From contig CAVRXN010000003.1 of NCBI GenBank assembly GCA_963725235.1, positions 139,204 to 203,203 on the forward strand: a stretch of 64,000 bases of DNA, written 5' to 3'. Positions 1-64,000 of this stretch are shown here, one piece after another. A model generated the notes under the pieces. That model was not told the origin of the DNA, did no database searches, and saw nothing but the letters and a program-made list of their open reading frames with translations. How positions within the stretch are numbered: position 1 is the stretch's first letter; every line of letters starts with the position of its first letter. Both the position numbers and the translations under genes were made by a program. Source of the stretch: an uncultured bacterium (lineage in GTDB: Bacteria > Patescibacteriota > Minisyncoccia > UBA6257 > 2-01-FULL-56-20).

Positions 1-132
1 CAAGCAACTTCACCACAAAAATAAGAATCCCACGGCGGCGCTTAACCAATCGACCCGAACACCACCCATAGGAGGGATTACCAAAAGAGTATAGACGAAA
101 CGAGGGGAGGTTGTCAAATGGCCTGACAAGAT

Positions 133-2175
133 CTACCAAATCCCCACCCTATCCTCCTCATCGCGCCAAAGCTCATCCCCTTGCTTGACCTCGAACGCCT
201 CATAAAATTCTGGATAGTTCGACGACGGGCCATTGACACGAAACTTGCTTGGTGAATGCGGATCGGTTTGAATATAGAGCCGTTCAAGTTCTTCGCGCTT
301 CTGGCTGCGTTCGGTAACGGCATAATTTATAAAAAATCTTTGTACCGGCATAAATCCATCAACCGACGCATTAGCGTTCGCATCTCCCGCCGCAACTTTC
401 TCCGCAAGCGCCAACTTCAATCCATCCAACGCGATCAAAATCCCGCCAAGGTCGGCAATATTTTCGCCGAGAGTTAATTTTCCGTTAATGTGTACGCCAG
501 GCAATGGCTCATACTTATCGAACTGCTCGGCAAGATGCGCCGCGCGCGCATCAAACCGCGCCTTATCCTCCGGCGTCCACCAATTTTTCAAATTGCCGTG
601 CAAATCAAAAAGCGCACCCTGGTCATCAAGCCCATGCGTCAGCTCGTGCCCGATGACAGTCCCGATCCCGCCAAAATTCAGCGCATCATCGGCGAGAGGA
701 TCAAAAAACGGTGGTTGCAAAATCGCAGCAGGAAATGCGATCTCGTTTAGCGGCGGCTGGTAGTAGGCGTTCACCATCTGCGGCGGCATGAACCATTCGT
801 TCCGATTCACCGGCCCGCCAACCTCGCGCATCTTGCGATCGAACTCGAACGCATGCGCGCGCATAACATTCTGCGCATACGAATCGTCGCGCACCTCAAG
901 CGCCGACATATCCTTCCAAACATCCGGATAGCCAAGCTTCCGCGAAACGCCTTCTAACTTTTCAATCGCCTTCGCTTTCGTCTCCGCACTCATCCAATCA
1001 AGCTTCGCAATCCGCGCTCGATACGCCGCAGTCAAATGATCAACAAGCGCATTAATCTTCGCCTTCGCATCGCCGCCAAAATGTTTTTCGACATACAACT
1101 TGCCGAGCATCTCGTCGAGCGATGCGTTCGTGACCGACAAAACGCGCCGCCACAGCGCTTTCATCTCCTTCGCACCGTTAAACGTGCGCGCGTAAAAATC
1201 GAACCGTGCACGCTCCAACTCTTCGGTCAAAAAACCGGAAAACGCAGCGAGCGTCTGCCACCGCAAATACATTTTGATCTGATCGAGCGGCAACGATTCA
1301 AACAATCGATCAACCTCGGCAAAGAATTTCGGCTGACCAACGATAAAATACGCCGGCTGGGCAATCCCAACCGCGTCGAAATATTTCGCCCACACAATCC
1401 GCGGCGTTACCGCAGCAAGCTCGGCCGCACTCATCTTGTTATACATCTTCTCAACATCCCGCAGCTCGACGCGCGTCATCGATGCACGGGCAAGATCCGT
1501 CTCGATCGCCATAATCGCATCAGCCGCCGCTGCGGTGACGGCATCAGGAATTTTTATTAAATTCTGCGCATTCGTAGCTTCAACAACGCCCAGCTTCACG
1601 AGCGTCGCCTTCATATATTTTAGATAATCCGCGCGAATCGTCTTGCTCTTCTCATCGTCATTCAAATAATAATCACGGTCCGGCAAACCAAGCCCACCCT
1701 GATATAAATGCAACGCCACCACCTCGCTCTGTTTTTCATCCTGCTCCGCCGATGGCGTCCACCATACGCCAACGCCCTGTCGCTGCAAGTAACCGATCGC
1801 CGCGGCAAGATCGTCATTCAAATTACCACCGGCACCGTTCCCGCCAATTGCATCGATCCGCGCGAATAACTCCGCGAGCGGCTGCAAACCCAAACGATTC
1901 CGTTTCTCGACATCCATACCCGTCGTATAAAAATCGCGGATGCGCCGCTGATCTTCGGTTGCGGTCGCGTCTGTCGCCCCGGATGAAATCAATCCATCCA
2001 AAATCTCATGCAGCTGCTCCTCGACCTGCACGCGCAAAATATCAAACGAGCCCCACCGGGATTCATCAGCCGGAATCGGATTCGCTTTCATCCACCCGCC
2101 GTTTACGTACTGAAAAAAATCATCTGCCGGCCTGACTGTCTTATCAAAATTTTCCGGATCGAGAAATGATGGCAT
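133..2175 (-). CDS. pepO: M13 family zinc metallopeptidase (PepO/neprilysin-like endopeptidase)
   Basis: ORF 133-2388 trimmed to ATG 2175 (MPSFLDPENF...). Zinc motif HELTHGLDDQG (HExxH) and ENIADLGG. C-terminal PHSPSKFRVNG is typical of M13 peptidases. No signal peptide seen. Confidence 0.9.
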   Translation of the reverse strand: MPSFLDPENFDKTVRPADDFFQYVNGGWMKANPIPADESRWGSFDILRVQVEEQLHEILDGLISSGATDATATEDQRRIRDFYTTGMDVEKRNRLGLQPLAELFARIDAIGGNGAGGNLNDDLAAAIGYLQRQGVGVWWTPSAEQDEKQSEVVALHLYQGGLGLPDRDYYLNDDEKSKTIRADYLKYMKATLVKLGVVEATNAQNLIKIPDAVTAAAADAIMAIETDLARASMTRVELRDVEKMYNKMSAAELAAVTPRIVWAKYFDAVGIAQPAYFIVGQPKFFAEVDRLFESLPLDQIKMYLRWQTLAAFSGFLTEELERARFDFYARTFNGAKEMKALWRRVLSVTNASLDEMLGKLYVEKHFGGDAKAKINALVDHLTAAYRARIAKLDWMSAETKAKAIEKLEGVSRKLGYPDVWKDMSALEVRDDSYAQNVMRAHAFEFDRKMREVGGPVNRNEWFMPPQMVNAYYQPPLNEIAFPAAILQPPFFDPLADDALNFGGIGTVIGHELTHGLDDQGALFDLHGNLKNWWTPEDKARFDARAAHLAEQFDKYEPLPGVHINGKLTLGENIADLGGILIALDGLKLALAEKVAAGDANANASVDGFMPVQRFFINYAVTERSQKREELERLYIQTDPHSPSKFRVNGPSSNYPEFYEAFEVKQGDELWRDEEDRVGIW

Positions 2176-2305
2176 GGTAGTAAATTGCGAACGCCACGTT
2201 CGCTCTATATATAGAGGAAAACATGGCGGCGAAAATTTTGCAAGATTACATGAAAAGAAAATGGACGCAGGGATGGACACCTGCGCCCATAAGAAACCCA
2301 TAAAC

Positions 2306-2602
2306 TCATCCAGAAACAGGACCAATGCCCAACCGATGAGCCCAACGGTCGTCGGCATGATGAAATGCACCTTCGGTAACCTCACCATCTTTAACGAACT
2401 GACGAGGCGTATTGTGACCGCGGCGCGGGCGAGGAGGGAGCGGAAAGCGAATAGCTACATCCCACTGCGGAGAGTAACCATCAGCAGTTAAACCTTTCAG
2501 CAAAGATTCCACCTTCGGGCTCGAACAAATAGCTTCATTAATTGCCTCATCAAGCTCTTTGACAACTTTGCGATCCGGTCGTCGGCGTCGTCTATTAGAC
2601 AT
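2306..2602 (-). CDS. hypothetical small basic protein
   Basis: ORF 2306-2659 trimmed to ATG 2602 (MSNRRRRRPDRK...). GGAGG Shine-Dalgarno (complement of 2613-2617) about 10 nt upstream. No recognisable motif. Confidence 0.5.
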   Translation of the reverse strand: MSNRRRRRPDRKVVKELDEAINEAICSSPKVESLLKGLTADGYSPQWDVAIRFPLPPRPRRGHNTPRQFVKDGEVTEGAFHHADDRWAHRLGIGPVSG

Positions 2603-2655
2603 CTTCTTGGTGCCTCCTTCTACTATCTTAAAGCTACCGCCGCGCCGAACCGCCG

Positions 2656-3066
2656 TCAATCCCCCGCCTTCCGCACAATCTCCCGGATCGTGCCGACATA
2701 AAAACCGCGCGATTCGTCATCGCGCGGCCCAATAAAAACTTTTGTCGACGGGCTGATGCCCAGTTGCTTCGAGAGTGGCGTCAGGTGGTCCACCAGCAGG
2801 GCAAGTAGTTGCGGATCCGGCCCGAACGTCATCTCGCGAAAACAATAGAGTGCGTCCTCATCCGGAACATACCATCCGCAAACCGCTTTCCGGAAAAAAT
2901 TTTCATCAGCGTTAGCCGCAGCGTCGCTCCCACCGTTCACTCCAATCCACCGTTCGCGCCGGAACCAATCGTAATGCGAAAGCGCGCACCCCTCTTCGGC
3001 AAGCGCTCCAGCCGCAAAGCTAGTAAATGGTAGGACCAACACCGCACAAAGCAAATGCCGAATCAT
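2656..3066 (-). CDS. hypothetical secreted protein
   Basis: 136-aa ORF with N-terminal signal-peptide-like segment MIRHLLCAVLVLPFTSFAAGALA. No family recognised. Confidence 0.55.
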   Translation of the reverse strand: MIRHLLCAVLVLPFTSFAAGALAEEGCALSHYDWFRRERWIGVNGGSDAAANADENFFRKAVCGWYVPDEDALYCFREMTFGPDPQLLALLVDHLTPLSKQLGISPSTKVFIGPRDDESRGFYVGTIREIVRKAGD

Positions 3067-3242
3067 GCCGCACCGAAGACGAAGCTATGTCACGAGATAT
3101 TAGCAGGGGCATGAACCGTACATTCGGTTGATGAAGAAAGGGCGCTTATTTAAGCGCGAAATTAAATGAGTTTCTATCATCGATCAAGAGAACTCCATCC
3201 CGCTCGCCTTTTTCCGAGCCGTCACGATGTGGCGGCTTTTTA

Positions 3243-3749
3243 TTATTTGCTCTTCGTGCCATACCCCAACTCCCGCACCCTCGCCGCGCCTTTCTTCAAA
3301 AAATATTCCCAATGGTCATAATCTTTTTCGGTATTCCTCGCGCGCCAATTTTCAAAAATTTCCTCGGCCGTTGCCCATGCGAGCGTGAACTTCTCATGCG
3401 CCTCGCGCTGAACTGGCACCTGATGATCGCTCTTCAGAATAACCAGGAAGCACGTTGCCTTCGCCACGCGATTCACGTTCTTTAATATATTGTGATAATG
3501 CGTGAACGCCTCCGCGATCTGCTCGACATATAAAAAATTGTCCAGCCCACTTTCCTCGACCACCTCGCGCAAAATTCCTTTTTGAATTTCCTCGCCTTCT
3601 TCCACGCCGCCACTGAACAATCCGAGCAATCCATTCGCATCATGTTTATTCACCGCATATTTTTGCGACACAGGATCAAAAACCACCGCACATCCGCCAT
3701 CGCGCCGCTCCTCGTTCTCACGCTTCGTGCCGAATTCGGGGATGGGCAT
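3243..3749 (-). CDS. Nudix hydrolase
   Basis: Canonical Nudix box GGVEEGEEIQKGILREVVEESGL (GX5EX7REUXEEXGU). Confidence 0.85.
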   Translation of the reverse strand: MPIPEFGTKRENEERRDGGCAVVFDPVSQKYAVNKHDANGLLGLFSGGVEEGEEIQKGILREVVEESGLDNFLYVEQIAEAFTHYHNILKNVNRVAKATCFLVILKSDHQVPVQREAHEKFTLAWATAEEIFENWRARNTEKDYDHWEYFLKKGAARVRELGYGTKSK

Positions 3750-3756
3750 AAATTCG

Positions 3757-6548
<2,792 letters not shown>

Positions 6549-6601
6549 AAGACGGATTATACGTCAAAACGCCCGAAATTTCCACTTCGCGGATCATAGA
6601 T

Positions 6602-7598
6602 TCAAACCACCTGCACCTCCTCCTCCAGCGCCACGCCAAACTTCCGTTTCACCTCCGCCTTCGCAAGCGCAATCAAATTTTTCACATCACCCGCACCGGC
6701 GTTCCAAACATTAACGATAAAGTTCGGATGCTTCGCCGAGATCATCGCGCCACCGAAACTGACGCCGCGCAAACCGATCTCCGAAATCAATTTCGCCGCC
6801 GAAATGACGGGGAATGGATCCGTCTTCACAGAAAACTGCGCGCCGCGAAACGTGAGACTGCACCATTTTGTCATTTTACTGGCACGCGTCGGCACCGGCA
6901 CATTCTTGAAAATACTCCCGATATTCGGATATTCAAGCGGATGATTTTTCTTGCGATATTCGATCTTTTCACGAATCGCCCGCATGATCGCTTTCTTATC
7001 GCCTTTCGCCATCGCGAGCGTCACGGATAAAATAATTTCACCCGCCATACCTGCACCGTCCCGCGCTGCAATATTCTTAAAAACGCTATCACGATAACCA
7101 AACTTGCACGCCCGCGCCATTCGCTCGACAATCTTTTCGCTCTTTATATTGAAACTGCGGACGGACACGACAGCATCTTTTATCTCTCCGCCAAAACATC
7201 CAGCGTTCCCGCGGATCGCGCCGCCGAGCGTACCTGGCAATCCGCCCGCCCATTCCAAACCTGACAACGACTTCGATGTCGCATAATTAAGCAGCTTCGC
7301 CATCGAAACTCCCGCGCCGGCTTCGATGACAATTTCGCGCGCGCCAGTTTTCGATCGAACTGTTTTCGCGGCAACCCCCATCATCGCCGGCTTCAGACAC
7401 CAATCCATAAAACCCGGCATCACAGAACAATAAATTCGTCCCGCCGCCCAAAACAAAAATCGGCAGCTTGCGCGTCTTCGCCTCGCGAACCGCCCACGCA
7501 ACTTCGCGCTCATTTTTCGGTTCAAAAAAATAGCGGGCAATGCCGCCTATTTTGTAATTACTGAATTTCGCGAGCGAAACATTCTCCTGGAATTTCAT
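6602..7598 (-). pseudogene. murB: UDP-N-acetylenolpyruvoylglucosamine reductase MurB with one frameshift
   Basis: The N-terminus MKFQENVSLAKFSNYKIGG...VLGGGTNLLFCDAGFYGLV is in the frame of 7598. It continues as LKPAMMGV...GLEWAGGLPGTLGGAIRGNAGCFGGE...HPNFIVN in ORF 6602-7540. One extra base near 7397 (gtg-t-ctg on the coding strand). Confidence 0.85.
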
Positions 7599-7659
7599 TT
7601 AATCAAGATTTAATTTTTGCACGGCGCACATATACGGCGCAATCCATAAACATAGCAAA

Positions 7660-7722
7660 AGCCGCTCCGCTCAAAACTCTCAATTCTCGACTACAGGTAT
7701 AAAAGTTCTGAACGGAGCGGCT
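7660..7722 (-). terminator. hairpin plus U-run inside the murB upstream region (possible attenuator)
   Basis: 10-bp stem AGCCGCTCCG/CGGAGCGGCT enclosing 43 nt. Followed on the minus strand by UUUUG, about 60 nt upstream of the murB ATG. Confidence 0.35.
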
Positions 7723-7790
7723 AAGGTGACCTCCAATTCTGTTGTTATTGAATGAGTGCTCTATAGCTGCTCCACAATCATTATACATTA

Positions 7791-7817
7791 TTAAAACCAA
7801 AAACCCCCAATCGGGGG
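7791..7817 (-). terminator. intrinsic terminator-like hairpin
   Basis: Minus strand reads CCCCC-GAUU-GGGGG followed by UUUUUGGUUUU. Confidence 0.45.
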
Positions 7818-7892
7818 ATTCGGCAACAGAATTTTGCGGGACATACCTGAGCCGATATCATCGTTCGGGTATGCTCACACTCATTCATTGCT

Positions 7893-7921
7893 ATTGTAGC
7901 ATAGACCTAAATATTTTGCAA
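7893..7921 (-). promoter_or_regulatory. sigma70-like promoter (TTGCAA-17-TACAAT)
   Basis: On the minus strand: -35 TTGCAA (7916-7921), 17-nt spacer, -10 TACAAT (7893-7898). It points toward murB and would start a transcript near 7886. Confidence 0.5.
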
Positions 7922-7943
7922 GAGCCCGGCATTTATTCACAGT

Positions 7944-8011
7944 AAACACCCTAACAAAAAGGGGGCGAATGCGTTCTGACGCCTCTTCGCCCCCTTTTTG
8001 TTAGGGTGTTT
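7944..8011. repeat. nested palindromic hairpin element, member 1 (putative bidirectional terminator family)
   Basis: AAACACCCTAAC-AAAAAGGGGGCGAA-TGCG-TTCTGA-CGCC-TCTTCGCCCCCTTTTT-GTTAGGGTGTTT. It ends 3 nt after the stop of the DsbA-like gene. Confidence 0.75.
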
Positions 8012-8014
8012 GAG

Positions 8015-8770
8015 TTACTTCGCCGCCGCAATCGCCGCGTCGATAGTCTGCTGGAACTGCGCGTACGGCTGAGCACCAAGAACCTGCGTGCCGTTAATAT
8101 AGAACGTCGGGGTCGAGTTAACTCCTTGCGCGGTCGCATCCGTCTTTTCCTGGTTAACGATCGAGAGATCGCTCTGGTTGTTGACGCAGCTCGTGAACGT
8201 CGTCATATTCAAACCAACCTGCTGGCCAAGTTTTAGCAGCTCGGCAGTCGAGAAAAATCCATCGTCCTCACTCCCTCCGCCCTGATCATCGGCAACTTTC
8301 GCCGTGTACAACGCATCATGATACAGCCACATCTTGCCCTGATCGTTCGCGCACTGCGCCGCATTCGCAGCCGCCGTCGATTCGGCGCCTAGGAACGCAA
8401 AATCCCGGAACACAAATTTAACTTTGCCGGTGTTCACATAATTTTGGATAATCTGCGGCTCCGTCTGCGCAAAAAATTCTTCACCGCAGAACGGACACTG
8501 ATAATCACCGTACTCGATCATCGTGACCGGCGCATTCGCTTGACCCAAAATTGCATCACGCGAGGTCAACGCCATAACAGCAGTATTCGTCGCATTCGTC
8601 GGCGCAGTGCCAGCAGCAGCCGCACCCGCTCCAGCGCCTGCACCCGTCGTCGCTATCCCGGTATATTTATTATAAAAAGTCGAGAATACTACCGCACCAC
8701 CAATCAACACCGCCGCGATCAAGATGCTGATCGGCAAAAACCGATCCTTTTTTTCAGAGTTATGTTCCAT
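8015..8770 (-). CDS. DsbA-family thiol:disulfide oxidoreductase, membrane-anchored
   Basis: N-terminal TM helix (FLPISILIAAVLIGGAVVF), an Ala/Gly/Thr-rich linker and thioredoxin-fold active site YGDYQCPFCGEEF (CxxC). Confidence 0.8.
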   Translation of the reverse strand: MEHNSEKKDRFLPISILIAAVLIGGAVVFSTFYNKYTGIATTGAGAGAGAAAAGTAPTNATNTAVMALTSRDAILGQANAPVTMIEYGDYQCPFCGEEFFAQTEPQIIQNYVNTGKVKFVFRDFAFLGAESTAAANAAQCANDQGKMWLYHDALYTAKVADDQGGGSEDDGFFSTAELLKLGQQVGLNMTTFTSCVNNQSDLSIVNQEKTDATAQGVNSTPTFYINGTQVLGAQPYAQFQQTIDAAIAAAK

Positions 8771-8854
8771 ATGTATCTAATTATTCAAATATTCGGAACG
8801 ATGTCAATCCACAGAAACGCGGGGACCAGCGCCGCATGGTAGAATGAACTTCAT

Positions 8855-9463
8855 ATGATCCCAACATCATTCGCGGCGATAACCCAGTGGATCCTCCAGC
8901 AGGGCTATGTCGTTATGTTCATCCTTATGCTGATCGAAGGCCCCGTCGTTACCGCCGCCGGCGCGTTCGCCGCCGCGTTCAGCTATTTCCATCTCTGGAT
9001 CGTGTTCCTCTTATCGATCCTCGGCAATTTGATCCCCGATATCATCTTTTACGCCATGGGCTATTGGGGTCGCCATAGGTTCATCGATAAATACGGCCAT
9101 TATTTCGGCGCAACCAAAGAGCGGCTCGCCGTCGCCGAAAAACTCGCCGCGAACCATACCGGGAAATCTTTGTTCGCCATCAAGATGATCCCATTCATCG
9201 CCGCCCCCGGCCTCATAGTCGTCGGCGCATCAAAGATGGATCTGCGCAAATACATCTGGTGGTGCGTTGCGATCACGATCCCAAGCTCGCTCTTCTATTT
9301 GCTCGTCGGCTACTACTTCGGTGCCGCGTACGGCACGATCGACCACTACCTCCATCTCGGCTACTATCTCCTCGGCGCCGTCGCGATCATCCTCGTCGCG
9401 ATCCTCTACTATCAACGGAAATGGACGGAGGATTTTGCGAGGAAGATTGGCGGGGAAGAATAA
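8855..9463 (+). CDS. DedA family membrane protein
   Basis: Multi-TM 202-aa protein with DedA/SNARE-associated signature (MLIEGPVVTAAGAFAA...GNLIPDIIFYAMGYWGR). Extended -10 TGgTAGAAT at 8838-8845. Confidence 0.8.
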   Translation: MIPTSFAAITQWILQQGYVVMFILMLIEGPVVTAAGAFAAAFSYFHLWIVFLLSILGNLIPDIIFYAMGYWGRHRFIDKYGHYFGATKERLAVAEKLAANHTGKSLFAIKMIPFIAAPGLIVVGASKMDLRKYIWWCVAITIPSSLFYLLVGYYFGAAYGTIDHYLHLGYYLLGAVAIILVAILYYQRKWTEDFARKIGGEE

Positions 9464-9481
9464 AACCTGCGGCCGTCGCTA

Positions 9482-10753
9482 TCATATCCACCCAAGCATC
9501 TTCAAATGCGTATACGCGCCCTGATACGCCGCCATCGTGCCCATGAAATTTTGCGGCGGATGATACCAGCGCGTTTCACCGCGCCGCGGTTCATCCGGTT
9601 CAAAAACTTCATACGCACCGCCGGCGATTTCAAACAATCGCGCAGCTTTGACTAAAGCTTCAATCGCTTCATCTTTATATTGCGCGCGTATCGCCGCATC
9701 CTCATGCTCCTCCGCAATCTTTATCTTTAAATGGACATTTTGGAGTGTCACCCACGGCCACACAAATTGATTATGATAGATCCATTGGCCCGCAGCCCGA
9801 TGCACCCAATAAATATCGCGCTCCGGATATGGCGGATCAAAATTTTGCAAACCGGAACTATGCTGAACGCGCTGCTTTAACGTCCGCTCGACGCGCCACG
9901 CGTCGTCCGCGTTTAAAAAATATCCCGCGCCGAAAATCGACGCGACGGTATCAAGCCGGTCTTCACCAGTTTTCGCCCGGAAGAAAGTCCCCGCATACAA
10001 TTTTTCCATAATCGCCCGGTGAACTTTTTCGGCTTCATCATGATATATTTTTGCCGCGCCATTATTATGGCCGCCATCGCCAACCGCCCGCGCCATCGTT
10101 TCCATATGCTTCAATCCCCGCCACCACCAAATATTGATAACGCCCAGCTTCCCCTGTCGTCGGATCGTATCAGCCCAATCCGGATTGTCGTTCGTAGCAA
10201 CCGCGAGCCCATCCTCGGAATCAGTTTTCGCGCGGCGAAAAAATTCTGTGGCTCGCTGTAACTTTTCAAAGTTCGCTTTAATGAACGTGCGACCTTCCAC
10301 TGAGCCGCCATCAAACAATTCACCGGCCATAATCAGCGCCGCCGGAATCGTATCCTCACCACCAGCAGAATCCGTGCCTTCGTGCACCGGCCGCTCGGCG
10401 CGACCATGCCATTTTTTTTCGATCAAATAGAACGACGGCCGGCTTAACCACCGAAAGCCCGGCGTCAGCCGCACGGTCTGATACTGACGCTCGACGCGCG
10501 ACGGCAACGCACCATCCGCACGCTGATGCGCCAAGATCGTCCGCAGCGAATCAATAACCGCCTCCGGCTTCGCCCGCGCAAAATAATGCGCCGCCGCATG
10601 CGCCGCATCCCGCGTCCAAACCTGGTCAAAATAATTGCTGCGCGGATCCGCGGACGGGAAAATCCCAAAGCCCGGTTGGTGGTTGCGATCAAGGAGGGTG
10701 ACAAATTTTGCGGAGGTTTCTTCAATGAGAATTCCATCGGCAGAAGATAGCAT
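9482..10753 (-). CDS. six-hairpin glycoside hydrolase (amylo-alpha-1,6-glucosidase / GDE_C-like)
   Basis: 423 aa with FDQVWTRDAAHAA and WADTIRRQGKLGVINIWWW segments, reminiscent of glycogen-debranching/invertase-like (alpha/alpha)6 enzymes. Family assignment is from memory only. Confidence 0.55.
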   Translation of the reverse strand: MLSSADGILIEETSAKFVTLLDRNHQPGFGIFPSADPRSNYFDQVWTRDAAHAAAHYFARAKPEAVIDSLRTILAHQRADGALPSRVERQYQTVRLTPGFRWLSRPSFYLIEKKWHGRAERPVHEGTDSAGGEDTIPAALIMAGELFDGGSVEGRTFIKANFEKLQRATEFFRRAKTDSEDGLAVATNDNPDWADTIRRQGKLGVINIWWWRGLKHMETMARAVGDGGHNNGAAKIYHDEAEKVHRAIMEKLYAGTFFRAKTGEDRLDTVASIFGAGYFLNADDAWRVERTLKQRVQHSSGLQNFDPPYPERDIYWVHRAAGQWIYHNQFVWPWVTLQNVHLKIKIAEEHEDAAIRAQYKDEAIEALVKAARLFEIAGGAYEVFEPDEPRRGETRWYHPPQNFMGTMAAYQGAYTHLKMLGWI

Positions 10754-10889
10754 AAAAAGGTTAATTTTTTATTTTTCCACCGGCGCCCGTAAGTAGGAAA
10801 TGATGTTCTTCAGCTGCGATGGTTGTTGCGCACGTTGTTCTTCCGAGGAATGCGGGCTGCCCTGTAAAATCATTTTCCTTTTCTTTTTC

Positions 10890-11096
10890 TTATCGCGCAT
10901 TCCCATCTCTCGCAATGTCAGCATACAGCTCACGCAACTCGTCCGGAGTTTTTCCAAAACGCTTATCGGCGCTGTGGTCAGTTATATAGAAATCCAAATC
11001 GAAACCCCGTTCTTTTTCTTTATCCGGCTCTTGCTCTATTTGCTCGAGATCGACATCCTTTGGCTCTTCTGCAATAGGAAAACTTTCTTTGCTCAT
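10890..11096 (-). CDS. hypothetical small acidic protein
   Basis: 68-aa ORF. TTGTCA-17-TATGAT promoter with the -10 box exactly 6 nt upstream of the ATG (leaderless arrangement). Confidence 0.4.
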   Translation of the reverse strand: MSKESFPIAEEPKDVDLEQIEQEPDKEKERGFDLDFYITDHSADKRFGKTPDELRELYADIARDGNAR

Positions 11097-11126
11097 AGAA
11101 AAATCATATCTTATTTTTGTATGATT

Positions 11127-11155
11127 GACAAATAATCATCAAGATTATATATTAT
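11127..11155 (+). promoter_or_regulatory. sigma70-like promoter (TTGACA-17-TATATT)
   Basis: TTGACA at 11127-11132, 17-nt spacer, then TATATT. Drives the small-ORF operon 11198-12011. Confidence 0.5.
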
Positions 11156-11197
11156 GAGCGGCTCTCGTAAATCTCAATACGTCAGAAGGGGCACCAA

Positions 11198-11350
11198 ATG
11201 ATAACAATTGCTGTGTTCGTGTTGGTCTTAGTAATCCCAAGCGCAATCGGCATTATGCGATGGGAAGGAAGCAGCACCGGCGTTATGATGCCAGCTTTCT
11301 CCTTGGATAAATCGCAATTGGGGGGGGTTCTCACCCCAGTAAGATTTTGA
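11198..11350 (+). CDS. small membrane/signal-anchor ORF (50 aa), probably the 5' part of the next ORF
   Basis: ATG 11198 preceded by GAAGGGG. Translation MITIAVFVLVLVIPSAIGIMRWEG.... Not in the ORF track (under 60 aa). Contains a G8 run at 11320-11327 and overlaps the next ORF. Confidence 0.4.
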   Translation: MITIAVFVLVLVIPSAIGIMRWEGSSTGVMMPAFSLDKSQLGGVLTPVRF

Positions 11351-11775
11351 ACACCTTTGCAAGCATTGGCTTCGGAACCGTTTTCGACTTCGTGGTTGCC
11401 TTCGGCATCGGATTGTTCGTGCCAAAGCATATGATCGTGATGGAAACAATCCCGTTAACGCCTATCCATCAGGACGGCAACACCTTCTATATCGGCATTA
11501 GCGCACAGGAAGCAAGAACGAATCGTGGCATGCCTTATCAAGTTTCCTACTATTCGTTTCTCAAAGAAGCCAACGGCGCGATGTCGCTTGAAAAATTCCG
11601 GACGGATGACGACTCGATTCGGCTTTACGAAGATTCTTCTTCCGGAGGCAAACTCGTCCGGCTCACACCAGCATTTCTGGGGAAAAACGACATGGCATGC
11701 AATTTGTTTGCCTGCCCACCCGGATCTGATCGCTACGAATTCCACGTCCCGCCGAATAGTGTCGGCACATTCTGA
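11347..11775 (+). CDS. hypothetical protein
   Basis: 142-aa ORF with a TTG start in the track. Its frame is open back to the G8 run, so it may be fused to ORF 11198 if the run is G9. Confidence 0.45.
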   Translation: MNTFASIGFGTVFDFVVAFGIGLFVPKHMIVMETIPLTPIHQDGNTFYIGISAQEARTNRGMPYQVSYYSFLKEANGAMSLEKFRTDDDSIRLYEDSSSGGKLVRLTPAFLGKNDMACNLFACPPGSDRYEFHVPPNSVGTF

Positions 11776-11786
11776 AAGGAGAAACC

Positions 11787-12011
11787 GTGATATCAGTTTA
11801 TATGCTATTCGTCCCGTTCTGGATCGGTGTTGGAGCGTGGCTTTCCTATGAATTGCCATGGATAGGCAAGTTGATAATCCTCATCTCGCCATCCATGGGC
11901 CTAGATCCTAAAGTGGACATCAAGGCAGTCAAAGTGCTGTCATCAATCGTCGGTGCTGGCATTGGCCTTCTGTTTGGGCTATGGCTATTCATCCGACTGT
12001 TTGGCTCATAA
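11787..12011 (+). CDS. hypothetical small membrane protein
   Basis: 74 aa with two predicted TM helices. AAAGGAG lies 6 nt upstream of the GTG start. Confidence 0.5.
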   Translation: MISVYMLFVPFWIGVGAWLSYELPWIGKLIILISPSMGLDPKVDIKAVKVLSSIVGAGIGLLFGLWLFIRLFGS

Positions 12012-12028
12012 AGCTATTCAACCCAACC

Positions 12029-12062
12029 GGGCGCGCGACCACCACATCGCGCGCCCTTTTTG
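12029..12062 (+). terminator. rho-independent terminator
   Basis: GGGCGCGCGA-CCACCACA-TCGCGCGCCC followed by TTTTTG. Confidence 0.7.
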
Positions 12063-12094
12063 TTTCTCGCGGCGCGAATTGCTACAATGAACGC

Positions 12095-12820
12095 ATGAAA
12101 CTCCGCCTAGAATTTATCGCGCTCGTCATCGTAGTTGCCGTGATAACGGTCGCAAGTATTCCATTCAATACATACCACTACGCTTCCGCTACGCAATTGA
12201 ATGTCGCCGCCATCGCCAACGTCACGTCGTTCAATGGCGCACTCGCCTGGGTGAAGTCCGCCGGCTACTTCTTAATGTTCATCGCGATGGTGATCGAAGG
12301 TCCGGTCATAACGTCAGCCGCCGCATTCGCCGCCGCGCTCGGCTATTTTAATATTTTTATAATCTTCCTCTTATCGATCGCCGGCGACCTTGTCGGTGAT
12401 TTCATCTACTACGGCATCGGCTACTTTGGCCGCGTGCGTTTCGTCGAAAAATATGGACATAAAGTCGGCCTGACCGAACAACGGCTTAAGCACATGGAGC
12501 GGCTGATCGAAACGCATCCGAAGAAGACGCTCGCCGCCGTCAAGCTCGCACCACTCCTTCCCGCACCCGGCCTGATGATGATCGGGGCCGCACGCATGCC
12601 GCTGCGCCGCTACGCGTGGATAACATTTCTCGTCACGCTGCCGAAGACCCTGCTCTTCATGGCGCTCGGCTTTTATTTCGGCGCAGCCTACGATCGCTTC
12701 GCAACCGTCTTCGCGAATGGCGAATACTTCATCCTGATCGCCGTCGGCGCAATCGTCATCGCCTTCTACGCATACAAGAAAATAAGCGCCGTGGTATCGA
12801 CAAGGCTTGAAACTATTTAG
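12095..12820 (+). CDS. DedA family membrane protein (second paralog)
   Basis: ORF 11981-12820 trimmed to ATG 12095 (MKLRLEFIAL...). Shares MVIEGPVITSAAAFAAALGYF...GDFIYYGIGYFGR with the 8855 paralog. TACAAT at 12083-12088 lies 6 nt upstream of the ATG. Confidence 0.8.
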   Translation: MKLRLEFIALVIVVAVITVASIPFNTYHYASATQLNVAAIANVTSFNGALAWVKSAGYFLMFIAMVIEGPVITSAAAFAAALGYFNIFIIFLLSIAGDLVGDFIYYGIGYFGRVRFVEKYGHKVGLTEQRLKHMERLIETHPKKTLAAVKLAPLLPAPGLMMIGAARMPLRRYAWITFLVTLPKTLLFMALGFYFGAAYDRFATVFANGEYFILIAVGAIVIAFYAYKKISAVVSTRLETI

Positions 12821-12872
12821 GGTTGTGGTATAGTAACTTTCAGTAGTTGATTTCACTTTTTGGAGAGCTTGC

Positions 12873-13202
12873 TTGAAGATAAATGACGAATTGAGACTAA
12901 AAGCTGGCTTCTATGCCGGCTTACGGGGACTGGTCAAAGAGAATATCAAAGACCGGATCTACCTTCTCGGAGTACGTCGGGGCGATGCCTATTACCATAA
13001 TCACTGGCTCGTCACGAAAGAGGAGTGTCAAGTTCCAGAGATTCATCCTCGCGAACCTGAACTCGTATTCTCTGGCCTCATGCAACACGTCGGAGCGACG
13101 GTGACCGTCCTGCGACGAAAAATGGGAACCTCGCCCAGATTCACGGAGCACGACCTAGAGCAAATGGCATTCTTCAGCTCATTTGCAACGCAAGTAACCT
13201 AG
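12873..13202 (+). CDS. hypothetical protein
   Basis: 109-aa ORF with a TTG start and GGAGAG 5 nt upstream. No motif recognised. Confidence 0.4.
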   Translation: MKINDELRLKAGFYAGLRGLVKENIKDRIYLLGVRRGDAYYHNHWLVTKEECQVPEIHPREPELVFSGLMQHVGATVTVLRRKMGTSPRFTEHDLEQMAFFSSFATQVT

Positions 13203-13220
13203 CCAGCATTAACTCCCCCG

Positions 13221-13260
13221 CGCGGCGCGCCGAAACCCTCGGCCGCCGCGTTCTATTTTT
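13221..13260 (+). terminator. rho-independent terminator
   Basis: CGCGGCG-C-GCCGA-AACCC-TCGGC-CGCCGCG followed by TTCTATTTTT. Confidence 0.65.
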
Positions 13261-13296
13261 CAGCGCGTTCCACTGGAAAACAGGCCATTTCCGCGC

Positions 13297-13302
13297 TATA
13301 AT
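13297..13302 (+). promoter_or_regulatory. -10 box TATAAT 6 nt upstream of ATG (leaderless GT4 gene)
   Basis: TGGAAA-17-TATAAT-aaccca-ATG(13309). No Shine-Dalgarno possible. Confidence 0.5.
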
Positions 13303-13308
13303 AACCCA

Positions 13309-14523
13309 ATGCGCATTGCGATCTGTTCGGATAACTTTTATCCGGAACTCTCGGGGATTTCCGATTCGGTGATCAGCTTGGCAAAAGAACTCGCAAAACG
13401 CGGGCACCAGATTCATTTCTATGCGCCGCGCTATTCGGCGGCCGAGTTCGCGAAATCGAATCTGCCGGACCGAGAGCTCGACCTCGGCCCGAATGTCGGT
13501 TTCACGCGTTTCGTTTCTTCATACTTCGGCTCCGGCTCCGGCCAGGGCCGCATGGTCTTGCCGTACGGTCTCCGCTGGCTCCAAGTCCGCGAATTCGACC
13601 CCGATGTCATCCACACGCAAACTTTTTTCGGCGTCGGCATGGAAGCGCTCCTCGCAAGCCGCGCGCTCCACAAGCCCCTCGTCGGCACGAACCATACCGC
13701 CATTAAAAGTTTCTTAATTTATAACCCGATCAAAACAAAATGGATGGATACCGGCATCATTAAATACGTCAACTGGTTCTACGGCCGGTGCGAAATCGTG
13801 ACCGCACCATCGCGCTCGGTCTTCACCGAAATGGAAGCCGAAGGATTCCACAAAAACGGCATCGCGCTTTCGAATCCGATCGAAACAGAAATTTTCAAAC
13901 CGCTCGCGAACCGCGACGCGTTGCGCAAAAAATTTAAAATCGGCGAGAACGCGATCATCCATGCCGGTCGCCTCGCAAAAGAACGCAGCATCGACGTCAT
14001 GATCCGCGCGCTGCCGCTCGTGCGCCGCACGATTCCGGATGCGGAGCTCGTTTTCTCCGGCCGCGGTGCGGATGAACAAGAATTCCGAAAACTCGCGAAA
14101 GATCTCGGCGTCGAAAACGCAGTTAAATTCCTCGGCTTCCTCGACCAGCCCGAACTCGTCGAAGTCTACAATGCCGGCAAAGTGTTCGCGATAACAAGCA
14201 CGAGTGACACGCAAAGCATGGTCATGATGCAGGCGATGGCATGCGGCATCCCGGTCGTCGGCGTGAATGCACGAGCGCTGCCGGAATATATCAACGAAAC
14301 GAACGGCTTCATAGTCGACCCCGGCGACCCAACAGCGCTCGCTGAACGGCTCGTCGCGGTCTTGAAAGATCCGAAGCTTGAAGCTACACTGGGTGCCGGT
14401 GGCCGTAAAACCGCGCTCCAGTTCTCGCCGGAGCGAATCGCCGACCGCTGGGAAGCCATCTACCGGGCGGCAATCGACCGGCACGGCGAACGGCGCGCCC
14501 GCGAACGCAGCGGAAACCGCTAA
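13309..14523 (+). CDS. GT4 family glycosyltransferase
   Basis: 404 aa, MRIAICSDNFYPELSGISDSV N-terminus and C-terminal GT1/GT4 motif (FAITSTSDTQSMVMMQAMACGIPVVG). Confidence 0.85.
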   Translation: MRIAICSDNFYPELSGISDSVISLAKELAKRGHQIHFYAPRYSAAEFAKSNLPDRELDLGPNVGFTRFVSSYFGSGSGQGRMVLPYGLRWLQVREFDPDVIHTQTFFGVGMEALLASRALHKPLVGTNHTAIKSFLIYNPIKTKWMDTGIIKYVNWFYGRCEIVTAPSRSVFTEMEAEGFHKNGIALSNPIETEIFKPLANRDALRKKFKIGENAIIHAGRLAKERSIDVMIRALPLVRRTIPDAELVFSGRGADEQEFRKLAKDLGVENAVKFLGFLDQPELVEVYNAGKVFAITSTSDTQSMVMMQAMACGIPVVGVNARALPEYINETNGFIVDPGDPTALAERLVAVLKDPKLEATLGAGGRKTALQFSPERIADRWEAIYRAAIDRHGERRARERSGNR

Positions 14524-14542
14524 GCGGTATAATTAAAAAGAT

Positions 14543-15297
14543 ATGAAACTGAGCTTCGTCATCCCGGCGTACAACGAAGAGGCCGGCATCGGCGCCTGCC
14601 TCGACGCGAATCGGCGCACAAAAGAGCGCGCCACGACATCGAGATCATCGTCGTCAACAATGCGTCGACCGACGGCACGGCAGCGGCAATTGAAAAATAT
14701 ATTAAAAAATATCCGGGCATCAAACTCGTCAATGAACCGGAAAAGGGCATCGTCCATGCCCGCCGCGCCGGCTACCTCGCCTCGACCGGCGAGCTGATCG
14801 CGAATGTCGACGCCGACACGCGCATAACGCCAGGATGGATCGATCGCGTTCTCGCCGAGTTCGCGCGCGACCCGAAGCTCGTCGGCGTCTCCGGCCCATT
14901 CATCTATTACGACGTTTCCCGCTCGGTACGGTTCATCACGCGCGTCTTCTATTACATCGGCTTCGTATTCTATATTGTCATCCGTTTCGTATTCCACGTC
15001 GGCTCGATCCTTCAAGGCGGCAATTTCGTCGTTCGCCGTGACGCGCTCGAAAAAATCGGCGGCTATGACACCAACATCAGCTTCTATGGCGAGGATACGG
15101 ATGTCGCGCGACGCCTGAGCAAAGTCGGCCACGTGAAATTCACGTTCGCGCTTCCCGCACTCTCCTCCGGCCGTCGCCTGGCAAAAGAAGGCAGCATCAC
15201 CGCCGGCTTCCGCTACGCGATGAACATCGTCTGGATAACATTTTTCAAACAACGCAAAAACAAAAACCTACGAAGACGTGCGTACAAAAACCAATGA
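14543..15297 (+). pseudogene. GT2 family glycosyltransferase with one frameshift
   Basis: MKLSFVIPAYNEEAGIGACLDA is in frame 1. From 14632 another frame reads HDIEIIVVNNASTDGT...VDADT...GGNFVVRRDALEKIGGYD...EDTDV to TGA 15295-15297. The indel lies between about 14605 and 14631. Confidence 0.85.
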
Positions 15298-16640
15298 CCA
15301 ATCGCACTAAAATTTTTCTATTATTTCTCGGCGACATCGTCGCGCTCTACGTTGCGCTATTCTTAACACTCATCGTCCGCTATGGCTGCGGTTCATCCGA
15401 TAACTTTATCGATACAAATCTCATCCCCTTCTCCATAATCTTTATCATCTGGCTCATCATTTTTTTCATCGCCGGCCTCTACGACCTTCGCCGCCTGCGC
15501 GACAATCTCGATTTCGTAAAAACAGCTGTGGCTCGCGATCGTAACGAGCGCTATAATTTCCATCGTAATCTTCTACGCCATCCCATTCTTCGGCATCACC
15601 CCAAAAACTAATCTTATTTATTTTCGTCAATCATTTTCGCCATCGTTGAAACGCTCTGGCGCCGCGCGTTCAACCGCGCGACAAGCACGGGCGAAGCGCC
15701 AAACCGAGTTATTGCTGATCGGCAACGGCGATGCGGTCATTGAAGTGGAACGAGCGGTGCGGGAAAATCCCCAGCTCGGCTACGAGATCGGCGCGCGCTT
15801 GAACGAATCGGATGCACTCGCAACGCCGGATTCGTTGACGCAAACGCCATACATGAAAAAAATATTAACTGCGTCGTCGTCCCACGTTCGCTGAAACGCG
15901 CAGGCCATCTGCCGGCAACGCTCTATAAATTGTTCGCCTCGGGCATTCTCGTTATGGATTTGCCCAATTTCTACGAAACCGTGATGCGCAAAGTGCCACT
16001 TGCCGATCTCGAAGAAACCTGGTTTCTGGAGAACATCGAGAGCTCGGCGCAGTTTTATGATCCATTGAAACGCGCCTGGGAATTTATTGCCGCCCTCGTG
16101 ATCGGCATCGTACTGCTACCGTTTGAAATCTTGATCGCGCTCATCGTCGTCATCAGTTCCCCCGGCCCGATCATCTATAAACAAACGCGTGTCGGCAAAA
16201 ACGGCCACGAATTCATGTTCTATAAATTCCGCATCGATGCGCCGCAGCGACGCCGAACGCCAGCGGCGCCCAATGGGCCCCCGGAAAAAGCGATACCCGC
16301 ATAACTCCGTTCGGCCGCTTCCTCCGCGCATCGCATCTCGACGAACTGCCGCAACTTTGGAACATCCTGCGCGGCGACATCTCGTTCGTCGGCCCGCGGC
16401 CCGAACGGCCCGAATTCGTCGCGAAGCTGCGAAAAGCAAATCCCCTATTACGAAACGCGGTTGCTAACGAAACCAGGTATAACCGGCTGGGCGCAGCTGA
16501 ACCACCGCGCCGACATCGACCTCGAAGACGTCCGGCAAAAATTGCAGTATGATATATATTATCTGAAGAACAGGTCGCTCATCCTCGACCTCGCGATCAT
16601 CGCAAAAACCGGCAAATCACTATTTAGCAACCCAACATAA
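15294..16640 (+). pseudogene. polyprenyl-phosphate sugar phosphotransferase (WbaP/EpsL-type 'bacterial sugar transferase'), multiply frameshifted
   Basis: Start overlaps the GT2 stop (ATGA). TM-rich N-terminus. Catalytic domain pieces [52 protein letters not shown] and [11 protein letters not shown] lie in different frames. One example is an extra g in aaaa-g-caaatc near 16438. Confidence 0.85.
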
Positions 16641-16641
16641 C

Positions 16642-17553
16642 ATGAAAATAATCGTAACAGGCGGCGCCGGATTTATAGCATCACACGTCGTCGACGCCTA
16701 TATCGCAGCCGGGCATAAAGTCGCGATTATTGATAACCTGTCGAGCGGCTCGCGGAAAAATATAAATCCGCGGGCGAATTTTTATAAAGCCGATATTCGC
16801 AATGCGGCGCAGCTCCGCAAAATCTTTGCCAACGAGCGCCCGGATGTCGTAAACCATCATGCGGCGTTTATTAGTGTGCCTGACTCTGTGAAAGAACCCG
16901 CAACAACCTTTGGTATCAACGTTACGGGGACTCTGAATGTCCTGCTCGCATTCGGCGAAACAAAATCGAAACCAAAAAAAATCATTTTTTCTTCGACCGG
17001 TGGCGCAATCTACGGCAACCCCAAAAAAACGCCCGCAGACGAAAACACTCCGGCGAATCCATTGTCGCCCTACGCACTCTCAAAACAGATCGACGAAGAA
17101 ATGATCCGTTATTTTTGCGGCGTGTACGATATAGATTATTTGATCCTCCGCTACGCAAATGCCTACGGCCCACGCCAGAAAGCGCAGGGCGGCGCAGGCG
17201 TCTTCCCGATATTTACCGAACTGATCACGAAAGGCGTCCGCCCAACGATTTTCGGCGATGGCAAGAAAACGCGCGACTATATCTACGTCGGCGACCTGGC
17301 GCGTGCAAACGTGCTCGGATTGAAAAAAGTAGAAAATGAAACGGTAAACATCGGCACGGCGCGCGCGACCTCGGATTATCAGGTCTTCAGGGCAATCGCC
17401 GATGCGCTCGGTTTCAAAAAAGAACCGTTCTACACGCCGAAGCGTAAAGGCGAAGTCCAGGACATTTCGCTCAGCAATAAGAAAGCAAAGCGGCTCCTCG
17501 GATGGAAGCCGAAGATGAAATTCGAAGAAGGGGTGAAGAAAACGGTTGGTTGA
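16642..17553 (+). CDS. NAD-dependent nucleotide-sugar epimerase (GalE-like extended SDR)
   Basis: MKIIVTGGAGFIASHVV (GxxGxxG), DNLSSG and the YALSK catalytic YxxxK. Confidence 0.8.
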   Translation: MKIIVTGGAGFIASHVVDAYIAAGHKVAIIDNLSSGSRKNINPRANFYKADIRNAAQLRKIFANERPDVVNHHAAFISVPDSVKEPATTFGINVTGTLNVLLAFGETKSKPKKIIFSSTGGAIYGNPKKTPADENTPANPLSPYALSKQIDEEMIRYFCGVYDIDYLILRYANAYGPRQKAQGGAGVFPIFTELITKGVRPTIFGDGKKTRDYIYVGDLARANVLGLKKVENETVNIGTARATSDYQVFRAIADALGFKKEPFYTPKRKGEVQDISLSNKKAKRLLGWKPKMKFEEGVKKTVG

Positions 17554-17608
17554 CGAAGCACTTTTTTTACTCCTGGGATTGTTTCTTTAATCCCCGCTGG
17601 CGGTATTT

Positions 17609-18085
17609 TTATTGTTCGGCCCGAACTCGTTTCAGATAATCTTCAAGAAGCCACGAGCTCGATTGAATTTTCCCGCCATCGCCAATGTTAAAAATCATAT
17701 CAATACCAAGCTTCTTGCACGTATTGATATCGCGGTAGAGTGACGAAACAGGGTCCGCCGCATCCCGTTCGTTCCGATCGCCGCCATTCGCAAAAATATC
17801 GGGCTTGAGTTCTGCCAATTCCGCGGCGACACTCATGTCGGCCGGGTTCGGCAAATGCTTTGTGACAAATACCTCATCAACTGCCCGCAACCCCCGAATC
17901 ACCTCAGCCCGCTCTGCTTCGGGCATAAAAATATGGTGCTTCTTCGCCCGGAGCCAATTGTCGTTGTTAAGAATGACGACAAGCCGGTCTCCCAGCACCC
18001 GGGCACGTTCAAAAAGCCGAACATGACCGATATGGATCGGGTCAAACCCCCCGGAAACAGCGACGATGATTGGCTTTGAACTCAT
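17609..18085 (-). CDS. cytidylyltransferase-fold nucleotidyltransferase (RfaE domain II / HldC-like heptose-1-P adenylyltransferase candidate)
   Basis: VAVSGGFDPIHIGHVRLFERA (HxGH motif), 158 aa. Specificity is inferred from the context of heptose genes. Confidence 0.65.
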   Translation of the reverse strand: MSSKPIIVAVSGGFDPIHIGHVRLFERARVLGDRLVVILNNDNWLRAKKHHIFMPEAERAEVIRGLRAVDEVFVTKHLPNPADMSVAAELAELKPDIFANGGDRNERDAADPVSSLYRDINTCKKLGIDMIFNIGDGGKIQSSSWLLEDYLKRVRAEQ

Positions 18086-18111
18086 TTTGATATATTCTTA
18101 CGATACGACAA

Positions 18112-18903
18112 ATGAAGCGGAATTGGAAAGACTATATATCATTAAAGGCAATAAAGCACCTTGCCTACCTACCCCCTACCGTGATCCGGGTAAAGAACTG
18201 GCCCGAGTTCATTTCAAACTATCTCGGCCTCTCAAGTGGCTGCCCCGTCTATCGACTTCGAGACGGCACCACGATCGTAACCAACGGCGTGACCGACGTC
18301 GCCACTATTTTGGACATTTATTTCCGGAAGGACTATGGCGATGTCGCCGACGGCTCGACGATCATCGACGTCGGCGCGAACATCGGCGTCTATGCGATCT
18401 ATGCCGCCACTCATTCAAAGGGTTCGAAAATTTTTGCGTTCGAGCCGGCGCCGCAGGAATTCAAGATGCTGACAGAAAATATTACAATAAATCATCTGGA
18501 ACATAACATCTTCGCCGAACACGCCGCGGTCTCCGGTAAAAATGAAACGCGAATATTATTTTTGAACGGCGGCCCGCATAACTCTATATATGAACACTGG
18601 GAAAATGCCGAGCCGCTGGAAATCGACTGCATATCGCTCGCAAACATTTTCGAGAAAAATAATATTGAGCGATGTGATATGCTCAAGATGGACTGCGAGG
18701 GCTCGGAATTCGAGATTTTCCAGTCAGCGCCGGACGCTCTGTTCGAGAGAATCCACGCGATCAGGATGGAATATCATTGCGCGCCGACTGCGCCAATGAC
18801 CATCGAACAGCTGCTCGCCTTTTTAGAATCAAAAGGGTATAAGATAATAAAGTACGAACCGGGACCCGACGGACGTGGCCTCATATGGGCGGAACGAAGA
18901 TAA
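18112..18903 (+). CDS. FkbM family methyltransferase
   Basis: IIDVGANIGVYAIYAA...FAFEPAPQEF...MLKMDCEGSEFEIF, typical FkbM signature. Confidence 0.8.
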   Translation: MKRNWKDYISLKAIKHLAYLPPTVIRVKNWPEFISNYLGLSSGCPVYRLRDGTTIVTNGVTDVATILDIYFRKDYGDVADGSTIIDVGANIGVYAIYAATHSKGSKIFAFEPAPQEFKMLTENITINHLEHNIFAEHAAVSGKNETRILFLNGGPHNSIYEHWENAEPLEIDCISLANIFEKNNIERCDMLKMDCEGSEFEIFQSAPDALFERIHAIRMEYHCAPTAPMTIEQLLAFLESKGYKIIKYEPGPDGRGLIWAERR

Positions 18904-18918
18904 TTATTAAACAAATCT

Positions 18919-19905
18919 ATGCGCAAAAAAATAATGATCGTGGGCGGAGCCGGCTTCATCGGAAGCCATTTTACGGATCGACTATTAAACGACCCAACCG
19001 TCGAAATCGTAACGTTGTACGATAACTTTTCATCAGGCCGGGAATGGCACTATGCCGCACACGCGAGCGACCCGCGCCTCCGTGTCGTCCGCGGCGATGT
19101 TAAAGATACCGCCGCGCTCGTCGAAGCGATGCGCGGCGCAGCACACGGCGGCCACGATACCGTCATCCACCTCGCCTCAAACCCGGATATTGCCCGGGCA
19201 ATGACCGAACCCGATATCGACTTCCGCGAAGGCACGTTCTTGACGCAGCAGATCGTCGAAGCCATGCGCATAACCGGCACGCCGTCCATCTTGTACGCCT
19301 CCGGCAGCGGCGTGTATGGCGACATCGGCTCGATTGAGGCCGGCGAAGATTACTCACCCATGATCCCTTCCTCGACGTACGGCGCGAGCAAACTCGCCGG
19401 CGAAGCGCTGATCGCCTCGTACTGTGCCATGTTCGATCTGCGCGGCACTGCATTCCGCTTCGGCAATGTCGTCGGCCCACGCCAAACGCACGGTGTCGGC
19501 TTCGATTTTGTACGGCGACTGCTCGCCGATCCAACATCCCTCAGAATTTTAGGCGACGGGTCACAGAGCAAATCATATGTATACGTCGAGGATATTGTTA
19601 ATGCCGTTTTGCTCGCACATGAAAAAAAGATTAAGCCGTTCGAAGTTTTTAATGTTGCGACCGGCGACTATATTACCGTCAAAGAGATCGCCGGACTCGC
19701 CATTGAGGTCGTCGGACTCGAACCCGACGCCGTGAAATTCGAATACACCGGCGGCAATCGCGGCTGGAAGGGCGATGTCCCTATAGTCCGGCTGAATACC
19801 GACCGCATAAGGGCACTCGGCTGGAGCAACAAGCGAAACACGCGCGAAGCGCTGCGCGACTCGATGAAGTCGCTCCTCGTGGATGCGAAAGAAGGAAAGT
19901 TGTAA
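18919..19905 (+). CDS. NAD-dependent epimerase/dehydratase (extended SDR)
   Basis: IMIVGGAGFIGSHFTDRL and YGASKLAGE (YxxxK). Confidence 0.8.
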   Translation: MRKKIMIVGGAGFIGSHFTDRLLNDPTVEIVTLYDNFSSGREWHYAAHASDPRLRVVRGDVKDTAALVEAMRGAAHGGHDTVIHLASNPDIARAMTEPDIDFREGTFLTQQIVEAMRITGTPSILYASGSGVYGDIGSIEAGEDYSPMIPSSTYGASKLAGEALIASYCAMFDLRGTAFRFGNVVGPRQTHGVGFDFVRRLLADPTSLRILGDGSQSKSYVYVEDIVNAVLLAHEKKIKPFEVFNVATGDYITVKEIAGLAIEVVGLEPDAVKFEYTGGNRGWKGDVPIVRLNTDRIRALGWSNKRNTREALRDSMKSLLVDAKEGKL

Positions 19906-19919
19906 TCACGCCAACCGCC

Positions 19920-21386
19920 ATGTGGGCCCGCATCAAATCATTTTTATTTAAAAATAAGACAGCGAAGCAAACCGTCGCGAAGAATACGATTTGGCTTACC
20001 ATATCAAATTTCGGCGGCCGGTTGATCAAGGCCGCCATTATTATTTATGCCGCACGCGTACTGGGCGCTTCGGAATATGGCGTCTTCTCGTATGCGGTTA
20101 CGCTTGCAGGATTTCTCGGCATTTTCACCGATCCAGGACTTAATTCTGTTTTAATGCGAGATGCATCGAAAGCGACGAACGATGACCGCCGTGAAATCTT
20201 TTCGGCGACAATCGCGATCAAAGTAGTGGTAGTGGCAGTAAGCGTCGCCGTCATTATTTTCCTTGGCCCATATTTCACGACGCTCGCCGGAGCGAAAATA
20301 CTCCTGCCGATAGCCGCACTTATTCTAACCTTCGACACACTACGCGAATTTTTATTCTCTCTCCTCCGTGCTAAAGAAAAAATGCAATGGGAGGCTGGCA
20401 TCTTTCTCTTCACGAGCTTGGCGATCGTCATTTTTGGATTTGTATTCATGCTGAGAAACCCGACCGCACTTTCACTTGGCTGGGGATATGCGATCGGAAC
20501 TGGCGTAGGTGGCTTGCTGGCGATCGCCGTCGTCTGGAAAGATATAAAGGACGCGTTTGCACATTTCTCCACGAGACTGATAAAACCAGTAGTCCAGGCC
20601 GCATGGCCCTTCGCAATAACAGCCGGCCTCGGCCTACTCTTTACAAATACCGACATTCTCATCATCAGCTGGATGAAAACCGCAGCCGACGTCGGTATCT
20701 ATTCTGCCGCAATCCGGATAATTCAAGTTCTCTATATCGTTCCCGGCATCGTACAAACAAGCACCCTGCCATTATTTTCACGCCTTGCGAACCGCGATAA
20801 CATAAAATTTCGCGCTGCGCTCGAAAAAAGCGTCGGCCTCATATTCCTTATATCACTGCCGCTCGCAATCGGAGGTATCATCCTCGGCACGCAAATTTTG
20901 TCATTGTTGTTTGGCGCCGCCTTCACGAGCGGTAGCCCCGCATTTAAAATATTGCTCGTCACCCTCATCTTTGATTATCCAGGGTCGCTGATTATAAATG
21001 CAATCTTCGCCTACGCGCATCAAAAAAGTTTGATCATAAGTTCGCTGATCGGCGGATTAACGAATGTCGCGTTCGACCTTATCCTCATTCCCCGCTTCGG
21101 CATGACCGGATCCGCCGTCGCGACCCTCATCGCACAGATCGTCACCAATTGGTACATCTGGCACATGATGAAAAAGATCAACTACTTCGAGATAGTGCCA
21201 CATCTGAAGCGCATGTTCGCCGCCGCAATAGTCATGGGAATCGCGACCGCAACGCTCTATTTCGCCGGCGTGAATGTCGTCATAAACGTCATCTTTTCCG
21301 GCGCGCTGTACCTTCTCCTCCTCTACTGGTTCCGTGAACCGGCATTGCGCGAAATGAGAGATATCATCCGGCCGAAGGCGGCGTGA
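19920..21386 (+). CDS. wzx: oligosaccharide flippase (Wzx, MOP superfamily polysaccharide biosynthesis protein)
   Basis: 488 aa, roughly 12-14 TM segments, N-terminal KNTIWLTISNFGGRLIKAAIIIYAARVLG typical of Wzx/PST family proteins. Confidence 0.8.
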   Translation: MWARIKSFLFKNKTAKQTVAKNTIWLTISNFGGRLIKAAIIIYAARVLGASEYGVFSYAVTLAGFLGIFTDPGLNSVLMRDASKATNDDRREIFSATIAIKVVVVAVSVAVIIFLGPYFTTLAGAKILLPIAALILTFDTLREFLFSLLRAKEKMQWEAGIFLFTSLAIVIFGFVFMLRNPTALSLGWGYAIGTGVGGLLAIAVVWKDIKDAFAHFSTRLIKPVVQAAWPFAITAGLGLLFTNTDILIISWMKTAADVGIYSAAIRIIQVLYIVPGIVQTSTLPLFSRLANRDNIKFRAALEKSVGLIFLISLPLAIGGIILGTQILSLLFGAAFTSGSPAFKILLVTLIFDYPGSLIINAIFAYAHQKSLIISSLIGGLTNVAFDLILIPRFGMTGSAVATLIAQIVTNWYIWHMMKKINYFEIVPHLKRMFAAAIVMGIATATLYFAGVNVVINVIFSGALYLLLLYWFREPALREMRDIIRPKAA

Positions 21387-22113
21387 TATGATGCTCGATT
21401 AAATATTCCTCAACATTCCGCAGTCGTTCGGCGTCATCAATACCGCGGGAATACTCATCCGAGGTATAGCCATAAAAGTGATTACCATCGTCCATGGCGG
21501 CAGGGATGATCTGTCGGTTTAATTTTGTTGGCTCGTTATCGCGTATATATGAAAAGATTTTCTTATCGAGGATGAACGCACCAAGCGTCGAGTGGGCATC
21601 CGGGTACGCTTGCGCATGAGGACGCAAACGCATAATTGCGAAACGCCCATTAGTATCGAGTTCAACCATATCATCATTGGCATATCCATGTTTCCTGCCC
21701 ACACGCTCCATACCCACCATTTTGGGGTCGATGGCGGCCTTCTCTTCGTATGCCTTCGTCATCTGAGTATAATCAATCAACGATAATATATCGCCGTATA
21801 TATAATAAAATGTTTGATCGAGACGCGGCGAACATTTTTTAATGGCACCCGCTTCTCCGAGCGGCTGCTCTTCTATAAAATATTCGATCCTCACTCCAAA
21901 CTTCGACCCGTCACCGAAATAATCCATGATGGCATGCGGAAGACAATGAAGAGTTATCAAAAATTCCATGATACCGTGCTTCTTAAATTGCTCGATACTC
22001 CATTCGAGCATCGGTTTGCCAAGCACCGGGATCATCGGCTTCGGCATCGTATCGGTATACGGCTTGAACCGAGTCCCAAAACCTCCGGCAGAAATAACAG
22101 CTTGTTTGATCAT
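21364..22113 (-). CDS. sugar-1-phosphate nucleotidylyltransferase (HddC/ManC-like guanylyltransferase candidate)
   Basis: AVISAGGFGTRFKPYTDTMPKPMIPVLGKPML (GxGTRxxPxTxxxPKP motif). Confidence 0.8.
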   Translation of the reverse strand: MIKQAVISAGGFGTRFKPYTDTMPKPMIPVLGKPMLEWSIEQFKKHGIMEFLITLHCLPHAIMDYFGDGSKFGVRIEYFIEEQPLGEAGAIKKCSPRLDQTFYYIYGDILSLIDYTQMTKAYEEKAAIDPKMVGMERVGRKHGYANDDMVELDTNGRFAIMRLRPHAQAYPDAHSTLGAFILDKKIFSYIRDNEPTKLNRQIIPAAMDDGNHFYGYTSDEYSRGIDDAERLRNVEEYLIEHHITPPSAG

Positions 22114-22161
22114 CGCGGTATTGTTGAGCTTATCACAAAACGATTTTTCTCAGAATATATT

Positions 22162-22190
22162 GACAAAAAGTGATAAATGAGTTAAACTTA
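22162..22190 (+). promoter_or_regulatory. sigma70-like promoter (TTGACA-17-TAAACT)
   Basis: Lies in the divergent region between the nucleotidyltransferase and the HIT-like gene. AAGGGGG Shine-Dalgarno 7 nt upstream of ATG 22227. Confidence 0.45.
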
Positions 22191-22226
22191 TCCCGGCTCT
22201 AAATAATCTAACCAAGGGGGTGTTTC

Positions 22227-23135
22227 ATGATCGACCACGACGGCAACATTATGCACGTATATCCGGGAGGAATCGTAACCATCGCCGGGGCAAAAAAGAC
22301 AATGCCCGCAAGTTTCAGCAGGCCCTGGCAAGCAAAGGTTCCCTACCCCAATCCAAAATGTCCGTACCACAAACCCGAAGAACGCGAGCAAGCATTGTTA
22401 ACCGAGGTCGACACCGAAGGAGAGCAATGGTTTGTCATTGACAGCTTATATGCTCCGGAACGACCACATCGTCTTATTGTCCCAGACCATTGCTGGAACG
22501 ACGAAAAAATGCGTCATCTCGGCGGACAGGAAAAAATCCAAGCAGGGATTGGCATGGCAAGCGGGCAGTTCAAACGCGAGCTACCAAACGATCGTTCCAA
22601 GCTCTGGGGGTTATCGGTGCAAATTGGTCCATTGGCGGCGCAAAATGTTCCGCATTGCCATTACCATCTGTACAAGCCTGCGCTCCATGAAGTCATCGGC
22701 CGTGATGCCCGAATCAGCGAAGCTTGCTACAAAACGCCAATCGAAAAAGCTGACATCCGCAAGAATTGCGAGGTCGTCGTCTTCGATGATCGTTACGGAT
22801 TCAGCGCAATCACCGGCGGACAATACACCGGCCAACTCTTTATGTTTCCGAACAGAGAAATGGATTTCGGCGACTGGATATGCGTTGATAATATCGTGAT
22901 GCTCATCCATGAAATCGTCGAACTCTACGCGAAGAAATTCCGTAGCGTCGAGGGTCTCATTCCCGATTACCGTTGGGAATTTGAGATCTTTGACGGCAAA
23001 ATCAACTTTGGCATCTTCGTACCCAAACTCAACAACACCGGCACGATCGAAGATATGGCGGTGATGGATCGGCGGCGCGGCTTCCATTTGCTCTGGAGTC
23101 ACGAAGAAACCGCGCGCTATCTTCGCGGCGATTAG
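22227..23135 (+). CDS. HIT-superfamily / GalT-like nucleotidyl transferase or phosphorylase of unknown specificity
   Basis: 302 aa. Histidine triad-like NVPHCHYHLY (22653-22667), preceded by QIGPLAAQ, as in the xNxGxxAGxSxxHxHxQ/H segment of GalT/Apa-type enzymes. N-terminal KCPYHKPEE. Confidence 0.5.
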   Translation: MIDHDGNIMHVYPGGIVTIAGAKKTMPASFSRPWQAKVPYPNPKCPYHKPEEREQALLTEVDTEGEQWFVIDSLYAPERPHRLIVPDHCWNDEKMRHLGGQEKIQAGIGMASGQFKRELPNDRSKLWGLSVQIGPLAAQNVPHCHYHLYKPALHEVIGRDARISEACYKTPIEKADIRKNCEVVVFDDRYGFSAITGGQYTGQLFMFPNREMDFGDWICVDNIVMLIHEIVELYAKKFRSVEGLIPDYRWEFEIFDGKINFGIFVPKLNNTGTIEDMAVMDRRRGFHLLWSHEETARYLRGD

Positions 23136-23164
23136 ATCAAATTAAATTAGTTCAACAACAAAAC

Positions 23165-23196
23165 GGCCGCTCCGAATTCTGGGGCGGCCTCTTTTA
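23165..23196. terminator. bidirectional terminator-like hairpin between convergent genes
   Basis: AAAAC-GGCCGCTCC-GAATTCT-GGGGCGGCC-TCTTTTAT. Confidence 0.55.
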
Positions 23197-23814
23197 TATC
23201 TGTACAGACTTATTGATGAACTGCATCGCTGCCTCAATATTCGGGACGAAAATATTCGGCTTAGCATCAGGAAAAAAATTATCGTCACTGCTCGCTCCAC
23301 CGCTCATAACAAGTATAGTCCGAAGATGTGCGCGCTTGCCGATTTCGACATCGCGCAGGCGATCTCCGACGAACCAGCTTTGTTCAATATCGATCGGCGT
23401 GCCCGCCGTGGCAAAATCGGATTCAGCGTCTTCGATCAATTTTGTTCCCGGCTTCCGACACGCACACTGCGGAACCGGATCGCCGGGCGGCCGATATCTA
23501 TGCGGGCAAGTATAGATGCGGTCGAGGTGAGCGCCAAAAGCTTGGAGTTGTCGTGAAAGCTCGGCATGAACCGCAGCGAGCTGCTGTTCCGTTATCAACC
23601 CTTTCTCCATGGCTGGCTGGTTCGTAATGCCAATAACAATATATCCCCGACGGTTCAGTTCAGCGATTGCTTTGCCGGCGCCAGGCAATAACTTGACCTG
23701 GGCCGGATCATTGAGGACTTCGATCTGTCCAATGATGGTCCCATCCCGATCAAGAAAAACAGCCGGATGCTTTTTTACGCCGCGCGGCGGCCGCTTTACT
23801 TCGTGCTTTCCCAT
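23194..23814 (-). CDS. gmhB: D,D-heptose 1,7-bisphosphate phosphatase (HAD-IIIA)
   Basis: FLDRDGTI, GITNQP, Zn-loop CPHRYRPPGDPVPQCACRKP and GDRLRDVE. Confidence 0.85.
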   Translation of the reverse strand: MGKHEVKRPPRGVKKHPAVFLDRDGTIIGQIEVLNDPAQVKLLPGAGKAIAELNRRGYIVIGITNQPAMEKGLITEQQLAAVHAELSRQLQAFGAHLDRIYTCPHRYRPPGDPVPQCACRKPGTKLIEDAESDFATAGTPIDIEQSWFVGDRLRDVEIGKRAHLRTILVMSGGASSDDNFFPDAKPNIFVPNIEAAMQFINKSVQI

Positions 23815-24398
23815 TTCCCTTTTTGCAGCTGAAACTTCGGATGTGAAACGATCAGGTGCCAGACAACCGCTTGGAACGCTTCTGTTTGTGGCGTGACGTT
23901 TTCCGGATGGACGACGGGTATGACGACGCAGGCGTCAGCAACCTGCTTCGTGTGCCCGCCGTCACGTCCGACAACGCCAAGAATTTTCGCCCCCGCAGCT
24001 TTCGTAAATTTTAGCGCCTCTACGATGCTTACGCTGATATTTTTTTCGGCGTTTCCGCCACCGACGGAAAAAACCAGCACCGCGTCGGCCGGCTTTAATT
24101 TGCTTCCGGCGAGCCAATTCGAAAAAATAGTATGTAAACCATCATCATTCGCCCGCGCCGTCAGTTCGGATACATTGTCGCTCGGGGCATAGGCCTCGAT
24201 ACCAGCCAACTTGCGAAAATCGTTTACGGCATGGCTCGCGTGACCCGCGCCGCCACCGACGCCGATGATAAACAAACGACCGCCGTCATCCCGAACTTTT
24301 TTTAAAATTTCGATCATCCGCGCGATCTCATTGCGGTCGAGTTTATCGGCAATAACTTTTACTTCGTCGAGATATGAATTTATATAATCTGCGTACAT
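23796..24398 (-). CDS. gmhA: SIS-domain sedoheptulose-7-phosphate isomerase
   Basis: GRLFIIGVGGGAGHASHAVNDF and VFSVGGGN. 200 aa. Sits in an operon with a GHMP kinase and GmhB. Confidence 0.8.
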   Translation of the reverse strand: MYADYINSYLDEVKVIADKLDRNEIARMIEILKKVRDDGGRLFIIGVGGGAGHASHAVNDFRKLAGIEAYAPSDNVSELTARANDDGLHTIFSNWLAGSKLKPADAVLVFSVGGGNAEKNISVSIVEALKFTKAAGAKILGVVGRDGGHTKQVADACVVIPVVHPENVTPQTEAFQAVVWHLIVSHPKFQLQKGKWESTK

Positions 24399-24415
24399 TT
24401 TATTTTAATAATTTT

Positions 24416-25162
24416 TTAATACAGTGTATATCCAACCTTTTGCCCATCGTCATAAAACATTTGTACCGTTTCGCGCGACAGCTCATTCAAATCGTACCCG
24501 ATCTTTTCACCTTTTTTTAATATCTCCGGCGTGACGGTAATGATGTCAGCGCCGACCGCATCCGCCTGATAGATATTATACAATTCGCGCGGACTTGCCC
24601 AGAGGAGCTCATGTTCCGGATGCGCAGCAAGGAGCTTCTTGCACTCTTGCATCAGCGGCACAGGATCGACGCCGGTGTCAGCAATCCGACCCGCGAAAAC
24701 CGAAACAATCGCCAGAACGCCCGACGTAAGGGCCGCTTCCGTTTCCGCAACCTGCGCCGCAGTCAAAATTGCCGTTACATTTAATTTTATACCTTCGGCA
24801 GCGAGCTTTTTAATCAACGGCGCCGACGATTCGCGCTTCGTGTTCGTAATCGGAATTTTTACATAGACATTCGACGCCCACGCCGCAATAATCCGCGCCT
24901 GCCGCTCCATTTCCGTAAAATCATCCGAAAAAACTTCGAACGAAATCGGCTTGTCTTTTATTTCCGCGAGGATTTCGCGCGCGAATCCGGCATAATCCGT
25001 CACACCCGCTTTCCGCATCAGCGTTGGGTTTGTCGTAAAACCTTTAACGAGCGGATCGCTCGCCGCGACAATCATGCTCGCCTTCTCGGCGCCGTCGGCA
25101 AAGATTTTGATCCGCAATTCTTTAAATAGTTTCGGAGACATAGTCGGCAAAATATTAAGCAT
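24416..25162 (-). CDS. transaldolase / fructose-6-phosphate aldolase family protein
   Basis: FADGA...GFTTNPTLM, Schiff-base lysine context NVYVKIPIT, and VSVFAGRIADTG. Confidence 0.8.
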   Translation of the reverse strand: MLNILPTMSPKLFKELRIKIFADGAEKASMIVAASDPLVKGFTTNPTLMRKAGVTDYAGFAREILAEIKDKPISFEVFSDDFTEMERQARIIAAWASNVYVKIPITNTKRESSAPLIKKLAAEGIKLNVTAILTAAQVAETEAALTSGVLAIVSVFAGRIADTGVDPVPLMQECKKLLAAHPEHELLWASPRELYNIYQADAVGADIITVTPEILKKGEKIGYDLNELSRETVQMFYDDGQKVGYTLY

Positions 25163-26141
25163 TCATTAAAACTTTCGACCCGTCGAAGTCGAACCGATAG
25201 CGCATTTCGCGAATACCGAACTCACGCATTGTCGCGCGAAACCGTTGATGGTCGCCCGGAACATAGAACGTAAAGAATCCACCGCCGCCTGCTCCGGAAA
25301 TTTTCCCGCCGAGCGCGCCGGCCGACAAAGCCGCATCATAAATTTTATCGAACTCCGGATTCGACATCTTCGTCGAAATCTTTTTCTTGTGTTGCCAATG
25401 AGAATTGAACGCGCGCCCAACCGCATCGAGATCCCCCGATTCAACCGATTCCAAAATTTCGTGACCAAGCTCTTTTATATAATGCATGCTATCGACGACA
25501 TCTTTTTTATCCGTCGCCGCACCCGTGCTCTGCTCCTGCAAAATAACATCGGCACTCCGCGTCACGCCCGTAAAAAATACCAACATATTGCGATTCAGCT
25601 CATCCGCAACCTCCGTCGAAACATTTGCCTTACGGACAGAAACTTTGCCATCGCAGGCAATATCAAGAACAGTCAGCCCGCCAAATGCGGCCATATACGG
25701 ATCCTGCTTTCCAACCGGACGCTTTAGAATGTTTGCTTCAATATGAAAATCTTCCTCGGCGAGTTGGAGCAAACCAACATGTTCCCGTTTCATCGCGTGG
25801 ATCGCATGCAGTAATCCGACCGCGTAGCAACTTGACGAACCGAGACCACTGCCAGCCGGCAAGTCGCCCACCGAATTGATATCGATATTATTTTCAATAC
25901 CCGTCGAAAGCAGTATCTCCCGCGCAACCGCGTGCTGCAACTCCGTCGACCGCACAACGCGTTCAAGCTGCGAATATTTAAGCGTGACCATATCGTCGAG
26001 CACCGGCCGGTTGACCGTTATCGTCATGTATTTATCGATGCCTGCGGCAAAGATAAACCCGCCATGCTTTTCATAATACGATGCCAAATCGGTGCCGCCG
26101 CCACCGAGGGTGATCCTGAAAGGGGTGCGAGTGATGACCAT
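25155..26141 (-). CDS. hddA: GHMP kinase (D-glycero-alpha-D-manno-heptose 7-phosphate kinase HddA-like)
   Basis: ITLGGGGTDL and GHMP motif PAGSGLGSSSCYAVG. 328 aa. Confidence 0.8.
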   Translation of the reverse strand: MVITRTPFRITLGGGGTDLASYYEKHGGFIFAAGIDKYMTITVNRPVLDDMVTLKYSQLERVVRSTELQHAVAREILLSTGIENNIDINSVGDLPAGSGLGSSSCYAVGLLHAIHAMKREHVGLLQLAEEDFHIEANILKRPVGKQDPYMAAFGGLTVLDIACDGKVSVRKANVSTEVADELNRNMLVFFTGVTRSADVILQEQSTGAATDKKDVVDSMHYIKELGHEILESVESGDLDAVGRAFNSHWQHKKKISTKMSNPEFDKIYDAALSAGALGGKISGAGGGGFFTFYVPGDHQRFRATMREFGIREMRYRFDFDGSKVLMNA

Positions 26142-26182
26142 CCGCTTATCGTAGCGCGATGGAACAGAAATGTAAAATGATG

Positions 26183-26989
26183 TTACTGCGAGAAGAAGTA
26201 GTTCCGAAACGTTTTGTCACCACTGTCTTTTGGATTGCCTATTTCTTGGCGCTTATAGCCAAGATCACTAAAAACTTTTAAAAACCAGTCCGGATCTACG
26301 CCGGTTACCCGCAAGCTTGCAGCACGATATTCGGTAACAACAGAAGGTTTCCATTTTTTGAGCGTTTCAAACATCCCCTGCAAGGCCAACCCTTCCGCTC
26401 CCTCAATATCCATTTTTATAAAATCGACGCGACCTCCTTTAAGATAATCGTCAATGGTAATGGATGGAACCGAAACAACTTCTCGGACGCCATAATTACG
26501 AATCTCTTCTTCACCGTACACCATAGAATGCCCACCGCGATTTTCTTCCGCGATACGGAGTTCGACAGCTCCTGAGACATCCGATACTGCTATATTCACC
26601 GCAACAACATTTTCACAATCATTTGTTTGTATATTTTTTTTCAAAAGATCAAAATTTCTAGGTTCTGGCTCAAACGCATAAATTTGTTTGGCCCTTTTCG
26701 CTGCAAAAATAGTGTGATAGCCGATATTAGCGCCTATGTCCAAAACAATGGACGTTGGTTCGATATGCTTATTAATGATTGCGGTAATATCGGGCTCATA
26801 TGGGGTAATGGTTAACGCAAGAGAATCTAAGGGGTCGATATAAAAGGTTAAACCGTCCACGATAACCATGTTGGGATGCCCCGATTTAAAGTATTGATTC
26901 AAGATGCCAACCAACTTCGCAGTGAAAGGATTTTTTGAAAGACCGAGGCCACGCAATGGGGATATTAGTTTATAGAATATCCTTTTCAT
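26183..26989 (-). CDS. FkbM family methyltransferase
   Basis: VLDIGANIGYHTIFAAK...YAFEPEPRNF...FIKMDIEGAEGLAL. Confidence 0.8.
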   Translation of the reverse strand: MKRIFYKLISPLRGLGLSKNPFTAKLVGILNQYFKSGHPNMVIVDGLTFYIDPLDSLALTITPYEPDITAIINKHIEPTSIVLDIGANIGYHTIFAAKRAKQIYAFEPEPRNFDLLKKNIQTNDCENVVAVNIAVSDVSGAVELRIAEENRGGHSMVYGEEEIRNYGVREVVSVPSITIDDYLKGGRVDFIKMDIEGAEGLALQGMFETLKKWKPSVVTEYRAASLRVTGVDPDWFLKVFSDLGYKRQEIGNPKDSGDKTFRNYFFSQ

Positions 26990-27849
26990 TGAAATAGCTT
27001 CTGTGAAGTTTTATGGACAAAAATGAGATTATAAGCGATCTTCTTTTCGGCGGCACCTGGATCGGCGAAAAAATCCCGATCTAATAACCGCCATCGCGTG
27101 TGTTCATCCGAACCATACACCTCATATCCAGCCTCCCAAAATAAATTCAGAGTATCCGCATAATGGGGATTATACGACCTACCCTCGGGCTGGTTGATGG
27201 CGTAGACCAATTCAATCATCCAAATCGGCTTCGGATCAGAAACAAGTAACTGCCGCGCGCCTTTCAATAAACCATACTCCGCACCCTCAACATCGACCAG
27301 AATAAAAATCTTCTTCCCAGCTAATCGATTGCCGATCGCTCGATCAAGCGAGGATACCGGCACAAGCGTCGATGATTTTGAGGAAAATCCAGCCCATCCT
27401 TTTACAAGCGACGCGCCCATCCCGCCGCCATAGAATTCGAGTATTCCCGGCTTATCCGACAGCGCCACCGGAAATACTTCGGCACGATCCTGCCAGCCAT
27501 TTAGGGAAATGTTTTTTAAAAGGATCGCGAGATTTGACGGCATTGGTTCGAACGCAATAAGTCGTTTGCCGGCGTTCAGCGCCTGCAAACAATAATAACC
27601 GACATGCGCCCCAGCATCGATCACAACATCGACATCCTCGATCAGCTTATTAAAGATATCCACCTCGCCCGGTTCGAATTCGCCGCGCTGCATCAGGTCG
27701 TCGCCAATCATCTTGAACCCAAACGGGGTCACGACCGCTCCCCGTCGAGCCAGACGCTTATTACGCACGCTGCGATAAATCGTCGGGACGAACGGAATTT
27801 TTTTAATGATTTTTTTGATAGTACTCATGTAAAATAATATATCACTCAC
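26986..27849 (-). CDS. FkbM family methyltransferase
   Basis: VIDAGAHVGYYCLQA...IAFEPMPSNL...LVDVEGAEYGLL. ATGA overlaps with both neighbours. Confidence 0.8.
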   Translation of the reverse strand: MSDILFYMSTIKKIIKKIPFVPTIYRSVRNKRLARRGAVVTPFGFKMIGDDLMQRGEFEPGEVDIFNKLIEDVDVVIDAGAHVGYYCLQALNAGKRLIAFEPMPSNLAILLKNISLNGWQDRAEVFPVALSDKPGILEFYGGGMGASLVKGWAGFSSKSSTLVPVSSLDRAIGNRLAGKKIFILVDVEGAEYGLLKGARQLLVSDPKPIWMIELVYAINQPEGRSYNPHYADTLNLFWEAGYEVYGSDEHTRWRLLDRDFFADPGAAEKKIAYNLIFVHKTSQKLFQ

Positions 27850-28709
27850 ATATTCCGCTTAATGGCCGACAACCATCCTTGGAAATATTTTCGGATGCCG
27901 ATCGGGAGAAAAGTATAAACATACTGTCCGAAATTCAAAATATATCCATACAAAAAATTCGGATACTCACGGCGATGCGCGACGATAAACTGCAAAATGC
28001 ATTTTGTTTGGGCGCGCTGATGGATAAACGATTTATTCAGATCATTCATCGTATATGCCGTGAAATATTCGGGAAAATTGTAAAGCTTGCCACGCGTTCC
28101 CATCGACAGCCAAAGATCCCAATCCTCGGCATAGCGCGCTTTATAGCCGCCGAATTCGCGGGCAGTATCGCGGCGGAACATGACCGTTGTATGCGAAAAC
28201 GGATTTGCAGCGAGCGCGGTGCGCCGGATCTCTTCATCGGTCTCTTTTTTAAAATAACGATAGCGCTCTTTGTCGTTGCCATCGACGACGATGACACCGC
28301 CGCCCACGACGACATAGTCGGGATGCGTATCCAAAAATCGCACCTGCTTCGCAAGCTTGTCGGAATCGAGCCATGCATCATCATCATCAAGCCGGGCAAT
28401 GTATCTCCCGTGAGCGGCCTCAAGCCCTTGGTTCAATACTTTCGTAATGCCAACAAGCGCATATTCACTGTGATCGTTGCGAATGATCTTAATCCGCGAG
28501 TCGCGGCGGACAAAATCTGCAAGAACTTCGGCCGTGCCATCGGTCGAGGTATCATCAACGACAATCATCTCCCAATCCTTGAATGTCTGTTCAAATGTCG
28601 ACTCGATCGCGCGGCGCAGTGAAGCAGCCCGGTTGTAGGTCGGGAGGAGAATAGTGACAGCAGGGTTGCCTACGTGAGCCGATTTCTCTGTATCCATCGA
28701 TGTAACCAT
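27846..28709 (-). CDS. GT2 family glycosyltransferase
   Basis: VTILLPTYNRAASLRRAIES...VVDDTSTDGT...DDDDAW. Start uncertain (ATG 28709 or 28697; the ORF extends to 28748). Confidence 0.8.
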   Translation of the reverse strand: MVTSMDTEKSAHVGNPAVTILLPTYNRAASLRRAIESTFEQTFKDWEMIVVDDTSTDGTAEVLADFVRRDSRIKIIRNDHSEYALVGITKVLNQGLEAAHGRYIARLDDDDAWLDSDKLAKQVRFLDTHPDYVVVGGGVIVVDGNDKERYRYFKKETDEEIRRTALAANPFSHTTVMFRRDTAREFGGYKARYAEDWDLWLSMGTRGKLYNFPEYFTAYTMNDLNKSFIHQRAQTKCILQFIVAHRREYPNFLYGYILNFGQYVYTFLPIGIRKYFQGWLSAIKRNM

Positions 28710-29536
28710 TGTAATGGAAGAAAGTGATTTCCGACAGAAGTATACCAAAACAATACCCTATGGCGAAAGATTGCACGATCGATCCTGACCCGCCGCCGCT
28801 CTTCCAGCGACATAACAGCGCGAAGTTCATTTAAAATACCCAGATTGATCTTCCGCTCTTCCATCTTCGCAGTCCAACTATAAGACATACTGTCCGCGTG
28901 AATTCTAAGCTTCCCGAGTATGTCCGGAATAAAACAGAATTGCGCGCCCTGATGTGTCAGCCGCAACCAATATTCCCAATCTTCCGAACGTCGAAGATTT
29001 TCATTAAAAAATCCCGCCCGGTCGATAACGCTTCGCCGAAGCATGACATTTGAAGGTGCTATAAAATTTCGATTGAGTAAATGTGACAAAACCGCATCGC
29101 CGGAATAATAAGCGTAATTCAATTTTAATAAATCCTTCGGCTTACTATCGGTAAAATACCATGAAGGCGCATAGCAAACATCACACTTTGGATGCGCCAG
29201 AAAATATTCAACTTGCTTTGCAACCCGCTCCGGTAAAAATATATCATCCGCATCAAGCAAAGTTATAAATTCACCGCGAGCATGGCGGATCGCGACGTTG
29301 CGCGCGTTCGACAGGCCCTTGCCATCCTGGGCAAGATAGATGATAGTTTTTTTAGCAATATACGGTTCGAGAATTGCCATCGTACCGTCACCCGAATCGC
29401 GATGCGCGACAATGATTTCGATGTTTGTATAGGTCTGCGTCAACGCGGAATCGATTGCCTGTGCAATATAGTGCGCGGCGTTGTAGGCCGGGATAATAAT
29501 ACTAACGAGCGGTTTTCCCTCGGACGTTCCGGACAT
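28670..29536 (-). CDS. GT2 family glycosyltransferase
   Basis: VSIIIPAYNAAHYIAQAIDS...DGT...LDADDIF. Confidence 0.85.
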   Translation of the reverse strand: MSGTSEGKPLVSIIIPAYNAAHYIAQAIDSALTQTYTNIEIIVAHRDSGDGTMAILEPYIAKKTIIYLAQDGKGLSNARNVAIRHARGEFITLLDADDIFLPERVAKQVEYFLAHPKCDVCYAPSWYFTDSKPKDLLKLNYAYYSGDAVLSHLLNRNFIAPSNVMLRRSVIDRAGFFNENLRRSEDWEYWLRLTHQGAQFCFIPDILGKLRIHADSMSYSWTAKMEERKINLGILNELRAVMSLEERRRVRIDRAIFRHRVLFWYTSVGNHFLPLQWLHRWIQRNRLT

Positions 29537-30282
29537 TAAAATTTTTTATAATCATTCATCCAAACATCAAGCATCTGCTCCCCTTCCTTACCAACCAAAC
29601 TCAATGACAAAATTTCCCTCGCGACCACTTCATCATTAAACGCAATCGCACCGTTCTTTTTCGCCATCACCAAAATATTCGGAAGTTTATTGCCGCCATA
29701 TTTCTGGTAGAACCGTTCCGGCAAAATATTCCCGGCAATATTCAAAAACGGCGTGCGAAATCCTTCCGGCAACCGATCGAGCGCCTTCCCCACCTTCGGC
29801 AATTGTCCGGCATGCTTTGCAACGCCATTACCGTATAAACGAACAAGGACACCGTAAAATCCCATCTTTTTCAAAACGAACTGATATTTCTGCTTATCCC
29901 ACGCATCTTTATGATCAGCCCATCCTGCTTCCTGCGAACCAAACATATGGCGAGCAAGCTGGAAACGCCGTCGCGTAGAAAACGTCGAAAGATATGCCGC
30001 CGCACTCGCCGCGAAATCAGGCGTTTCAACGACCAACAATCCATCCGGCTTCAGCCAGCTCCGCCAGCGAGCGAGGAGCTTTAAAGATTCCGCACGGGAA
30101 AAATGTTCGAACAAATGATGGCTGCGAATTTCGTCGATCGAGTTTTCCGGATAGGTCAACGCATTCATACTTTCAATGAACACATCTGCTTTCGTATGAA
30201 TGATGCTCTGCTCCGTATCAGGAAAATCTATATTTACGTACCCCTCGAGATACTTCTCGCCGCAACCGAGATGAAGTTTCAT
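29536..30282 (-). CDS. class I SAM-dependent methyltransferase
   Basis: MKLHLGCGEKYLEGYVNID...HLFEHF...LKPDGLLVVETP. Confidence 0.7.
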   Translation of the reverse strand: MKLHLGCGEKYLEGYVNIDFPDTEQSIIHTKADVFIESMNALTYPENSIDEIRSHHLFEHFSRAESLKLLARWRSWLKPDGLLVVETPDFAASAAAYLSTFSTRRRFQLARHMFGSQEAGWADHKDAWDKQKYQFVLKKMGFYGVLVRLYGNGVAKHAGQLPKVGKALDRLPEGFRTPFLNIAGNILPERFYQKYGGNKLPNILVMAKKNGAIAFNDEVVAREILSLSLVGKEGEQMLDVWMNDYKKF

Positions 30283-30301
30283 CCTAGCAATTTACCATGT
30301 T

Positions 30302-31561
30302 TTAGAAACTATTTCCACGAAAAAATTCGCCGGCTGAGAGCGTGGATTGTTTTGCCAAACTGATAACAACATCGACCTTCGCAAGAACATCGTTCAATTT
30401 GATCGCGGCTAAGCAAGGCGCCATCTCGCCATGAGGGATGCTCAAATGGCACATCCAGTTATCACCATAACATGGCGTCTTTTGATATGCCCAAAAATTT
30501 CGGTCGGAGTATCCGTAGTTGGCAAACATGCCAAACTGACCTCCACCGGTCACGCACAGTGAGGGCTTTTGGAACGCTACAGCAACATGAACAGCAGAGC
30601 TATCATTCGTAAAAACTGCAGCAGCGCCGTTGATCAGATTGAGATAATCTATAAATGATGTTTTGCCGGTGCGATTATCGATTGGAAAATTACAAAGCTC
30701 CTCAAGTTGCCGATACCGTTCTGCATCATTTTTGACACCGGCAACAATAATACGAAACCCCGCGTCGTGAAACTGTCGCGCAACCTCCGCGAAATATTCA
30801 ATCTTCCATTCTTTATACGGCACACTCGATCCGGCACTCATAAAAACGTATTTACCTTCGGCTGCGTCGGATGAGTTTGCCGTAGGGATCGGCAACGTCA
30901 TCGCATATTCACTTTCATGAAATCCGGTCGCCTGCTCATAGATGGCAATATAATGATTTAATGCCGATGCAAGTTCGCCATTCGCCGGCGGCTCAGGATC
31001 TTGAGTCGGAATGAGCTTAGTATATTTTGGCACGAGCGAATGAGCGGCATATGCAACACCGGCACGCTGGTTCGGATCAAACGGACTCCTAAATTCGAGC
31101 CCCATGCCCGCATAGCCGATCACCTCTTCTGCGCCCAAATTGACAGAGATAATTTTCGCCATAATCTCCGCAGCGCTGAAATCCTGATTAATGACCGTCT
31201 TAAATCCAATACCACACAACTGGCGGATCAAGCTCGCCCCATATGCCGAATCGCGAGAAAATCGTTTCGTGTCTGCCGTGATAACCTCATCGGCAAAATT
31301 ACCTTTTGCGATCGCTTCAAAACCAGTTCCGGCTTTTATAAGTAAAAAAATCTTTCTGGCAGGAAATCGCTTTTTATAATGTTTTAATACACCGATAAAA
31401 ACGACCAGGTCGCCGAGCGATTCCAAGTTAACAATCAGCATACGATCTTCCCAGCCATCACGGTTAATCGTCCCGGGCGCGAAAAACAAAAAGAGGGACC
31501 GCAGAGCTCCCACGATCCGTACTTTAATAAAAAATTTTGCGTAGCTCCGCAGATTATTCAT
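30302..31561 (-). CDS. GT9 family glycosyltransferase (heptosyltransferase-like)
   Basis: ORF trimmed to ATG 31561, which overlaps the upstream kinase stop. LIVNLESLGDLVVFIGVLKHYKKRFP and C-terminal TNDSSAVHVAVAF resemble RfaC/RfaF-type GT9 motifs. Confidence 0.7.
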   Translation of the reverse strand: MNNLRSYAKFFIKVRIVGALRSLFLFFAPGTINRDGWEDRMLIVNLESLGDLVVFIGVLKHYKKRFPARKIFLLIKAGTGFEAIAKGNFADEVITADTKRFSRDSAYGASLIRQLCGIGFKTVINQDFSAAEIMAKIISVNLGAEEVIGYAGMGLEFRSPFDPNQRAGVAYAAHSLVPKYTKLIPTQDPEPPANGELASALNHYIAIYEQATGFHESEYAMTLPIPTANSSDAAEGKYVFMSAGSSVPYKEWKIEYFAEVARQFHDAGFRIIVAGVKNDAERYRQLEELCNFPIDNRTGKTSFIDYLNLINGAAAVFTNDSSAVHVAVAFQKPSLCVTGGGQFGMFANYGYSDRNFWAYQKTPCYGDNWMCHLSIPHGEMAPCLAAIKLNDVLAKVDVVISLAKQSTLSAGEFFRGNSF

Positions 31562-32498
31562 TAGAATAGGGTGCCATTCGCTCAATCTCTTCAAGGGTCG
31601 CAGTCGCAACGCCCTCTTTGGCAACCACGACACCCGCGGCACGATTTGCAAATTCAGCAGCTTCAAAAAGATCGGCGCCCGAGGCAAGCATACATGCGGC
31701 GGCGGCGATGACCATATCGCCCGCACCCGTCACGTCAAAAACTTCAAGGGCACGAGTAGGAATGTGGCGTATTTCCCCGACTGCATTATTAAATATCGTC
31801 ATTCCATATTCACTTCGTTTTAGAATCACAGATGCGCCATAGCGATCAGCAAGTACTTTAGCAATCTCCGTGGCCATCGACTCATCCGAACCAAACATAC
31901 CGGTGAGTTCATATGCCTCCTTTAAATTTGGAGTGACGGCGAAAACACGTCTTATAAGGTCCTCGTTCTGTGGTTTAAAATCAGCAATAATTTTCCCCTC
32001 ACCAAAGCGACGCAGGGCGTCCATAACCGAAACAGTCAATGTCCCTTTATGGTAATCTGACACGATGATAAAATCAGGATGCTCCACTTTCTCAACTTCG
32101 ACAATCAATTTTTTTTCAATCTCAGAATTGATAATATGCTGCTTCTCGGCATCTATCCTTAAAAGCTGATGATGTTTGGCAAATACTCTGGTCTTCCTGA
32201 TCGTCGGCCGGCTAGAATCGCACACAAAGCCAGTCATAATATTTTTCTCTTTACACAGACGAATCATATCTTCCGAATCTTCGTCGTCACCAACCACGCC
32301 AAGTAAGGTCACCCGCGCACCAAGTGCCGCTGCGCAATCAGCAACCCCACCAGCACAACCCAAGGTCAGCTTCCGAGAAGCTTCGAGAACTATAGGGACA
32401 GGAGCTTCCGGTGAAATTCGCTCGACCGATCCGGAAATCGCGATATTCAGGGCCAAATCACCCAAAACCAAAATATGTACGTCTTTAAAGTTGAGCAT
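31554..32498 (-). CDS. PfkB-family sugar kinase (RfaE domain I / HldA-like heptose 7-phosphate kinase candidate)
   Basis: VLVLGDLALNI...ISPEAPVPIV...DVTGAGDMVIAA...ANRAAGVVVAKEG. Start taken at the internal ATG 32498. Confidence 0.7.
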   Translation of the reverse strand: MLNFKDVHILVLGDLALNIAISGSVERISPEAPVPIVLEASRKLTLGCAGGVADCAAALGARVTLLGVVGDDEDSEDMIRLCKEKNIMTGFVCDSSRPTIRKTRVFAKHHQLLRIDAEKQHIINSEIEKKLIVEVEKVEHPDFIIVSDYHKGTLTVSVMDALRRFGEGKIIADFKPQNEDLIRRVFAVTPNLKEAYELTGMFGSDESMATEIAKVLADRYGASVILKRSEYGMTIFNNAVGEIRHIPTRALEVFDVTGAGDMVIAAAACMLASGADLFEAAEFANRAAGVVVAKEGVATATLEEIERMAPYSNE

Positions 32499-33057
32499 CG
32501 ATATATTCGCACCATGCGTGGTAGATAAGTTCATGCATCTCCTGAATACGCGCCGTTTCTTCAGACGGTATTGGGATCAGGACATCGACTTTTCCTGTTG
32601 AGGCAAGTGATTTCCCTTTCGCGCCAGTAAGTACAATTACCTTCATCTTCTTAATGCGCGCCACGTCAATCGCTTTCAGGACATTTTTCGATGCGCCGCT
32701 CGTCGTGAACGCAACAAGAACATCACCCTCGCGTCCGAGTGGTTCAAGCTCGCGGGCAAAAACATCCTCGAAGGAATAATCGTTACCAACAGCAGTCAGA
32801 TGCGATAAGCTGGCTCCAAGCAGGACTGCGGCTAGAGGTTTTCGATCGGCCCTGTATCTGCAAGTAAATTCAGCCGCCAAATGCTGTGCGTCCGCCGCCG
32901 AGCCGCCGTTGCCGCAGGTGAAAAGGGTCGCTCCAGCGCCGACTGCTTGGCTCAAGAGTCCCGCCCCTCGTATTACGTCTGCAAGCATGGCTCGAGTGGC
33001 CTGTGTCGTCGATTCGTGGCGAATAAAAGCAGCTTCTAATAACTGATCGTTCATCAT
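32485..33057 (-). CDS. gmhA: SIS-domain sedoheptulose-7-phosphate isomerase (second copy)
   Basis: LFTCGNGGSAADAQHLAAEF...VAFTTSGASKNV...ARIQEMHELIYH, the classic GmhA pattern. 190 aa. Confidence 0.85.
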   Translation of the reverse strand: MMNDQLLEAAFIRHESTTQATRAMLADVIRGAGLLSQAVGAGATLFTCGNGGSAADAQHLAAEFTCRYRADRKPLAAVLLGASLSHLTAVGNDYSFEDVFARELEPLGREGDVLVAFTTSGASKNVLKAIDVARIKKMKVIVLTGAKGKSLASTGKVDVLIPIPSEETARIQEMHELIYHAWCEYIDAQL

Positions 33058-33096
33058 TTCATTCTGCGGTAAAATAGATTATAATTCAAGGAAGCC

Positions 33097-33777
33097 ATGA
33101 TACTTATCTGCATTGACAAAGACGGGACAATCAATCTCGACGAAAATTATTATCTCGGTTCAAAGTCGCACTGGAAAGAACAAGTTTCATTTTTGCCGGG
33201 TGTCGTCGAAGGCATCAAATTGCTTAATACAATTGTCGCTTCGAAAATCGCCATCATCACGAACCAATCCGGCGTCGCGCTCGGCGGTGCAGATTTTGAA
33301 TTACTCGATGAAGCGCGCGCGCACGAAGTGAATAAACATATCATCGCCGAACTCGCCAAACTCGGCGCTCGGATTGATGGCTATCAAGTGTGCCCTTATG
33401 TCACCGCCGAATACGCCCGCAAGGCAAAGGGGAAAGGCCGCATTATTAATGAAAAATATATTAAAGATGATGCACGCTGCATGAAACCAAACATCGGGAT
33501 GCTCGAAGATGCTGCGAAAATGTTCGGCTCGAAGCTCGAAGACGTTGCCCAAAAATTTGTCATCGGCGATCGTGCAACTGATATTGAGACGGGACAACGC
33601 GGCGGATGCATTTCAATTTTCGTGGAATCGATGAAAACAAAAGAGCTCGGTGATGTCGCAAAAGTTCTTGATATGCAAAAGTCAGCTCCGGCTGGGAATA
33701 TCGCGGCCGTTTCGGACTTTCTTGCGGCAGCGGCTACCATAGAGCAGATGTGCAGCCATAAAAAAATATTATCGTAA
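33097..33777 (+). CDS. HAD-IIIA phosphatase (GmhB/histidinol-phosphatase-like)
   Basis: CIDKDGTIN, IITNQSGV, MKPN and IGDRATDIE. Divergent from the second gmhA. Confidence 0.7.
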   Translation: MILICIDKDGTINLDENYYLGSKSHWKEQVSFLPGVVEGIKLLNTIVASKIAIITNQSGVALGGADFELLDEARAHEVNKHIIAELAKLGARIDGYQVCPYVTAEYARKAKGKGRIINEKYIKDDARCMKPNIGMLEDAAKMFGSKLEDVAQKFVIGDRATDIETGQRGGCISIFVESMKTKELGDVAKVLDMQKSAPAGNIAAVSDFLAAAATIEQMCSHKKILS

Positions 33778-33778
33778 A

Positions 33779-34702
33779 TTATTTTGCGAATATAAAAACC
33801 GTATCTCCCGTTTCAGCTATGTCAATACACCTCGAAAGCGCCAAGTCATATCGTGCTGCCAACCCTATGATATCATCTTTCACTAAATTGTCGTAAATAT
33901 GGCCGCTTTCCGTCTGCCCCTGGGTGAACGTAATGATATTTTTCCATGGGTTAAAGATCTGTCGAATGCGATATTCCAATTTCTGCCAAATCCGCATGAT
34001 AGTAGCAACTAGTCCTCTCCTTTTTAGGTAACTCTTCAATTTAGCAATAGGCGAGAGTCGTGTTGCTTTAGCGTTGTAACCGCCGCAACCGGCAAATATA
34101 TATAGATGGCCGCCCTCTTTAAGCACCCGTGACGCTTCGCTAAAAGTGAAATTGATATCGAACACATGCTCAATCATGCCGCCCATATAAACAGCATCGA
34201 ATGATGCATGGCGAAACGGAACATATTCGGCAACACCCCGGAGGAAAAGAAATGGATCGGCAAGCCGCCGATCAAGATGTTTAAAAAAAATGCGATGCGC
34301 AAAAGCTGCTGGATCGGGCTCCAAATCAACATAAAGTTGTTCCGAATTCAAATATCGGCGCAGGTAGCCGCTACCGCCGCCAATATCCAAGATATAATCC
34401 CCCTCGACGGTGAAATACGAGTGCATGGCGTCCATATTGTCGAGCGAAAGGCCATGAGAAAGGCAGCAGGCCTCTCCTTCGGATGACGTGCCGAGCAAAT
34501 AACCCCATAACTTTTGGACTGGATTTTGGAACGGTGCATCAGCATCCGGCAAAAAATCGAACATGGCCTCGCCTTCCGACTGAATGAGGGGGTATCGATG
34601 GTGGCACGTCATGCACGTAAACCGTTCCTTATTGGCAACCATACGTTCGTCTTTACAAACCGGACATGCAAATAAGTGTTCTATAGGGCGGAGGGATTCC
34701 AT
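33779..34702 (-). CDS. class I SAM-dependent methyltransferase with N-terminal zinc ribbon
   Basis: CPVCKD...CMTCHH zinc ribbon, then ILDIGGGSGYL and GGMIEHVFD. Confidence 0.7.
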   Translation of the reverse strand: MESLRPIEHLFACPVCKDERMVANKERFTCMTCHHRYPLIQSEGEAMFDFLPDADAPFQNPVQKLWGYLLGTSSEGEACCLSHGLSLDNMDAMHSYFTVEGDYILDIGGGSGYLRRYLNSEQLYVDLEPDPAAFAHRIFFKHLDRRLADPFLFLRGVAEYVPFRHASFDAVYMGGMIEHVFDINFTFSEASRVLKEGGHLYIFAGCGGYNAKATRLSPIAKLKSYLKRRGLVATIMRIWQKLEYRIRQIFNPWKNIITFTQGQTESGHIYDNLVKDDIIGLAARYDLALSRCIDIAETGDTVFIFAK

Positions 34703-34720
34703 ATTGGTGCAGTGTTGGGA

Positions 34721-35770
34721 TTAGTGTATGGCAACGCTTTCGAGAAGCGTTTGAGCACGATTGCGCCAAGTATGCTTAGCAAGTACCACTTCGCGCGTTT
34801 TTGCTGCATTCTCCCAACGCTCCTTCGGCTTGCCAATCCATTCTTCGATCAACGGCAGCATTCCTTCCCGCTTTTTAAAATTGATGAAAGTATCTTTCGG
34901 GAAAAAGATATCCAGATCTTCTCTAAAATCTACGACCTGAAATCCCCCAGCAAGCGCGATCTCAAATGTCCGAGCCGAAATCGAACTCAAATGGCCGGTC
35001 GAATGGATATTTAAAGCGATCTTAGATTGATTATATATCTCATTCATAGTTTCAACTCTAAGGGGCACGCCAGGACCCCGGCTAAATTTAACGAGATTCG
35101 GGAAACGGTTTTTCCAATAAGGAATTGCAGTTCCAAAAACTCCGACATTATATTTATCCGGGATAGAATCGAGAAGCGACCCCCTCCAACTTGCTGAAGC
35201 GTCCTGAGGGGTAAAGCTCCCGATAAAAACAACGTCATAAATATTTTGCCGTTCTCGCGCTTCGTGATCGGTAATTAGAGGACGGAAAATCGTATCCGAT
35301 CCCGCTAATGGCAAAATACCTATCGATTTGCCATATGAAAACTTTTCCAAAAAATGCACCCACTGCCGGTCGATGGTAAAAATTTTATCGGGAAATTGCA
35401 TGCTCAAAAGGATTTCTTTTGACTGAAAGCCATCCGGAGGTGATGTCATCCAATAGATGATCGGCTTTTTAAATGTGCGGGCTTTTTCTAAATATTCAGG
35501 CAACAAATTGGGCGCATATTCGATAACGATAATATCGGGGTCTGATGTTCGAATGGACTCCAGCCACAGTTCGCCGACTTTCGCCCGAAATCGGTCGTCG
35601 GTCTGATAGGGTCGACGGGAAACTCTGAGCATTATTTTTTTGATCAGAGCGAGATTTTTCGAACCACCTTCGTTAAAAAAAAGCACCTCGTGGCCCAATG
35701 ACTCAAACCCCTGGCCAAGATAAAAAGATAAGCCTGCATGCCAAACACTGCCCGTTATATGGATTTTCAT
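34721..35770 (-). CDS. CgeB-like glycosyltransferase (GT1-fold)
   Basis: 349 aa. The C-terminal half (YNQSKIALNIHS...RTFEIALAGGFQVVD) resembles the CgeB/Glyco_trans_1_2 family. Confidence 0.55.
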   Translation of the reverse strand: MKIHITGSVWHAGLSFYLGQGFESLGHEVLFFNEGGSKNLALIKKIMLRVSRRPYQTDDRFRAKVGELWLESIRTSDPDIIVIEYAPNLLPEYLEKARTFKKPIIYWMTSPPDGFQSKEILLSMQFPDKIFTIDRQWVHFLEKFSYGKSIGILPLAGSDTIFRPLITDHEARERQNIYDVVFIGSFTPQDASASWRGSLLDSIPDKYNVGVFGTAIPYWKNRFPNLVKFSRGPGVPLRVETMNEIYNQSKIALNIHSTGHLSSISARTFEIALAGGFQVVDFREDLDIFFPKDTFINFKKREGMLPLIEEWIGKPKERWENAAKTREVVLAKHTWRNRAQTLLESVAIH

Positions 35771-36486
35771 GATTTTTCAAAAATACCGATCATAATCCAA
35801 TTTGCACACGGAAATGGAGAGCCGTAATAAATCTCCTGCCAATACGGAGCATCTGCGCGTTCCCAAACCCGCATACCTACCCGCTTCATAAAAATAGCAC
35901 GCGTAAATAAAAGCCGGTTATGCTTGATGTCTTCATCGAGCGACGAATTATAGCCAAGCGGCACCGTAACCACCATTTTCCCTCCACTTTTCAAATGGCT
36001 CGCCAACGTTACTAATGAACGGCTGATTTTCCCGGGATCTTTTATATCCTCATCAAAACCGACATGTTCCATGGTTGAAAGGGATAGGATAAGATCATAC
36101 TGCTTCCCAGGATTAAAATCTGCGATATCGGCATTAATAACGCCCGGCACGACTTCATATTTATCAACAACATCGCCGGCGTACCGATAATAATATTTTA
36201 GAGTATTTCCGACTTCAAGTATGGCTGCGCCATGTGGCTGCATCTGCACAATATATTGACCAATCGGCGCCTCGATCATACGCTCATTAAGCCATGTTGT
36301 GTTATAAAAATTATATTCATAAGGGAGCGCCACTCCTTCAAATAAAAAAGTGCCTCGCGAGAAAAGCTTAAGATATACATAGGTAAAAAAATTATTGATC
36401 CCTCGAAGAGGAACCAAAATCGCTTTCCTGATCACGTAGCCAGCGCCCTTATTCTTCGCCGAGCTCAATCGTTCACTTATGCTCAT
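35767..36486 (-). CDS. SAM-dependent methyltransferase
   Basis: ILEVGNTL...YDLILSLSTMEHVGFDE...SGGKMVVTVP. Confidence 0.6.
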   Translation of the reverse strand: MSISERLSSAKNKGAGYVIRKAILVPLRGINNFFTYVYLKLFSRGTFLFEGVALPYEYNFYNTTWLNERMIEAPIGQYIVQMQPHGAAILEVGNTLKYYYRYAGDVVDKYEVVPGVINADIADFNPGKQYDLILSLSTMEHVGFDEDIKDPGKISRSLVTLASHLKSGGKMVVTVPLGYNSSLDEDIKHNRLLFTRAIFMKRVGMRVWERADAPYWQEIYYGSPFPCANWIMIGIFEKS

Positions 36487-36495
36487 ATCCTTATA

Positions 36496-37770
36496 TTATG
36501 CCTCAACGACCCTCATTTCGGGAAATGGTACAATAAATTTTCCGCCGCGTGCTAGAAAATCTTTTTCACGCGCCTTAAACTCCTTAAAGAAATGCCACGG
36601 TAAAACCAAAAAGTGGTCCGGGTTCTCAGCGCGTGCCTGCTCCTCGGAAATGATCGGGATCATCGTACCCACCGTCTTTTTCCCCCACTTATCAGGATTA
36701 CGTTCCGCAGCTGCCAGAATCATGTCCCCGCTTAAACCGAAATACTGCAGGACTGTATTTCCTTTTGTCGAAGCCCCATACGCATAGACCTTCTTCCCGG
36801 CGTCCACCTGGGACTTCACGAACGTAACGGTAGCATCCTTAATTGCATCTACTCTTTTTACGAAATCGTCATAGACTTTTCGATTTTCGAGCCCCAATCG
36901 TTTTTCATATTCCCGAAGCGAGGCAACCCGAATATCAGCACCGATTGGAGCTGGAACCGCTTCCGCACCACCGACATGGCGCATATAGATCCTAAAACTG
37001 CCGCCGTTAATATCGTTCAGTTCGACATCGAAGACTTCAAGTCCATTTCGTTTAAGCAGATTCTCTAATGAGAGTAAGGAGTAATATTCCACATGTTCGT
37101 GGCAAATGTTCCCCAGTTCATTCGTCGAAAGCATCAGCGGAAGATAGCTCATCTGAATGACAAATACCCCATCGCCAGCTAGACAAGTTTTTACGTCTGA
37201 GACAAACCTGTTCGGATCTTCAAGGTCGTAGAACATCGCAATGGCGGTAATAACTTTCGCCCTCGCCTTCGGGAAATTTTTTTGCCACGCATCAGCATTA
37301 AAAAAATCTTCAAAAACTTTCGTGGTGCCAACCGAATTATATTGCTGTAAATTCCGTGCCGGCTCGAATCCTACCAAATGGATAGCGGGTGTTTTGTACC
37401 CGCGCAACAATGTCCCATCATTCGCGCCAATATCAATGACATAGTCCCCTGCCCAAAGTTTCGCGAGCGACTCCATCTTTGCCGCAATCCCGTTCAACTC
37501 ATCTGTCATTGTCTGATTCATCCCGGATCGATACCAGTAATTACGGTACATCGCCTCATGTGAAACGGTATGATGGAGCTGCAGCAGGCCGCATCCACCA
37601 GACTTTGCATTGCAAAACACCAACTCGAGCGGAGCTTTAAAGGCCCGATCCTGCTCTCCCTCACCCAAAAAATCCGAAATATACATATCGCCCAACGAAA
37701 AAATCGGGGTAAGATCACCCCTACCACACACCCGGCAGGTATCCCGCACGACAACGAGGTCCTGATTCAT
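36496..37770 (-). CDS. NDP-sugar C-methyltransferase (TylCIII/Methyltransf_13-14-like)
   Basis: N-terminal Zn-binding CRVCGRGDLTPIFSLGDMYISDF, a central SAM fold (VIDIGANDGTLL) and a C-terminal C-methyltransferase-like domain (YAYGASTKGNTVLQY). 424 aa. Confidence 0.7.
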   Translation of the reverse strand: MNQDLVVVRDTCRVCGRGDLTPIFSLGDMYISDFLGEGEQDRAFKAPLELVFCNAKSGGCGLLQLHHTVSHEAMYRNYWYRSGMNQTMTDELNGIAAKMESLAKLWAGDYVIDIGANDGTLLRGYKTPAIHLVGFEPARNLQQYNSVGTTKVFEDFFNADAWQKNFPKARAKVITAIAMFYDLEDPNRFVSDVKTCLAGDGVFVIQMSYLPLMLSTNELGNICHEHVEYYSLLSLENLLKRNGLEVFDVELNDINGGSFRIYMRHVGGAEAVPAPIGADIRVASLREYEKRLGLENRKVYDDFVKRVDAIKDATVTFVKSQVDAGKKVYAYGASTKGNTVLQYFGLSGDMILAAAERNPDKWGKKTVGTMIPIISEEQARAENPDHFLVLPWHFFKEFKAREKDFLARGGKFIVPFPEMRVVEA

Positions 37771-38705
37771 GTTTGCTGATTATACCAATCAATTGTTTTT
37801 TGTAAACCTGCCTCGAGGTCTGTCTGGGCGTGAAAACCAAATGCTTGTTCAGCGCGAGATGTATCGAGCAACCGTCGCACCTGTCCCTCCGGCTTTGTAG
37901 TATCAAACGAAAGCCCACCTTGATAATGCACTAAACGCGCAATCGTCTCCGCAAGTTCCCGGATAGAAACTTCGCGCCCCGATCCAATATTCACCGGTTC
38001 GGCTTGGTCATATTGTTCCGCAGCCAAAACAATGCTTTCTGCCGCATCCTCGACATAAAGAAAATCCCGCGTCGCATTTCCAGTTCCCCAAACAACGATC
38101 GAGGCCACATTCTCAGACTGTGCATCGACAATTCTCTTTATAAGCGACGGGATTGGCCCGCTATCCATTCTCGCCCCTGGGCCATACATACTCGTAAGCA
38201 ACAAATGGATCGCATTGAATTCGTATTGCGACCTATAAACCTGTGCCTGTTCGAGAAGCATTTTTTTGGCCAAAGCGTACGGACGATGAAATTCCTCTGG
38301 AAAGCCATTCCAAATATCCTTTTCTTTAAGCGGCATCACCGCGCTTTTGGGATATTCGGTGGCGCTGCCGATGGTAACGAATTTTTCGACATCCGCCCGA
38401 CGAGCCGCTTCCATAAGCTGAATACCCATAATTAAATTTTCATAAAAAATTTTGCCCGGATTGGCTTTATGGAATTCGATGTTGCCAGTGATAGCGGCAG
38501 CATGGATAACTATTTCCTTGTCACGGACAGATGTTTCGCAATCAGAGAACTTTCGTAAATCTATTTCATCCGAGCGCGGAGTCGAGATTTGCTCTTTAGG
38601 GACACCCCGGTTGATTAGTTGATCGACAACATGTCTCCCTAAGAACCCACCGGCACCTGTTACCAGAATCTTTTTATTCGTAAGGCTCATAATCTGTTTG
38701 CTCAT
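37767..38705 (-). CDS. GDP-4-keto-6-deoxy-sugar epimerase/reductase (GDP-L-fucose synthase-like)
   Basis: ILVTGAGGFLGRHV, YALAKKMLLEQ (YxxxK) and LLTSMYGPG. 312 aa. Sugar specificity (hexose or heptose) not resolvable here. Confidence 0.75.
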   Translation of the reverse strand: MSKQIMSLTNKKILVTGAGGFLGRHVVDQLINRGVPKEQISTPRSDEIDLRKFSDCETSVRDKEIVIHAAAITGNIEFHKANPGKIFYENLIMGIQLMEAARRADVEKFVTIGSATEYPKSAVMPLKEKDIWNGFPEEFHRPYALAKKMLLEQAQVYRSQYEFNAIHLLLTSMYGPGARMDSGPIPSLIKRIVDAQSENVASIVVWGTGNATRDFLYVEDAAESIVLAAEQYDQAEPVNIGSGREVSIRELAETIARLVHYQGGLSFDTTKPEGQVRRLLDTSRAEQAFGFHAQTDLEAGLQKTIDWYNQQT

Positions 38706-38796
38706 TATCTTACATTTTTCAGTATTATGGAATACGAGGCATATTTGACAAAATAATCAAATTGAATTATTATTTCGATGCGAAAGGAGTAGTACT

Positions 38797-39411
38797 TTGA
38801 CACCAGAAGAAAAGCAACTTCTCAACAAGCTTTTATTGAAAACCGCCACAGAGAGCGAGCCAAAAAGCGGGGATGAACCGGAAGGTCGCCCCGCTGGATT
38901 CATACCGTTGGCTTGCCTAAAATCATTCTACAAGCTCACCAGAACCCCGTTTATCGAACTCATCATGTACCGCGAGGTCGGTCCAGGCGAGATCGAATAT
39001 CTCTATCAAGATCGCCACGATCAATGGTGGGACGGCTTCTGTGCTTTCGGTGGAATGGTTCGTGCAAACTCCCCGGCGACACCGATCGAGGTTGCGGAAA
39101 AACTCATCAACCGCGAATTCACGGATTCCAACCTTCGGGTCACCACGTTGCAAGTGGTCTCGTTCCTCAACTGGCCCGAGCATCCGTGGTGCAATCCGTT
39201 GGCGGTGGTATGCCTCATCACCGTCACTGGAGATATGCCGGAAAACCACGATCGCCGATGGATTTCGCTCAAAAACATGCCGGAGGCCATGGTTATGAAT
39301 CACGGCAAATATCTTCACCAGTGTGAATATTTCTTGAAAAAGGGCGAGCTGACCTTTACGCCAAGCGAGCCCTACGGGATCCCAGCCTCTGAAGAGTGCG
39401 CCTCCTTCTAA
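38797..39411 (+). CDS. hypothetical protein with degenerate Nudix-like box
   Basis: TTG start with AAAGGAG 6 nt upstream and a TTGACA-17-TATTAT promoter. The segment GGMVRANSPATPIEVAEKLINREF partly fits EX7REUx. Sits between the fcl-like and gmd genes on the opposite strand. Confidence 0.4.
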   Translation: MTPEEKQLLNKLLLKTATESEPKSGDEPEGRPAGFIPLACLKSFYKLTRTPFIELIMYREVGPGEIEYLYQDRHDQWWDGFCAFGGMVRANSPATPIEVAEKLINREFTDSNLRVTTLQVVSFLNWPEHPWCNPLAVVCLITVTGDMPENHDRRWISLKNMPEAMVMNHGKYLHQCEYFLKKGELTFTPSEPYGIPASEECASF

Positions 39412-39438
39412 CCTGGTTTCAATGAGATCCTAACAGCA

Positions 39439-39468
39439 AGCGCCGCCGAGGAATCGATGGCGCTTTTT
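39439..39468 (+). terminator. rho-independent terminator
   Basis: AGCGCC-N14-GGCGCT followed by TTTTTAT. Confidence 0.6.
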
Positions 39469-39487
39469 ATATCTTCAAAAACACATC

Positions 39488-40504
39488 CTACAGACCGTTT
39501 TCCCGAAGATCATGATTCAACATTTTTTTCACAAGCGTTTCGAAATTCGTTTTAGGCTGCCAGCCGAGCTCACGCTTTGCCTTTGAAATGTCGGCGCGAA
39601 GGTCTTCCACCTCCGACGGGCGATAATAACGCGGGTCGATTTCAACGTACGGCTCCCAATTGGGAATCCCAGCCGAACGAAACGCAGTATCAACAAATTC
39701 ACGAACCGTATGAGACTCTCCAGTACCGATAACATAGTCATCGGGCTGCGACTGCTGCAGCATCATCCACATCGCTTCGCAATATTCCGGAGCATATCCC
39801 CAATCACGTCGGGCATCAAGATTACCAAGATATAATTTTTTATCCAATCCGGCAACGATACGGGCAACACCGCGCGTGATCTTGCGTGTTACAAAATTGT
39901 GGCTCCGCCGTTCGGATTCATGATTAAAAAGAATCCCGTTCGCGGCAAAAATATTATAGGCCTCTCGGTAATTCCGCGTAATATCGAATGCAAACACTTT
40001 TGCGACGCCGTAGGGACTGCGAGGATGGAATGGAGTTTTCTCATTCTGTGGCGCGGGAGCCGAACCAAACATCTCAGAACTTGAGGCTTGATAAAATTTT
40101 ATTTTCTTCCCGATATGCTCTTCAAAATCCTTGATTGCCTCCAGTACGCGCAATGTCCCCAAGCCGGTTATATTAGCTGTATATTCAGGAACATCAAATG
40201 AGACCCGCACATGAGATTGCGCACCAAGGTGATAGATCTCATCAGGCTGTAATTTATAGATCAACCTGCGAATCGTATTCGCGTCGGCAAGATCTCCATA
40301 ATGAAGAAACATATTGGCACCCTTAAGATGCGGCTCAATATAAATATGATCCAGGCGGCCGGTATTGAGCAATGAAGCGCGACGAATGATGCCGTGGACT
40401 TCGTACTCTTTTTGCAGCAAAATCTCAGTTAAATAACTGCCATCTTGACCTGTAATGCCCGTGATTAGCGCTCTTTTCTTCTCCATAGTATTCAAACTTA
40501 TCAC
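39488..40504 (-). CDS. gmd: GDP-mannose (or GDP-heptose) 4,6-dehydratase
   Basis: [31 protein letters not shown]...YGVAKVFA...LFNHESERR, the classic Gmd signature. The start may be ATG 40486. Confidence 0.9.
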
Positions 40505-41403
40505 ATTTTTAACCTCTTATAAACACCCCGCGCCCACCACGCCAAAGGGTAGAAATGATATTTTTTAGTGAATGGTACGTCCATAAACTTCCTATACTTC
40601 ATATTTTTCCATGACGTCAAGTTAGCATAATGAACATATTCCGGTTGAAATGGAAGTGCCGAAAAGAAATACCACGGCTTGATCCCGCCAGCAAAATGCA
40701 CCACGAGCGGATCATCTTCTCGCGTAGAATTATGAGGGACCGGAATGAAATTGTATCGTGCGCTCAGCTGCTTCCAATCATTCAACAACACCATATTTAA
40801 AGGATCCTGATCGGCAACCCAAAGTTTGTCGGGGTGCTGCCGAATAAATTGGAATAACTTCTCACCGATATTACGTTTTCGCCATCGGTCTAAATCAATT
40901 AACAGCATCCCGGAATTAAAATATTTTAATTTCTGGGGTTTGCCAAATTCAGGAATGTCTTCGGACAATTGCTTGACGTGCTCTTTCCACCAGTCCTGCG
41001 GACAATCATGGACAGCACCAACCGTGTTTCCTGCCAAACCAACGTCAAAAAGTTCCTTAATGTCTCCGCGTATGATGACGTCGCAATCAAGATAAATAGC
41101 TCGATGGCAGATTGCCGGTAATAATGCCCCAATGCTGACGCGATAATACGCCGGCAAGGAATGCGGCAAATTCATGCTTTCGAAAAGGGCTCTATCCGGC
41201 AAAAGGTATGTTAGTTCAAACTGATATCTTGTTTTGAGTTCTGCCAGTCGCTGCCTATTCTTTTCCGAGATACCGCCATCCATGATAAAAATACTGACGG
41301 GATAATCGCCGCGCCTGTTTTCAAAAAGTGAGCATAATGCGACGCCTAGAAGCATGGCGTGATTATCATTCGACGAAAAAACAACGGATATCATGACCCT
41401 CAT
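40501..41403 (-). CDS. GT8 family glycosyltransferase
   Basis: [16 protein letters not shown] (DxD) and [15 protein letters not shown], typical of LPS glycosyltransferase family 8. Confidence 0.85.
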
Positions 41404-41436
41404 TATTCCACAATACTCAAAGAATTTCCATTATGC

Positions 41437-41442
41437 TATGAT
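41437..41442 (+). promoter_or_regulatory. -10 box TATGAT 6 nt upstream of ATG (leaderless)
   Basis: TATGAT-aggcga-ATG(41449). Confidence 0.4.
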
Positions 41443-42035
41443 AGGCGAATGGAAAACAGATACTGGTCAGCGAAAGCAGACCTGCGTTATCTTTCTTGGT
41501 ATGCTAAAAACTTTTTTTCTTTTAAGGGGCGAGGGGCCATTTTTATAGCATGCTGGGTGAGCGGCTTAGTCCCGCGGGTTCTGTTCGGCCCTCGTGGTAA
41601 AAATGCGATAAAAAAATTATATAGGCAGGCAGTCGCAAAAAAGAGACGTGCGATGCCTGTCTTGATAAATGGAAAAACACATACAATAATCCTCCGGGAT
41701 CTTGATGATTTCGATCTCTTTCATGAGATATGCATCCGCGATTTTTATGGAACAGCTGACCTGCTGAAAACAGGCATGACAGTGGTCGATGTCGGTGCAA
41801 ATATAGGGACATTCTCGATCCTTTCAGGGATCGAAGTGGGTAACGGTGGGAGGGTGATCGCATTCGAATTGGAAGCTGATAACTTTTCGATGCTGGAAAA
41901 AAATGTAGCCGCAAATGGGCTCCGAAACACTATACTAAAACAAGTGGCCATAGGCGATTACGATGGCGCTGGGAAGATGTATATAAGCCCCAGCCATGAA
42001 GGACATTCACTGCTCAGAAACAACTCTCATCAAGG

Positions 42036-43039
42036 CTGTGAATTACGAAATTCCCTTTTTCATATGAATACGGAGAACGCAAAGGAACCGCAGTGGTCTG
42101 CGGATTTCAAGTTTTTTGAACAGGACCCATCAAACACACAAAAGAAAGTTACTTGCTGAGCACAAAGGAACAGACAGCGTTCGCGTAGTTCGCGAGGTAG
42201 CCGTCAACGGAACGCGGCAGCGACGTCACGAGGCCGTAGAACAGTTTCATGGAGCGGAAGTCGAATTCGATCTGGAACCTCGACCGGTAGAGCTTCAACT
42301 GCCAGGGCAGGGCGAGCTTCTTCATGCTCCTGAGCGGGCGGATCATGACCCACCGCTTGCCATCGATGTTCATATCCTTCTCCAGTTGCTTCGAGACATA
42401 GCCCGCATCGGCAACGATGACACCGTTAATATCTTTGTTCACGGAACGGAAAAGGTCGCGGTCATTCTTCGTCGCATCCGAGAACCGGATGCCGAGGATG
42501 TTTCCGTCCGCATCCCGCGTCATCGTCATTTTGAGCCCGTAATACCAGCCTTTCGAGCTCCTGCCGAGGGATGCGAACGCTTTCATCACCCGGTGGGAAT
42601 CGGCATTCTTCTTGAGGCAGACCGGAAGGTCGGTCGCATCCGTGTACTTCACGAGATGCCCATGGGCCTTTCCCCATTGCATGATGATCGCGAGGATCTT
42701 CATCGCGAAAACGCCGGCACGGTTCATGGCAACGACAAGCGTCTTGTATGAGCAGGCGAGCCCATCCTTGAAATCCTCGTATACGGACTTCTTCGTAGCC
42801 CGTGTGCTCGCATGCTGGTAGAGGGCTAATGCCACCGCATCCAGATTTTCAATTTTCAGAGGTCGACCTTGGGGATTCTTTTTGTGTGTCAGATTGAGCT
42901 TGAATGATGTTACAATATCAGTGATCCTGTTCTTGAGATTTCTCAAGATGGGTGAATTCATTTTGTCGTGAGAGGCGCCTTCGGGCGCCTTTTGCATTAT
43001 GCCGTATTCATATGAAAAAGGGAATTTCGTAATTCACAG
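42036..43039 (-). mobile_element. IS982-family insertion sequence (1004 bp)
   Basis: Perfect 38-bp terminal inverted repeats CTGTGAATTACGAAATTCCCTTTTTCATATGAATACGG (42036-42073, reverse complement at 43002-43039). Flanked by the 8-bp direct repeat CATCAAGG (42028-42035 and 43040-43047). Confidence 0.85.
42149..42997 (-). CDS. IS982-family DDE transposase
   Basis: DATDLPVCLKKNADSHRV...GRSSKGWYYGLKMTM...VIVADAGYVSKQL...SLPRSVDGYLANY matches my recollection of IS982 transposases. A GGCGCC-TTCG-GGCGCC hairpin (42972-42989) lies between two candidate starts (42997, 42961). Confidence 0.8.
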   Translation of the reverse strand: MQKAPEGASHDKMNSPILRNLKNRITDIVTSFKLNLTHKKNPQGRPLKIENLDAVALALYQHASTRATKKSVYEDFKDGLACSYKTLVVAMNRAGVFAMKILAIIMQWGKAHGHLVKYTDATDLPVCLKKNADSHRVMKAFASLGRSSKGWYYGLKMTMTRDADGNILGIRFSDATKNDRDLFRSVNKDINGVIVADAGYVSKQLEKDMNIDGKRWVMIRPLRSMKKLALPWQLKLYRSRFQIEFDFRSMKLFYGLVTSLPRSVDGYLANYANAVCSFVLSK

Positions 43040-43317
43040 CATCAAGGAGAAAGCGATACGACCGTCACAACCATAGATAGCGCCTTAAAAGATCTTAAAG
43101 TCGATACGGTTGACGTGTTAAAAATTGATGTCGAAGGAACCGAAATAGCAGCGCTCGAGGGAGCAGTGGAAACGATTAAAAGGAATCCATCGATATGCAT
43201 TATGGTTGATGCAATTCATTATCCAAATGAAGATCGTGACGTTGTAGAATATTTGAAAAGGTTGGGATTCACAACAAATCGCATCGAAGATTTTATTTTT
43301 GCGAAACGACCGATTAT

Positions 43318-44274
43318 CTAAACCCTCACCCACGTCGAGGGCACGACACCGCGCTCGGGTGAACCATCGGCATACCAACGCTTCGGCGCGACGACGATCT
43401 TTTGGACGCCCGGCTTGGACGCTCCGCTTGGATCCGTCATCCCTCCCAGCCACGCCGCCCACCAGGCGAAGCTGCTGTTCGGAATGATAAAATGGCGACA
43501 GGCCGCAAGCAGCTGTAAATATTCACCGAACTTCTTTCCGGCATATTCATGGCCGACATAGGTGACTGCGAGATCAGGAAACTCGGGAAATTTTAAATTC
43601 TCGCGACACCAATCAATTTCATCCGAGAAAACGTAGACGTGTGGAGTTTGGGGATTGCCAAGACCCGCCAAAACGATTTTCATCCCCTGCTGATAATATT
43701 CGAGGCCGACAAATCCGTGTTGCTTGATAGATCGCGCCACCGTCACAAAATCGCCGCGCCGGACATTCACCCCGATCGACCCACCAGCGCGAATCTGCGC
43801 CTCAAGTTCGCGAGCCCGCGCCGACAATGGCTCTCGCAAAACAAACTCCCGCCGAATCATCGCCGCAATCGCCTCAAAATATCTTTCACTTTGCCAAGCA
43901 CCGTCCAAATAAAAATTTCCATGCTTCGGCAATGATTCGATATTAAAATCCGCCGCCTCCCGAACAAAACGCTGCACGCCAAAAATGGATTTCACAAAAG
44001 TGACGATTACGCTCAAACCCGCCCACAGCACCGGCACCGGGAATCGCAGCGCCACGCGCGAAAACAACGTCAGCCGTGCATCAATATTAAAAATATCTAA
44101 ATCGTAACCACGAAAAACAAATCCGTGAAAAAGAAAGTTGGGGCGCGGCGTACGGTCAAGCAACGGCGCGGCGTCCAGAACAACTTCATCCCCATTTCGC
44201 TCCGCCAACGCCCGCGCGAACGCGTACTGGAACATCTGATTGCCCATCCCGCCCTTGAGCCGAACCGTAATCAC
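43318..44274 (-). CDS. GT11 family alpha-1,2-fucosyltransferase-like glycosyltransferase
   Basis: MITVRLKGGMGNQMFQYAFARALA N-terminus and HVRRGD-like VNVRRGDF, typical of GT11. Confidence 0.85.
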   Translation of the reverse strand: MITVRLKGGMGNQMFQYAFARALAERNGDEVVLDAAPLLDRTPRPNFLFHGFVFRGYDLDIFNIDARLTLFSRVALRFPVPVLWAGLSVIVTFVKSIFGVQRFVREAADFNIESLPKHGNFYLDGAWQSERYFEAIAAMIRREFVLREPLSARARELEAQIRAGGSIGVNVRRGDFVTVARSIKQHGFVGLEYYQQGMKIVLAGLGNPQTPHVYVFSDEIDWCRENLKFPEFPDLAVTYVGHEYAGKKFGEYLQLLAACRHFIIPNSSFAWWAAWLGGMTDPSGASKPGVQKIVVAPKRWYADGSPERGVVPSTWVRV

Positions 44275-44277
44275 GGA

Positions 44278-44922
44278 TTACTTTTTCACCGAACTCGTCG
44301 CCGCGGCGGCTGACGCCACAAACTGCGCAAGCGCCTGCTGTACATTCTTGTCGCTCGGCCAGTTGGCCAAGATCTTTTCGCCAATCGCCGTCGTGCTCGC
44401 AACATTTCCCTCCGCACGATAAACATCAAACAGCCCATAAAGCGGCTGTGGCCGGTTCGGGCCATCCATCACGCCTTCCTCGTAATACTGCTGCGCCGTC
44501 GACAGGAAATTCGCCTGGCCCGTCTGCGCGAACGCGATCTCGTTCACCGCACCCACCAGATACAAATCCTGCCCAAAGCTCATGCCCTTCCCCTGTGCGA
44601 GAATCGGATCATAGTAGCTCATCATGAAACTAACCAATTCGTCCGTCGAAGTCGCATTCGGACTTTGTTGAACAAAATTCAGGACGCTGTTCGCGGTGTT
44701 GCGAACCAGCTCTTCCTGGCCGATCGGCGACGGCGTGTTCAGCGGTACCGACAAACGTGTCTCGAGATCCTGCAATGACGTCGGCGGCGTTGTCTGCAAG
44801 CTTTGCAGCGTCGCAATAAACCCCTGTGCTTTGCGCAACGGCAAGTACGAGCCATAATATGCGATACAAAGAATCGCTACCGAAATCGCTATAGCGATGA
44901 TTTTTTTAGACGTTGGATTCAT
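44278..44922 (-). CDS. hypothetical membrane-anchored protein
   Basis: 214 aa with a single N-terminal TM (IIAIAISVAILCIAYYG). Overlaps the upstream gene by 17 nt. Confidence 0.5.
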   Translation of the reverse strand: MNPTSKKIIAIAISVAILCIAYYGSYLPLRKAQGFIATLQSLQTTPPTSLQDLETRLSVPLNTPSPIGQEELVRNTANSVLNFVQQSPNATSTDELVSFMMSYYDPILAQGKGMSFGQDLYLVGAVNEIAFAQTGQANFLSTAQQYYEEGVMDGPNRPQPLYGLFDVYRAEGNVASTTAIGEKILANWPSDKNVQQALAQFVASAAAATSSVKK

Positions 44923-46390
44923 GTTTCGTAGTATGGCTAAAGTGATACGACGCGAATGCGAGGAATAGGAATAGCGGTATATACATCGGCAGGACGTCGA
45001 AAATCGCTACGCCCTGGACAAGATACGCGACTGGCATGGCAAGCATCAACGCGTTCTGCAATACATGCGCCGTCTGATGTTCGCCCGCCGGAGCGATATC
45101 CTGCTTCTTCCGACGGAAAAAGTCGCGTGCAAAGATCACGAATATTGAGAGGTAGGCCAACAGACCGACAATACCGGTTTCCGCGAGGTAATCGAAGAAT
45201 ACGCTGTGTGCCCGGTCGAACCACGTTTCGGTATTTTGCCCCGGGACATAGAAGTTCGGGTTGAAATATTTATCGAAGACCGCCGTGAAGTTCTCTTGGC
45301 CCCAACCGAAAATCGGGCGATCAAGGAAACCATGCCATGCTTCATCCCACACCCAAAACCGCGTCTGCGCAGTCGCGTCGGACAAACTGATCTGCGCCAA
45401 CCGGCCGCCAGGAATGTTATTCAAAAATGGTTCGTTGCGGATGGCGAAAACGCCAGCAGCAAGAATAATAAGAATGGCAACGATAACAAGCGACCACTTA
45501 CGGACCTTGCGCGAACCGACAAAGGCGAGATAAACAACCCCGACGAACAAGCCCGCCGCCAACCCAAGGAACGCGCCGCGTGTCTGGCCAAGATAAAAGA
45601 AGAACAGGAACGCGAAGATCAGAATGCCATAACCCCATGCCTTCGCCGTCGTCATCTTGCCAACGATCTTCGACGAGAGCCAAAGATATGCCGCGAAGAA
45701 CATCGAGAATATCAAATACGGGTCAACATAAGCCGGATTGCCGAGCGATCCCTCAAAGCGACCGTCAACGAGCTGATGGAACCATCCGGTCGGCGCCGTG
45801 CCACCCGCATACGCGCTGATCCACGTCGAAACGACGCCGAGGTTCGCGCCAACACCGTAGAGAATCATGCCGCATGCGGCAATGAGCGAGAATTTGAAAA
45901 TATTTTTCCAATCCTCTTCGTGCTGGAAAAACAACACCAGCAAAATAAAGAACAAATAATAATGCAGCATTTCAAAACCACCCTCGCCACGCTCGAAATT
46001 TGACCAAAACGCCGCATGCGCGTCGAATGCGAAGATAGAGGCAAGTTCGGCGGCGACAACGAACGCTGTTGCGGCAATGACGAGCGGCCGCTTGAATGCC
46101 GCGTTAATTATCTGCTTCGCTTCGCCCACTTTCGCTTCAAACGCCCACCATAACAGCGCCGCAATCAGCCCGAGCTCCGTCGCGAACCGGAAGAAATAAT
46201 CCTTGCCGCCGATAAACGGGAATAAAATCGAATTAATTACGACAACAACCGCAAAAACTGCGGCATACATATACCATTTCGTTATCCGCCTGAAAGAAAC
46301 GCCGCAAAAACGGGCAATGATACCGAGTGCCGGGAGGCCGAGGATGACGAACAACGTGCCTCCATAGTTAAAGATTGAATCGGGCGCCAT
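44906..46390 (-). CDS. O-antigen ligase / Wzy-like polymerase family membrane protein
   Basis: 494 aa with more than 10 TM segments. Wzy_C-like loop LGQTRGAFLGLAAGLFVG. Confidence 0.7.
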   Translation of the reverse strand: MAPDSIFNYGGTLFVILGLPALGIIARFCGVSFRRITKWYMYAAVFAVVVVINSILFPFIGGKDYFFRFATELGLIAALLWWAFEAKVGEAKQIINAAFKRPLVIAATAFVVAAELASIFAFDAHAAFWSNFERGEGGFEMLHYYLFFILLVLFFQHEEDWKNIFKFSLIAACGMILYGVGANLGVVSTWISAYAGGTAPTGWFHQLVDGRFEGSLGNPAYVDPYLIFSMFFAAYLWLSSKIVGKMTTAKAWGYGILIFAFLFFFYLGQTRGAFLGLAAGLFVGVVYLAFVGSRKVRKWSLVIVAILIILAAGVFAIRNEPFLNNIPGGRLAQISLSDATAQTRFWVWDEAWHGFLDRPIFGWGQENFTAVFDKYFNPNFYVPGQNTETWFDRAHSVFFDYLAETGIVGLLAYLSIFVIFARDFFRRKKQDIAPAGEHQTAHVLQNALMLAMPVAYLVQGVAIFDVLPMYIPLFLFLAFASYHFSHTTKHESNV

Positions 46391-46443
46391 AACAAATGTA
46401 TGAGGTTAAGTGTAAGATGATCTCTTAAAATATGCAAATGCAC

Positions 46444-46529
46444 AGGCCAGACGTGAGCAGGGCAGCAAAAAAACCGAGTCGGTTCTGACCGCTTCTCGGT
46501 TTTTTTGCTGCCCTGCTCACCCCTGGCCT
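46444..46529. repeat. nested palindromic hairpin element, member 2
   Basis: AGGCCAG-ac-GTGAGCAGGGCAGC-AAAAAAACCGAG-TCGG-TTCTGA-CCGC-TTCTCGGTTTTTTT-GCTGCCCTGCTCAC-cc-CTGGCCT. The right end overlaps the rny stop codon. Confidence 0.75.
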
Positions 46530-48071
46530 ATCTTGCGTATTCAACTGCCCGAATTTCCCGGATGACATTCACTTTAATTTCGCCGGGATACTTCAGTTCC
46601 GATTGTATCTTGTTCGCTATCTCGCGCGCAAGTTCAAGCGCGCGGAAGTCGTCGATCTTTTCCGGAACGACGAAGACGCGGAGTTCACGGCCTGCTGCAA
46701 TCGCATACGCGTTTTTGACGCCAGGGAATTCATCAGCGAGCTTCTCGAGATCGCCCAGGCGTTTAATATAATTTTCGAGCGTACCGCGCCGCGCACCCGG
46801 CCGCGCCGCTGACAAAACGTCCGCCGCAGTAACGATATATGCTTCCGGTCGCGCATACGGATAATCCTCATGATGCGACTGCATCGCTTCGACAACCGCT
46901 TCATCGACGCCATATTTCCGTAGAATCTTTATGCCAAGCTCAACATGCGTCCCTTCGACCTCGTGGTCGATCGCTTTGCCGATATCGTGCAACAACGCGC
47001 CCCGCTTCGCAACGTCGGCGTTCAAACCAAGCTCGCGCGCCATCATCTCGGCGATATAGGCCATCTCGGTCGAGTGGATCAAAACGTTCTGCCCAAAGCT
47101 CGTGCGGAAATGCAGCCGACCAAGCAGTTGCAGCAATTCTTTCGGCAAACCATAAACACCAAGATCCTCGCCGCCGCTTCGCCAATTTCCTGCGTCCGCT
47201 TCGCGAGCTCCGTCTTCGCCTCTTCAACTTTCTCCTCAATCTTCGCCGGCTGGATGCGGCCATCTTTCACCAATTTCTCAAGCGCCATGCGCGCCATCTC
47301 GCGGCGGAACGGATCGAAGGACGAAATAATAATCGCTTCCGGCGCTTCGTCGATGATAAATTCGACGCCAGTCGCGCGTTCGAGCGCGCGGATATTGCGG
47401 CCTTCGCGGCCGATAATTTTGCCTTTCAGATCCTCGTCCGCGAGCGGGAACATCGTCGTCGTAATTTCTGCGACATGCGAACGCGCGTAGCGCTGCAGCG
47501 CGATCGTAATAATTTCCGCCGACTTTCTTTTCGATCTCATCGCGATTCTCGCGGTCAATCTTTCTGGATGCGCTGAGCCAGATCATGCGAACGATCTTCT
47601 TGCGCCTGCCTCATAATCTCCTCGCGCGCCTGCGACAACTGACAAGCCAGCGATTTTTTCCAATCGCCCCGAAACCTCGCCTTCGCGTTCGGCCAGCTCC
47701 GCCTCCTTCGCCTTCATCTTTTCCTCCTTCGCTCGCTAGCTTCGTTTCCTCCGGCTTCGACATCCGCCGACTTTCTTATCGAGCGTTTCTTCTTTTTTCA
47801 ATAAATGCGCTTCAAGCGCATCAATCTCTTTCCGCCGCTTCTTCTCATCATTTTGAGAATCAACCAAAAGCGAGGCTGCTTTTTCTTTCGCCTCGACGAC
47901 AATTTCCTTGGCTTTCGCCTCCGCGTCAGCCAGATTCTTTTTAATTTTTTCTTCTATCTTCTGTTCTTCGCCCGCAAACTGCTTAGCCGCCCAGTACCGA
48001 CGAACCAGATACCCCACGGCGATGCCGACTATAAGAGCGGCAGCCGCAACCAGCGCTGTTGATGCTTGCAT
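46528..48071 (-). pseudogene. rny: ribonuclease Y, frame broken at four or more sites
   Basis: N-terminal TM helix plus coiled coil (47736-48071). KH domain KGKIIGREGRNIRALERATGV (47079-47558). HD domain LLHDIGKAIDHEVEGTH and C-terminus (46528-47148). The pieces lie in different frames. Confidence 0.85.
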
Positions 48072-48238
48072 GATAATTAGTTAATGAAATGCACATAAAT
48101 TTAATGACTTTTAATGTCATTATGATACTCCGGATTCATCCTTTGGTCAATCCTTTCCCTCCTGCCTTGCAAAAAAGCGAAGATTCTTCAAACAAAGCTG
48201 TATTTTTTGGCCATGTTTGTTTTCTGCCAATGACTCGT

Positions 48239-48312
48239 CGCCCTGCCCTGCAGCGCAAAAGAGCAAATCGGTTCTTACCGCTCTTTGCTCTTTTGCGCTG
48301 CAGGGCAGGGCG
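48239..48312. repeat. nested palindromic hairpin element, member 3
   Basis: CGCCCTGCCCTGCAGCGC-AAAAGAGCAAA-TCGG-TTCTTA-CCGC-TCTTTGCTCTTTT-GCGCTGCAGGGCAGGGCG. Lies in the divergent rny/gpmI intergenic region. Confidence 0.75.
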
Positions 48313-48319
48313 AGATTCA

Positions 48320-48328
48320 TGTTAAAAT
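48320..48328 (+). promoter_or_regulatory. extended -10 (TGtTAAAAT) 6 nt upstream of the gpmI ATG (leaderless)
   Basis: TCATGTTAAAAT-aaccac-ATG(48335). Confidence 0.45.
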
Positions 48329-48334
48329 AACCAC

Positions 48335-49894
48335 ATGGCCAAGAAAACAACTGTCCTCATCGTCCTCGATGGCTGGGGTATCGGGCGGCACGATGAAACG
48401 AATCCGATCTGGGTGGTGAAGCCACCGACGTTCGAGTGGCTGCGCGAAAATTATCCGATGACGAGCTTACAGGCATCGGGCATCGCCGTCGGCTTGCCGT
48501 GGGGCGAAGTCGGCAACAGCGAAGTGGGCCACATGACGCTCGGCGCCGGAAAAGTGCTCTACCAATACTTCCCAAAGATCACGATGGCGATCCAAGACGG
48601 AACATTTTTTGAAAACCAGATTTTGAAAGACGCGTTTGCACATGCGAAACAGACCGGCGGTGCGGTAAATTTTGCCGGCTTGCTGACGAAAGGCAACGTC
48701 CACGCATCGCTCGACCACCTCCTCGCGCTCATTAAAATGGCGCGAACCGAACTCGGCGACAACGCGAAAATAAATCTGCACCTTTTCGCCGACGGAAAAG
48801 ACAGCCCGCCGCATACACTGACAACTTTCCTCAAAGAAGTCCCGCACGAATATCTCGCATCGCTCATTGGCCGCTACTACGCGATGGACCGCAACAGCAA
48901 CTGGCGCCTAACGCAAACTGCGTACGAAACGATGACCGGCCAAATCGGCCAAATCGTCGACGATCCGGCGGCGATTATAGATGCGACCTACAAACAAAAT
49001 ATGACCGAGGAATATTTGCCGCCGATCCGGTTTGGTACCGACCAAGCGACAGCCGACGCAAAAAAAATAAAAGATGGCGACGCCCTCATCTTTTTCAACT
49101 ACCGCGAAGACAGCATCCGCCAGCTCGCCTCGTCATTTATTTTAAAAAGTTTTAATGAATTCCCGGTCCTGCCGCTGCAAAATTTGTTTATCGCAACCAT
49201 GAGCCACTATCGCGATGATTTCGACGTTCCCGTCATTTTTCCGGCCGACACGGTAGAAAATCCCATCGGAAAAATTTTCTCCGACCGCGGCATGTCCCAA
49301 CTGCGCCTCGCCGAAACGTATAAGTACGCGCACGTAACATATTTTTTTAATGGTCTCCGCGAACCGCCGTTCCCCGGTGAGTTCCGAACGCTCATCCCCT
49401 CAATCTCGGAAGTTCATCCCGAAGAACATCCCGAAATGATGGCAAGCTCGATAACCGACCGCTTGATCGAAGCCGTCCAAAGCAAGGGGTTCGATTTCAT
49501 CCTCGTCAATTATGCGAATCCCGACACGATCGCACACACCGCCGACTACAACGCCTCGCTCGAAGCCGTGCGCGTCATCGACCGTGAAATCGCGCGCGTC
49601 CTCGCCGTCGCCCAAACTCCCGACGTCCTCCTCGTCATTACCGCCGACCACGGCAACATAGAAGAATTGATCAGCCCGACAACCGGCCTTGCCGAAAGCC
49701 AACACGACCCCAGCCCCGTCCCGCTTTACATCATCGCCCCCGAATTCAAGGGCCGCAAATTTATGAACGCCGACACGTTCGAAACCGAAACCCTCGGCTC
49801 CCTCGCCGACGTTGCGCCAACCATTCTCGCCATCATGGGCATCCCCAAAGCGCCCGACATGAACGGCAGGAGCTTGCTTGACAATTTGATATAA
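48335..49894 (+). CDS. gpmI: 2,3-bisphosphoglycerate-independent phosphoglycerate mutase
   Basis: VLIVLDGWG, GNSEVGHMTLGAG and ADHGN motifs. 519 aa. Confidence 0.9.
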   Translation: MAKKTTVLIVLDGWGIGRHDETNPIWVVKPPTFEWLRENYPMTSLQASGIAVGLPWGEVGNSEVGHMTLGAGKVLYQYFPKITMAIQDGTFFENQILKDAFAHAKQTGGAVNFAGLLTKGNVHASLDHLLALIKMARTELGDNAKINLHLFADGKDSPPHTLTTFLKEVPHEYLASLIGRYYAMDRNSNWRLTQTAYETMTGQIGQIVDDPAAIIDATYKQNMTEEYLPPIRFGTDQATADAKKIKDGDALIFFNYREDSIRQLASSFILKSFNEFPVLPLQNLFIATMSHYRDDFDVPVIFPADTVENPIGKIFSDRGMSQLRLAETYKYAHVTYFFNGLREPPFPGEFRTLIPSISEVHPEEHPEMMASSITDRLIEAVQSKGFDFILVNYANPDTIAHTADYNASLEAVRVIDREIARVLAVAQTPDVLLVITADHGNIEELISPTTGLAESQHDPSPVPLYIIAPEFKGRKFMNADTFETETLGSLADVAPTILAIMGIPKAPDMNGRSLLDNLI

Positions 49895-49948
49895 GTGTGC
49901 TAAGTTAATAGGAGTACCAAATCCAAACTAGCGAGAGGTAGCAAAACA

Positions 49949-50323
49949 ATGTTTAAAGATGGCTCTGGACCACTCATATTTGGAGCGATCCTAACGATAT
50001 TCCTCTTGATCCCGGAATGGCTTGTCGGAACAATCGGCTATAATGTACTTGGCCAGATAATGCTTCGACGAATCGGCTTCGAAATCTTGGTTTTCGCCAT
50101 CATCGTGGCGATATTCGATACAAGCCTATTCCATGGTTACACATCCTTAATCGGTCCCGGATGCGTATTCCTGATTATAGGAATGCAGACCGAGAGCCGC
50201 GAAGCTGTAGTAACCATCGCCCTCACGATATTCATATCGTGGGCCGCAATGTTCCTGATCTACAGACTCCGAAAGCTCATGGACCCACGTCCACTCTCAA
50301 AACCGTGGGACGCTCGACGGTAA
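49949..50323 (+). CDS. hypothetical membrane protein
   Basis: 124 aa with 3-4 hydrophobic helices. No motif recognised. Confidence 0.5.
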   Translation: MFKDGSGPLIFGAILTIFLLIPEWLVGTIGYNVLGQIMLRRIGFEILVFAIIVAIFDTSLFHGYTSLIGPGCVFLIIGMQTESREAVVTIALTIFISWAAMFLIYRLRKLMDPRPLSKPWDARR

Positions 50324-50343
50324 GCATCTCTTCCCAACTCCTC

Positions 50344-50385
50344 CCGCTCCGCGCACACCTCGTGCCCGGAGCGGTTTTTCATTTT
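50344..50385 (+). terminator. rho-independent terminator
   Basis: CCGCTCCG-(GCAC..GTGC)-CGGAGCGG followed by TTTTTCATTTTT. Confidence 0.65.
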
Positions 50386-50398
50386 TAGCAAGAATATG

Positions 50399-50478
50399 GG
50401 CATCCCGCAGGCATGCTGCAAAAGAGCGAATCCGTTCTTACGGCTCTTCGCTCTTTTGCAGCATGCCTGCGGGATGCC
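50399..50478. repeat. nested palindromic hairpin element, member 4
   Basis: GGCATCCCGCAGGCATGCTGC-AAAAGAGCGAA-TCCG-TTCTTA-CGGC-TCTTCGCTCTTTT-GCAGCATGCCTGCGGGATGCC. Confidence 0.75.
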
Positions 50479-50484
50479 GTGTCA

Positions 50485-50493
50485 TGTTATAAT
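50485..50493 (+). promoter_or_regulatory. extended -10 (TGtTATAAT) 6 nt upstream of ATG 50500 (leaderless)
   Basis: TCATGTTATAAT-gaaaaa-ATG. Confidence 0.45.
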
Positions 50494-50499
50494 GAAAAA

Positions 50500-50886
50500 A
50501 TGCACTGGCTCTTCAAGCTGATCCTTGTAACCGCTGGCAATGCATTCGCACTCTGGCTCGCGAACTGGGCGTCGATGCGCTACTTCCCCGGTTTCATCCT
50601 AAGCGCGCCGATCGTCGGCCTTATAATAATCGCGCTCATATTAACAATCCTCAATTTCCTCCTAAAACCAGTCCTGACTTTAATCCTCGGTCCGCTGATT
50701 ATCATCACGCTCGGCCTCGGCCTGATCGTCGTGAACGCAATCGTCATCTGGGTGCTCGCCTACCTTTCCAACCTGCCGCAGTTTGACTTTATGCACGGAA
50801 GTATTAGTATTCAATCGATTCCCGCCCTATTCTTCGCGACCATCATTATCAGCATCGTAAACTTCGTCATCCACCTGATTACTTAA
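50500..50886 (+). CDS. DUF360 / phage-holin-4-like membrane protein
   Basis: ORF 50413 trimmed to ATG 50500 (MHWLFKLILVTAGNAFALWLA...). Four TM helices. LLKPVLTLILGPLIIITLGL is typical of this family. Confidence 0.65.
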   Translation: MHWLFKLILVTAGNAFALWLANWASMRYFPGFILSAPIVGLIIIALILTILNFLLKPVLTLILGPLIIITLGLGLIVVNAIVIWVLAYLSNLPQFDFMHGSISIQSIPALFFATIIISIVNFVIHLIT

Positions 50887-50901
50887 ATAATCATTAAAAT
50901 T

Positions 50902-51120
50902 ATGTTTCTCGCCATCGTACAAATCTTACTCTCAATCGCAATCATCACGCTCATTTTACTCCAGCAGCGCTCAGCCGGCACGTCCGGCCTCCTCGGCGGC
51001 GGCGACAGTGGAGGTGCGTACCAAACGCGCCGCGGCATGGAAAAAACCGCGTTCAACCTGACCATCATCCTTTCCATCGTGTTCGTAGCGCTCGCGCTGT
51101 ATCAATTAGTCCGGTCTTAG
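50902..51120 (+). CDS. secG: preprotein translocase subunit SecG
   Basis: 72 aa with two TM helices and LLQQRSAGTSGLLGGG, the SecG signature. Confidence 0.8.
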   Translation: MFLAIVQILLSIAIITLILLQQRSAGTSGLLGGGDSGGAYQTRRGMEKTAFNLTIILSIVFVALALYQLVRS

Positions 51121-51168
51121 TTCATCATCCCGCAACACGCCGGGGATTTTCATTTTGCAACCGCACCA

Positions 51169-52836
51169 ATGTCCTTCTTCAAAAAACTGTATTTCGCATT
51201 CACGAAGAAAGAGCGCATCCTCTTCCTCATTTCCTCGCTCGCTGCCGTCATTAGCTTCATCGTCGTAATCAGCATGGTCATCGCACAGGCGACGACGGCG
51301 TTTCCGTCGCACGGCGGCACGTTCATTGAAGGCGTCGTCGGCCAGCCGGAAAATGTAAACCCCGTGACGGCGCAAAGTGAAGCCGATTTAAGCTTGGTAA
51401 AATTGTTATACGCCAACGTCCCCGATATCGCCGACAGCATAACGTCGTCGACCGATGGCCGAACATGGACCGTCCACTTAAAAGACGGTCTCACGTGGCA
51501 AGACGGCCAACAGCTAACGAGCGACGACGTCATCTTCACCGTGCAATCGATCCAAGACCCCGACTCCGACTCCCCGCTCGCCGCAAGCTGGCAAGGCGTA
51601 ACCGTCAATCGCGTCAGCGAGCTCGAACTGACGTTCACCCTCGCAACACCCTACGCATTCTTCGGCGACAATCTCGCGAATCTCTACGTCATCCCAAAAC
51701 ATATCTTCGCCGACGTCCCGGTCGGCAATTGGCATTTATCCGATTACAATTTAAAACCGGCCGGCAGCGGTCCCTATGAATTCTCCTCTTACAACGAACA
51801 ATCCGACGGTTTCATTTCATCATACGATCTGACGGCGTGGAAAAACTATCCTGGGTCGCAAGCAAACATCAGCAACTTCGACCTCGCGTTTTTTGCAAAC
51901 ACGACCGACCTCCTGCAAAGTTTTAACTCCGGACAAATCAACGGTTTCGGCGGCATCTCGTCGCAAGACCTCGCAAGCATCAATCGCCCATATGACCTCT
52001 TCGCCTGGCGCACGCCCGGCTACTACGCTGTCTTCTTTAACACCAGCAAAAATTTAGCGCTGCAAGATTCATCCGTCCGCGAAGCGCTCGCCGTCGCCGT
52101 CGATCGAAACGGGCTCGTATCGCAAGCACTCGGCGGCAATGGCGCAACCGACTACGGCCCGATTCCGCCCGACGCTCCGTATTATGCGTCGACAACCGAA
52201 CCTGGATTTTCGACCGCTTCAACATCGGCGAGTGATTTCGCAACATCACTATTATCACAAGACGGCTGGGCCATCAGCTCGACGACCGGCTTTCGCGCAA
52301 AGACAATTCAGAAAGTTTCCGTGCCGCTCGTCGTTAATTTGACCGTGCCAGATATCGACTTCCTCGATCAAACCGCAGCGACGCTGCAAACCGACTGGCA
52401 AGCGATCGGCGTGCAGGTGAACATCGCGACCGACACTTCGGAAGACATTATCGCCAACACAATCAAAAACCGGACGTACGAATCGTTGCTCTTCGGCAAC
52501 GTCCTCGGCCCATCCTCCGACCTTTACTCATTCTGGGATTCATCGCAGCGCTTCTCCCCCGGCCTCAACCTCGCGATCTACGACAATCCGAAAGTCGATT
52601 CATTGATCGAGAACGCACGCACCGATCTCACAGTCGCCACGCGCACTTTGCAATTCGCAACCGCCCAGCAAGACATCGTCAACGACAACCCCGCCGTGTT
52701 TTTGTATTCGCCCGACTATTTGTACATAACCAACAAAGACATCCAAGGCATCTCGCCCGATTTATTGGTTGACCCATCGGACTTGTCGCGCGAACAGACG
52801 AGCTGGTATCTCAATACGGCGAGGGTGGTGGAGTAG
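51169..52836 (+). CDS. ABC transporter substrate-binding protein, family 5 (peptide/nickel, OppA-like), membrane-anchored
   Basis: 555 aa with an N-terminal TM anchor. LTWQDGQQLTSDDVIFT and the overall SBP_bac_5 pattern. No permease or ATPase genes adjacent. Confidence 0.75.
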   Translation: MSFFKKLYFAFTKKERILFLISSLAAVISFIVVISMVIAQATTAFPSHGGTFIEGVVGQPENVNPVTAQSEADLSLVKLLYANVPDIADSITSSTDGRTWTVHLKDGLTWQDGQQLTSDDVIFTVQSIQDPDSDSPLAASWQGVTVNRVSELELTFTLATPYAFFGDNLANLYVIPKHIFADVPVGNWHLSDYNLKPAGSGPYEFSSYNEQSDGFISSYDLTAWKNYPGSQANISNFDLAFFANTTDLLQSFNSGQINGFGGISSQDLASINRPYDLFAWRTPGYYAVFFNTSKNLALQDSSVREALAVAVDRNGLVSQALGGNGATDYGPIPPDAPYYASTTEPGFSTASTSASDFATSLLSQDGWAISSTTGFRAKTIQKVSVPLVVNLTVPDIDFLDQTAATLQTDWQAIGVQVNIATDTSEDIIANTIKNRTYESLLFGNVLGPSSDLYSFWDSSQRFSPGLNLAIYDNPKVDSLIENARTDLTVATRTLQFATAQQDIVNDNPAVFLYSPDYLYITNKDIQGISPDLLVDPSDLSREQTSWYLNTARVVE

Positions 52837-52849
52837 ACAGCACATCCCC

Positions 52850-52885
52850 GCGGCTGGATCACTAGATCCAGCCGCTTTTATTTAT
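52850..52885 (+). terminator. rho-independent terminator
   Basis: GCGGCTGGATC-ACTA-GATCCAGCCGC followed by TTTTATTTAT. Confidence 0.75.
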
Positions 52886-52887
52886 AT

Positions 52888-52917
52888 TTGACTTCTTGAA
52901 TGGGTCCGTGCTACACT
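52888..52917 (+). promoter_or_regulatory. sigma70-like promoter (TTGACT-18-TACACT)
   Basis: Lies immediately after the terminator. It would make ATG 52900 non-coding and favours ATG 52966 as the LAGLIDADG start. Confidence 0.4.
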
Positions 52918-52965
52918 ACAATTTCCAAGGTTGAACTCTCCTCATTAAAAACCGACTGGAAATTT

Positions 52966-53601
52966 ATGCATCCACGGCAGAAAGAGATAATTTGGACACG
53001 AGAATTAGCTTACGCAGTCGGCTTGATAACGACGGATGGCTGCCTATATTCTAATGGCCGAACTTTCGATTTTACGTCAAAAGACAGGGACTTGGTTGAA
53101 ACTTTTTGCAACTGCTTAAAAATAGAAAATAGAATCGGCACGAAAAAAAACGGGCACGGAACATCAACTTGCTGGAGGGTCCAATTTGGAAATGTTGTCT
53201 TGTATAAATTTTTACTAGAAGTCGGCCTAATGCCAAACAGATCAAAAAAGCTTAAAGAGCTAAATATTCCTGAGGAACTTTTCTTTGATTTTCTTCGTGG
53301 ACATTTAGATGGGGATGGATCGGTAAAAAGGTACCAAGACCCGATTTGGCCTAAAAGTACGCGGCTATATGTAGTTTTTATATCTGCTTCATCTCCACAT
53401 CTTGTTTGGATAAAAGAAAAGGTAGAAGAACTGCTGGGAATTTCTGGATTTATTCAATTTCATTCGGGTATATACTCTGTGACATTCAGTAAACATAATT
53501 CGATCAAGTTATTAAATAAACTTTATCCTGATCCGGATGTTCCGTGCTTGAAAAGAAAATTTGATATTGCGAAAGAGTTTCTAACAATGCCGAGGTGGTG
53601 A
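52966..53601 (+). CDS. free-standing double-motif LAGLIDADG homing endonuclease
   Basis: Two LAGLIDADG motifs: LAYAVGLITTDGC and FFDFLRGHLDGDGS. The ORF track starts at 52900. The stop TGA (53599-53601) lies inside the tRNA-Leu gene. Confidence 0.8.
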   Translation: MHPRQKEIIWTRELAYAVGLITTDGCLYSNGRTFDFTSKDRDLVETFCNCLKIENRIGTKKNGHGTSTCWRVQFGNVVLYKFLLEVGLMPNRSKKLKELNIPEELFFDFLRGHLDGDGSVKRYQDPIWPKSTRLYVVFISASSPHLVWIKEKVEELLGISGFIQFHSGIYSVTFSKHNSIKLLNKLYPDPDVPCLKRKFDIAKEFLTMPRW

Positions 53602-53675
53602 AATTGGCAGACACGTAGCGTTCAGGGCGCTATGACCGCAAGGTCGTAGGGGTTCAAATCCCCTCCTCGGCACCA
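53589..53675 (+). tRNA. tRNA-Leu (anticodon CAG), class II with long variable arm, encoded CCA
   Basis: Manual fold. Acceptor GCCGAGG/CCTCGGC and D stem GTG/CAC. Anticodon stem TAGCG/CGCTA with loop TTCAGGG. Variable arm GACC-GCAA-GGTC. T arm AGGGG-TTCAAAT-CCCCT, discriminator A, CCA. Confidence 0.9.
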
Positions 53676-53695
53676 AAAATTAAATTTTGATTAAA

Positions 53696-54136
53696 ATGAC
53701 CGATTGTGCCTTTTGTACATCGCCAGCAGTTAAGGAGCGACTTATAGCTCAAACCGATCTCGTCTGGGCGTTCCCAACTAACATTCCGATAACTCCCGGC
53801 CACGTTTTGATTTGTCCAATCCGACACATCCAAACGTTTGAAGAGCTCACCCCGCAAGAAAAAGAAGAAATTTTCGTACTCGCTACAAAAATTAAAATTA
53901 CATTAAAAGAACTTTTTGGCGCGGAAGGATTCCACCACGCGTGGAACGAAGGAAAGGTCGCCGGCCAGTCAGTCCTCCATTTTCACCTGCATATCGTTCC
54001 ACGGAAGCAGGGCGATGAAGGCATTACAGAATACGAACCTCGAAAATTTCTCTATCGCCCTGGTTCGCGTGAGGCAACATCGGAAAAAGAATTACAAGCA
54101 GTCGCAGCACAAATTAAAAATAAATTAAATTCGTAA
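53696..54136 (+). CDS. HIT family protein (HinT-like nucleotide hydrolase)
   Basis: Histidine triad HFHLHIVPR and N-terminal CAFC. The track starts at TTG 53687; ATG 53696 is preferred. Confidence 0.85.
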   Translation: MTDCAFCTSPAVKERLIAQTDLVWAFPTNIPITPGHVLICPIRHIQTFEELTPQEKEEIFVLATKIKITLKELFGAEGFHHAWNEGKVAGQSVLHFHLHIVPRKQGDEGITEYEPRKFLYRPGSREATSEKELQAVAAQIKNKLNS

Positions 54137-54154
54137 ATAAATAAACATTAACCC

Positions 54155-56234
54155 ATGATTAAAAAACCTGATTCAACTGAAAACAATAAAAAAGAGCAGC
54201 CGAAGGAGCGCGCGCGCATAAAGCCGCCTGAGATTCGGCCGCGGCCAAAGATCGAACCGAAAGAGCCGGGCACGATTCAGATTGGCCGCACGGAAGAGCG
54301 CTACATAAATAGCGAGCGGGGCGAGGATCGGAACGGTGCTGACCGAAACCGCCCGCACGGCGGAAACAGCGGCGGAAGCAACAGTGGTCGACCAGGCGGC
54401 GGCCGCAGCAATCGCCCACCGCGCCGCCAAAGCTTACCGCCAGTTGGCGCCATCAGCCGCTCGAGCGCATCGAAGTTCGGCAACGGCCATCTCGGCCAGT
54501 TCGGCTCGAACGGAAACGGTGGCGCAAACGCAGCTGGCGCAAACGCCGCAGCAATCCCACCCGGCAACCCCGACGCCGTCCGCTTCGTCCCGCTCGGCGG
54601 CCTCGAAGAAGTCGGCCGCAACTGCATGTTCCTCGAATACAAAAACGAGATCGTCATCATCGACGTCGGTTTACAATTCCCGGAAGATGAAACGCCGGGC
54701 ATCGACTACATCATTCCGAACATCCAATATCTCGAAAAGAAAAAGCAAAACATCGCCGCGATCATTTTAACGCACGGCCACTACGACCATATCGGCGCGC
54801 TCCCGCATCTCCTCGGCAAACTCGGCAATCCCCCGATCTACGCGACATCGATCACGAAGGCAATCATCGAAAAGCGCCAGGACGATTTTCCGAATTCGCC
54901 GAAAATGAAAATTATCACGGTGAAGAATCGGCGACGAGATGAAAATCTCGCCGAACTTCGACGCCGTGTTCTTCGGCGTGCCGCACACGATCCCAGAAAC
55001 GACCGGCGTTTTGATGAAAACGCCGGCCGGCAACATCGTCCACTTCGCCGACTTCCGCGTCGACTACAACGACGAAGGCGAGCCGCAGGGCCTCGACGAG
55101 TTCGAGCGGATCGGCAAGATGGGCGTCCACAGCTTTATGGTAGACAGCACGAACGCGGAAAAGCCCGGCCACTCGGTCTCCGAAAAAACCGTCGAGCGCA
55201 ATCTCGAAGAAATTTTCAAAGCTGCTGAAGGCCGCATCATCGTCGCAACATTCGCATCGCTCCTGACCCGCATCGCGGAGATCATCAAGATCGCCGAAAA
55301 GCTCGGCCGCAAAGTCGCGCTGAACGGCTACTCGATGAAAACCAACATCCAGATCGCGGAACAGCTCGGCTTCATCAAAGCGAAAGAAGGCACGATCATT
55401 TCCGTCGAGGAAGTTGCAAAATACAGCGACGACAAAATCATGATTTTGTCGACCGGCGCGCAGGGCGAATCGAACGCCGGCCTGATGAAAATGATCAACG
55501 GCGAACATCGCCACATCAAGATCAAACCAGGCGACACGTTCGTCTTCTCGTCGTCCGTCATCCCGGGCAACGAACGCAGCGTGCAGTCCGTTAAAGACAA
55601 CCTCGCGCGCCAGGGCGCCATCGTTTTCCATCCGCACTCGTCGACATCCACTCATCCGGCCATGCGCCGAAGGAGGACTTGAAGCTCGTGATGAAACTCA
55701 TCAAGCCGAAATTCCTGATTCCGGTGCACGGCTATTATTTCATGCGCGCCGCGAACGGCCAGTCCGCGCGCGAAGTCGGCATCCCGCGAGAGAACGTCAT
55801 TCTGATGGACAACGGCCAAGTCGCCGAACTAACGCCCGGCGAATTCAAGATCACGAAAGAAACCGTGCCCGCATACTACGTCATGGTTGACGGTCTTGGC
55901 GTTGGCGACGTCGAAGAAGTCGTCTTGCGCGACCGCCGCGCACTCGCCGCGGAAGGCATGATGATCATCATCCTGACGATGGGCGCCGGCAAAGGCGGTC
56001 GCCTGCTCAAAAACCCCGACATCATCTCCCGCGGCTTCATCTACTTAAAAGAGAACCAGGAAATGCTCGACGAAATCCGCAAACGCATCCGCGCCGTCAT
56101 GCAACGCATGCCAGCACAACCAAGAAATCGAACCCGATTACCTGAAAACGCTAATCCGCGACCAAGTCGGCCAATTCATCTATAACAAAACCCGCCGCCG
56201 TCCGATGATTTTGCCGGTCGTGATTGAGGTGTAA
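54155..56234 (+). pseudogene. rnj: ribonuclease J with three or more frameshifts and an N-terminal low-complexity extension
   Basis: Metallo-beta-lactamase motif LTHGHYDHIGALPHL, a beta-CASP region, DIHSSGHAPKEDLKL and C-terminal RRRPMILPVVIEV* (stop 56232-56234). Frame changes near 54929, 55635 and 56110. The first ~150 aa are K/E/P/R/G/N-rich. Confidence 0.85.
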
Positions 56235-56236
56235 GG

Positions 56237-56264
56237 TTGACAGCAATTATAGCGAGAATATAAT
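56237..56264 (+). promoter_or_regulatory. sigma70-like promoter (TTGACA-16-TATAAT) of trpS
   Basis: TTGACA 56237-56242 and TATAAT 56259-56264. About 160-nt leader before ATG 56426. Confidence 0.55.
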
Positions 56265-56346
56265 AAAGGAACTATTGCCACAGAGAGTCCATCTCAAAGC
56301 TCAGGATCGATCGGTTCGTCATGAGCTTCGAGATGGATTCCGGGCA

Positions 56347-56380
56347 CCCGAGGATCCCGCAAGGGATCCGGTTTTATTTC
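56347..56380 (+). terminator. leader terminator/attenuator upstream of trpS
   Basis: CCG(ag)GATCCC-GCAA-GGGATCCGG followed by TTTTATTT. Located between the promoter and the trpS start, preceded by a 13-bp hairpin (56290-56335). Confidence 0.5.
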
Positions 56381-56425
56381 GAAGAAAATTTGCCAATAAA
56401 AACGCCATCCGCTATCATCAATAGC

Positions 56426-57517
56426 ATGAAACCCGTCCTCGTTTCCGGCATTAAACCATCTGGTCAGCTCCATTTAGGAAACTATCTCGGAGCACTTAAA
56501 AATTTTATAGATTTGCAGAATTCAGGAAAGTACAATTGCTATTTTTTCGTCGCTGATCTTCACGCAATCACGGAACCCCAAAATCCAAAAGAATTGCATG
56601 ATTCTATTCTTAGTATAGCTGCAAGTTATATAGCAGCAGGTATGGATGCTAAAAAGGTCACTTTCTTTCTCCAATCTCTAGTCCACGCACATAGTGAATT
56701 GGCTTGGATTTTAAATACCATTACTCCGATCGGCGAGTTGAACAGAATGACTCAGTTCAAAGAAAAAGGAGAGAAGGTAGTTACCAGAACAGAAGAAATA
56801 ATCCAACGAGATGGCATTGAAATAAGGACTGGTAAAACTTTTACGAAAGATACGACCCAGCTTATCAACGTCGGCCTATTCGATTACCCGGTCTTAATGG
56901 CGGGAGATGTTTTACTCTACGACGCCACAGTCGTTCCCGTCGGCGATGACCAACTCCAGCACCTCGAGCTCACCCGCACCCTCGCCCGCAAGTTCAATTC
57001 ACGATTCGGGAAAATGTTCATCGAACCGAAAGGGTTGCTGACAAAAACGCCGCGCGTGAGGTCGCTGAAAGATCCGGCAAAAAAGATGTCGAAGTCCCAG
57101 CCGGAGGGTTGCTTGTTCCTGGATGATTCACCCGAGGAGATTCGCGCGAAAATCTCTCGAGCGGTGACAGACTCCAATGCAAAGATCGAATACGATCCGG
57201 AGCGCAAGCCAGGACTTTCAAATTTATTGGATATCTATGCGGCGCTCGATGGAGGTACAATAGCCGCACCGACGGGCAAAGCGCCAGAGCCAAAAGAAAT
57301 CGCCCGCGAATTCGCCGGCAAAACCTATTCCGAATTTAAAAAATCGCTCGCCGAACTCGTAGCCGATTATTTCGTCGATTTTCGCATGCAAAAAGAAAAG
57401 CTGCTCGCGAAGCCGGCGACTCTCGTAAAAATTTTAAACGATGGCTCGGCCCGCGCCGCGAAAGTTGCTGACGCAAAAATGGCTGAAGTAAAAAAGAAAG
57501 TCGGGCTGGCGATATAA
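56426..57517 (+). CDS. trpS: tryptophan--tRNA ligase
   Basis: ORF 56321 trimmed to ATG 56426 (MKPVLVSGIKPSGQLHLGNYLGA). KMSKS motif KKMSKSQP and GLFDYPVLMAGDVLLY. About 22 extra residues between QFKEKGEK and INVGLFDYP relative to the E. coli enzyme (from memory). Confidence 0.9.
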   Translation: MKPVLVSGIKPSGQLHLGNYLGALKNFIDLQNSGKYNCYFFVADLHAITEPQNPKELHDSILSIAASYIAAGMDAKKVTFFLQSLVHAHSELAWILNTITPIGELNRMTQFKEKGEKVVTRTEEIIQRDGIEIRTGKTFTKDTTQLINVGLFDYPVLMAGDVLLYDATVVPVGDDQLQHLELTRTLARKFNSRFGKMFIEPKGLLTKTPRVRSLKDPAKKMSKSQPEGCLFLDDSPEEIRAKISRAVTDSNAKIEYDPERKPGLSNLLDIYAALDGGTIAAPTGKAPEPKEIAREFAGKTYSEFKKSLAELVADYFVDFRMQKEKLLAKPATLVKILNDGSARAAKVADAKMAEVKKKVGLAI

Positions 57518-57560
57518 AACCGCCGCAGCCGGCGCGCCATCGCTTCGATCCATGCCTCCC

Positions 57561-58412
57561 CTACTTCTCCGCCCTCTCCCACGCCGGCAATAATGTTTTT
57601 TTAATATCGGCAAGCAGCTCACGATTCGCGGCGGCGATGAACGTAATGCGTTCGCGCGAAAGGTCGGGATAATCTTCTTCAAAACCGGCGACCACGCAGC
57701 CGGCCTCTTCAAGGATCGGGATCGCGGCAGCTATATTAAAAAGTGTCGCATCGGTATGAACCGCGGCATCGAGCTTGCCCTCAGCGACGAGCATACAGTT
57801 TTCACTCATGGAGCCGGTGTTCACGAGATTCAGCGACCCCATCCGCAGAGTGCCAAGTGCTTCGAAACGGCCCTTCTTGCGACTCGTCGTTGCGCCGGCG
57901 ATGAGCGCATTCCGCATTGCAGTAACACCCGGACGCTCGAATTTCTTGAACGGTTTATTATTGTCAAAAATGCCCTCGCCCTTGATCGCATACACGAACC
58001 GCGCGGTCTCCGGGAAATATAAGATGCCCATCGTCGGTGCGCCGTGGTCGAGAAAAGCAATAGCAATAGCAAACGCCGTCAGCCCTTTCGAAAAATTTGT
58101 CGTGCCGTCGATCGGGTTAATGATCCATTCATATTCACAAACTCCATCTTCCGTCGGCCGGCTTGCGCCCAATTCCTCGCCGCGGATACAATGGTCCGGA
58201 TAGCGCACCATCAACCGCTTCACGATCTCCTTCTCGACCAAACTATCCGCCTCCGTAACAATGTTGCCGAAATACGTTTTCTCCTTTTGCGCCAGCTTGC
58301 CGCCGTTGCGCATCATGACCGCCTCTTCGCCAAGCGCACGCAAAAGCGTGTGCAATTCTGCGACTTCGGCATGCAAATCGATTTTTTGTTTCGCGGTTGT
58401 CATAGTTCCCAT
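57561..58412 (-). CDS. inositol monophosphatase family protein (SuhB-like)
   Basis: WIINPIDGTTNF and the EE..ltxxD pattern (VTEADSLVEKEI). 283 aa. Confidence 0.8.
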   Translation of the reverse strand: MGTMTTAKQKIDLHAEVAELHTLLRALGEEAVMMRNGGKLAQKEKTYFGNIVTEADSLVEKEIVKRLMVRYPDHCIRGEELGASRPTEDGVCEYEWIINPIDGTTNFSKGLTAFAIAIAFLDHGAPTMGILYFPETARFVYAIKGEGIFDNNKPFKKFERPGVTAMRNALIAGATTSRKKGRFEALGTLRMGSLNLVNTGSMSENCMLVAEGKLDAAVHTDATLFNIAAAIPILEEAGCVVAGFEEDYPDLSRERITFIAAANRELLADIKKTLLPAWERAEK

Positions 58413-58451
58413 TTTACCCGAAATCCCCGCCGTGTAAACCTAGGCACAAAC

Positions 58452-61400
58452 CTACCCCAATTTTCGCAACCCGATCCAAGCGCTCTGCCCATCAAGCTTA
58501 ACCTCCTCTTCCGCGTCAAATTTATCCGACCGCTTATACTCAATCGTCTGTGCCCCGACATCATTTTTAATGATATTTTCATGTTTCTCCAGTGCGCCGC
58601 GAACTTCTTCCGGTACTCCAACCATCAATGCGATAGAATCCTTCGGTTCGAGGCCGGCTTTTTGCCGCAACTCTTGCACCATGCGAATGACGTCGCGCAA
58701 TTGGCCCTCCTCGCGCAACTCCGGCGTGATCGCCGCATCGAGCGCGACGTCACCTTCTATCGCGGCATCAAACAAAATCTCTTTGACGTTCACTTCGTCC
58801 GCCAAAATGGCGAGCAGCGGTTTATTATTTTTTAATGTTTCATCTCTAACCGTCAAACTTTTCAACGGCTGGCGAACTTTTACTTTCGCCTCCGCGCGCT
58901 TTGCGAGGCCTGTCGCCGCCAGCTGCCGAATGATCGCCATATTCTTAATCAGCTCCCTTGTCTCTTTGTCCTCTTGTCCCCTGTCTCTTCCATTCGCCGG
59001 CCACTCCTCTAAATGCACCGACTCTTTCCCACCGCCAAGCGCCGCATGCAAAATTTCCGAGAAGAACGGCGTGAATGGCGCCATCAATTTCGTAAGCTGC
59101 ATCAACACAAATCCAAGCGTCGCCGAAGCGACTTCATAATCGCGCGCACCCTCCGCGCTATCATCCGGTCGCTGCAGCCGCCGCCGCGACCGGCGAATAT
59201 ACCAGCGCGACAAATCGTCGACAAAACCTTCGATCTCGAGCGCTGCCTCGCGAACCTGATATGCTTCCAATTTCTCCGTCACCGAACCAGCAAGCTCATC
59301 AAACCGAGCCAAAATCCATCGGTCCAAAACATTCTCCATCTCTTCGTTTCTTGTCCCCGTGTCCTTCCGTCTCTTTGTCTCTTTGTCTTTCTTCGCATAC
59401 GTCCGCCAAAAAACAAACGAGTTATAAATGATCAAATGCACTTGCCGCAACTTCTTCGCCACCTCCGCCTCGTCGAAATTTTTCGGCTCGCCGAACGGCG
59501 TCCCTGCATAAAAATACCAGCGCACCGCATCGACGCCATATTTGTCGATAATCTCGAATGGCTCGATGACGTTGCCCTTCGACTTCGACATCTTGTTGCC
59601 GAACTTATCGTTCATCAAACCGAACGTGATGACATTGCGATACGGCGCTTCATAGCCAAGCGCCGTCGCGATCGCGAGCATCGTGTAAAACCAACCGCGC
59701 GTCTGGTCGATACCTTCGGCGATATAATCGGCAGGATATTCATTCGGTTTCGGATTTTTTGACGACCCACGCGCACCTTCAAACGGAAAGTGTTGTTGCG
59801 CATACGGCATCGCACCCGAATCGTACCAAACGTCCGCAACCGCACGCACACGTTTCATCTCGCCATCGCATTTTCTGTCCGTGCACGGCAATGTAATTTC
59901 ATCAACGAACGGCCGGTGCAAATCGATGAGACCCGTGTCGTCACGCGGGATCGTCTTCAGTGAAAGCTCTTCAATTACGCCCGTTGTCGGATATAACCCT
60001 TCCTTATTTTTCCTTTCCTCGATCGCACGCTTCTCCGACCACCCAAGAGCAACTTCCAGCATCATCCAGATCGGATCGCCATGACTTACTATTAAAATAT
60101 TTTTACCTTCGTACTCCTTCTCACAATCCTGCAAAAATTTCCAGACGCGCTGCCGCAGATGACGGAGAGATTCAACGCCCTCAATCCCATGCTCAAATCG
60201 CATCTCGTACGTCGGCAACCGATCAACGTATTCCGAAATCGGACGCCCTTCGTATTTCGGTCCCCAGCCAAGCTCATTGAGCCGCTTATCCGATCTTATC
60301 GGTGCATTGAAAACTTCTCCGGCAATAGCACCCGTTTCCTTAGTACGCAAAATTTCCGACGTGAAAATGATGTCTATTTTTTGGTGCTTCAATTCTTTCT
60401 TAAGCTGCAGTAAAGAAAGTTCAGCTTCTTCTTTTCCCTTCGGCGTAATATGAAAATTCTGCGAGCCCGTATCAAGAATACCCAGCATATTCCCCTCGGA
60501 TTCTCCATGCCGCATCACCCAATAGTTATTCTTCGAGCCACCGGCGAGTTGCGACAACTGCTCCAAACTCTCAACCACCTCCGTCTGCCCACACTTCGCA
60601 CATTCCCAGACCGGCAGCGGCGCACCCCAATACCGCTCGCGCGACAAGTTCCAATCCTTTGCCTCACGCAGCCATTCGCCAAACCGGCCTTCCTTAATAT
60701 ACTCCGGCATCCAGTGAATCGTTTCATTATTTTTTAACAATTCCTTGCGAAGCCGCGACATGCCAATAAACCAGGAGGTTCGCGCGTAATATAAGAGCGC
60801 CGTACCGCAGCGCCAACAAAATGGATATTCGTGCGTATAATTCTCGACGCGCAATAAATTATTATGCCGATCCAGATGCGCAAAAATCTTATCCTCCGTC
60901 TCGCGCGATTTAACATACTCCCCCGCAAGCTCCGGCACATCTTTCATAAACTTCCCCTCTTCGGTGACCGTATGATACTGCGGCAACCCCACTTTCTTCC
61001 CAAGCTCGTAGTCATCCTCGCCATACATCACTGCCGTATGCACGACACCTGTTCCTTCGGTCGTCGTCACGAAATCAGCCGCATATATTTTGTATGCTTC
61101 CGGTTTTTGCAGCGGCGCGACTTCGAAGAGTGGCTCGTATTCGACGCCGATCAGGTCTTTGCCTTTGATATCATCGTGAACAATTTCAATCTCTTCATTT
61201 TTAAAAACTGTTTTTACCAGATCGCTCGCAAGAATATATAATTCTTTGACATCTTTCACGCGAAGCGCGGTGTATGAAATTTTTTCGCCAACCGCGAGCG
61301 CAACATTCCCCGGCAGCGTCCATGGCGTAGTCGTCCATGAAAGGACATAAACATTTTGGCCGGGCAAACCAATTTTTTCTGGATTTTTTAACTTGAATTT

Positions 61401-62060
61401 AACATACACCGATCGATCAACAACCTCCCTATACCCCTGCGCCAACTCGTGCGAGGACAAAGCCGTCCCACAGCGCGTACACCACGGCACAACCTTGTGG
61501 CCTTTGAACAGCAAACTTTCGCCATCAACTTTTCGCTTCGAGATCTGCGCGAGGGTCCACCAAATCGACTCGATATATTCCGGCGCGTACGTGACGTAGG
61601 CGTTCTTCAAATCAAGCCAATAGCCAATCCGGTTCGTCAGCCGCTCCCATTCGTCGCGATGAATCCAAACCTGCTTCTTCGCCTCTTCATTAAATTTTTC
61701 CACACCGAACTGCTCAATGTCGCGCTTCGTCTTAAACCCTAAAACTTTTTCAGCAGCCATCTCAACCGGCAAGCCGTGCGTATCCCAACCGGCGCGACGC
61801 GGAACGTAATATCCCTGCATCGTCTTGAACCGCAAAATAACGTCCTTTACGACGCGCGCGAGAATGTGATGCAACGCCGGACGGCCATTCGCATACGGCG
61901 GCCCTTCATAGAAAACGAATTTCTCGCCCGAAGTTTCATTCTTTTTTAATGATTTTTCAAAAACCCCACGCTCATCCCAAAACTGCAAAACCTTCTCCTC
62001 GAGCTGAGGCAGATTAAATTCCTCATCACCCAAAAAATTTCGTTCCGTTTCTTGTGCCAT
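58452..62060 (-). CDS. ileS: isoleucine--tRNA ligase with embedded histidine-phosphatase-like domain
   Basis: PPYANGRPALHH (HIGH class), editing-domain TTPWTLPGN and KMSKSKGN. 1202 aa. An extra ~198-aa block (aa ~511-708) carries RHGESEGN and SHG motifs. Confidence 0.9.
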   Translation of the reverse strand: MAQETERNFLGDEEFNLPQLEEKVLQFWDERGVFEKSLKKNETSGEKFVFYEGPPYANGRPALHHILARVVKDVILRFKTMQGYYVPRRAGWDTHGLPVEMAAEKVLGFKTKRDIEQFGVEKFNEEAKKQVWIHRDEWERLTNRIGYWLDLKNAYVTYAPEYIESIWWTLAQISKRKVDGESLLFKGHKVVPWCTRCGTALSSHELAQGYREVVDRSVYVKFKLKNPEKIGLPGQNVYVLSWTTTPWTLPGNVALAVGEKISYTALRVKDVKELYILASDLVKTVFKNEEIEIVHDDIKGKDLIGVEYEPLFEVAPLQKPEAYKIYAADFVTTTEGTGVVHTAVMYGEDDYELGKKVGLPQYHTVTEEGKFMKDVPELAGEYVKSRETEDKIFAHLDRHNNLLRVENYTHEYPFCWRCGTALLYYARTSWFIGMSRLRKELLKNNETIHWMPEYIKEGRFGEWLREAKDWNLSRERYWGAPLPVWECAKCGQTEVVESLEQLSQLAGGSKNNYWVMRHGESEGNMLGILDTGSQNFHITPKGKEEAELSLLQLKKELKHQKIDIIFTSEILRTKETGAIAGEVFNAPIRSDKRLNELGWGPKYEGRPISEYVDRLPTYEMRFEHGIEGVESLRHLRQRVWKFLQDCEKEYEGKNILIVSHGDPIWMMLEVALGWSEKRAIEERKNKEGLYPTTGVIEELSLKTIPRDDTGLIDLHRPFVDEITLPCTDRKCDGEMKRVRAVADVWYDSGAMPYAQQHFPFEGARGSSKNPKPNEYPADYIAEGIDQTRGWFYTMLAIATALGYEAPYRNVITFGLMNDKFGNKMSKSKGNVIEPFEIIDKYGVDAVRWYFYAGTPFGEPKNFDEAEVAKKLRQVHLIIYNSFVFWRTYAKKDKETKRRKDTGTRNEEMENVLDRWILARFDELAGSVTEKLEAYQVREAALEIEGFVDDLSRWYIRRSRRRLQRPDDSAEGARDYEVASATLGFVLMQLTKLMAPFTPFFSEILHAALGGGKESVHLEEWPANGRDRGQEDKETRELIKNMAIIRQLAATGLAKRAEAKVKVRQPLKSLTVRDETLKNNKPLLAILADEVNVKEILFDAAIEGDVALDAAITPELREEGQLRDVIRMVQELRQKAGLEPKDSIALMVGVPEEVRGALEKHENIIKNDVGAQTIEYKRSDKFDAEEEVKLDGQSAWIGLRKLG

Positions 62061-62135
62061 CCCCTCAAAATACCAGATTTTTCAAGCTTTTTCAATGGAT
62101 CGCGCGACAAAAAAAGCGGAGCCGAAGCCCCGCAG

Positions 62136-62393
62136 TTATTTTGCCGGAAAACCCATCCGCACCCGATCGACGTCGTGATATTTAATGATTTTCTGCCTCA
62201 GCAAGGCACTGAGCACATAGCAAACATCGAAGCAGCTCACGACCAGGCAAAGGTCATTAATATAACACCCTTCGCGGCCGGCTCCTTCAATAATTGAAAG
62301 GAGCTTGAGCCGTATTTCTTCTCGGCGTTTTTTGAGGCGTTCTGCAAGCTGCTCTTCCACCGTCAGCTGCGCAGACGTTGTGACTGCGGCCAT
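62136..62393 (-). CDS. hypothetical small protein (possible winged-helix)
   Basis: ORF trimmed to ATG 62393, with GGAGG 5 nt upstream. 85 aa. No firm motif. Confidence 0.45.
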   Translation of the reverse strand: MAAVTTSAQLTVEEQLAERLKKRREEIRLKLLSIIEGAGREGCYINDLCLVVSCFDVCYVLSALLRQKIIKYHDVDRVRMGFPAK

Positions 62394-62428
62394 AATCCCT
62401 CCTTTCTGCTCCAACAGTAACCCGACCT

Positions 62429-64000
62429 TCAAATCTTTTCAAGCGTCTCAATCCCAAGCAAACCCAGCCCCGCCTTGATCGTGCGTGCAGCAACTTCGAC
62501 AAGTGCCAACCGCGCCGAGCGCCGTGCCACATCCTCATCCTTTAATATCGGTGTCGTTTCATAAAATTTATTCGCCGCAACCGCGAGTTTGTAAATATAC
62601 GCGGCCACAATACTCGTCGCATAGAGCTCGCCGGCTTTCGCGACGACATCCGGAAATTCGAAAATTTTTCGCATGAGCGCGAGTTCGACATCGGAATTCA
62701 ACGCGTGGGCACCATCACTAACCCGCGGCTTATCCTTCGCCTTCCGCAAAATACTCCGCAAGCGCGCGTAAGCGTATTGCAAATATGGCGCACTGTCGCC
62801 CGCAAAATCCAGCATTGTACCCCAATCAAACACAATATCGGTCATCCGATTTTCCTTAAGGTCGTTATATTTTAACGCACCAATGCCAACAACGCGCGCA
62901 ACGTCATCCTTCTCTACGGCCGAAAGATCGCGAACCTTTTCATCAACAACGGAGCGCGCCAACGCAATTGATTTTTCAAGCATTTCTGACATCGCGACCG
63001 TCCTCCCTTCTCGCGTAGATAATTTCTTCCCACCTTCTCCGAGTACAAGACCATATTTAACGTGCTGCAAGTCAGCGGCGTCCAAACCCATTCTCTTTGC
63101 GACGGCAAATAATTGTTCGAATTGAAAAGATTGTTCATTGCCAATAACATACAATATTTTAGCCGGCTTATACTTCTTGAGGCGATATTTTAGGTTGGCA
63201 ATATCACGGGTCAAATATAAACTCGCCCCATCGGATTTTTGGATGAGTGCCGGCTGCAAGTTGTATTCATCGAGCCGGATAATAATAGCTTCCTCGCTCC
63301 GTTCAGCAATCTTCTTTTCGAGAAGTCCGTCGACGATTGGCCGTAACTCCTTTTCAAAAAAACTTTCTCCAATCCACACGTCAAAATCGGCAATGCCAAG
63401 CCGAGAATACGCCTTCTTTAATTCCTCAACTGATTCTTTGCGAAACCACTCCCACAGCTTTCGGTTTTCACGATCTCCCGATTCTAATTTACGGAACTCT
63501 TCCTGCCCCTGCTTTTCAAGCTCAGCATTTTCTTTAACCTCCCCATGAAAACGAACATACAGTTTTTGCAATTCTTCGATAGGGTGCTCCTTGAGGTTTT
63601 TTTTGTTACCCCATAACTTATATGCAGTAATGAGCTTACCGAATTGCGTTCCCCAATCCCCGAGATAATTCCATCGAATAACCTGATACCCTAATGCAGC
63701 TAAAATATTCGCCAATGCATCACCGACGATCGTGTTGCGTAAGTGGCCGACATTTAATACTTTGGCGATATTCGGAGAGGAATATTCTACAATAATTTTT
63801 TTATTGCCACCTATATCGCTCCGCCCAAAATCTTTTTTGCGCGCAAGATCTGCAAACTCTTTTTGAACCGTCTCCGCACTTAACCAAAAGTTAACAAATC
63901 CCGGCGCGGCCGCTTCGACGCGATCAAAAAATCCGGTCGGCGCCGCGGCGGCAATCTTCGCCGCCAGCTCCCGCGCCAAATCAAGCGGCGCAACCCCGCG
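62429..64000 (-). CDS. argS: arginine--tRNA ligase (5' end outside the window)
   Basis: SSPNIAKVLNVGHLRNTIVGDA (HIGH-type) and KLSTREG (KMSK-type), with a C-terminal DALR anticodon-binding region. The frame stays open to the window edge; the track 'start' at 63979 is an internal TTG. Confidence 0.9.
   Translation of the reverse strand, partial: RGVAPLDLARELAAKIAAAAPTGFFDRVEAAAPGFVNFWLSAETVQKEFADLARKKDFGRSDIGGNKKIIVEYSSPNIAKVLNVGHLRNTIVGDALANILAALGYQVIRWNYLGDWGTQFGKLITAYKLWGNKKNLKEHPIEELQKLYVRFHGEVKENAELEKQGQEEFRKLESGDRENRKLWEWFRKESVEELKKAYSRLGIADFDVWIGESFFEKELRPIVDGLLEKKIAERSEEAIIIRLDEYNLQPALIQKSDGASLYLTRDIANLKYRLKKYKPAKILYVIGNEQSFQFEQLFAVAKRMGLDAADLQHVKYGLVLGEGGKKLSTREGRTVAMSEMLEKSIALARSVVDEKVRDLSAVEKDDVARVVGIGALKYNDLKENRMTDIVFDWGTMLDFAGDSAPYLQYAYARLRSILRKAKDKPRVSDGAHALNSDVELALMRKIFEFPDVVAKAGELYATSIVAAYIYKLAVAANKFYETTPILKDEDVARRSARLALVEVAARTIKAGLGLLGIETLEKI

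Follow-up and report, generated by a model that had tools for sequence, protein, structure and literature searches.

The palindromic hairpins described here constitute a real, discrete and previously undescribed family of repeats that is restricted to a narrow lineage of the Patescibacteria. Four of them (E1 to E4) lie in the window, the whole stretch of 64,000 nucleotides of DNA that was analysed, and six further copies were found on other contigs. Within the family the tip of the hairpin is fixed and the stems are free, which is the reverse of the usual design of MITEs and REPs, and this arrangement points to recognition of the folded hairpin tip rather than of the duplex ends. The best explanation, on which our confidence is evenly poised, is that of a palindromic element which is prone to insertion and restricted to this lineage, which serves at the same time as a two-way terminator, and whose asymmetric tip is read by a putative factor. 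The Patescibacteria (CPR) have tiny, gene-dense genomes in which the ending of transcripts and the small mobile DNA are almost uncharted, and if the tip does have a protein reader, it would provide a handle on a new nucleic-acid-binding activity in uncultivated bacteria.

Architecture and coherence of the family

By length, E1 to E4 are the top four inverted repeats of the window, and inspection of the window together with an inverted-repeat search found all four to be present as an earlier note on this DNA had described them. Their arms measure 26 to 35 nt with 94 to 100% complementarity, and the spacing between the arms is exactly 16 nt in each of the four; the arms of E1 (26 nt), E3 (30 nt) and E4 (32 nt) are 100% complementary, and those of E2 (35 nt, 94%) contain two mismatches, both in the outermost arm. 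The coordinates first reported for E1, E2 and E4 stand, but E3 proved to be one base wider on each side (48238-48313 rather than 48239-48312). The order of parts that had been proposed (outer arm, A4-7 tract, inner arm, core, inner arm complement, T4-7 tract and outer arm complement) is found in all four, with outer arms of 12-23 nt and inner arms of 5-9 nt (Table 1). The 16-nt core, T-SSG-TTCTKA-CSS-CTY, was searched for as the pattern TSSGTTCTKACSSCTY with at most one mismatch, and the window, which has a GC content of 50%, contains four matches, all exact and all on the + strand. Shuffled versions of the window gave a mean of 0.07 matches and never reached four in 100 shuffles.

In the predicted RNA fold the T and A that flank TCTK pair with each other, giving a 4-bp tip stem (SSGU/ACSS) capped by a UCUK tetraloop, and this tip stem sits atop a 1 x 3 asymmetric internal loop in which U lies opposite CUY. 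Each of the four window elements folds as a single hairpin, with predicted free energies for the whole RNA element of -51 to -73 kcal/mol (z = -12 to -15) that are near-equal between the strands. The outer arms had been called unrelated between copies and are essentially so, as they have only one 9-mer (E2 and E3) and one 8-mer (E3 and the L063 copy) in common, both flipped and at non-matching positions, and 30 of 2000 shuffles also reach a length of 9. The contrast that had been drawn with the ordinary terminators at 12029, 13221, 39439 and 52850 likewise stands, since these lack both the core and outward-pairing flanks, as do further ordinary terminators at 3217, 23165 and 50344; the ordinary terminators of the window have short stems and no A-tract.

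Table 1. Positions and parts of the ten known copies, with covariance model scores and the nearest stop codons. E1 to E4 are numbered along the window, and the remaining copies along their own contigs.
Copy	Position	Strand	Length (nt)	Score (bits)	Left half	Core	Right half	Gene end or remark
E1	7944-8011	+	68	74.3	outer arm 7944-7955, A5 7956-7960, inner arm 7961-7969	TGCGTTCTGACGCCTC, 7970-7985, +	inner arm complement 7986-7994, T5 7995-7999, outer arm complement 8000-8011	3 nt gap to stop codon of dsbA-like gene (- strand, 8015-8770)
E2	46444-46529	+	86	73.5	outer arm 46444-46466, A7 46467-46473, inner arm 46474-46478	TCGGTTCTGACCGCTT, 46479-46494, +; subtype GAG-T...CTT-CTC	inner arm complement 46495-46499, T7 46500-46506, outer arm complement 46507-46529	right arm overlaps stop codon of rny (RNase Y, - strand) by 2 nt
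E3	48238-48313	+	76	75.8	outer arm 48238-48256, A4 48257-48260, inner arm 48261-48267	TCGGTTCTTACCGCTC, 48268-48283, +	inner arm complement 48284-48290, T4 48291-48294, outer arm complement 48295-48313	
E4	50399-50478	+	80	75.8	outer arm 50399-50419, A4 50420-50423, inner arm 50424-50430	TCCGTTCTTACGGCTC, 50431-50446, +	inner arm complement 50447-50453, T4 50454-50457, outer arm complement 50458-50478	
L029	3053-3126							orthologue of E3
L038	1507-1577							inside ligA
L057	1856-1921							16 nt gap to stop codon of nrdB
L060	669-736							left side overlaps stop codon of unnamed ORF by 2 nt; right side 1 nt gap to stop codon of rplU (convergent)
L063	850-921							2 nt gap to stop codon of rplL
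L064	1603-1644							inner module without long outer arms; 5 nt gap to stop codon of rplY

A wider pattern search, which the earlier note had proposed, was carried out with AAAA-N5-9-TSSGTTCTNACSSCT-N6-10-TTTT and was productive in metagenome contigs, where five of 36 matches were true members (L038, L057, L060, L063 and L064), but not in the genome and viral collections: 185,579 species-representative genomes gave 27 matches, about the chance number, none with paired arms and none from the organism of the window, and the single match in viral contigs is attributed to chance. The five members and the orthologue of E3 in L029 make up the six additional copies, all of the same architecture and all on Patescibacteria-like contigs with a GC content of 0.51-0.54, and across the ten copies the family ranges in size from 42 to 86 bp. 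The closest named homologues of GpmI, DsbA and the L038 LigA are labelled Candidatus Paceibacterota or Patescibacteria, a group to which the organism of the window probably belongs and with whose small genomes the 0.8-Mb contigs of its relatives agree, and a literature search found no described palindromic repeat of the Patescibacteria. The density of elements is about 1 per 16 kb in the window and 1 per 15 kb in the relative L029 (GpmI 89% identical); there are none in about 118 kb of the relatives L030, L067 (GpmI 90% identical), L068, L069, L073 and L074 scanned with the covariance model described below. In a near-identical strain (L001, 97.6% DNA identity) E3 is identical, and the contig begins inside the core of E2 and ends inside E4. 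Short-read assemblies thus break at the palindromes, with the practical effect that the elements fragment the metagenome-assembled genomes of the lineage and are under-counted in database scans, and this weakens the negative result from the genome collection.

A covariance model (R1), of the kind that the earlier note had asked for, was built from the ten-copy alignment A3 (E1 to E4 and the six further copies) and used to scan the window and its relatives. It separates the four window elements cleanly, at 73.5-75.8 bits on the + strand and 37-41 bits at the same sites on the - strand, from all other sites in the window, which score 14 bits or less; 133 kb of related loci yielded no copy beyond those listed, and neither the window nor the related loci contained decayed copies. 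The gap in score and the difference between strands indicate that the family is discrete and its orientation well defined. Standard pairs fill 94.7% of the cells of the ten-copy alignment, against 43-53% when the partner column is slid, and 20 of 24 stem pairs have changed on both sides, values that no shuffle reached on any measure, with the proviso that the metagenomic members were recognised partly by their pairing and so are not an unbiased sample for covariation. Invariant columns account for six of the eight unpaired tip positions, as against five of the 26 paired inner and apical positions (Fisher p = 0.007). The earlier view that a conserved tip on freely varying, complementary stems reflects selection on structure together with a reader of the tip holds up on these measures. 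An Rfam search with the elements returned nothing at the gathering threshold, the matches below threshold being to generic microRNA-precursor models only (17-38 bits against thresholds of 50-195).

Gene context, presence and absence, and change over time

When positions relative to genes are tabulated, most copies prove to have a stop codon within 0-16 nt on one side and the next promoter a short way downstream. The nearest gene end is 42-75 nt away at E4 and at the L029 copy, where a fic gene ends 42 nt upstream, and no gene ends at E3 in the window, which is flanked by the divergent rny (-) and gpmI (+, ATG 48335). On the other side of E2 a wzy-like gene (- strand) starts at 46390, and E4 follows by 24 nt an ordinary terminator (50344-50374 plus a T-tract) that itself follows a 124-aa ORF, with a holin-like gene (ATG at about 50500) downstream. 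An extended -10 element begins 6 nt past E3 (TGTTAAAAT) and another lies 6 nt past E4 (TGTTATAAT), the latter serving the holin-like gene; more generally, TGnTAnAAT occurs 3-27 nt downstream on the core strand in six of ten copies, in five of these six 6-8 nt before an ATG. On the other strand E1 is followed, after 23 nt, by a promoter-like site, TTGCAA-17-TACAAT (- strand). The genes that end at the elements are on the - strand at E1 and E2 and on the core (+) strand at the other copies.

All ten copies present an A4-7 tract, a stem and a T4-7 tract; the shortest tracts, of 4 nt, are those of E3 and E4 and of the copies in L029 and L064. Four-T tracts before a GC-rich arm, as in E3 and E4, are weak or short for a canonical terminator, and a simple terminator scan of the window elements flagged E2 alone. 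The usual order of gene end, element and next promoter is the layout expected of a two-way terminator or insulator, and the context of most copies appears to fit such a function, in keeping with the earlier reading of the inner module as a bidirectional terminator. A- and T-tracts with outer pairing are not peculiar to these elements within the lineage, for relatives carry core-less A5-stem-T5 terminators, some of which extend outward, and L068 has an unrelated hairpin of similar build (described below).

Comparison of relatives reveals filled and empty sites. E1 is a clean 68-bp extra block relative to L073 and L074 (DsbA 81-82% identical), placed between the dsbA stop codon and a conserved promoter, and the non-coding RNA region adjoining the site is almost invariant between them. 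E4 is missing at the corresponding site in L029, and E2 is missing in two more distant relatives, L030 (where the spacer is 23 nt) and L068; E3 is common to the window and L029. The comparisons of filled with empty sites at E1, E4 and the ligA copy showed neither a target-site duplication nor conserved termini. A candidate decayed relic of E2, not scored by R1, is located at the start of L029 (A9 ... CTTCTC ...).

The copy in L038 occupies 71 nt in frame within the gene for the NAD-dependent DNA ligase (ligA), in core sense, where it accounts for about 24 extra residues directly upstream of the KxDG adenylation motif in a reading frame that stays open for 692 codons. Neither E. coli LigA nor any of 40 Patescibacteria homologues has the extra block. 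Several LigA homologues have other insertions at the same spot; those of L071 and L072 were considered as members of the family and set aside, being of different sequence and partly palindromic or repetitive. The L038 LigA also lacks about 58 residues of the OB domain, a loss which suggests that this ligA may be decaying or misassembled. With the reservation that the host gene may be degenerate, the in-frame copy is the strongest sign that the elements arrive by insertion and do not evolve locally as terminators.

The two orthologues of E3 permit a view of how the hairpins change. Between the window and L029, 15 of 76 positions differ, and the differences comprise six fully compensated pairs (two each in the outer arm, inner arm and apical stem), one G-T pair and one change in the loop (K). 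Since third codon positions of gpmI differ by 32% in the same comparison, and the flanks by 36-48%, the stems of E3 change at roughly two thirds of the silent rate and yet stay paired. Change at this rate with intact pairing may reflect hairpin-templated correction (template switching within the palindrome) rather than slow compensatory selection.

The inner module has a history of its own. The L060 and L029 copies have an identical 38-nt inner module at unrelated loci and with unrelated outer arms, and two subtypes of the inner module, GAA-T...CTC-TTC and GAG-T...CTT-CTC, recur across genomes. The outer arm is 12-23 bp long and of locus-specific sequence in nine of ten copies, and the whole arms in the window are 94-100% complementary. 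The common module, the recurring subtypes and the arm-poor L064 copy together mark the inner module as the unit of homology, with outer arms that are added or replaced locally. The outermost right arm of E2 resembles the 3' flank of rny in L029, a weak hint that one arm could be derived from the local flank. A 13-nt exact match of the right arm of E3 inside the transposase gene of an insertion sequence (42303-42315) is within chance (estimate about 0.1-0.15).

Weighing the explanations

According to the preferred explanation, the elements would arrive by insertion, in the fashion of MITEs, REPs or RPEs, and would be tolerated mainly at gene boundaries. The inner module, composed of an A-tract, a 5-9 bp stem, the 16-nt tip (U / SSGU-UCUK-ACSS / CUY), the stem complement and a T-tract, may act as a bidirectional intrinsic terminator or 3'-end hairpin when transcribed either way, and in a read-through transcript the entire duplex of 30-40 bp would form, a length sufficient for a substrate of RNase III. 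The invariant asymmetric tip would be the recognition determinant for a trans-acting factor, whether a mobilising enzyme or an RNA- or DNA-binding protein, and the arms would be kept paired by hairpin-templated correction at the DNA level or by fold-back copying, processes that could also create the locus-specific outer arms. The window ORFs that were scanned include no plausible mobilising enzyme; the sole transposase of the window belongs to an ordinary DDE insertion sequence whose inverted repeats (CCTTTTTCATATGAATACGG) are unrelated to the elements. Several observations sit uneasily with this explanation: degenerate copies, expected of a purely selfish family, are absent, there are no conserved termini, the known copies number ten, E3 in the window is without a gene end, and E4 stands behind a good ordinary terminator.

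One might instead regard the elements as resident host sites that are not mobile, namely lineage-specific bidirectional terminators or 3'-end processing hairpins, gained and lost like other terminators, with the tip bound by a dedicated RNA-binding protein or ribonuclease. The placement of most copies between a stop codon and the next promoter, the symmetry of the A- and T-tracts, the fixed tip with covarying stems and the lack of decayed copies all agree with such sites. So does the tendency of the five imperfect pairs, three of which are G-U in core-sense RNA and one in antisense RNA, although this is not significant. A further point in their favour is that the position of E2 is taken in L068 by an unrelated hairpin. 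It too has an outer arm and A5/T5 tracts, its tip is GGGTT-TCTG-AACCC (a TCTG tetraloop), and it folds far better in the sense of the E2 core (-31.4 kcal/mol, z = -4.7) than in the opposite sense (-17 kcal/mol, z = -1.0). Resident sites are nevertheless hard to reconcile with the absence of entire 68-80 bp blocks at corresponding sites in relatives, with the in-frame ligA copy, or with an identical 38-nt module at unrelated loci of different genomes within unrelated outer arms, and the repeated origin of a 16-nt motif and its architecture by point mutation is implausible. Moreover, the core does not keep to the sense of the gene ending beside it, being antisense at E1 and E2. On balance we consider this explanation somewhat unlikely.

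Another explanation places the function at the level of DNA, the elements being cruciforms or lagging-strand hairpins whose asymmetric tip is bound by a DNA-binding protein, and the candidates would be a factor of the nucleoid or gyrase type, such as acts at BIMEs, an HUH or tyrosine recombinase specific for single strands, or a replication-oriented polar signal. It is distinctly unlikely in our estimation. The cores of E1 to E4 all point in one direction in a window with negative GC skew in every 4-kb bin, even though the adjacent genes run both ways; the arms are perfect as DNA, beyond what tolerance of G-U pairs would require; stems that change at about two thirds of the silent rate and yet remain paired are more easily had by DNA hairpin-templated correction; and short-read contigs break at the elements. 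The GC skew of the core strand on the other contigs, however, ranges from -0.11 to +0.09 and thus takes both signs, and with such mixed signs skew was discarded as a proxy for replication direction on short metagenomic contigs. As for transcription, the gene that precedes the element is on the core strand in six copies, and in three the element adjoins the end of a gene on the other strand, L060 being counted in both groups. The orientation of the core follows neither transcription nor GC skew consistently, and the sample is too small to decide. A DNA-level function also leaves the A- and T-tracts and the tight link to gene ends unexplained, and the window ORFs scanned include no recombinase or HUH gene.

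A further and improbable reading sees in the family a mechanism, as yet undescribed, for generating and dispersing palindromes: a hairpin module of about 40 nt would be recognised as a folded single strand by a lineage-specific enzyme and then inserted at new sites, whereupon the A/T-paired 3' end would prime fold-back synthesis that copies 12-23 nt of the flank into the outer arm. Such a process would explain the fixed tip, the arms that are locus-specific and yet perfect, and the reach of the arms up to stop codons.

That the family is one already described, such as REP/BIME with RAYT, Correia/NEMIS, RPE, integron attC or the stem-loop guide arrays of TIGR systems, is highly improbable. The resemblance is a general one, to small palindromes at gene ends and, through the one in-frame copy, to RPEs, and TIGR systems, some units of which are stem-loops whose palindromic stems vary, are known from Patescibacteria (PMC12045711). 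Yet no Rfam family was matched at threshold, neither the stems nor the termini show conservation, and a GTAG or CGTC tag is lacking, as are R''/R' boxes and a box C/D pair with dual spacers. The copies are single and dispersed with no tandem arrays, no integrase, Tas or RAYT gene is nearby among the window ORFs scanned, and the pattern is absent, chance matches aside, from the 185,579 species-representative genomes and the viral contigs. Frameshifted rny, rnj and murB genes in the window do suggest an imperfect assembly, but an origin of the elements by chance or as artefacts of assembly, such as snap-back chimeras formed during amplification, is effectively refuted by independent assemblies, given that E3 is identical in the Logan assembly of L001 and recurs, with its changes compensated, in the JGI assembly of a different species (L029), that five further copies come from other projects, and that chance would yield far fewer core matches.

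Comparison with known systems

The stem sequence of a REP is conserved and one of its ends bears a GTAG or CGTC tag; copies run into the hundreds, often in clusters, and a RAYT gene accompanies them. The REP and BIME sequences of proteobacteria are short extragenic palindromes at the 3' ends of genes, with proposed roles as terminators, barriers to mRNA decay and protein-binding sites, and are probably mobilised by way of a single-stranded hairpin (PMC3733652). In the present family, by contrast, the stems are free and the tip alone is fixed, the copies are single, and there is no shared terminal tetranucleotide; a RAYT gene was not found among about 50 window ORFs compared with Pfam, these being the longer ORFs outside the 24-38 kb region. 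Of the three candidates that the earlier note had entertained, namely a protein-binding site, an RNase III-type processing site and a REP-like element, the last gains most, from the presence and absence of copies and from the in-frame ligA copy, but in likeness only, as the family is not a member of the REPs. Nor are these copies of a known REP or MITE family with conserved arms, the alternative that had been set against a novel element, because the arms vary in nearly every column.

The RPEs (Rickettsia palindromic elements) are palindromic repeats capable of in-frame insertion into protein-coding genes, where they are translated as an extra surface segment. They are 100-150 bp in size and conserved along their whole length, with neither a conserved-tip and free-stem design nor A- and T-tracts. 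The L038 ligA copy resembles them in being in frame within an open reading frame, albeit as a single case in a host gene that may be degenerate, and in size and design the Patescibacteria family is set apart.

Correia elements are bounded by conserved terminal inverted repeats of 26 bp, duplicate a TA target and contain an IHF site. The Correia or NEMIS elements of Neisseria are small mobile palindromes that are co-transcribed with genes, form long RNA hairpins that are cut by RNase III, and can supply terminators and promoters (PMC4524435). Here it is precisely the termini that are the variable part of the Patescibacteria family. A likeness in form is offered by the LIMP palindromes of the mitochondrion of Lobosphaera incisa, which have stems of 20-40 bp around a non-palindromic loop that never varies; RNA coverage is interrupted where these intergenic palindromes lie, and their function was inferred from the loop, with RNase III processing or cruciform formation being proposed (PMC4524435). 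LIMPs are organellar, their loop occurs in both orientations, and their stems consist of a repeated pentanucleotide and grow by slippage (PMC4524435), whereas the stems of the Patescibacteria family are unique sequences with a collar of A- and T-tracts. Pairs of uptake signals (DUS in Neisseria, USS in Pasteurellaceae) are a genome-wide motif placed within terminator hairpins (PMC1852404), but the stem of such a hairpin is made of two inverted copies of the repeated motif, and in the Patescibacteria family the motif forms an asymmetric unpaired tip.

Membership in several other classes was considered and rejected. A MITE is not indicated, as the termini are the least conserved part, there is no flanking direct repeat at E1, E4 or the ligA copy, and the repeats of the insertion sequence are unrelated. 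Integron attC sites have R''/L'' and L'/R' boxes (RYYYAAC ... GTTRRRY) at the base of the hairpin, as well as extrahelical bases and adjoining cassettes and integrase. In the present case AAC...GTT occurs beside the tracts in E1 and L063 only, and no integrase or cassette array was seen among the window ORFs scanned. TIGR-Tas systems are composed of tandem units with box C/D-like motifs and two spacers of 8-12 nt, next to a tas gene with a Nop domain (PMC12045711), and they do not accommodate solitary copies kilobases apart with a 6-nt loop and no dual spacers, there being no ORF with a Nop domain among those scanned. A comparison of consensus sequences by eye likewise found no fit of the tip to a K-turn, T-loop, anticodon loop, box C/D, attC or common operator. 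The Patescibacteria family fails membership of the REPs, MITEs, attC sites and TIGR arrays, and may nonetheless work in the manner of the REP, Correia, RPE and LIMP elements.

Assembly breaks at the hairpin family, and other hairpins and repeats

The short-read contig L001, from a near-identical sister strain, has both its ends inside palindromes of the hairpin family (palindromic repeats with a conserved tip), starting at window position 46480 and stopping at 50428. The elements therefore break up assemblies, and contig databases will contain fewer copies than really exist. A different hairpin, possibly a diverged relative of the family, occupies the position of the copy E2, 3' of rny, in the more distant relative L068 (ACCAAT-A5-GTTCTG ... 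GGGTT-TCTG-AACCC ... CAGAAC-T5-ATTGGT); its plus sense alone gives G-U pairs. Another hairpin has an 18-nt loop and a 16-bp stem with a single mismatch; it surrounds the start codon of a Tyr/Trp-type tRNA synthetase gene and may block access to it. The family's covariance model gives this hairpin only 12.8 bits, which rules it out as a member. The insertion sequence found inside a polysaccharide-synthesis gene cluster is likewise not related to the family.

Interrupted and unusual genes

Several genes are disrupted in the window but intact in relatives, either through local assembly errors or through gene decay in the window. Compared with L001, the RNase Y gene (rny) carries seven single-base indels and 4.2% mismatches; the neighbouring spacers are 100% identical. 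The RNase J gene (rnj) falls into two or more separate ORFs (the L029 counterpart is an intact protein of 688 aa), the conserved ATG and the long ORF of murB lie in different frames, and the sugar transferase is shortened relative to its 450-aa counterpart in L073.

In the LigA proteins of Patescibacteria, the surface segment immediately before the KxDG motif is an insertion hot spot that accommodates 10-45 residues of unrelated sequence, some of the insertions being palindromic or repetitive in DNA. A histidine-phosphatase (His_Phos_1) domain interrupts the isoleucyl-type tRNA synthetase in the middle of its catalytic domain, an insertion also kept in relatives, and the 3' part of a LAGLIDADG_3 ORF overlaps a tRNA gene.

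Locations of features in the window and in compared loci
Feature	Location	Remarks
rny, interrupted	46528-48071
rnj, interrupted	54155-56185
murB, interrupted	6602-7598
Sugar transferase, interrupted	15930-16304
L068 hairpin	L068 8275-8347
Insertion sequence	42054-43021	~970 bp; 20-bp terminal inverted repeats CCTTTTTCATATGAATACGG
DDE_Tnp_1_3 transposase	42149-42997	minus strand; carried by the insertion sequence
LAGLIDADG_3 ORF	52900-53601	within 52900-53675
tRNA-Leu(CAG)	53589-53675
Tyr/Trp-type synthetase hairpin	56288-56337	around start codon 56321
Isoleucyl-type synthetase, 1202 aa	58452-62060	minus strand; also L029, L030
LigA hot spot	L038 1500-1600; L071 995-1037; L072	homologues P0121-P0160
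Extended -10 near ATG	48319-48337; 50485-50502; 13292-13311	also L029, L057, L064
dsbA-murB spacer	7598-7930; L073 10760-11050; L074 10790-11155	minus strand in window
Promoter-like TTGCAA-17-TACAAT		in conserved spacer
Terminator	7817→7804	3' end of putative RNA
TGTATAAT motif		after terminator
murB leader, conserved hairpin	7722→7660	after terminator

Gene starts and the dsbA-murB spacer

Many genes have an extended -10 element (TGnTAnAAT) just 6-8 nt 5' of the ATG and lack a Shine-Dalgarno sequence, which suggests that leaderless mRNAs are frequent in this lineage of Patescibacteria.

Near the copy E1, some 270 nt of non-coding sequence between dsbA and murB are nearly unchanged across relatives, while the flanking proteins there are only ~80% identical. 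A putative RNA of ~95 nt in this spacer includes a hairpin that covaries (CATACC..GGTATG in the window, CATAGG..CCTATG in L073), and part of it is complementary over 10 nt to part of the murB leader (UGAAUGAGUG / CACUCAUUCA). The region had no match in Rfam; it could encode a small RNA lying beside its own target, or represent a riboswitch-like leader.

Follow-up and report, generated by a model that had tools for sequence, protein, structure and literature searches.

The hairpins described here are a lineage-restricted and previously undescribed family of intergenic DNA palindromes in the genome of a Candidatus Paceibacterota bacterium (CPR/Patescibacteria), the host being assigned through its gpmI and DsbA homologues. 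It is a genuine family with sharp limits, few copies and a short evolutionary history. Its members are built in three layers, namely an invariant asymmetric apex, a terminator-like inner module and outer arms that are specific to each copy and perfectly complementary. The matched base changes in their stems are real, and copying of DNA could account for them no less than selection for an RNA fold.

Four hairpins of common design in the window

An inverted-repeat search of the window, i.e. the whole 64-kb stretch of DNA analyzed here, identified four hairpins (members A, B, 3 and 4; Table 1), with arms of 26-35 bp and a spacer of exactly 16 nt between the arms in all four. These are also the only hairpins in the window whose perfect stem reaches at least 12 bp. 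The arms of members 3 and 4 are 100% complementary, and in member B the perfect part (46453-46520) is followed by a 2x2 mismatch and then by an outer 9 bp. Compared with shuffled sequences, the folds of the copies have z-scores of -11 to -14, with -74.2 kcal/mol for member 4 (z = -14.1) and about -70 kcal/mol for member 3 (z = -12.3).

Three further copies were found in related metagenome contigs (L011, L027 and L030), and a covariance model (R1) was built from the seven. It scores the window copies at 61-68 bits (68.1 for member 4 and 64.4 for member 3) and the rest of the window at 13 bits or less; over the window and the relatives together, the seven copies lie at 61-68 bits and nothing else exceeds 22 bits. 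With the filters off, this model detected no diverged or short copies in the window and ~160 kb of relatives.

Members 3 and 4 had drawn attention through a core that they have in common. Each core occurs exactly once in the window, 0 matches being expected in shuffles (n = 100), and its length is 42 nt, not the 40 nt first given. The homology between the two is bounded on both sides by GCAAAA...TTTTGC, and they are paralogues located 2.1 kb apart, not independent lineages.

Table 1. Positions of the hairpins and of the features around members 3 and 4 in the window
Feature	Position	Strand	Description
Member A	7944-8011	+	68-nt perfect hairpin, 26-nt arms, apex 7970-7985
Member B	46444-46529	+	86-nt hairpin, apex 46479-46494
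Member 3	48238-48313	+	76-nt perfect hairpin, 30-nt arms; core 48255-48296, apex 48268-48283
Extended -10 promoter of gpmI	48320-48328	+	TGTTAAAAT; 6 nt past member 3, 6 nt before ATG 48335
gpmI (2,3-bisphosphoglycerate-independent phosphoglycerate mutase)	48335-49894	+	Downstream of member 3
124-aa ORF, no Pfam family	49949-50323	+	Upstream of member 4; also in L041
Ordinary intrinsic terminator of the 124-aa ORF	50344-50385	+	Stem CCGCTCCG/CGGAGCGG (50344-50351/50367-50374) and T-run; compensated conservation in L011
Member 4	50399-50478	+	80-nt perfect hairpin, 32-nt arms, 16-nt apex
Core of member 4	50418-50459	+	42 nt, common to member 3: GCAAAAGAGCGAA-apex-TTCGCTCTTTTGC
Apex of member 4	50431-50446	+	TCCGTTCTTACGGCTC: T bulge 5', stem CCG(T)/(A)CGG, loop, CTC bulge 3'
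Extended -10 promoter	50485-50493	+	TGTTATAAT; 6 nt past member 4, 6 nt before ATG 50500
128-aa membrane protein, Phage_holin_4_2 family	50500-50886	+	Downstream of member 4; 128-aa orthologue in L011

An invariant apex within a terminator-like module

The apex follows the consensus T-SSG-TTCTKA-CSS-CTY in the four window copies, always on the + strand, and this pattern gives four matches in the window for 0.17 expected. It folds into a mini-hairpin of 4 bp that is capped by a tetraloop (UCUG or UCUU) and bordered by a 1-nt bulge on the 5' side (T) and a 3-nt bulge on the 3' side (CTC/CTT). The initial annotation had described a 6-nt TTCTTA loop and T, C and TC bulges, all unchanged between members 3 and 4. 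They are indeed unchanged, but the bulges are T (5') and CTC (3') and the loop is a UCUU tetraloop, because the fold adds a fourth U-A pair. In the seven copies, the nine unpaired apex positions display 2 changes in 63 cells, while 9 of 12 adjoining stem pairs are variable; the two variable apical pairs are exchanged through transversions and always remain G/C. As judged from these sequences, the apex is under a constraint of its own.

Outside the apex, a stem of 5-9 bp is flanked to the left by an A-run (4-7) and to the right by a T-run, and past these runs extends an outer arm of 12-23 bp, copy-specific and perfectly complementary. The inner modules of the seven copies have folding energies of -10.2 to -21.9 kcal/mol. 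Of the 8 nt that come after them in either direction, 4-7 are U, and in members 3 and 4 the U-tail does not exceed 4 nt. The core of member 4 is its inner module (A4, 7-bp stem, apex, T4), with -13.8 kcal/mol and a UUUU tail in both directions. This succession of A-run, stem (ending in a small GC-rich hairpin at the apex) and T-run is the anatomy of a bidirectional Rho-independent terminator, and termination is predicted. A working module would leave the distal outer arm largely untranscribed, so that the perfection of the outer arms cannot be due to termination.

Pairing is maintained, without wobble around the apex

The four differences between the two cores had been read as two compensated pairs, and this holds: positions 11/32 change from A:T to G:C and positions 16/25 from G:C to C:G, both pairs being predicted as paired in the minimum-energy fold. 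Likewise, the outer arms (17 nt in member 3, 19 nt in member 4) are unrelated across copies and perfectly complementary inside each, as first reported. The larger set of seven copies could have contradicted this picture by uncompensated changes or by a loop that is not conserved. Over the 40 columns that surround the apex, the 112 pair cells are Watson-Crick without exception and include no G.U, 19 changes are double-sided and none is single-sided, and loop and bulges are almost invariant.

Between member 3 and its L011 orthologue, double-sided changes affect 6 of the 33 pairs and a seventh pair has become G.T, for a neutral expectation between the window and L011 of about half of the pairs changed. 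An adjacent double change, CC>TT paired with GG>AA, is found between the same two sequences. Only two non-Watson-Crick pairs are known, an A.C on the + strand of member B, which is G.U on the - strand, and the G.T on the + strand of L011. In transcripts coming from the upstream gene, both could form wobble pairs, which hints at some RNA-level selection.

The apex lies on the C-rich strand in the window, L011, L027 and L030 (GC skew -0.125, -0.114, -0.07 and -0.017, respectively). Relative to the upstream gene it is antisense in A and B, sense in 3, 4, L011 and L027, and both in L030. The orientation of the apex thus appears to track the DNA strand, not the direction of transcription.

Taken by the initial annotation as direct covariation evidence that a folded structure is maintained, these changes do establish that pairing is what is kept; selection on a folded RNA does not follow. 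They point to a DNA-level process, whether arm-to-arm templated copying or template switching, because G.U pairs are missing from the 112 cells, arms of 26-32 bp are perfect, 19-bp arms are new and the apex strand is tied to the DNA strand.

A functional structured RNA, as envisaged at first, could be a 3'-end stabilizer, a long double-stranded RNase III substrate destroying read-through transcripts or a protein-binding apex. The predicted folds are very stable, the apical stem covaries, the main stem covaries between orthologues, and the two imperfect pairs are G.U on the strand transcribed from the upstream gene; furthermore, the genes for RNase Y and RNase J adjoin copies. We nevertheless regard such an RNA as unlikely. 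With an apex sense in A and B opposite to that in 3, 4 and L027, no single RNA motif is presented, and the latter three copies, being upstream of a -10 box, are not part of the mRNA of the downstream gene. A functional inner terminator would also leave the 3' outer arm mostly untranscribed, so that selection on RNA cannot keep this arm perfect. The lack of any G.U in 112 cells, the absence of the hairpins from relatives at ~80% identity and the absence of a match to an Rfam family also argue against it.

Copies adjoin stop codons and extended -10 promoters

A stop codon is located 0-75 nt before the copies A, B, 4, L011, L027 and L030. Member A begins 3 nt past the stop of a DsbA-like gene (- strand), member B overlaps the stop codon of rny (- strand), the L011 copy comes after a Fic gene, the L027 copy after nrdB, and the L030 copy occupies the entire gap between two convergent stop codons. 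Window member 3 is devoid of a co-directional upstream gene, the Fic gene of L011 being missing there. On the other side, members 3 and 4 and the L027 copy end exactly 6 nt before a TGTTAWAAT extended -10 box, itself followed by an ATG 6-9 nt beyond; the box of L027 is TGTTATAAT. The same hairpin-promoter layout exists in L011 with a gap of 3 nt. Every copy therefore abuts a constrained element, stop codon or -10 box, on at least one side.

Since three independent copies (3, 4 and L027) end at the same distance from the box and cover the -35 position, a dsDNA or cruciform operator was considered, at which a regulator would bind the palindrome and control the promoter 6 nt downstream. This is very unlikely, as such a promoter 6 nt away is lacking in A, B and L030, as the conserved part is central and asymmetric and does not consist of two symmetric half-sites, as the arms that a dimer would contact differ in every copy, and as the downstream genes are functionally unrelated (gpmI, a holin-like protein and an unknown protein).

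The separate terminator that had been noticed upstream of member 4 exists, with a stem and a T-run, exactly 13 nt (50386-50398) before the hairpin. That member 4 is superfluous for termination, as had been deduced, also agrees with the relative L011, where the upstream terminator is kept and member 4 is absent.

Several observations concern the surroundings of these copies. The genes at window positions 48335 and 50500 and at L027:1946 start 6-9 nt past the extended -10 without a Shine-Dalgarno sequence, and the mRNAs starting there appear to be leaderless; in L035, a more distant relative, a GAGG ribosome-binding site is present ahead of gpmI. Between rny and the member 3 hairpin, a Fic-domain gene is found in L011 (within the stretch 1606-3052) and is missing from the window (corresponding stretch 48072-48237), L041 and L035. 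Before member 3, the window and L011 have in common only the last ~16 nt (TTTTCTGCCAATGACT). A weak A-run/T-run hairpin containing GATTCTTCA at 48170-48209 is possibly an eroded copy of the family. The left outer arm of B (46461-46469) and the right outer arm of member 3 (48302-48310) have the 9-mer GCAGGGCAG in common, so that this stem segment is flipped relative to the apex; it may be due to chance or be a trace of arm formation.

Sporadic distribution and recent gain of member 4

The contigs L011 and L034-L042 are syntenic relatives obtained via homologous proteins. L011, with a gpmI product 89% identical, has an orthologue of member 3 (L011:3053-3126) and lacks member 4. L041 is a strain 97.6% identical to the window, and its member 3 is identical. 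Its Logan contig runs from the apex of B (window 46480) to the left arm of member 4 (window 50428), and this independent assembly also matches the right half of B and the left half of member 4 within its reach. An assembly artefact was discarded, given the recurrence of copies in independent assemblies. The palindromes break short-read assemblies, the L041 contig starting and stopping inside two of them, and copies are probably under-represented in public contigs and metagenomes. The L011 contig also ends beside the expected site of B.

No copy is present in L034-L040 and L042 (~140 kb, about 80-90% protein identity), including at the sites of A, B, 3 and 4; member A is absent at its site in L036, L037 and L042. 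In L011 and L035 the ordinary terminator directly adjoins the promoter, and member 4 is missing. Beyond the syntenic relatives, a metagenome pattern scan with GAATSSSTTCTNASSSCTCTTC led to 22 matches, among which L027 and L030 alone are genuine. The nine matches of a scan of genome representatives with CNAATSSSTTCTNASSSCTCTTNG have no hairpin and are all due to chance, several of them falling within a Bacteroidales coding gene. Pattern scans of a viral contig collection gave 0 matches, and blastn against a phage collection gave chance matches only.

The core of member 4 differs from that of window member 3 at 4 of 42 positions and the core of the L011 orthologue at 9 of 42, and members 3 and 4 have a derived loop T in common. 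From this we infer that member 4 was copied from the member 3 lineage after the split from L011, from which the window has diverged by 32% at four-fold sites. The cores, together with the absence of member 4 from L011 and L035, show that this copy is recent and younger than the separation from the nearest relative. Its 19-bp arms are new and perfect within 0.32 substitutions per site, for which point mutation cannot suffice, so that one arm was presumably copied from the other. Ancestral flanks of A and 4 were sought in L011, L036, L037 and L042 and none was convincing; the switch points were not reconstructed because the orthologous intergenic DNA is too diverged.

Relation to known hairpins and repeats

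The closest description of these elements is that of a bidirectional terminator turned into a propagating, self-extending palindrome. Like bidirectional intrinsic terminators, they consist of an A-run, a GC-containing stem-loop and a T-run and are placed right past stop codons, including between convergent genes. A stem-loop with a U-run is found in seven of seven copies, and all except window member 3 are at the 3' end of a gene. They differ from intrinsic terminators by a pairing that runs 12-23 bp past the A/T runs and by a near-invariant asymmetric apex of 16 nt; moreover, one copy stands behind an existing terminator, and the copies are clearly interrelated and recent. At gathering score, Rfam 15 gives 0 matches in the window, and in E-value mode only generic miRNA-precursor hairpin models appear, at 16-38 bits for thresholds of 47-100.

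Dispersed intergenic hairpin repeats such as REP/BIME, REP-RAYT, Correia/NEMIS, RUP and ERIC are often found at gene 3' ends, are lineage-specific and vary between strains, and intergenic palindromic repeat families can serve as terminators or RNA-processing sites. Families of the REP/ERIC type conserve a stem or terminal sequence, e.g. GTAG in REP, and MITEs have terminal inverted repeats and target duplications. The present family is also dispersed, intergenic, hairpin-forming and lineage-specific. Unlike REP/BIME, it conserves only the apex and the A/T runs, its stems are copy-specific and it has no GTAG; a Pfam scan of the 64 kb detected no gene for a RAYT (Y1 HUH transposase) among the 37 window ORFs. 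A MITE or other non-autonomous transposon was rejected, since the outer ends vary from copy to copy and neither a direct duplication nor a common target is seen in the flanks.

In attC sites and in the end hairpins of IS200/IS605/IS608, folded single strands are read via their structure and extrahelical bases, with an orientation tied to replication. Conserved outer R boxes (RYYYAAC / GTTRRRY) enclose a variable center in attC sites, which form cassette arrays beside intI, and the IS ends flank a transposase. An integron attC was discarded here, given the opposite layout (conserved center, variable ends) and the absence of an array and of an integrase in the window; and, unlike IS200/IS605 or IS608 ends, the copies do not flank a transposase gene. 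There is nonetheless a likeness in that stem sequence would not be what is read, but structure and extrahelical bases.

Another reading, with analogies in REP/RAYT, IS200/IS605 ends and integron attC sites, takes the hairpin as a strand-specific ssDNA signal: it would extrude on one replicative strand, and its asymmetric apex, made up of the loop and the bulges of 1 and 3 nt, would be recognized by a protein. An HUH/Y1 nuclease, a recombinase or a replication factor are candidates, which would mobilize the element or trigger fold-back synthesis. The occurrence of the apex on the C-rich strand in the four window copies and in L011, L027 and L030, its mixed orientation relative to flanking genes, its invariant sequence amid covarying stems, the strict Watson-Crick rule, which lets both DNA strands fold, and the sporadic, recent distribution are all in line with such a signal. 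The strand bias nevertheless amounts to ~6 independent orientation observations (two-sided p ~0.03) with a negligible skew in L030, and copying in direct orientation could alone give the same-strand orientation. Moreover, target-site duplications are absent, flanks and termini are not conserved, and HUH, RAYT, integrase or Rep genes are found in 0 of the 37 window ORFs scanned, the sole transposase belonging to an unrelated DDE IS. We consider such a signal unlikely, to about the same degree as a functional RNA. In its most specific form, the apex is a site on folded ssDNA at the replication fork, read by a CPR protein, with binding or stalling there driving both fold-back synthesis and same-orientation copying. 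This form is decidedly improbable; if true, it would represent a new self-propagating palindromic element that has no terminal repeats and no target duplication and that builds its own locus-specific stems.

Other candidates were tried and rejected. A mimic of the tRNA T-loop would need an apical loop longer by one base and with other purines. Tandem G.A pairs and box C, expected of a kink-turn or box C/D, are absent. Resemblance to the Neisseria DUS, a DNA-uptake sequence, is not a constant feature of the copies, and its stem part is covarying. Guide-like stems were dismissed, the outer arms having no other match in the window, and so was a core inserted in the loop of an older terminator, there being no T-runs behind the outer arms.

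TIGR stem-loop arrays of CPR bacteria and phages consist of tandem units with box C/box D motifs and two spacers, beside a tas (Nop-domain) gene (PMC12045711). The present family resembles them by its CPR host and by variable palindromic stems around a conserved interior (PMC12045711). It is not a TIGR array: the copies are single and 2-38 kb apart, their interior is 16 nt long, and neither a RUGAUGA box nor a nearby tas gene is present.

A proposed DNA-copying origin for the palindromes

Template switching can produce perfect stems and multi-base compensatory changes in one event (PMC8794818). The template-switch (quasipalindrome) mutations described by Monttinen and Loytynoja (2022, PMC8794818) create and repair hairpin stems, and they parallel the present case by the perfect arms, the CC>TT with GG>AA change, the de novo 19-bp arms and the strict Watson-Crick rule. 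They differ from it in being a mutational process in RNA genes and not a propagating family with a conserved apex.

The explanation that we favor, tentatively and at somewhat less than even probability, is that the hairpins are terminator or insulator palindromes that owe their formation, extension and lasting perfection to template switching on DNA and whose local spread is in a single orientation. They would stop or insulate transcription between tightly packed units, which fits their placement directly past stop codons or, in the other orientation, directly before promoters without a -35. Their stems would not be built pair by pair under RNA-level selection. Instead, template switching during replication would copy one arm from the other by fold-back, keeping the stems perfect, and would extend the palindrome outward up to a constrained element, e.g. 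a stop codon or an extended -10 box. New copies would start from an inner module duplicated, without inversion, at a different intergenic location (member 3 giving member 4 being the example), after which fold-back synthesis would make new locus-specific outer arms. The GCAAAA...TTTTGC ends are plausible microhomology points for such a switch. The same-strand orientation of the copies fits with direct-orientation copying.

Several points weigh against this template-switching explanation. Comparison of the copies suggests that apex conservation exceeds what pure descent plus a neutral DNA mechanism would explain. Member 4, behind a working-looking terminator, adds little termination; member 3 is without a co-directional upstream gene, and members 3 and 4 have U-tails of 4 nt. 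Both imperfect pairs are wobble-compatible on the upstream-gene strand, and only seven independent copies are known.

Other features of the window

Apart from the palindromes, the window contains an IS of ~1 kb (42035-43040) with a DDE transposase (PF13612, 42149-42997, - strand) and ~38-bp terminal inverted repeats (GCTGTGAATTACGAAATTCCCTTTTTCATATGAATACGG). The IS is bordered by an apparent ATCAAG target duplication and splits a gene for an FkbM-type methyltransferase (41359-42034 and 43041-43320). The rny gene (46528-48071, - strand) is split over two frames and rnj (54155-56234, + strand) over four, both being intact in L011, L035 and L041; the alignment of L041 with the window has 11 gap openings in 3.9 kb. 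These splits are either indel errors in the window assembly or pseudogenes.

The DsbA-murB spacer (window ~7650-7905, - strand) has two conserved non-coding units, with counterparts at L036:10835-11159, L037:10784-11108 and L042:2055-2379 and no Rfam match. Unit 1 comprises a TGCTAYMAT promoter, a terminator and a hairpin whose covarying stem (CATACC/GGTATG, CATAGG/CCTATG and CATAGCTC/GAGCTATG) encloses a CGATGATATCG loop. Unit 2, the leader of murB, begins with GGAGCWGCTAWAGAGCACTCATTCA, has its own terminator and is complementary over 9 nt to unit 1 at the latter's 5' end.

A free-standing ORF with a LAGLIDADG domain (52900-53601) ends within the start of tRNA-Leu(CAG) (53589-53675), and L011 has an unrelated 122-aa ORF at this place. 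This tRNA was detected by ARAGORN and is not listed by the Rfam gathering-threshold scan. In L038, a relative without the family, nrdB is followed at 11015-11135 by another kind of hairpin (CCCAAAGAAACC...GGTTTCTTTGGG), long and imperfect, whose interior is structured and rich in GC.

Significance

The present family calls for caution, since "compensatory" changes and long perfect stems are explicable by DNA copying. This bears on the discovery of structured RNAs by covariation, and the caution applies especially to metagenome-derived genomes. The palindromes constitute a previously unrecorded feature of CPR genomes, with a conserved tip, variable stems and an orientation that apparently follows the replication strand. 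If the apex is a protein-binding signal, it would offer a handle on replication or transcription in organisms that have not yet been grown alone.

Follow-up and report, generated by a model that had tools for sequence, protein, structure and literature searches.

A free-standing LAGLIDADG endonuclease gene family tied to bacterial tRNA-Leu genes and its likely spread by intronless homing

The 64,000-nucleotide stretch of patescibacterial DNA analysed here (the window) carries a free-standing LAGLIDADG homing endonuclease gene inserted between the promoter of a tRNA-Leu(CAG) gene and the tRNA itself. We consider it likely (probability around 0.8) that this gene encodes an active enzyme, that it spreads among tRNA-Leu genes by intronless homing, with the tRNA promoter driving its expression, and that the linked tRNA allele moves with it; cleavage and self-immunity are inferred components of this reading.

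The features of the locus are listed in Table 1. The GC content of the ORF is 34-42%, versus ~52% in the flanks. The retained leader includes a conserved motif, CTCTCCTC, at 52936-52943, and the inserted segment of 0.64 kb contains no integrase gene in the ORF list. No terminator was detected between the tRNA-Leu(CAG) and HIT genes by a sequence motif scan. A candidate internal tRNA promoter (TTGATA-16-AACAAT, 53561-53588) ends 1 nt before tRNA +1, too near for a proper transcript start, and was therefore treated as an AT-rich chance match. A permissive Rfam scan of the region returned the tRNA alone, with no intron or other RNA family; an earlier blank result for the whole window at the gathering threshold also missed the tRNA and was discarded as a filter artefact, since the permissive run scores this tRNA at 50.7 bits.

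Table 1. Features of the endonuclease/tRNA-Leu(CAG) locus (positions in the window)
Feature	Position	Strand	Evidence or remark
SBP_bac_5 family-5 solute-binding protein (SBP) gene, upstream host gene	51169..52836	+	Pfam SBP_bac_5, E 1.7e-59
Intrinsic terminator of the SBP gene	52850..52885	+	11-bp stem (52850-52875), then T-run
Native tRNA-Leu promoter, TTGACT-18 nt-TGcTACACT (TG = extended -10)	52888..52917	+	Motif found in sequence; conserved at empty sites
Retained pre-tRNA 5' leader, now 5' UTR of the ORF	52918..52965	+	Comparison with empty L084, L086 and filled L001, L002, L146
Possible vestige of a displaced tRNA 5' end, aaCCGAcTGGaAATTt vs GCCGAGGTGGTGAAATTG	52950..52965	+	By eye only, statistically unsupported
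Inferred inserted segment, ~640 nt, practically the ORF alone	52945..53588	+	Spacer length, GC drop; left edge uncertain by ~20 nt
LAGLIDADG homing endonuclease gene, 211 aa plus TGA, single-chain, free-standing	52966..53601	+	Profile, alignment, structure model
LAGLIDADG motif 1, LAYAVGLITTDGC	53005..53043	+	Catalytic Asp codon 53035-53037
LAGLIDADG motif 2, FLRGHLDGDGS	53290..53322	+	Catalytic Asp codon 53314-53316
ORF/tRNA overlap, 13 nt including TGA 53599-53601 (tRNA positions 1-13)	53589..53601	+	ORF end ATG CCG AGG TGG TGA
Intact tRNA-Leu(CAG) with encoded CCA	53589..53675	+	ARAGORN; Rfam tRNA 50.7 bits at 53589-53672
HIT-family hydrolase gene, downstream host gene	53696..54136	+	Pfam HIT, 1.4e-22

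The longest reading frame at the locus (52900..53601, + strand) would encode 233 amino acids. We rejected this product, and ATG 52966 is very likely the true start codon, because the homologues are ~210 aa long and begin with MHPRQKE, because residues 1-22 of the long ORF have pLDDT values below 50, and because ATG 52900 falls within the promoter. The protein scores 29.5 bits on Pfam LAGLIDADG_3 (PF14528), above the cut-off of 22.5 (E 9.3e-7). Both putative catalytic residues, D46 in motif 1 (VGLITTDG) and D139 in motif 2 (GHLDGDG), are invariant in an alignment of 25 sequences with homologues of 50-91% identity, the two motifs being aligned to GLIAADG and GFIDGDG, respectively, of the I-Tsp061I structure (2dch). 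A homologue that is 91% identical (P0001) was recorded.

The AF2 model (pLDDT 86, pTM 0.83) places the motif helices at residues 34-46 and 125-138 and, together with Foldseek, exhibits the pseudo-dimeric fold expected of such enzymes, with two alpha-beta-beta-alpha-beta-beta-alpha domains. The best Foldseek match is I-Tsp061I (E 4e-13), also found by the profile search against the PDB (2.9e-9), followed by E-DreI (an I-DmoI/I-CreI chimera), WhiA, an intein endonuclease and I-SceI, with I-DmoI lower in the list; the probability is 1.00 for I-SceI, I-DmoI and I-AniI, and the bI3 maturase is also among the structural matches. Neither an intein/extein context nor an extra domain, including a helix-turn-helix (HTH), was detected in the 211-aa protein by Pfam, alignment or the AF2 model. 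By its two motifs, profile and fold the product is a LAGLIDADG homing endonuclease, its cleavage activity being inferred. Comparison with the ORF of the related locus L146 gave a pN of 0.158 and a pS of 0.79 (saturated), indicating that the gene is under purifying selection.

An initial annotation, made from the sequence alone, had claimed most of this anatomy. The double LAGLIDADG motif held, with a Pfam score above the cut-off; so did, exactly, the position of the stop codon inside tRNA-Leu(CAG), the last 13 nt of the ORF being tRNA positions 1-13. The terminator/promoter pair at 52850-52917 (both elements were found), the canonical uninterrupted tRNA-Leu (ARAGORN, Rfam) and the absence of an intron or intein context (Rfam scan, stand-alone protein) were likewise confirmed. 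The proposed co-transcription of ORF and tRNA is supported by the native promoter kept at empty sites and by the stops of relatives lying close to tRNA +1, and the proposed stripping of the stop codon from the mRNA by RNase P at 53588/53589 is still an inference. The annotation had missed the start at 52966, the fact that the overlap is common yet not obligatory, and the insertion of relatives inside the tRNA with a duplicated tRNA half.

Using the SBP gene as a synteny anchor, we collected 65 relatives. About 34 loci are syntenic, with the SBP gene, a full tRNA-Leu(CAG) gene, in some cases the HIT gene, and the RNase J gene, and none of these carries the endonuclease ORF. The spacer between the SBP and tRNA genes is 752 nt long in the window versus 62-140 nt at most empty sites, whose spacers hold the promoter and leader found in the window. 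The empty-site promoter (TTGACTT..TGCTAyAsT) lies 30-55 nt upstream of tRNA +1, and the promoter-region sequence TGCTACACTACAATTTC is identical between the window and the empty site L082. The window is thus a filled site, as are L146, L001 and L002, and it contains an insertion of ~640 nt in the pre-tRNA leader, between the promoter and tRNA +1.

One relative, L085, is a deletion remnant: the first 24 codons (72 nt) of the ORF remain and are joined directly to tRNA +1, with 49 of 72 positions identical to the window ORF (best background match, 32/72). We therefore count the expectation of a cycle of invasion, degeneration and loss as met. A six-frame HMM search found no degenerate ORF remnant at the empty sites beyond L085, and the search for displaced tRNA fragments 5' of the empty-site tRNAs gave weak matches only; fragments apparent by eye in L111 and L124 were below significance and were not used as evidence. 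The ORF/tRNA junction of L146, an independent assembly, is identical to that of the window, with identities of 100% for the tRNA, ~70-72% for the ORF, 90% for the promoter/leader and 82% for the start of the HIT gene. A swap of the endonuclease gene between these two loci was considered and dropped, since the values for the HIT start and the leader show that normal sequence divergence is enough to account for it. No filled/empty polymorphism was found inside a single species.

The tie to tRNA-Leu extends to the whole set of the 80 closest homologues, all of which adjoin a tRNA-Leu gene or sit within ~1 kb of one, in hosts belonging to Patescibacteria, Chloroflexi, Omnitrophota and others. The tRNA-Leu gene directly abuts the ORF in 77 of these 80 loci (GTDB genomes); at L047 and L076, a tRNA-Leu(CAA) lies ~120-960 nt upstream of the ORF. 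The ORF start could not be defined in L073, and the tRNA is truncated by the contig end in L026 and L035. A neighbour-joining tree of the proteins contains three clades, located upstream of Leu(CAG), upstream of Leu(GAG) and downstream of Leu(CAA), respectively. These clades track host phyla at a coarse scale, so that much of the inheritance is vertical. Among ~64 related loci, the ORF stops 10-36 nt inside the tRNA in 29 and further inside in two more, and 0-16 nt before the tRNA in ~33 (46 nt in one), the downstream tRNA being complete and uninterrupted in every locus. Since it recurs in about half of these loci and with an identical junction in L146, the stop-in-tRNA overlap is not due to chance; it is common without being obligatory.

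The family comprises ~315 clusters (50% identity) at E<=1e-30 among 1.8 billion representatives, and 224 GTDB species genomes yielded relatives. No relatives were present in IMG/VR viral contigs, and phage carriage was rejected on this basis. A Fic gene lies within the cassette of one locus (L017). In the literature that we searched, an association of LAGLIDADG genes with bacterial tRNA-Leu genes is not described; our coverage was incomplete and an earlier description is not excluded, so that we regard the family as widespread and, to judge from this search, apparently undescribed.

In many related loci, part of a tRNA half persists, displaced, across the ORF from the intact tRNA. Fragments of tRNA-Leu 5' halves are concentrated next to the gene, with 22 within 120 nt upstream of an ORF start versus 51 elsewhere (1.1 Mb, both strands). 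In the GAG clade, the motif GGTAkACGC-N5-9-TTGAG is present upstream of the ORF in 26 of 44 loci and the displaced 5' halves extend as far as position 38, within the anticodon loop; in the CAA clade, fragments of 3' halves occur on the downstream side of the ORF. Clear 5'-end fragments occur at the place equivalent to 52950..52965 in L020, L011, L010, L038, L042 and L029, the one in L020 being fresh-looking, with 26 canonical nucleotides of the displaced half. In relatives, the element is truly inserted within the tRNA gene, with duplication of a tRNA half. In the window itself, nhmmer gave no significant match to a displaced tRNA fragment.

Two rival explanations can be evaluated at this point. 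The first is that the protein has been domesticated: it would have ceased to be a mobile nuclease and be kept by the host as a DNA/RNA-binding factor, similar to a maturase or to WhiA, that serves tRNA-Leu expression or maturation. The strict physical link to tRNA-Leu across phyla, the purifying selection on the gene and the presence of WhiA and the bI3 maturase among the structural matches would fit this explanation. However, the gene is missing in ~34 syntenic close relatives with an equal tRNA locus, L085 retains a deletion remnant, the composition of the ORF is foreign, neither catalytic Asp varies in the alignment, an additional HTH domain is lacking, and the family falls into three clades on three isoacceptors, with mirror-image arrangements and duplicated tRNA halves. 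WhiA-type proteins have lost the catalytic Asp residues, and the ORF has none of the attributes by which a WhiA-like protein would be recognized (a degenerate active site, an added HTH and universal presence). We consider domestication unlikely.

The second rival is that the gene is the relic of a group I intron in the anticodon loop of tRNA-Leu, whose ribozyme was lost later and whose host tRNA was restored. The GAG-clade 5' halves do end at position 38 in the anticodon loop, the site of bacterial tRNA introns, and the nearest solved relative is an archaeal intron-encoded enzyme. Against this, Rfam detects no intron RNA family at the locus; a ribozyme would not fit, as the UTR is 2-50 nt long and the stop lies within 16 nt of the tRNA or inside it; the downstream tRNA is complete in every locus; and a duplicated 5' half requires more steps under this scenario than one-ended repair followed by end joining. 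The locus has neither hallmark of a group I intron-encoded gene, since no ribozyme core surrounds the ORF and the tRNA is contiguous, and we consider this origin very improbable.

We then come back to homing and to the tRNA that would accompany the gene. The tRNA-Leu(CAG) allele of the window has a GCCGAGG acceptor stem, a TAGCG/CGCTA anticodon stem and G38, a combination that we call endonuclease-type. In a neighbour-joining tree of the SBP, the single protein used to represent the host, the filled sites (window, L001) and the remnant L085 are scattered among the empty sites L082, L083, L084 and L086/L114. The GCCGAGG-type tRNA is common to the window, L001 and L085, whereas those empty sites have GGGCAGG or GCTCGGG types. 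Two empty sites, L123 and L111, are exceptions in that they carry endonuclease-type tRNAs. The linked tRNA allele thus appears to go with the endonuclease gene and not with the host tree, with the reservations that the tree rests on a single gene and on neighbour joining, that the two exceptions exist and that convergence of such short tRNAs is not excluded. Co-conversion as the cause of this pattern is an inference subject to the same single-gene tree and the same exceptions.

The basis of self-immunity could not be identified. Because the linked tRNA is intact, a target wholly inside the tRNA would also be present in the filled allele, and immunity would in that case have to rest on differences between alleles, none of which has been pinned down: the anticodon-stem and variable-arm sequences of tRNAs linked to the endonuclease gene are diverse, without consistent discriminating positions. 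A canonical D-stem is present in only 6 of 63 linked tRNAs versus 28/45 of those compared with them; we rejected this bias as proof of resistant alleles, because the variants concerned (A10, T11, T13) are also those that give the ORF its in-frame TGA or TAA stop.

A third rival is that of a stranded insertion that homed long ago and is now inherited only vertically, with an enzyme inactive in practice and a likeness among filled-site tRNAs that reflects shared ancestry. In its favour, the endonuclease clades mostly follow host taxonomy, no filled/empty polymorphism was found within a species, and L146 has the promoter and leader of the window as well as an identical tRNA, the 72% identity of the ORF fitting vertical descent. 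Several observations argue against it: synonymous sites are saturated at a pN of 0.158, pointing to long-term selection on the protein; the catalytic residues do not vary; the host-marker tree mixes filled with empty sites, with the foreign tRNA type at filled or remnant sites only (apart from the two exceptions above); and fresh-looking tRNA halves such as that of L020 indicate recent invasions elsewhere in the family. We regard a stranded insertion as unlikely.

Among the three options offered by the initial annotation, the comparative data thus support a mobile element whose homing brings it beside the tRNA flank or into it. They do not support a remnant of an intron-borne gene (no ribozyme, no room, an uninterrupted tRNA) or a domesticated nuclease or maturase (patchy distribution, intact active site). 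The annotation had also proposed that an ORF universally present in relatives with degraded catalytic residues, or a lack of profile support, would refute its view. Comparison of the junction and of the catalytic acidic residues gave the opposite outcome, with the ORF absent from ~34 syntenic loci and both Asp residues invariant in 25 sequences, and the LAGLIDADG profile support is present.

The mechanism that we propose for intronless homing is as follows. Members of the family live solely at tRNA-Leu genes. The gene in the window, lying in the leader, has neither a promoter nor a terminator of its own and, on this reading, is transcribed from the native tRNA promoter as the leader of the tRNA precursor. 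Because its frame overlaps the tRNA by 13 nt, full-length translation of the transcript would compete with its processing by RNase P, and this competition may keep the enzyme scarce. The enzyme would cut tRNA-Leu alleles that lack the endonuclease gene, and double-strand-break repair from the filled allele would copy the gene with adjacent tRNA sequence, so that the linked tRNA allele would be co-converted. Upon entry into an unrelated genomic context, the tRNA would be the sole homology, and the predicted outcome is a displaced old tRNA half, the endonuclease gene and a complete new tRNA. From where the old tRNA halves end, we infer a cut on the 3' side of the anticodon arm, at about positions 38-47, a location that would account for the restriction of each clade to a single isoacceptor.

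A bolder reading, which we put forward tentatively as it seems to us a little more apt to fail than to hold, is that the mobile unit is a cassette composed of the endonuclease gene and a complete cleavage-resistant tRNA-Leu allele. After a cut in the anticodon arm, this cassette would overwrite the resident tRNA-Leu by gene conversion, leaving behind the old half, which in the GAG clade would apparently take on the role of promoter for the endonuclease gene, with TTGGTA and TATRAT spaced 17-18 nt apart as its candidate elements, while the removal of the stop codon by RNase P would throttle the enzyme. If true, a selfish gene horizontally overwrites essential tRNA genes in Patescibacteria, Chloroflexi and other phyla, and homing endonucleases have a new, intron-free route into an essential RNA gene.

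Homing endonucleases are thought to persist in essential genes only inside self-splicing introns or inteins, and free-standing ones are considered rare in cellular genomes. The family described here represents a third solution, in which the element inserts in the tRNA transcription unit and the tRNA gene stays whole at the DNA level, by virtue of the leader position or of a duplicated half. If co-conversion does occur, a selfish element can replace tRNA genes horizontally in streamlined bacteria, which bears on the use of tRNAs as phylogenetic or synteny markers, and the system would be a natural drive with cargo, as illustrated by the Fic gene of L017. The family also provides a set of compact (~210 aa) monomeric meganucleases with related yet distinct predicted targets (the CAG, GAG and CAA tRNA-Leu genes), usable for studying the evolution of specificity, and the stop codon inside the tRNA sets translation against RNase P processing within a single transcript, a conflict that can be tested.

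Several known systems resemble this family in part. I-Tsp061I (2dch) and I-DmoI, from archaeal rRNA introns, share with the ORF product the single-chain two-motif fold, a length of ~200 aa and both catalytic acidic residues. In CPR bacteria, insertions in rRNA genes carry LAGLIDADG genes (Tsurumaki 2022, cited in PMC10714607), and these archaeal and CPR enzymes have in common with our family a conserved stable-RNA gene as target and overlapping host groups. They are located inside spliced introns, however, the host RNA being restored at the RNA level, whereas our ORF has no intron and the host tRNA gene is intact at the DNA level, via leader insertion or a duplicated half. Group I introns also occur in the anticodon loops of bacterial tRNAs, and some carry endonuclease genes (PMC3984707). 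Like the present family, they are mobile elements at bacterial tRNAs, and the junction between old and new sequence in the GAG clade lies at the anticodon loop; unlike them, the ORF has no ribozyme, its tRNA is uninterrupted and it is proposed to be translated from the pre-tRNA leader.

Integrase islands and prophages similarly use an essential tRNA as landing site, keep it intact by means of a carried tRNA part and are flanked by a partial tRNA direct repeat comparable to that of the relatives' loci. The family differs from them in being a single 0.65-kb gene without integrase or attachment-site recombination, in that the duplicated part is usually the 5' half and not the 3' end, and in that break repair is proposed instead of site-specific recombination. 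It does not qualify as a tRNA-targeting integrative element, since no integrase is present and the partial tRNA repeat seen in relatives is not significant in the window.

Intronless homing with co-conversion has been described (PMC3984707), and the closest parallel in this respect is SegB, a free-standing GIY-YIG endonuclease of phage T4 that targets a tRNA motif and drives the inheritance of neighbouring tRNA genes (PMC2330249). In both cases, a free-standing endonuclease gene lies among or at tRNA genes and relatives lack it at the same locus; the recognition site of SegB includes a conserved tRNA motif and its homing carries neighbouring tRNA genes, which is akin to the co-conversion proposed here. 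In contrast to SegB, our ORF product has a LAGLIDADG and not a GIY-YIG fold, and its family resides in cellular chromosomes (Patescibacteria, Chloroflexi and others) and not in phage, is paired strictly with tRNA-Leu alone in isoacceptor-specific clades, and leaves displaced tRNA halves behind, the ORF itself abutting or overlapping the tRNA whose promoter it is predicted to use.

The endonuclease ORF with both LAGLIDADG motifs (its Pfam LAGLIDADG_3 score exceeds the curated cut-off), the tRNA-Leu(CAG) gene, the 13-nt overlap between them and the upstream terminator and promoter, all described in the initial annotation, were confirmed (see table). The ORF ends in ATG CCG AGG TGG TGA and the G of this ATG is position 1 of the tRNA, so that the final 13 nt of the ORF, stop codon included, are tRNA positions 1-13. 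The ORF start proposed in that annotation, ATG 52900, has to be corrected: the true start is very likely ATG 52966, giving 211 aa, as homologues are about 210 aa long and begin at the equivalent methionine, residues 1-22 of the long ORF have pLDDT values below 50 in the AlphaFold model, and ATG 52900 falls within the promoter. The promoter is real, but it is the tRNA's own, since the same promoter is present at empty sites, i.e., loci without the endonuclease gene. An Rfam gathering-threshold scan over all 64 kb gave zero matches and missed the tRNA, which scored 50.7 bits (cut-off 29) in a 1.1-kb search; negatives from the former scan are therefore unreliable.

Coordinates of features in the window and in related loci
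Feature	Locus	Position	Strand	Remark
Terminator, 11-bp	Window	52850-52875 (plus T-run)		Upstream of ORF
Extended -10 promoter	Window	52888-52917		TTGACT, 18 nt, TGcTACACT; upstream of ORF
Endonuclease ORF, long form	Window	52900-53601	+	ORF call
Conserved leader motif	Window	52936-52943		..GAATCCCTCCTT.. / CTCTCCTC
tRNA-Leu(CAG)	Window	53589-53675	+	ARAGORN; Rfam tRNA model 50.7 bits
RNase J gene	Window	54155-56185	+	Three overlapping ORFs, frames 2/0/2
RNase J part, Lactamase_B	Window	54155-55228	+	
RNase J part, beta-CASP	Window	54939-55682	+	
RNase J part, RNase_J_C	Window	55679-56185	+	
Gly/Arg/Asn-rich extension, RNase J N-terminus	Window	~54200-54600		65-70% GC
Displaced tRNA-Leu 5′ fragment	L017	2855-2882		24.6 bits
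Fic-domain ORF, 364 aa	L017	2895-3989		Pfam Fic 1e-5, motif HPYANGNGRTSR
Endonuclease gene	L017	4004-4627		
Short tRNA-Leu 5′ fragment	L033	3803-3820		
Short tRNA-Leu 5′ fragment	L064	3831-3846		
Weak tRNA-Leu 5′-like match	L087	5669-5684		SBP 3′ end
Weak tRNA-Leu 5′-like match	L095	5648-5666		SBP 3′ end
Weak tRNA-Leu 5′-like match	L102	5654-5669		SBP 3′ end
Weak tRNA-Leu 5′-like match	L106	4218-4236		SBP 3′ end

Scanning metagenomes for the upstream solute-binding protein (SBP) yielded 65 loci, about 34 of which retain the order SBP, tRNA-Leu(CAG), sometimes HIT, RNase J; no endonuclease match was found in any of these syntenic loci. Their SBP-to-tRNA spacer is mostly 62-140 nt long, versus 752 nt in the window, and is made up of a TTGACTT..TGCTAyAsT promoter and, up to tRNA +1, a leader of 30-55 nt that includes a CTCCT-containing motif. 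The window has the same promoter and the beginning of the same leader (TGCTACACTACAATTTC is identical in L082, the closest empty site), followed by the ORF, ~640 nt of 34-42% GC in a region of ~52% GC. The ORF is thus an insertion in the 5′ leader of the pre-tRNA. In the related locus L085, only the first 24 ORF codons are left, joined straight to tRNA +1 (49/72 nt match the window, versus 32/72 for the best unrelated 72-mer in this locus), which makes it a deletion remnant; a six-frame HMM search detected no other. An intron relic is contradicted, and very unlikely, as there is no ribozyme and no space for one.

The conserved leader motif listed in the table occurs at empty and filled sites alike (leaders of L084, L086, L103 and others); its L084 version (GAATCCCTCCTTCCGCA) is similar to a tRNA 3′ end, at a non-significant 3.6 bits. 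The filled site L146, 72% identical, has promoter, leader, ORF, tRNA and HIT in common with the window; homology ends exactly at window 52876, upstream of which L146 has an unrelated 216-aa ORF (549-1199), without Pfam match, instead of the SBP gene (window 51169-52836). The frames of the window RNase J imply two apparent frameshifts, either a real disruption or assembly indels. A HIT protein 86% identical to that of the window is encoded on the 2.67-Mb contig L149 in a wholly different context (MFS transporter, amidohydrolase, serine recombinase, no tRNA); this could be a transferred gene or a mis-assembly, because such a size is unexpected for a small-genome relative.

We infer, without transcript data, that the ORF is likely transcribed from the tRNA promoter, because this promoter is conserved at empty sites and no terminator was found between ORF and tRNA in the window. 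If RNase P cuts at 53588/53589, the resulting mRNA would have no stop codon, and a ribosome could reach the stop only by opening up the acceptor and D arms. On any one transcript, maturation and full-length translation are thus predicted to exclude each other, which would restrict the enzyme level.

The AlphaFold model predicts a two-domain LAGLIDADG fold (pLDDT 86). Of the solved structures, Foldseek ranks the archaeal intron enzyme I-Tsp061I first (E 4e-13). Next come, among others, E-DreI (an I-DmoI/I-CreI chimera), WhiA, an intein endonuclease and I-SceI; I-DmoI ranks further down. PDB sequence and profile searches are consistent with this result. The motif-terminal acidic residues D46 and D139 (long-ORF numbering) are invariant in 25 homologues of 50-91% identity. 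Between the window and L146 copies (72% identical), non-synonymous divergence is 0.158 and synonymous divergence is saturated (0.79), indicating that the protein has long been under purifying selection. This fits poorly with a stranded, inactive copy, a very unlikely reading that cannot be excluded for this particular genome. Domestication of the protein is also very unlikely: the distribution is patchy, L085 holds a remnant, the composition is foreign and the active site is intact, all of which contradict it.

The window protein has more than 1,300 relatives in the 90% clusters and 315 clusters (50% identity) at E ≤ 1e-30; relatives were detected in 224 GTDB species genomes, and none was found in viral contigs. 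Some already carry the NCBI label LAGLIDADG homing endonuclease. Among the best 80 genome loci, from many Patescibacteria classes, Chloroflexi, Omnitrophota and Margulisiibacteriota, a tRNA-Leu directly adjoins the ORF in 77. In L047 and L076, tRNA-Leu(CAA) lies ~120-960 nt upstream; L073, whose ORF start is not definable, is outside the 77, and the apparent tRNA absence in L026 and L035 reflects truncation by the contig end. The neighbour-joining protein tree has three clades, each matching one tRNA arrangement: the ORF lies immediately upstream of Leu(CAG) (including the window), immediately upstream of Leu(GAG), in which case the ORF is often itself directly preceded by Leu(CAG), or immediately downstream of Leu(CAA). 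One metagenome-assembled genome has two members at different isoacceptors (L029, L074). In the CAG and GAG clades, 29 loci have their stop 10-36 nt inside the tRNA and two more have it deeper, ~33 have it 0-16 nt before the tRNA, and one has it 46 nt before; the window overlap is therefore typical of the family, not obligatory. The general feature is the lack of space for separate transcription signals.

At several loci of the CAG clade, the ATG is immediately preceded by a partial tRNA-Leu 5′ end, e.g., GCCGCGGTGGCGAAATTGGCAGACGC|ATG in L020, with similar fragments in L010, L011, L038 and L042. Scanning with HMMs of tRNA-Leu 5′ and 3′ halves, annotated tRNAs being masked, detected 22 5′-half fragments on the coding strand ≤120 nt upstream of ORF starts and 51 elsewhere in 1.1 Mb (both strands), a roughly 40-fold enrichment. 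In the GAG clade, GGTAkACGC-N5-9-TTGAG (D-arm through anticodon loop) is present in 26/44 loci, ending 16-19 nt before the ATG in 13 of these 26, and the old half is complete over positions 1-38 in L029; CAA-clade loci have 3′-half fragments just downstream of the ORF. The general structure is thus old tRNA half, ORF, complete tRNA, or its mirror image. Old halves are unlike the adjoining functional copy (acceptor GCCGCGG in the L020 fragment versus GCCAGAG in its tRNA) and so are not recent self-duplications. The same scan found no significant fragment in the window, at most a vestige at 52950-52965.

GAG-clade loci (e.g., L045, L031, L057, L039) have the D-loop TTGGTA of the displaced half (TTGACA in L045), 17-18 nt, then TATRAT directly after tRNA position 38, an element ~20-60 nt upstream of the ORF start resembling a sigma-70 promoter; promoter use of the old half would explain the conservation of D-loop and spacing alongside the AT-rich drift of the anticodon-stem part. 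In L017, a Fic-domain ORF, possibly cargo of the homing cassette, separates the tRNA 5′ fragment from the endonuclease gene. The L033 and L064 fragments, ~40-55 nt upstream of a Leu(CAG) preceding GAG-type elements, could mark earlier insertions at the CAG gene that were later lost. The weak nhmmer matches in four SBP loci (4-7 bits, E 3-30; last codons GCGCGGGTGCTGAAATAGG, encoding ARVLK*) may be due to chance or to an ancient displaced fragment absorbed into coding sequence.

Identity to the window tRNA is 100% in L146, 87% in L001 and 83-85% in the Chloroflexi loci L007, L008 and L015, all filled; 85% in the remnant L085; 68% in the empty L082, the closest host relative; and 71-78% for most, up to 82%, in empties whose SBP is ~60% identical. 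In the host tree (SBP only, neighbour joining), the filled window and L001, as well as the remnant L085, branch in between the empties L082, L083, L084 and L086/L114. The former three share a GCCGAGG acceptor, a TAGCG/CGCTA anticodon stem and G38; these empties have GGGCAGG or GCTCGGG, CAGCG/CGCTG and T38. The simplest account is that the endonuclease gene brings its tRNA allele along, possibly by co-conversion, an inference resting on a one-gene tree and short tRNAs. Two empties with the endonuclease-type tRNA (L111, L123) are exceptions, possibly former filled sites.

We consider it likely (about 0.8 for the whole reading) that the window ORF spreads by intronless homing; cleavage, target and co-conversion are inferred. 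Between related genomes, homology from the leader on one side and from the tRNA and downstream DNA on the other would give a window-like outcome. In a new context, the tRNA would be the only homologous stretch: invasion at one end only, starting from the 3′ half, copying of the donor tRNA 5′ half and the ORF, and end joining with the broken recipient would yield the observed order old half, ORF, new tRNA. In the GAG clade, old 5′ halves stop at position 38, and in the CAA clade, old 3′ halves start at ~45-48; since resection only shortens old halves, these limits bracket a cut inferred, without cleavage data, on the 3′ side of the anticodon arm. There, a ~22-bp site would take in the anticodon, which would explain the isoacceptor-specific clades. 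Self-immunity is a difficulty for homing, because the linked tRNA is intact. A canonical D-stem is present in 6/63 endonuclease-linked tRNAs versus 28/45 other Leu tRNAs in the same data, but the same variants also provide the in-frame stop, so this bias is no proof of resistance.

Neither the protein class nor the concept of homing is new. What appears to be new, no description having been found in the full-text literature searched, is a family of free-standing LAGLIDADG endonucleases in cellular genomes that is strictly linked to tRNA-Leu genes, with three isoacceptor-specific clades, in which an intact tRNA is kept without an intron via leader insertion or half-duplication and the tRNA allele is apparently co-transferred. 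Intronless homing has been described for free-standing phage enzymes (PMC3984707), and the closest precedent for the window element is SegB of phage T4, whose gene lies within a tRNA gene cluster; this enzyme recognises a tRNA motif, and it drives the inheritance of itself and nearby tRNA genes (PMC2330249).
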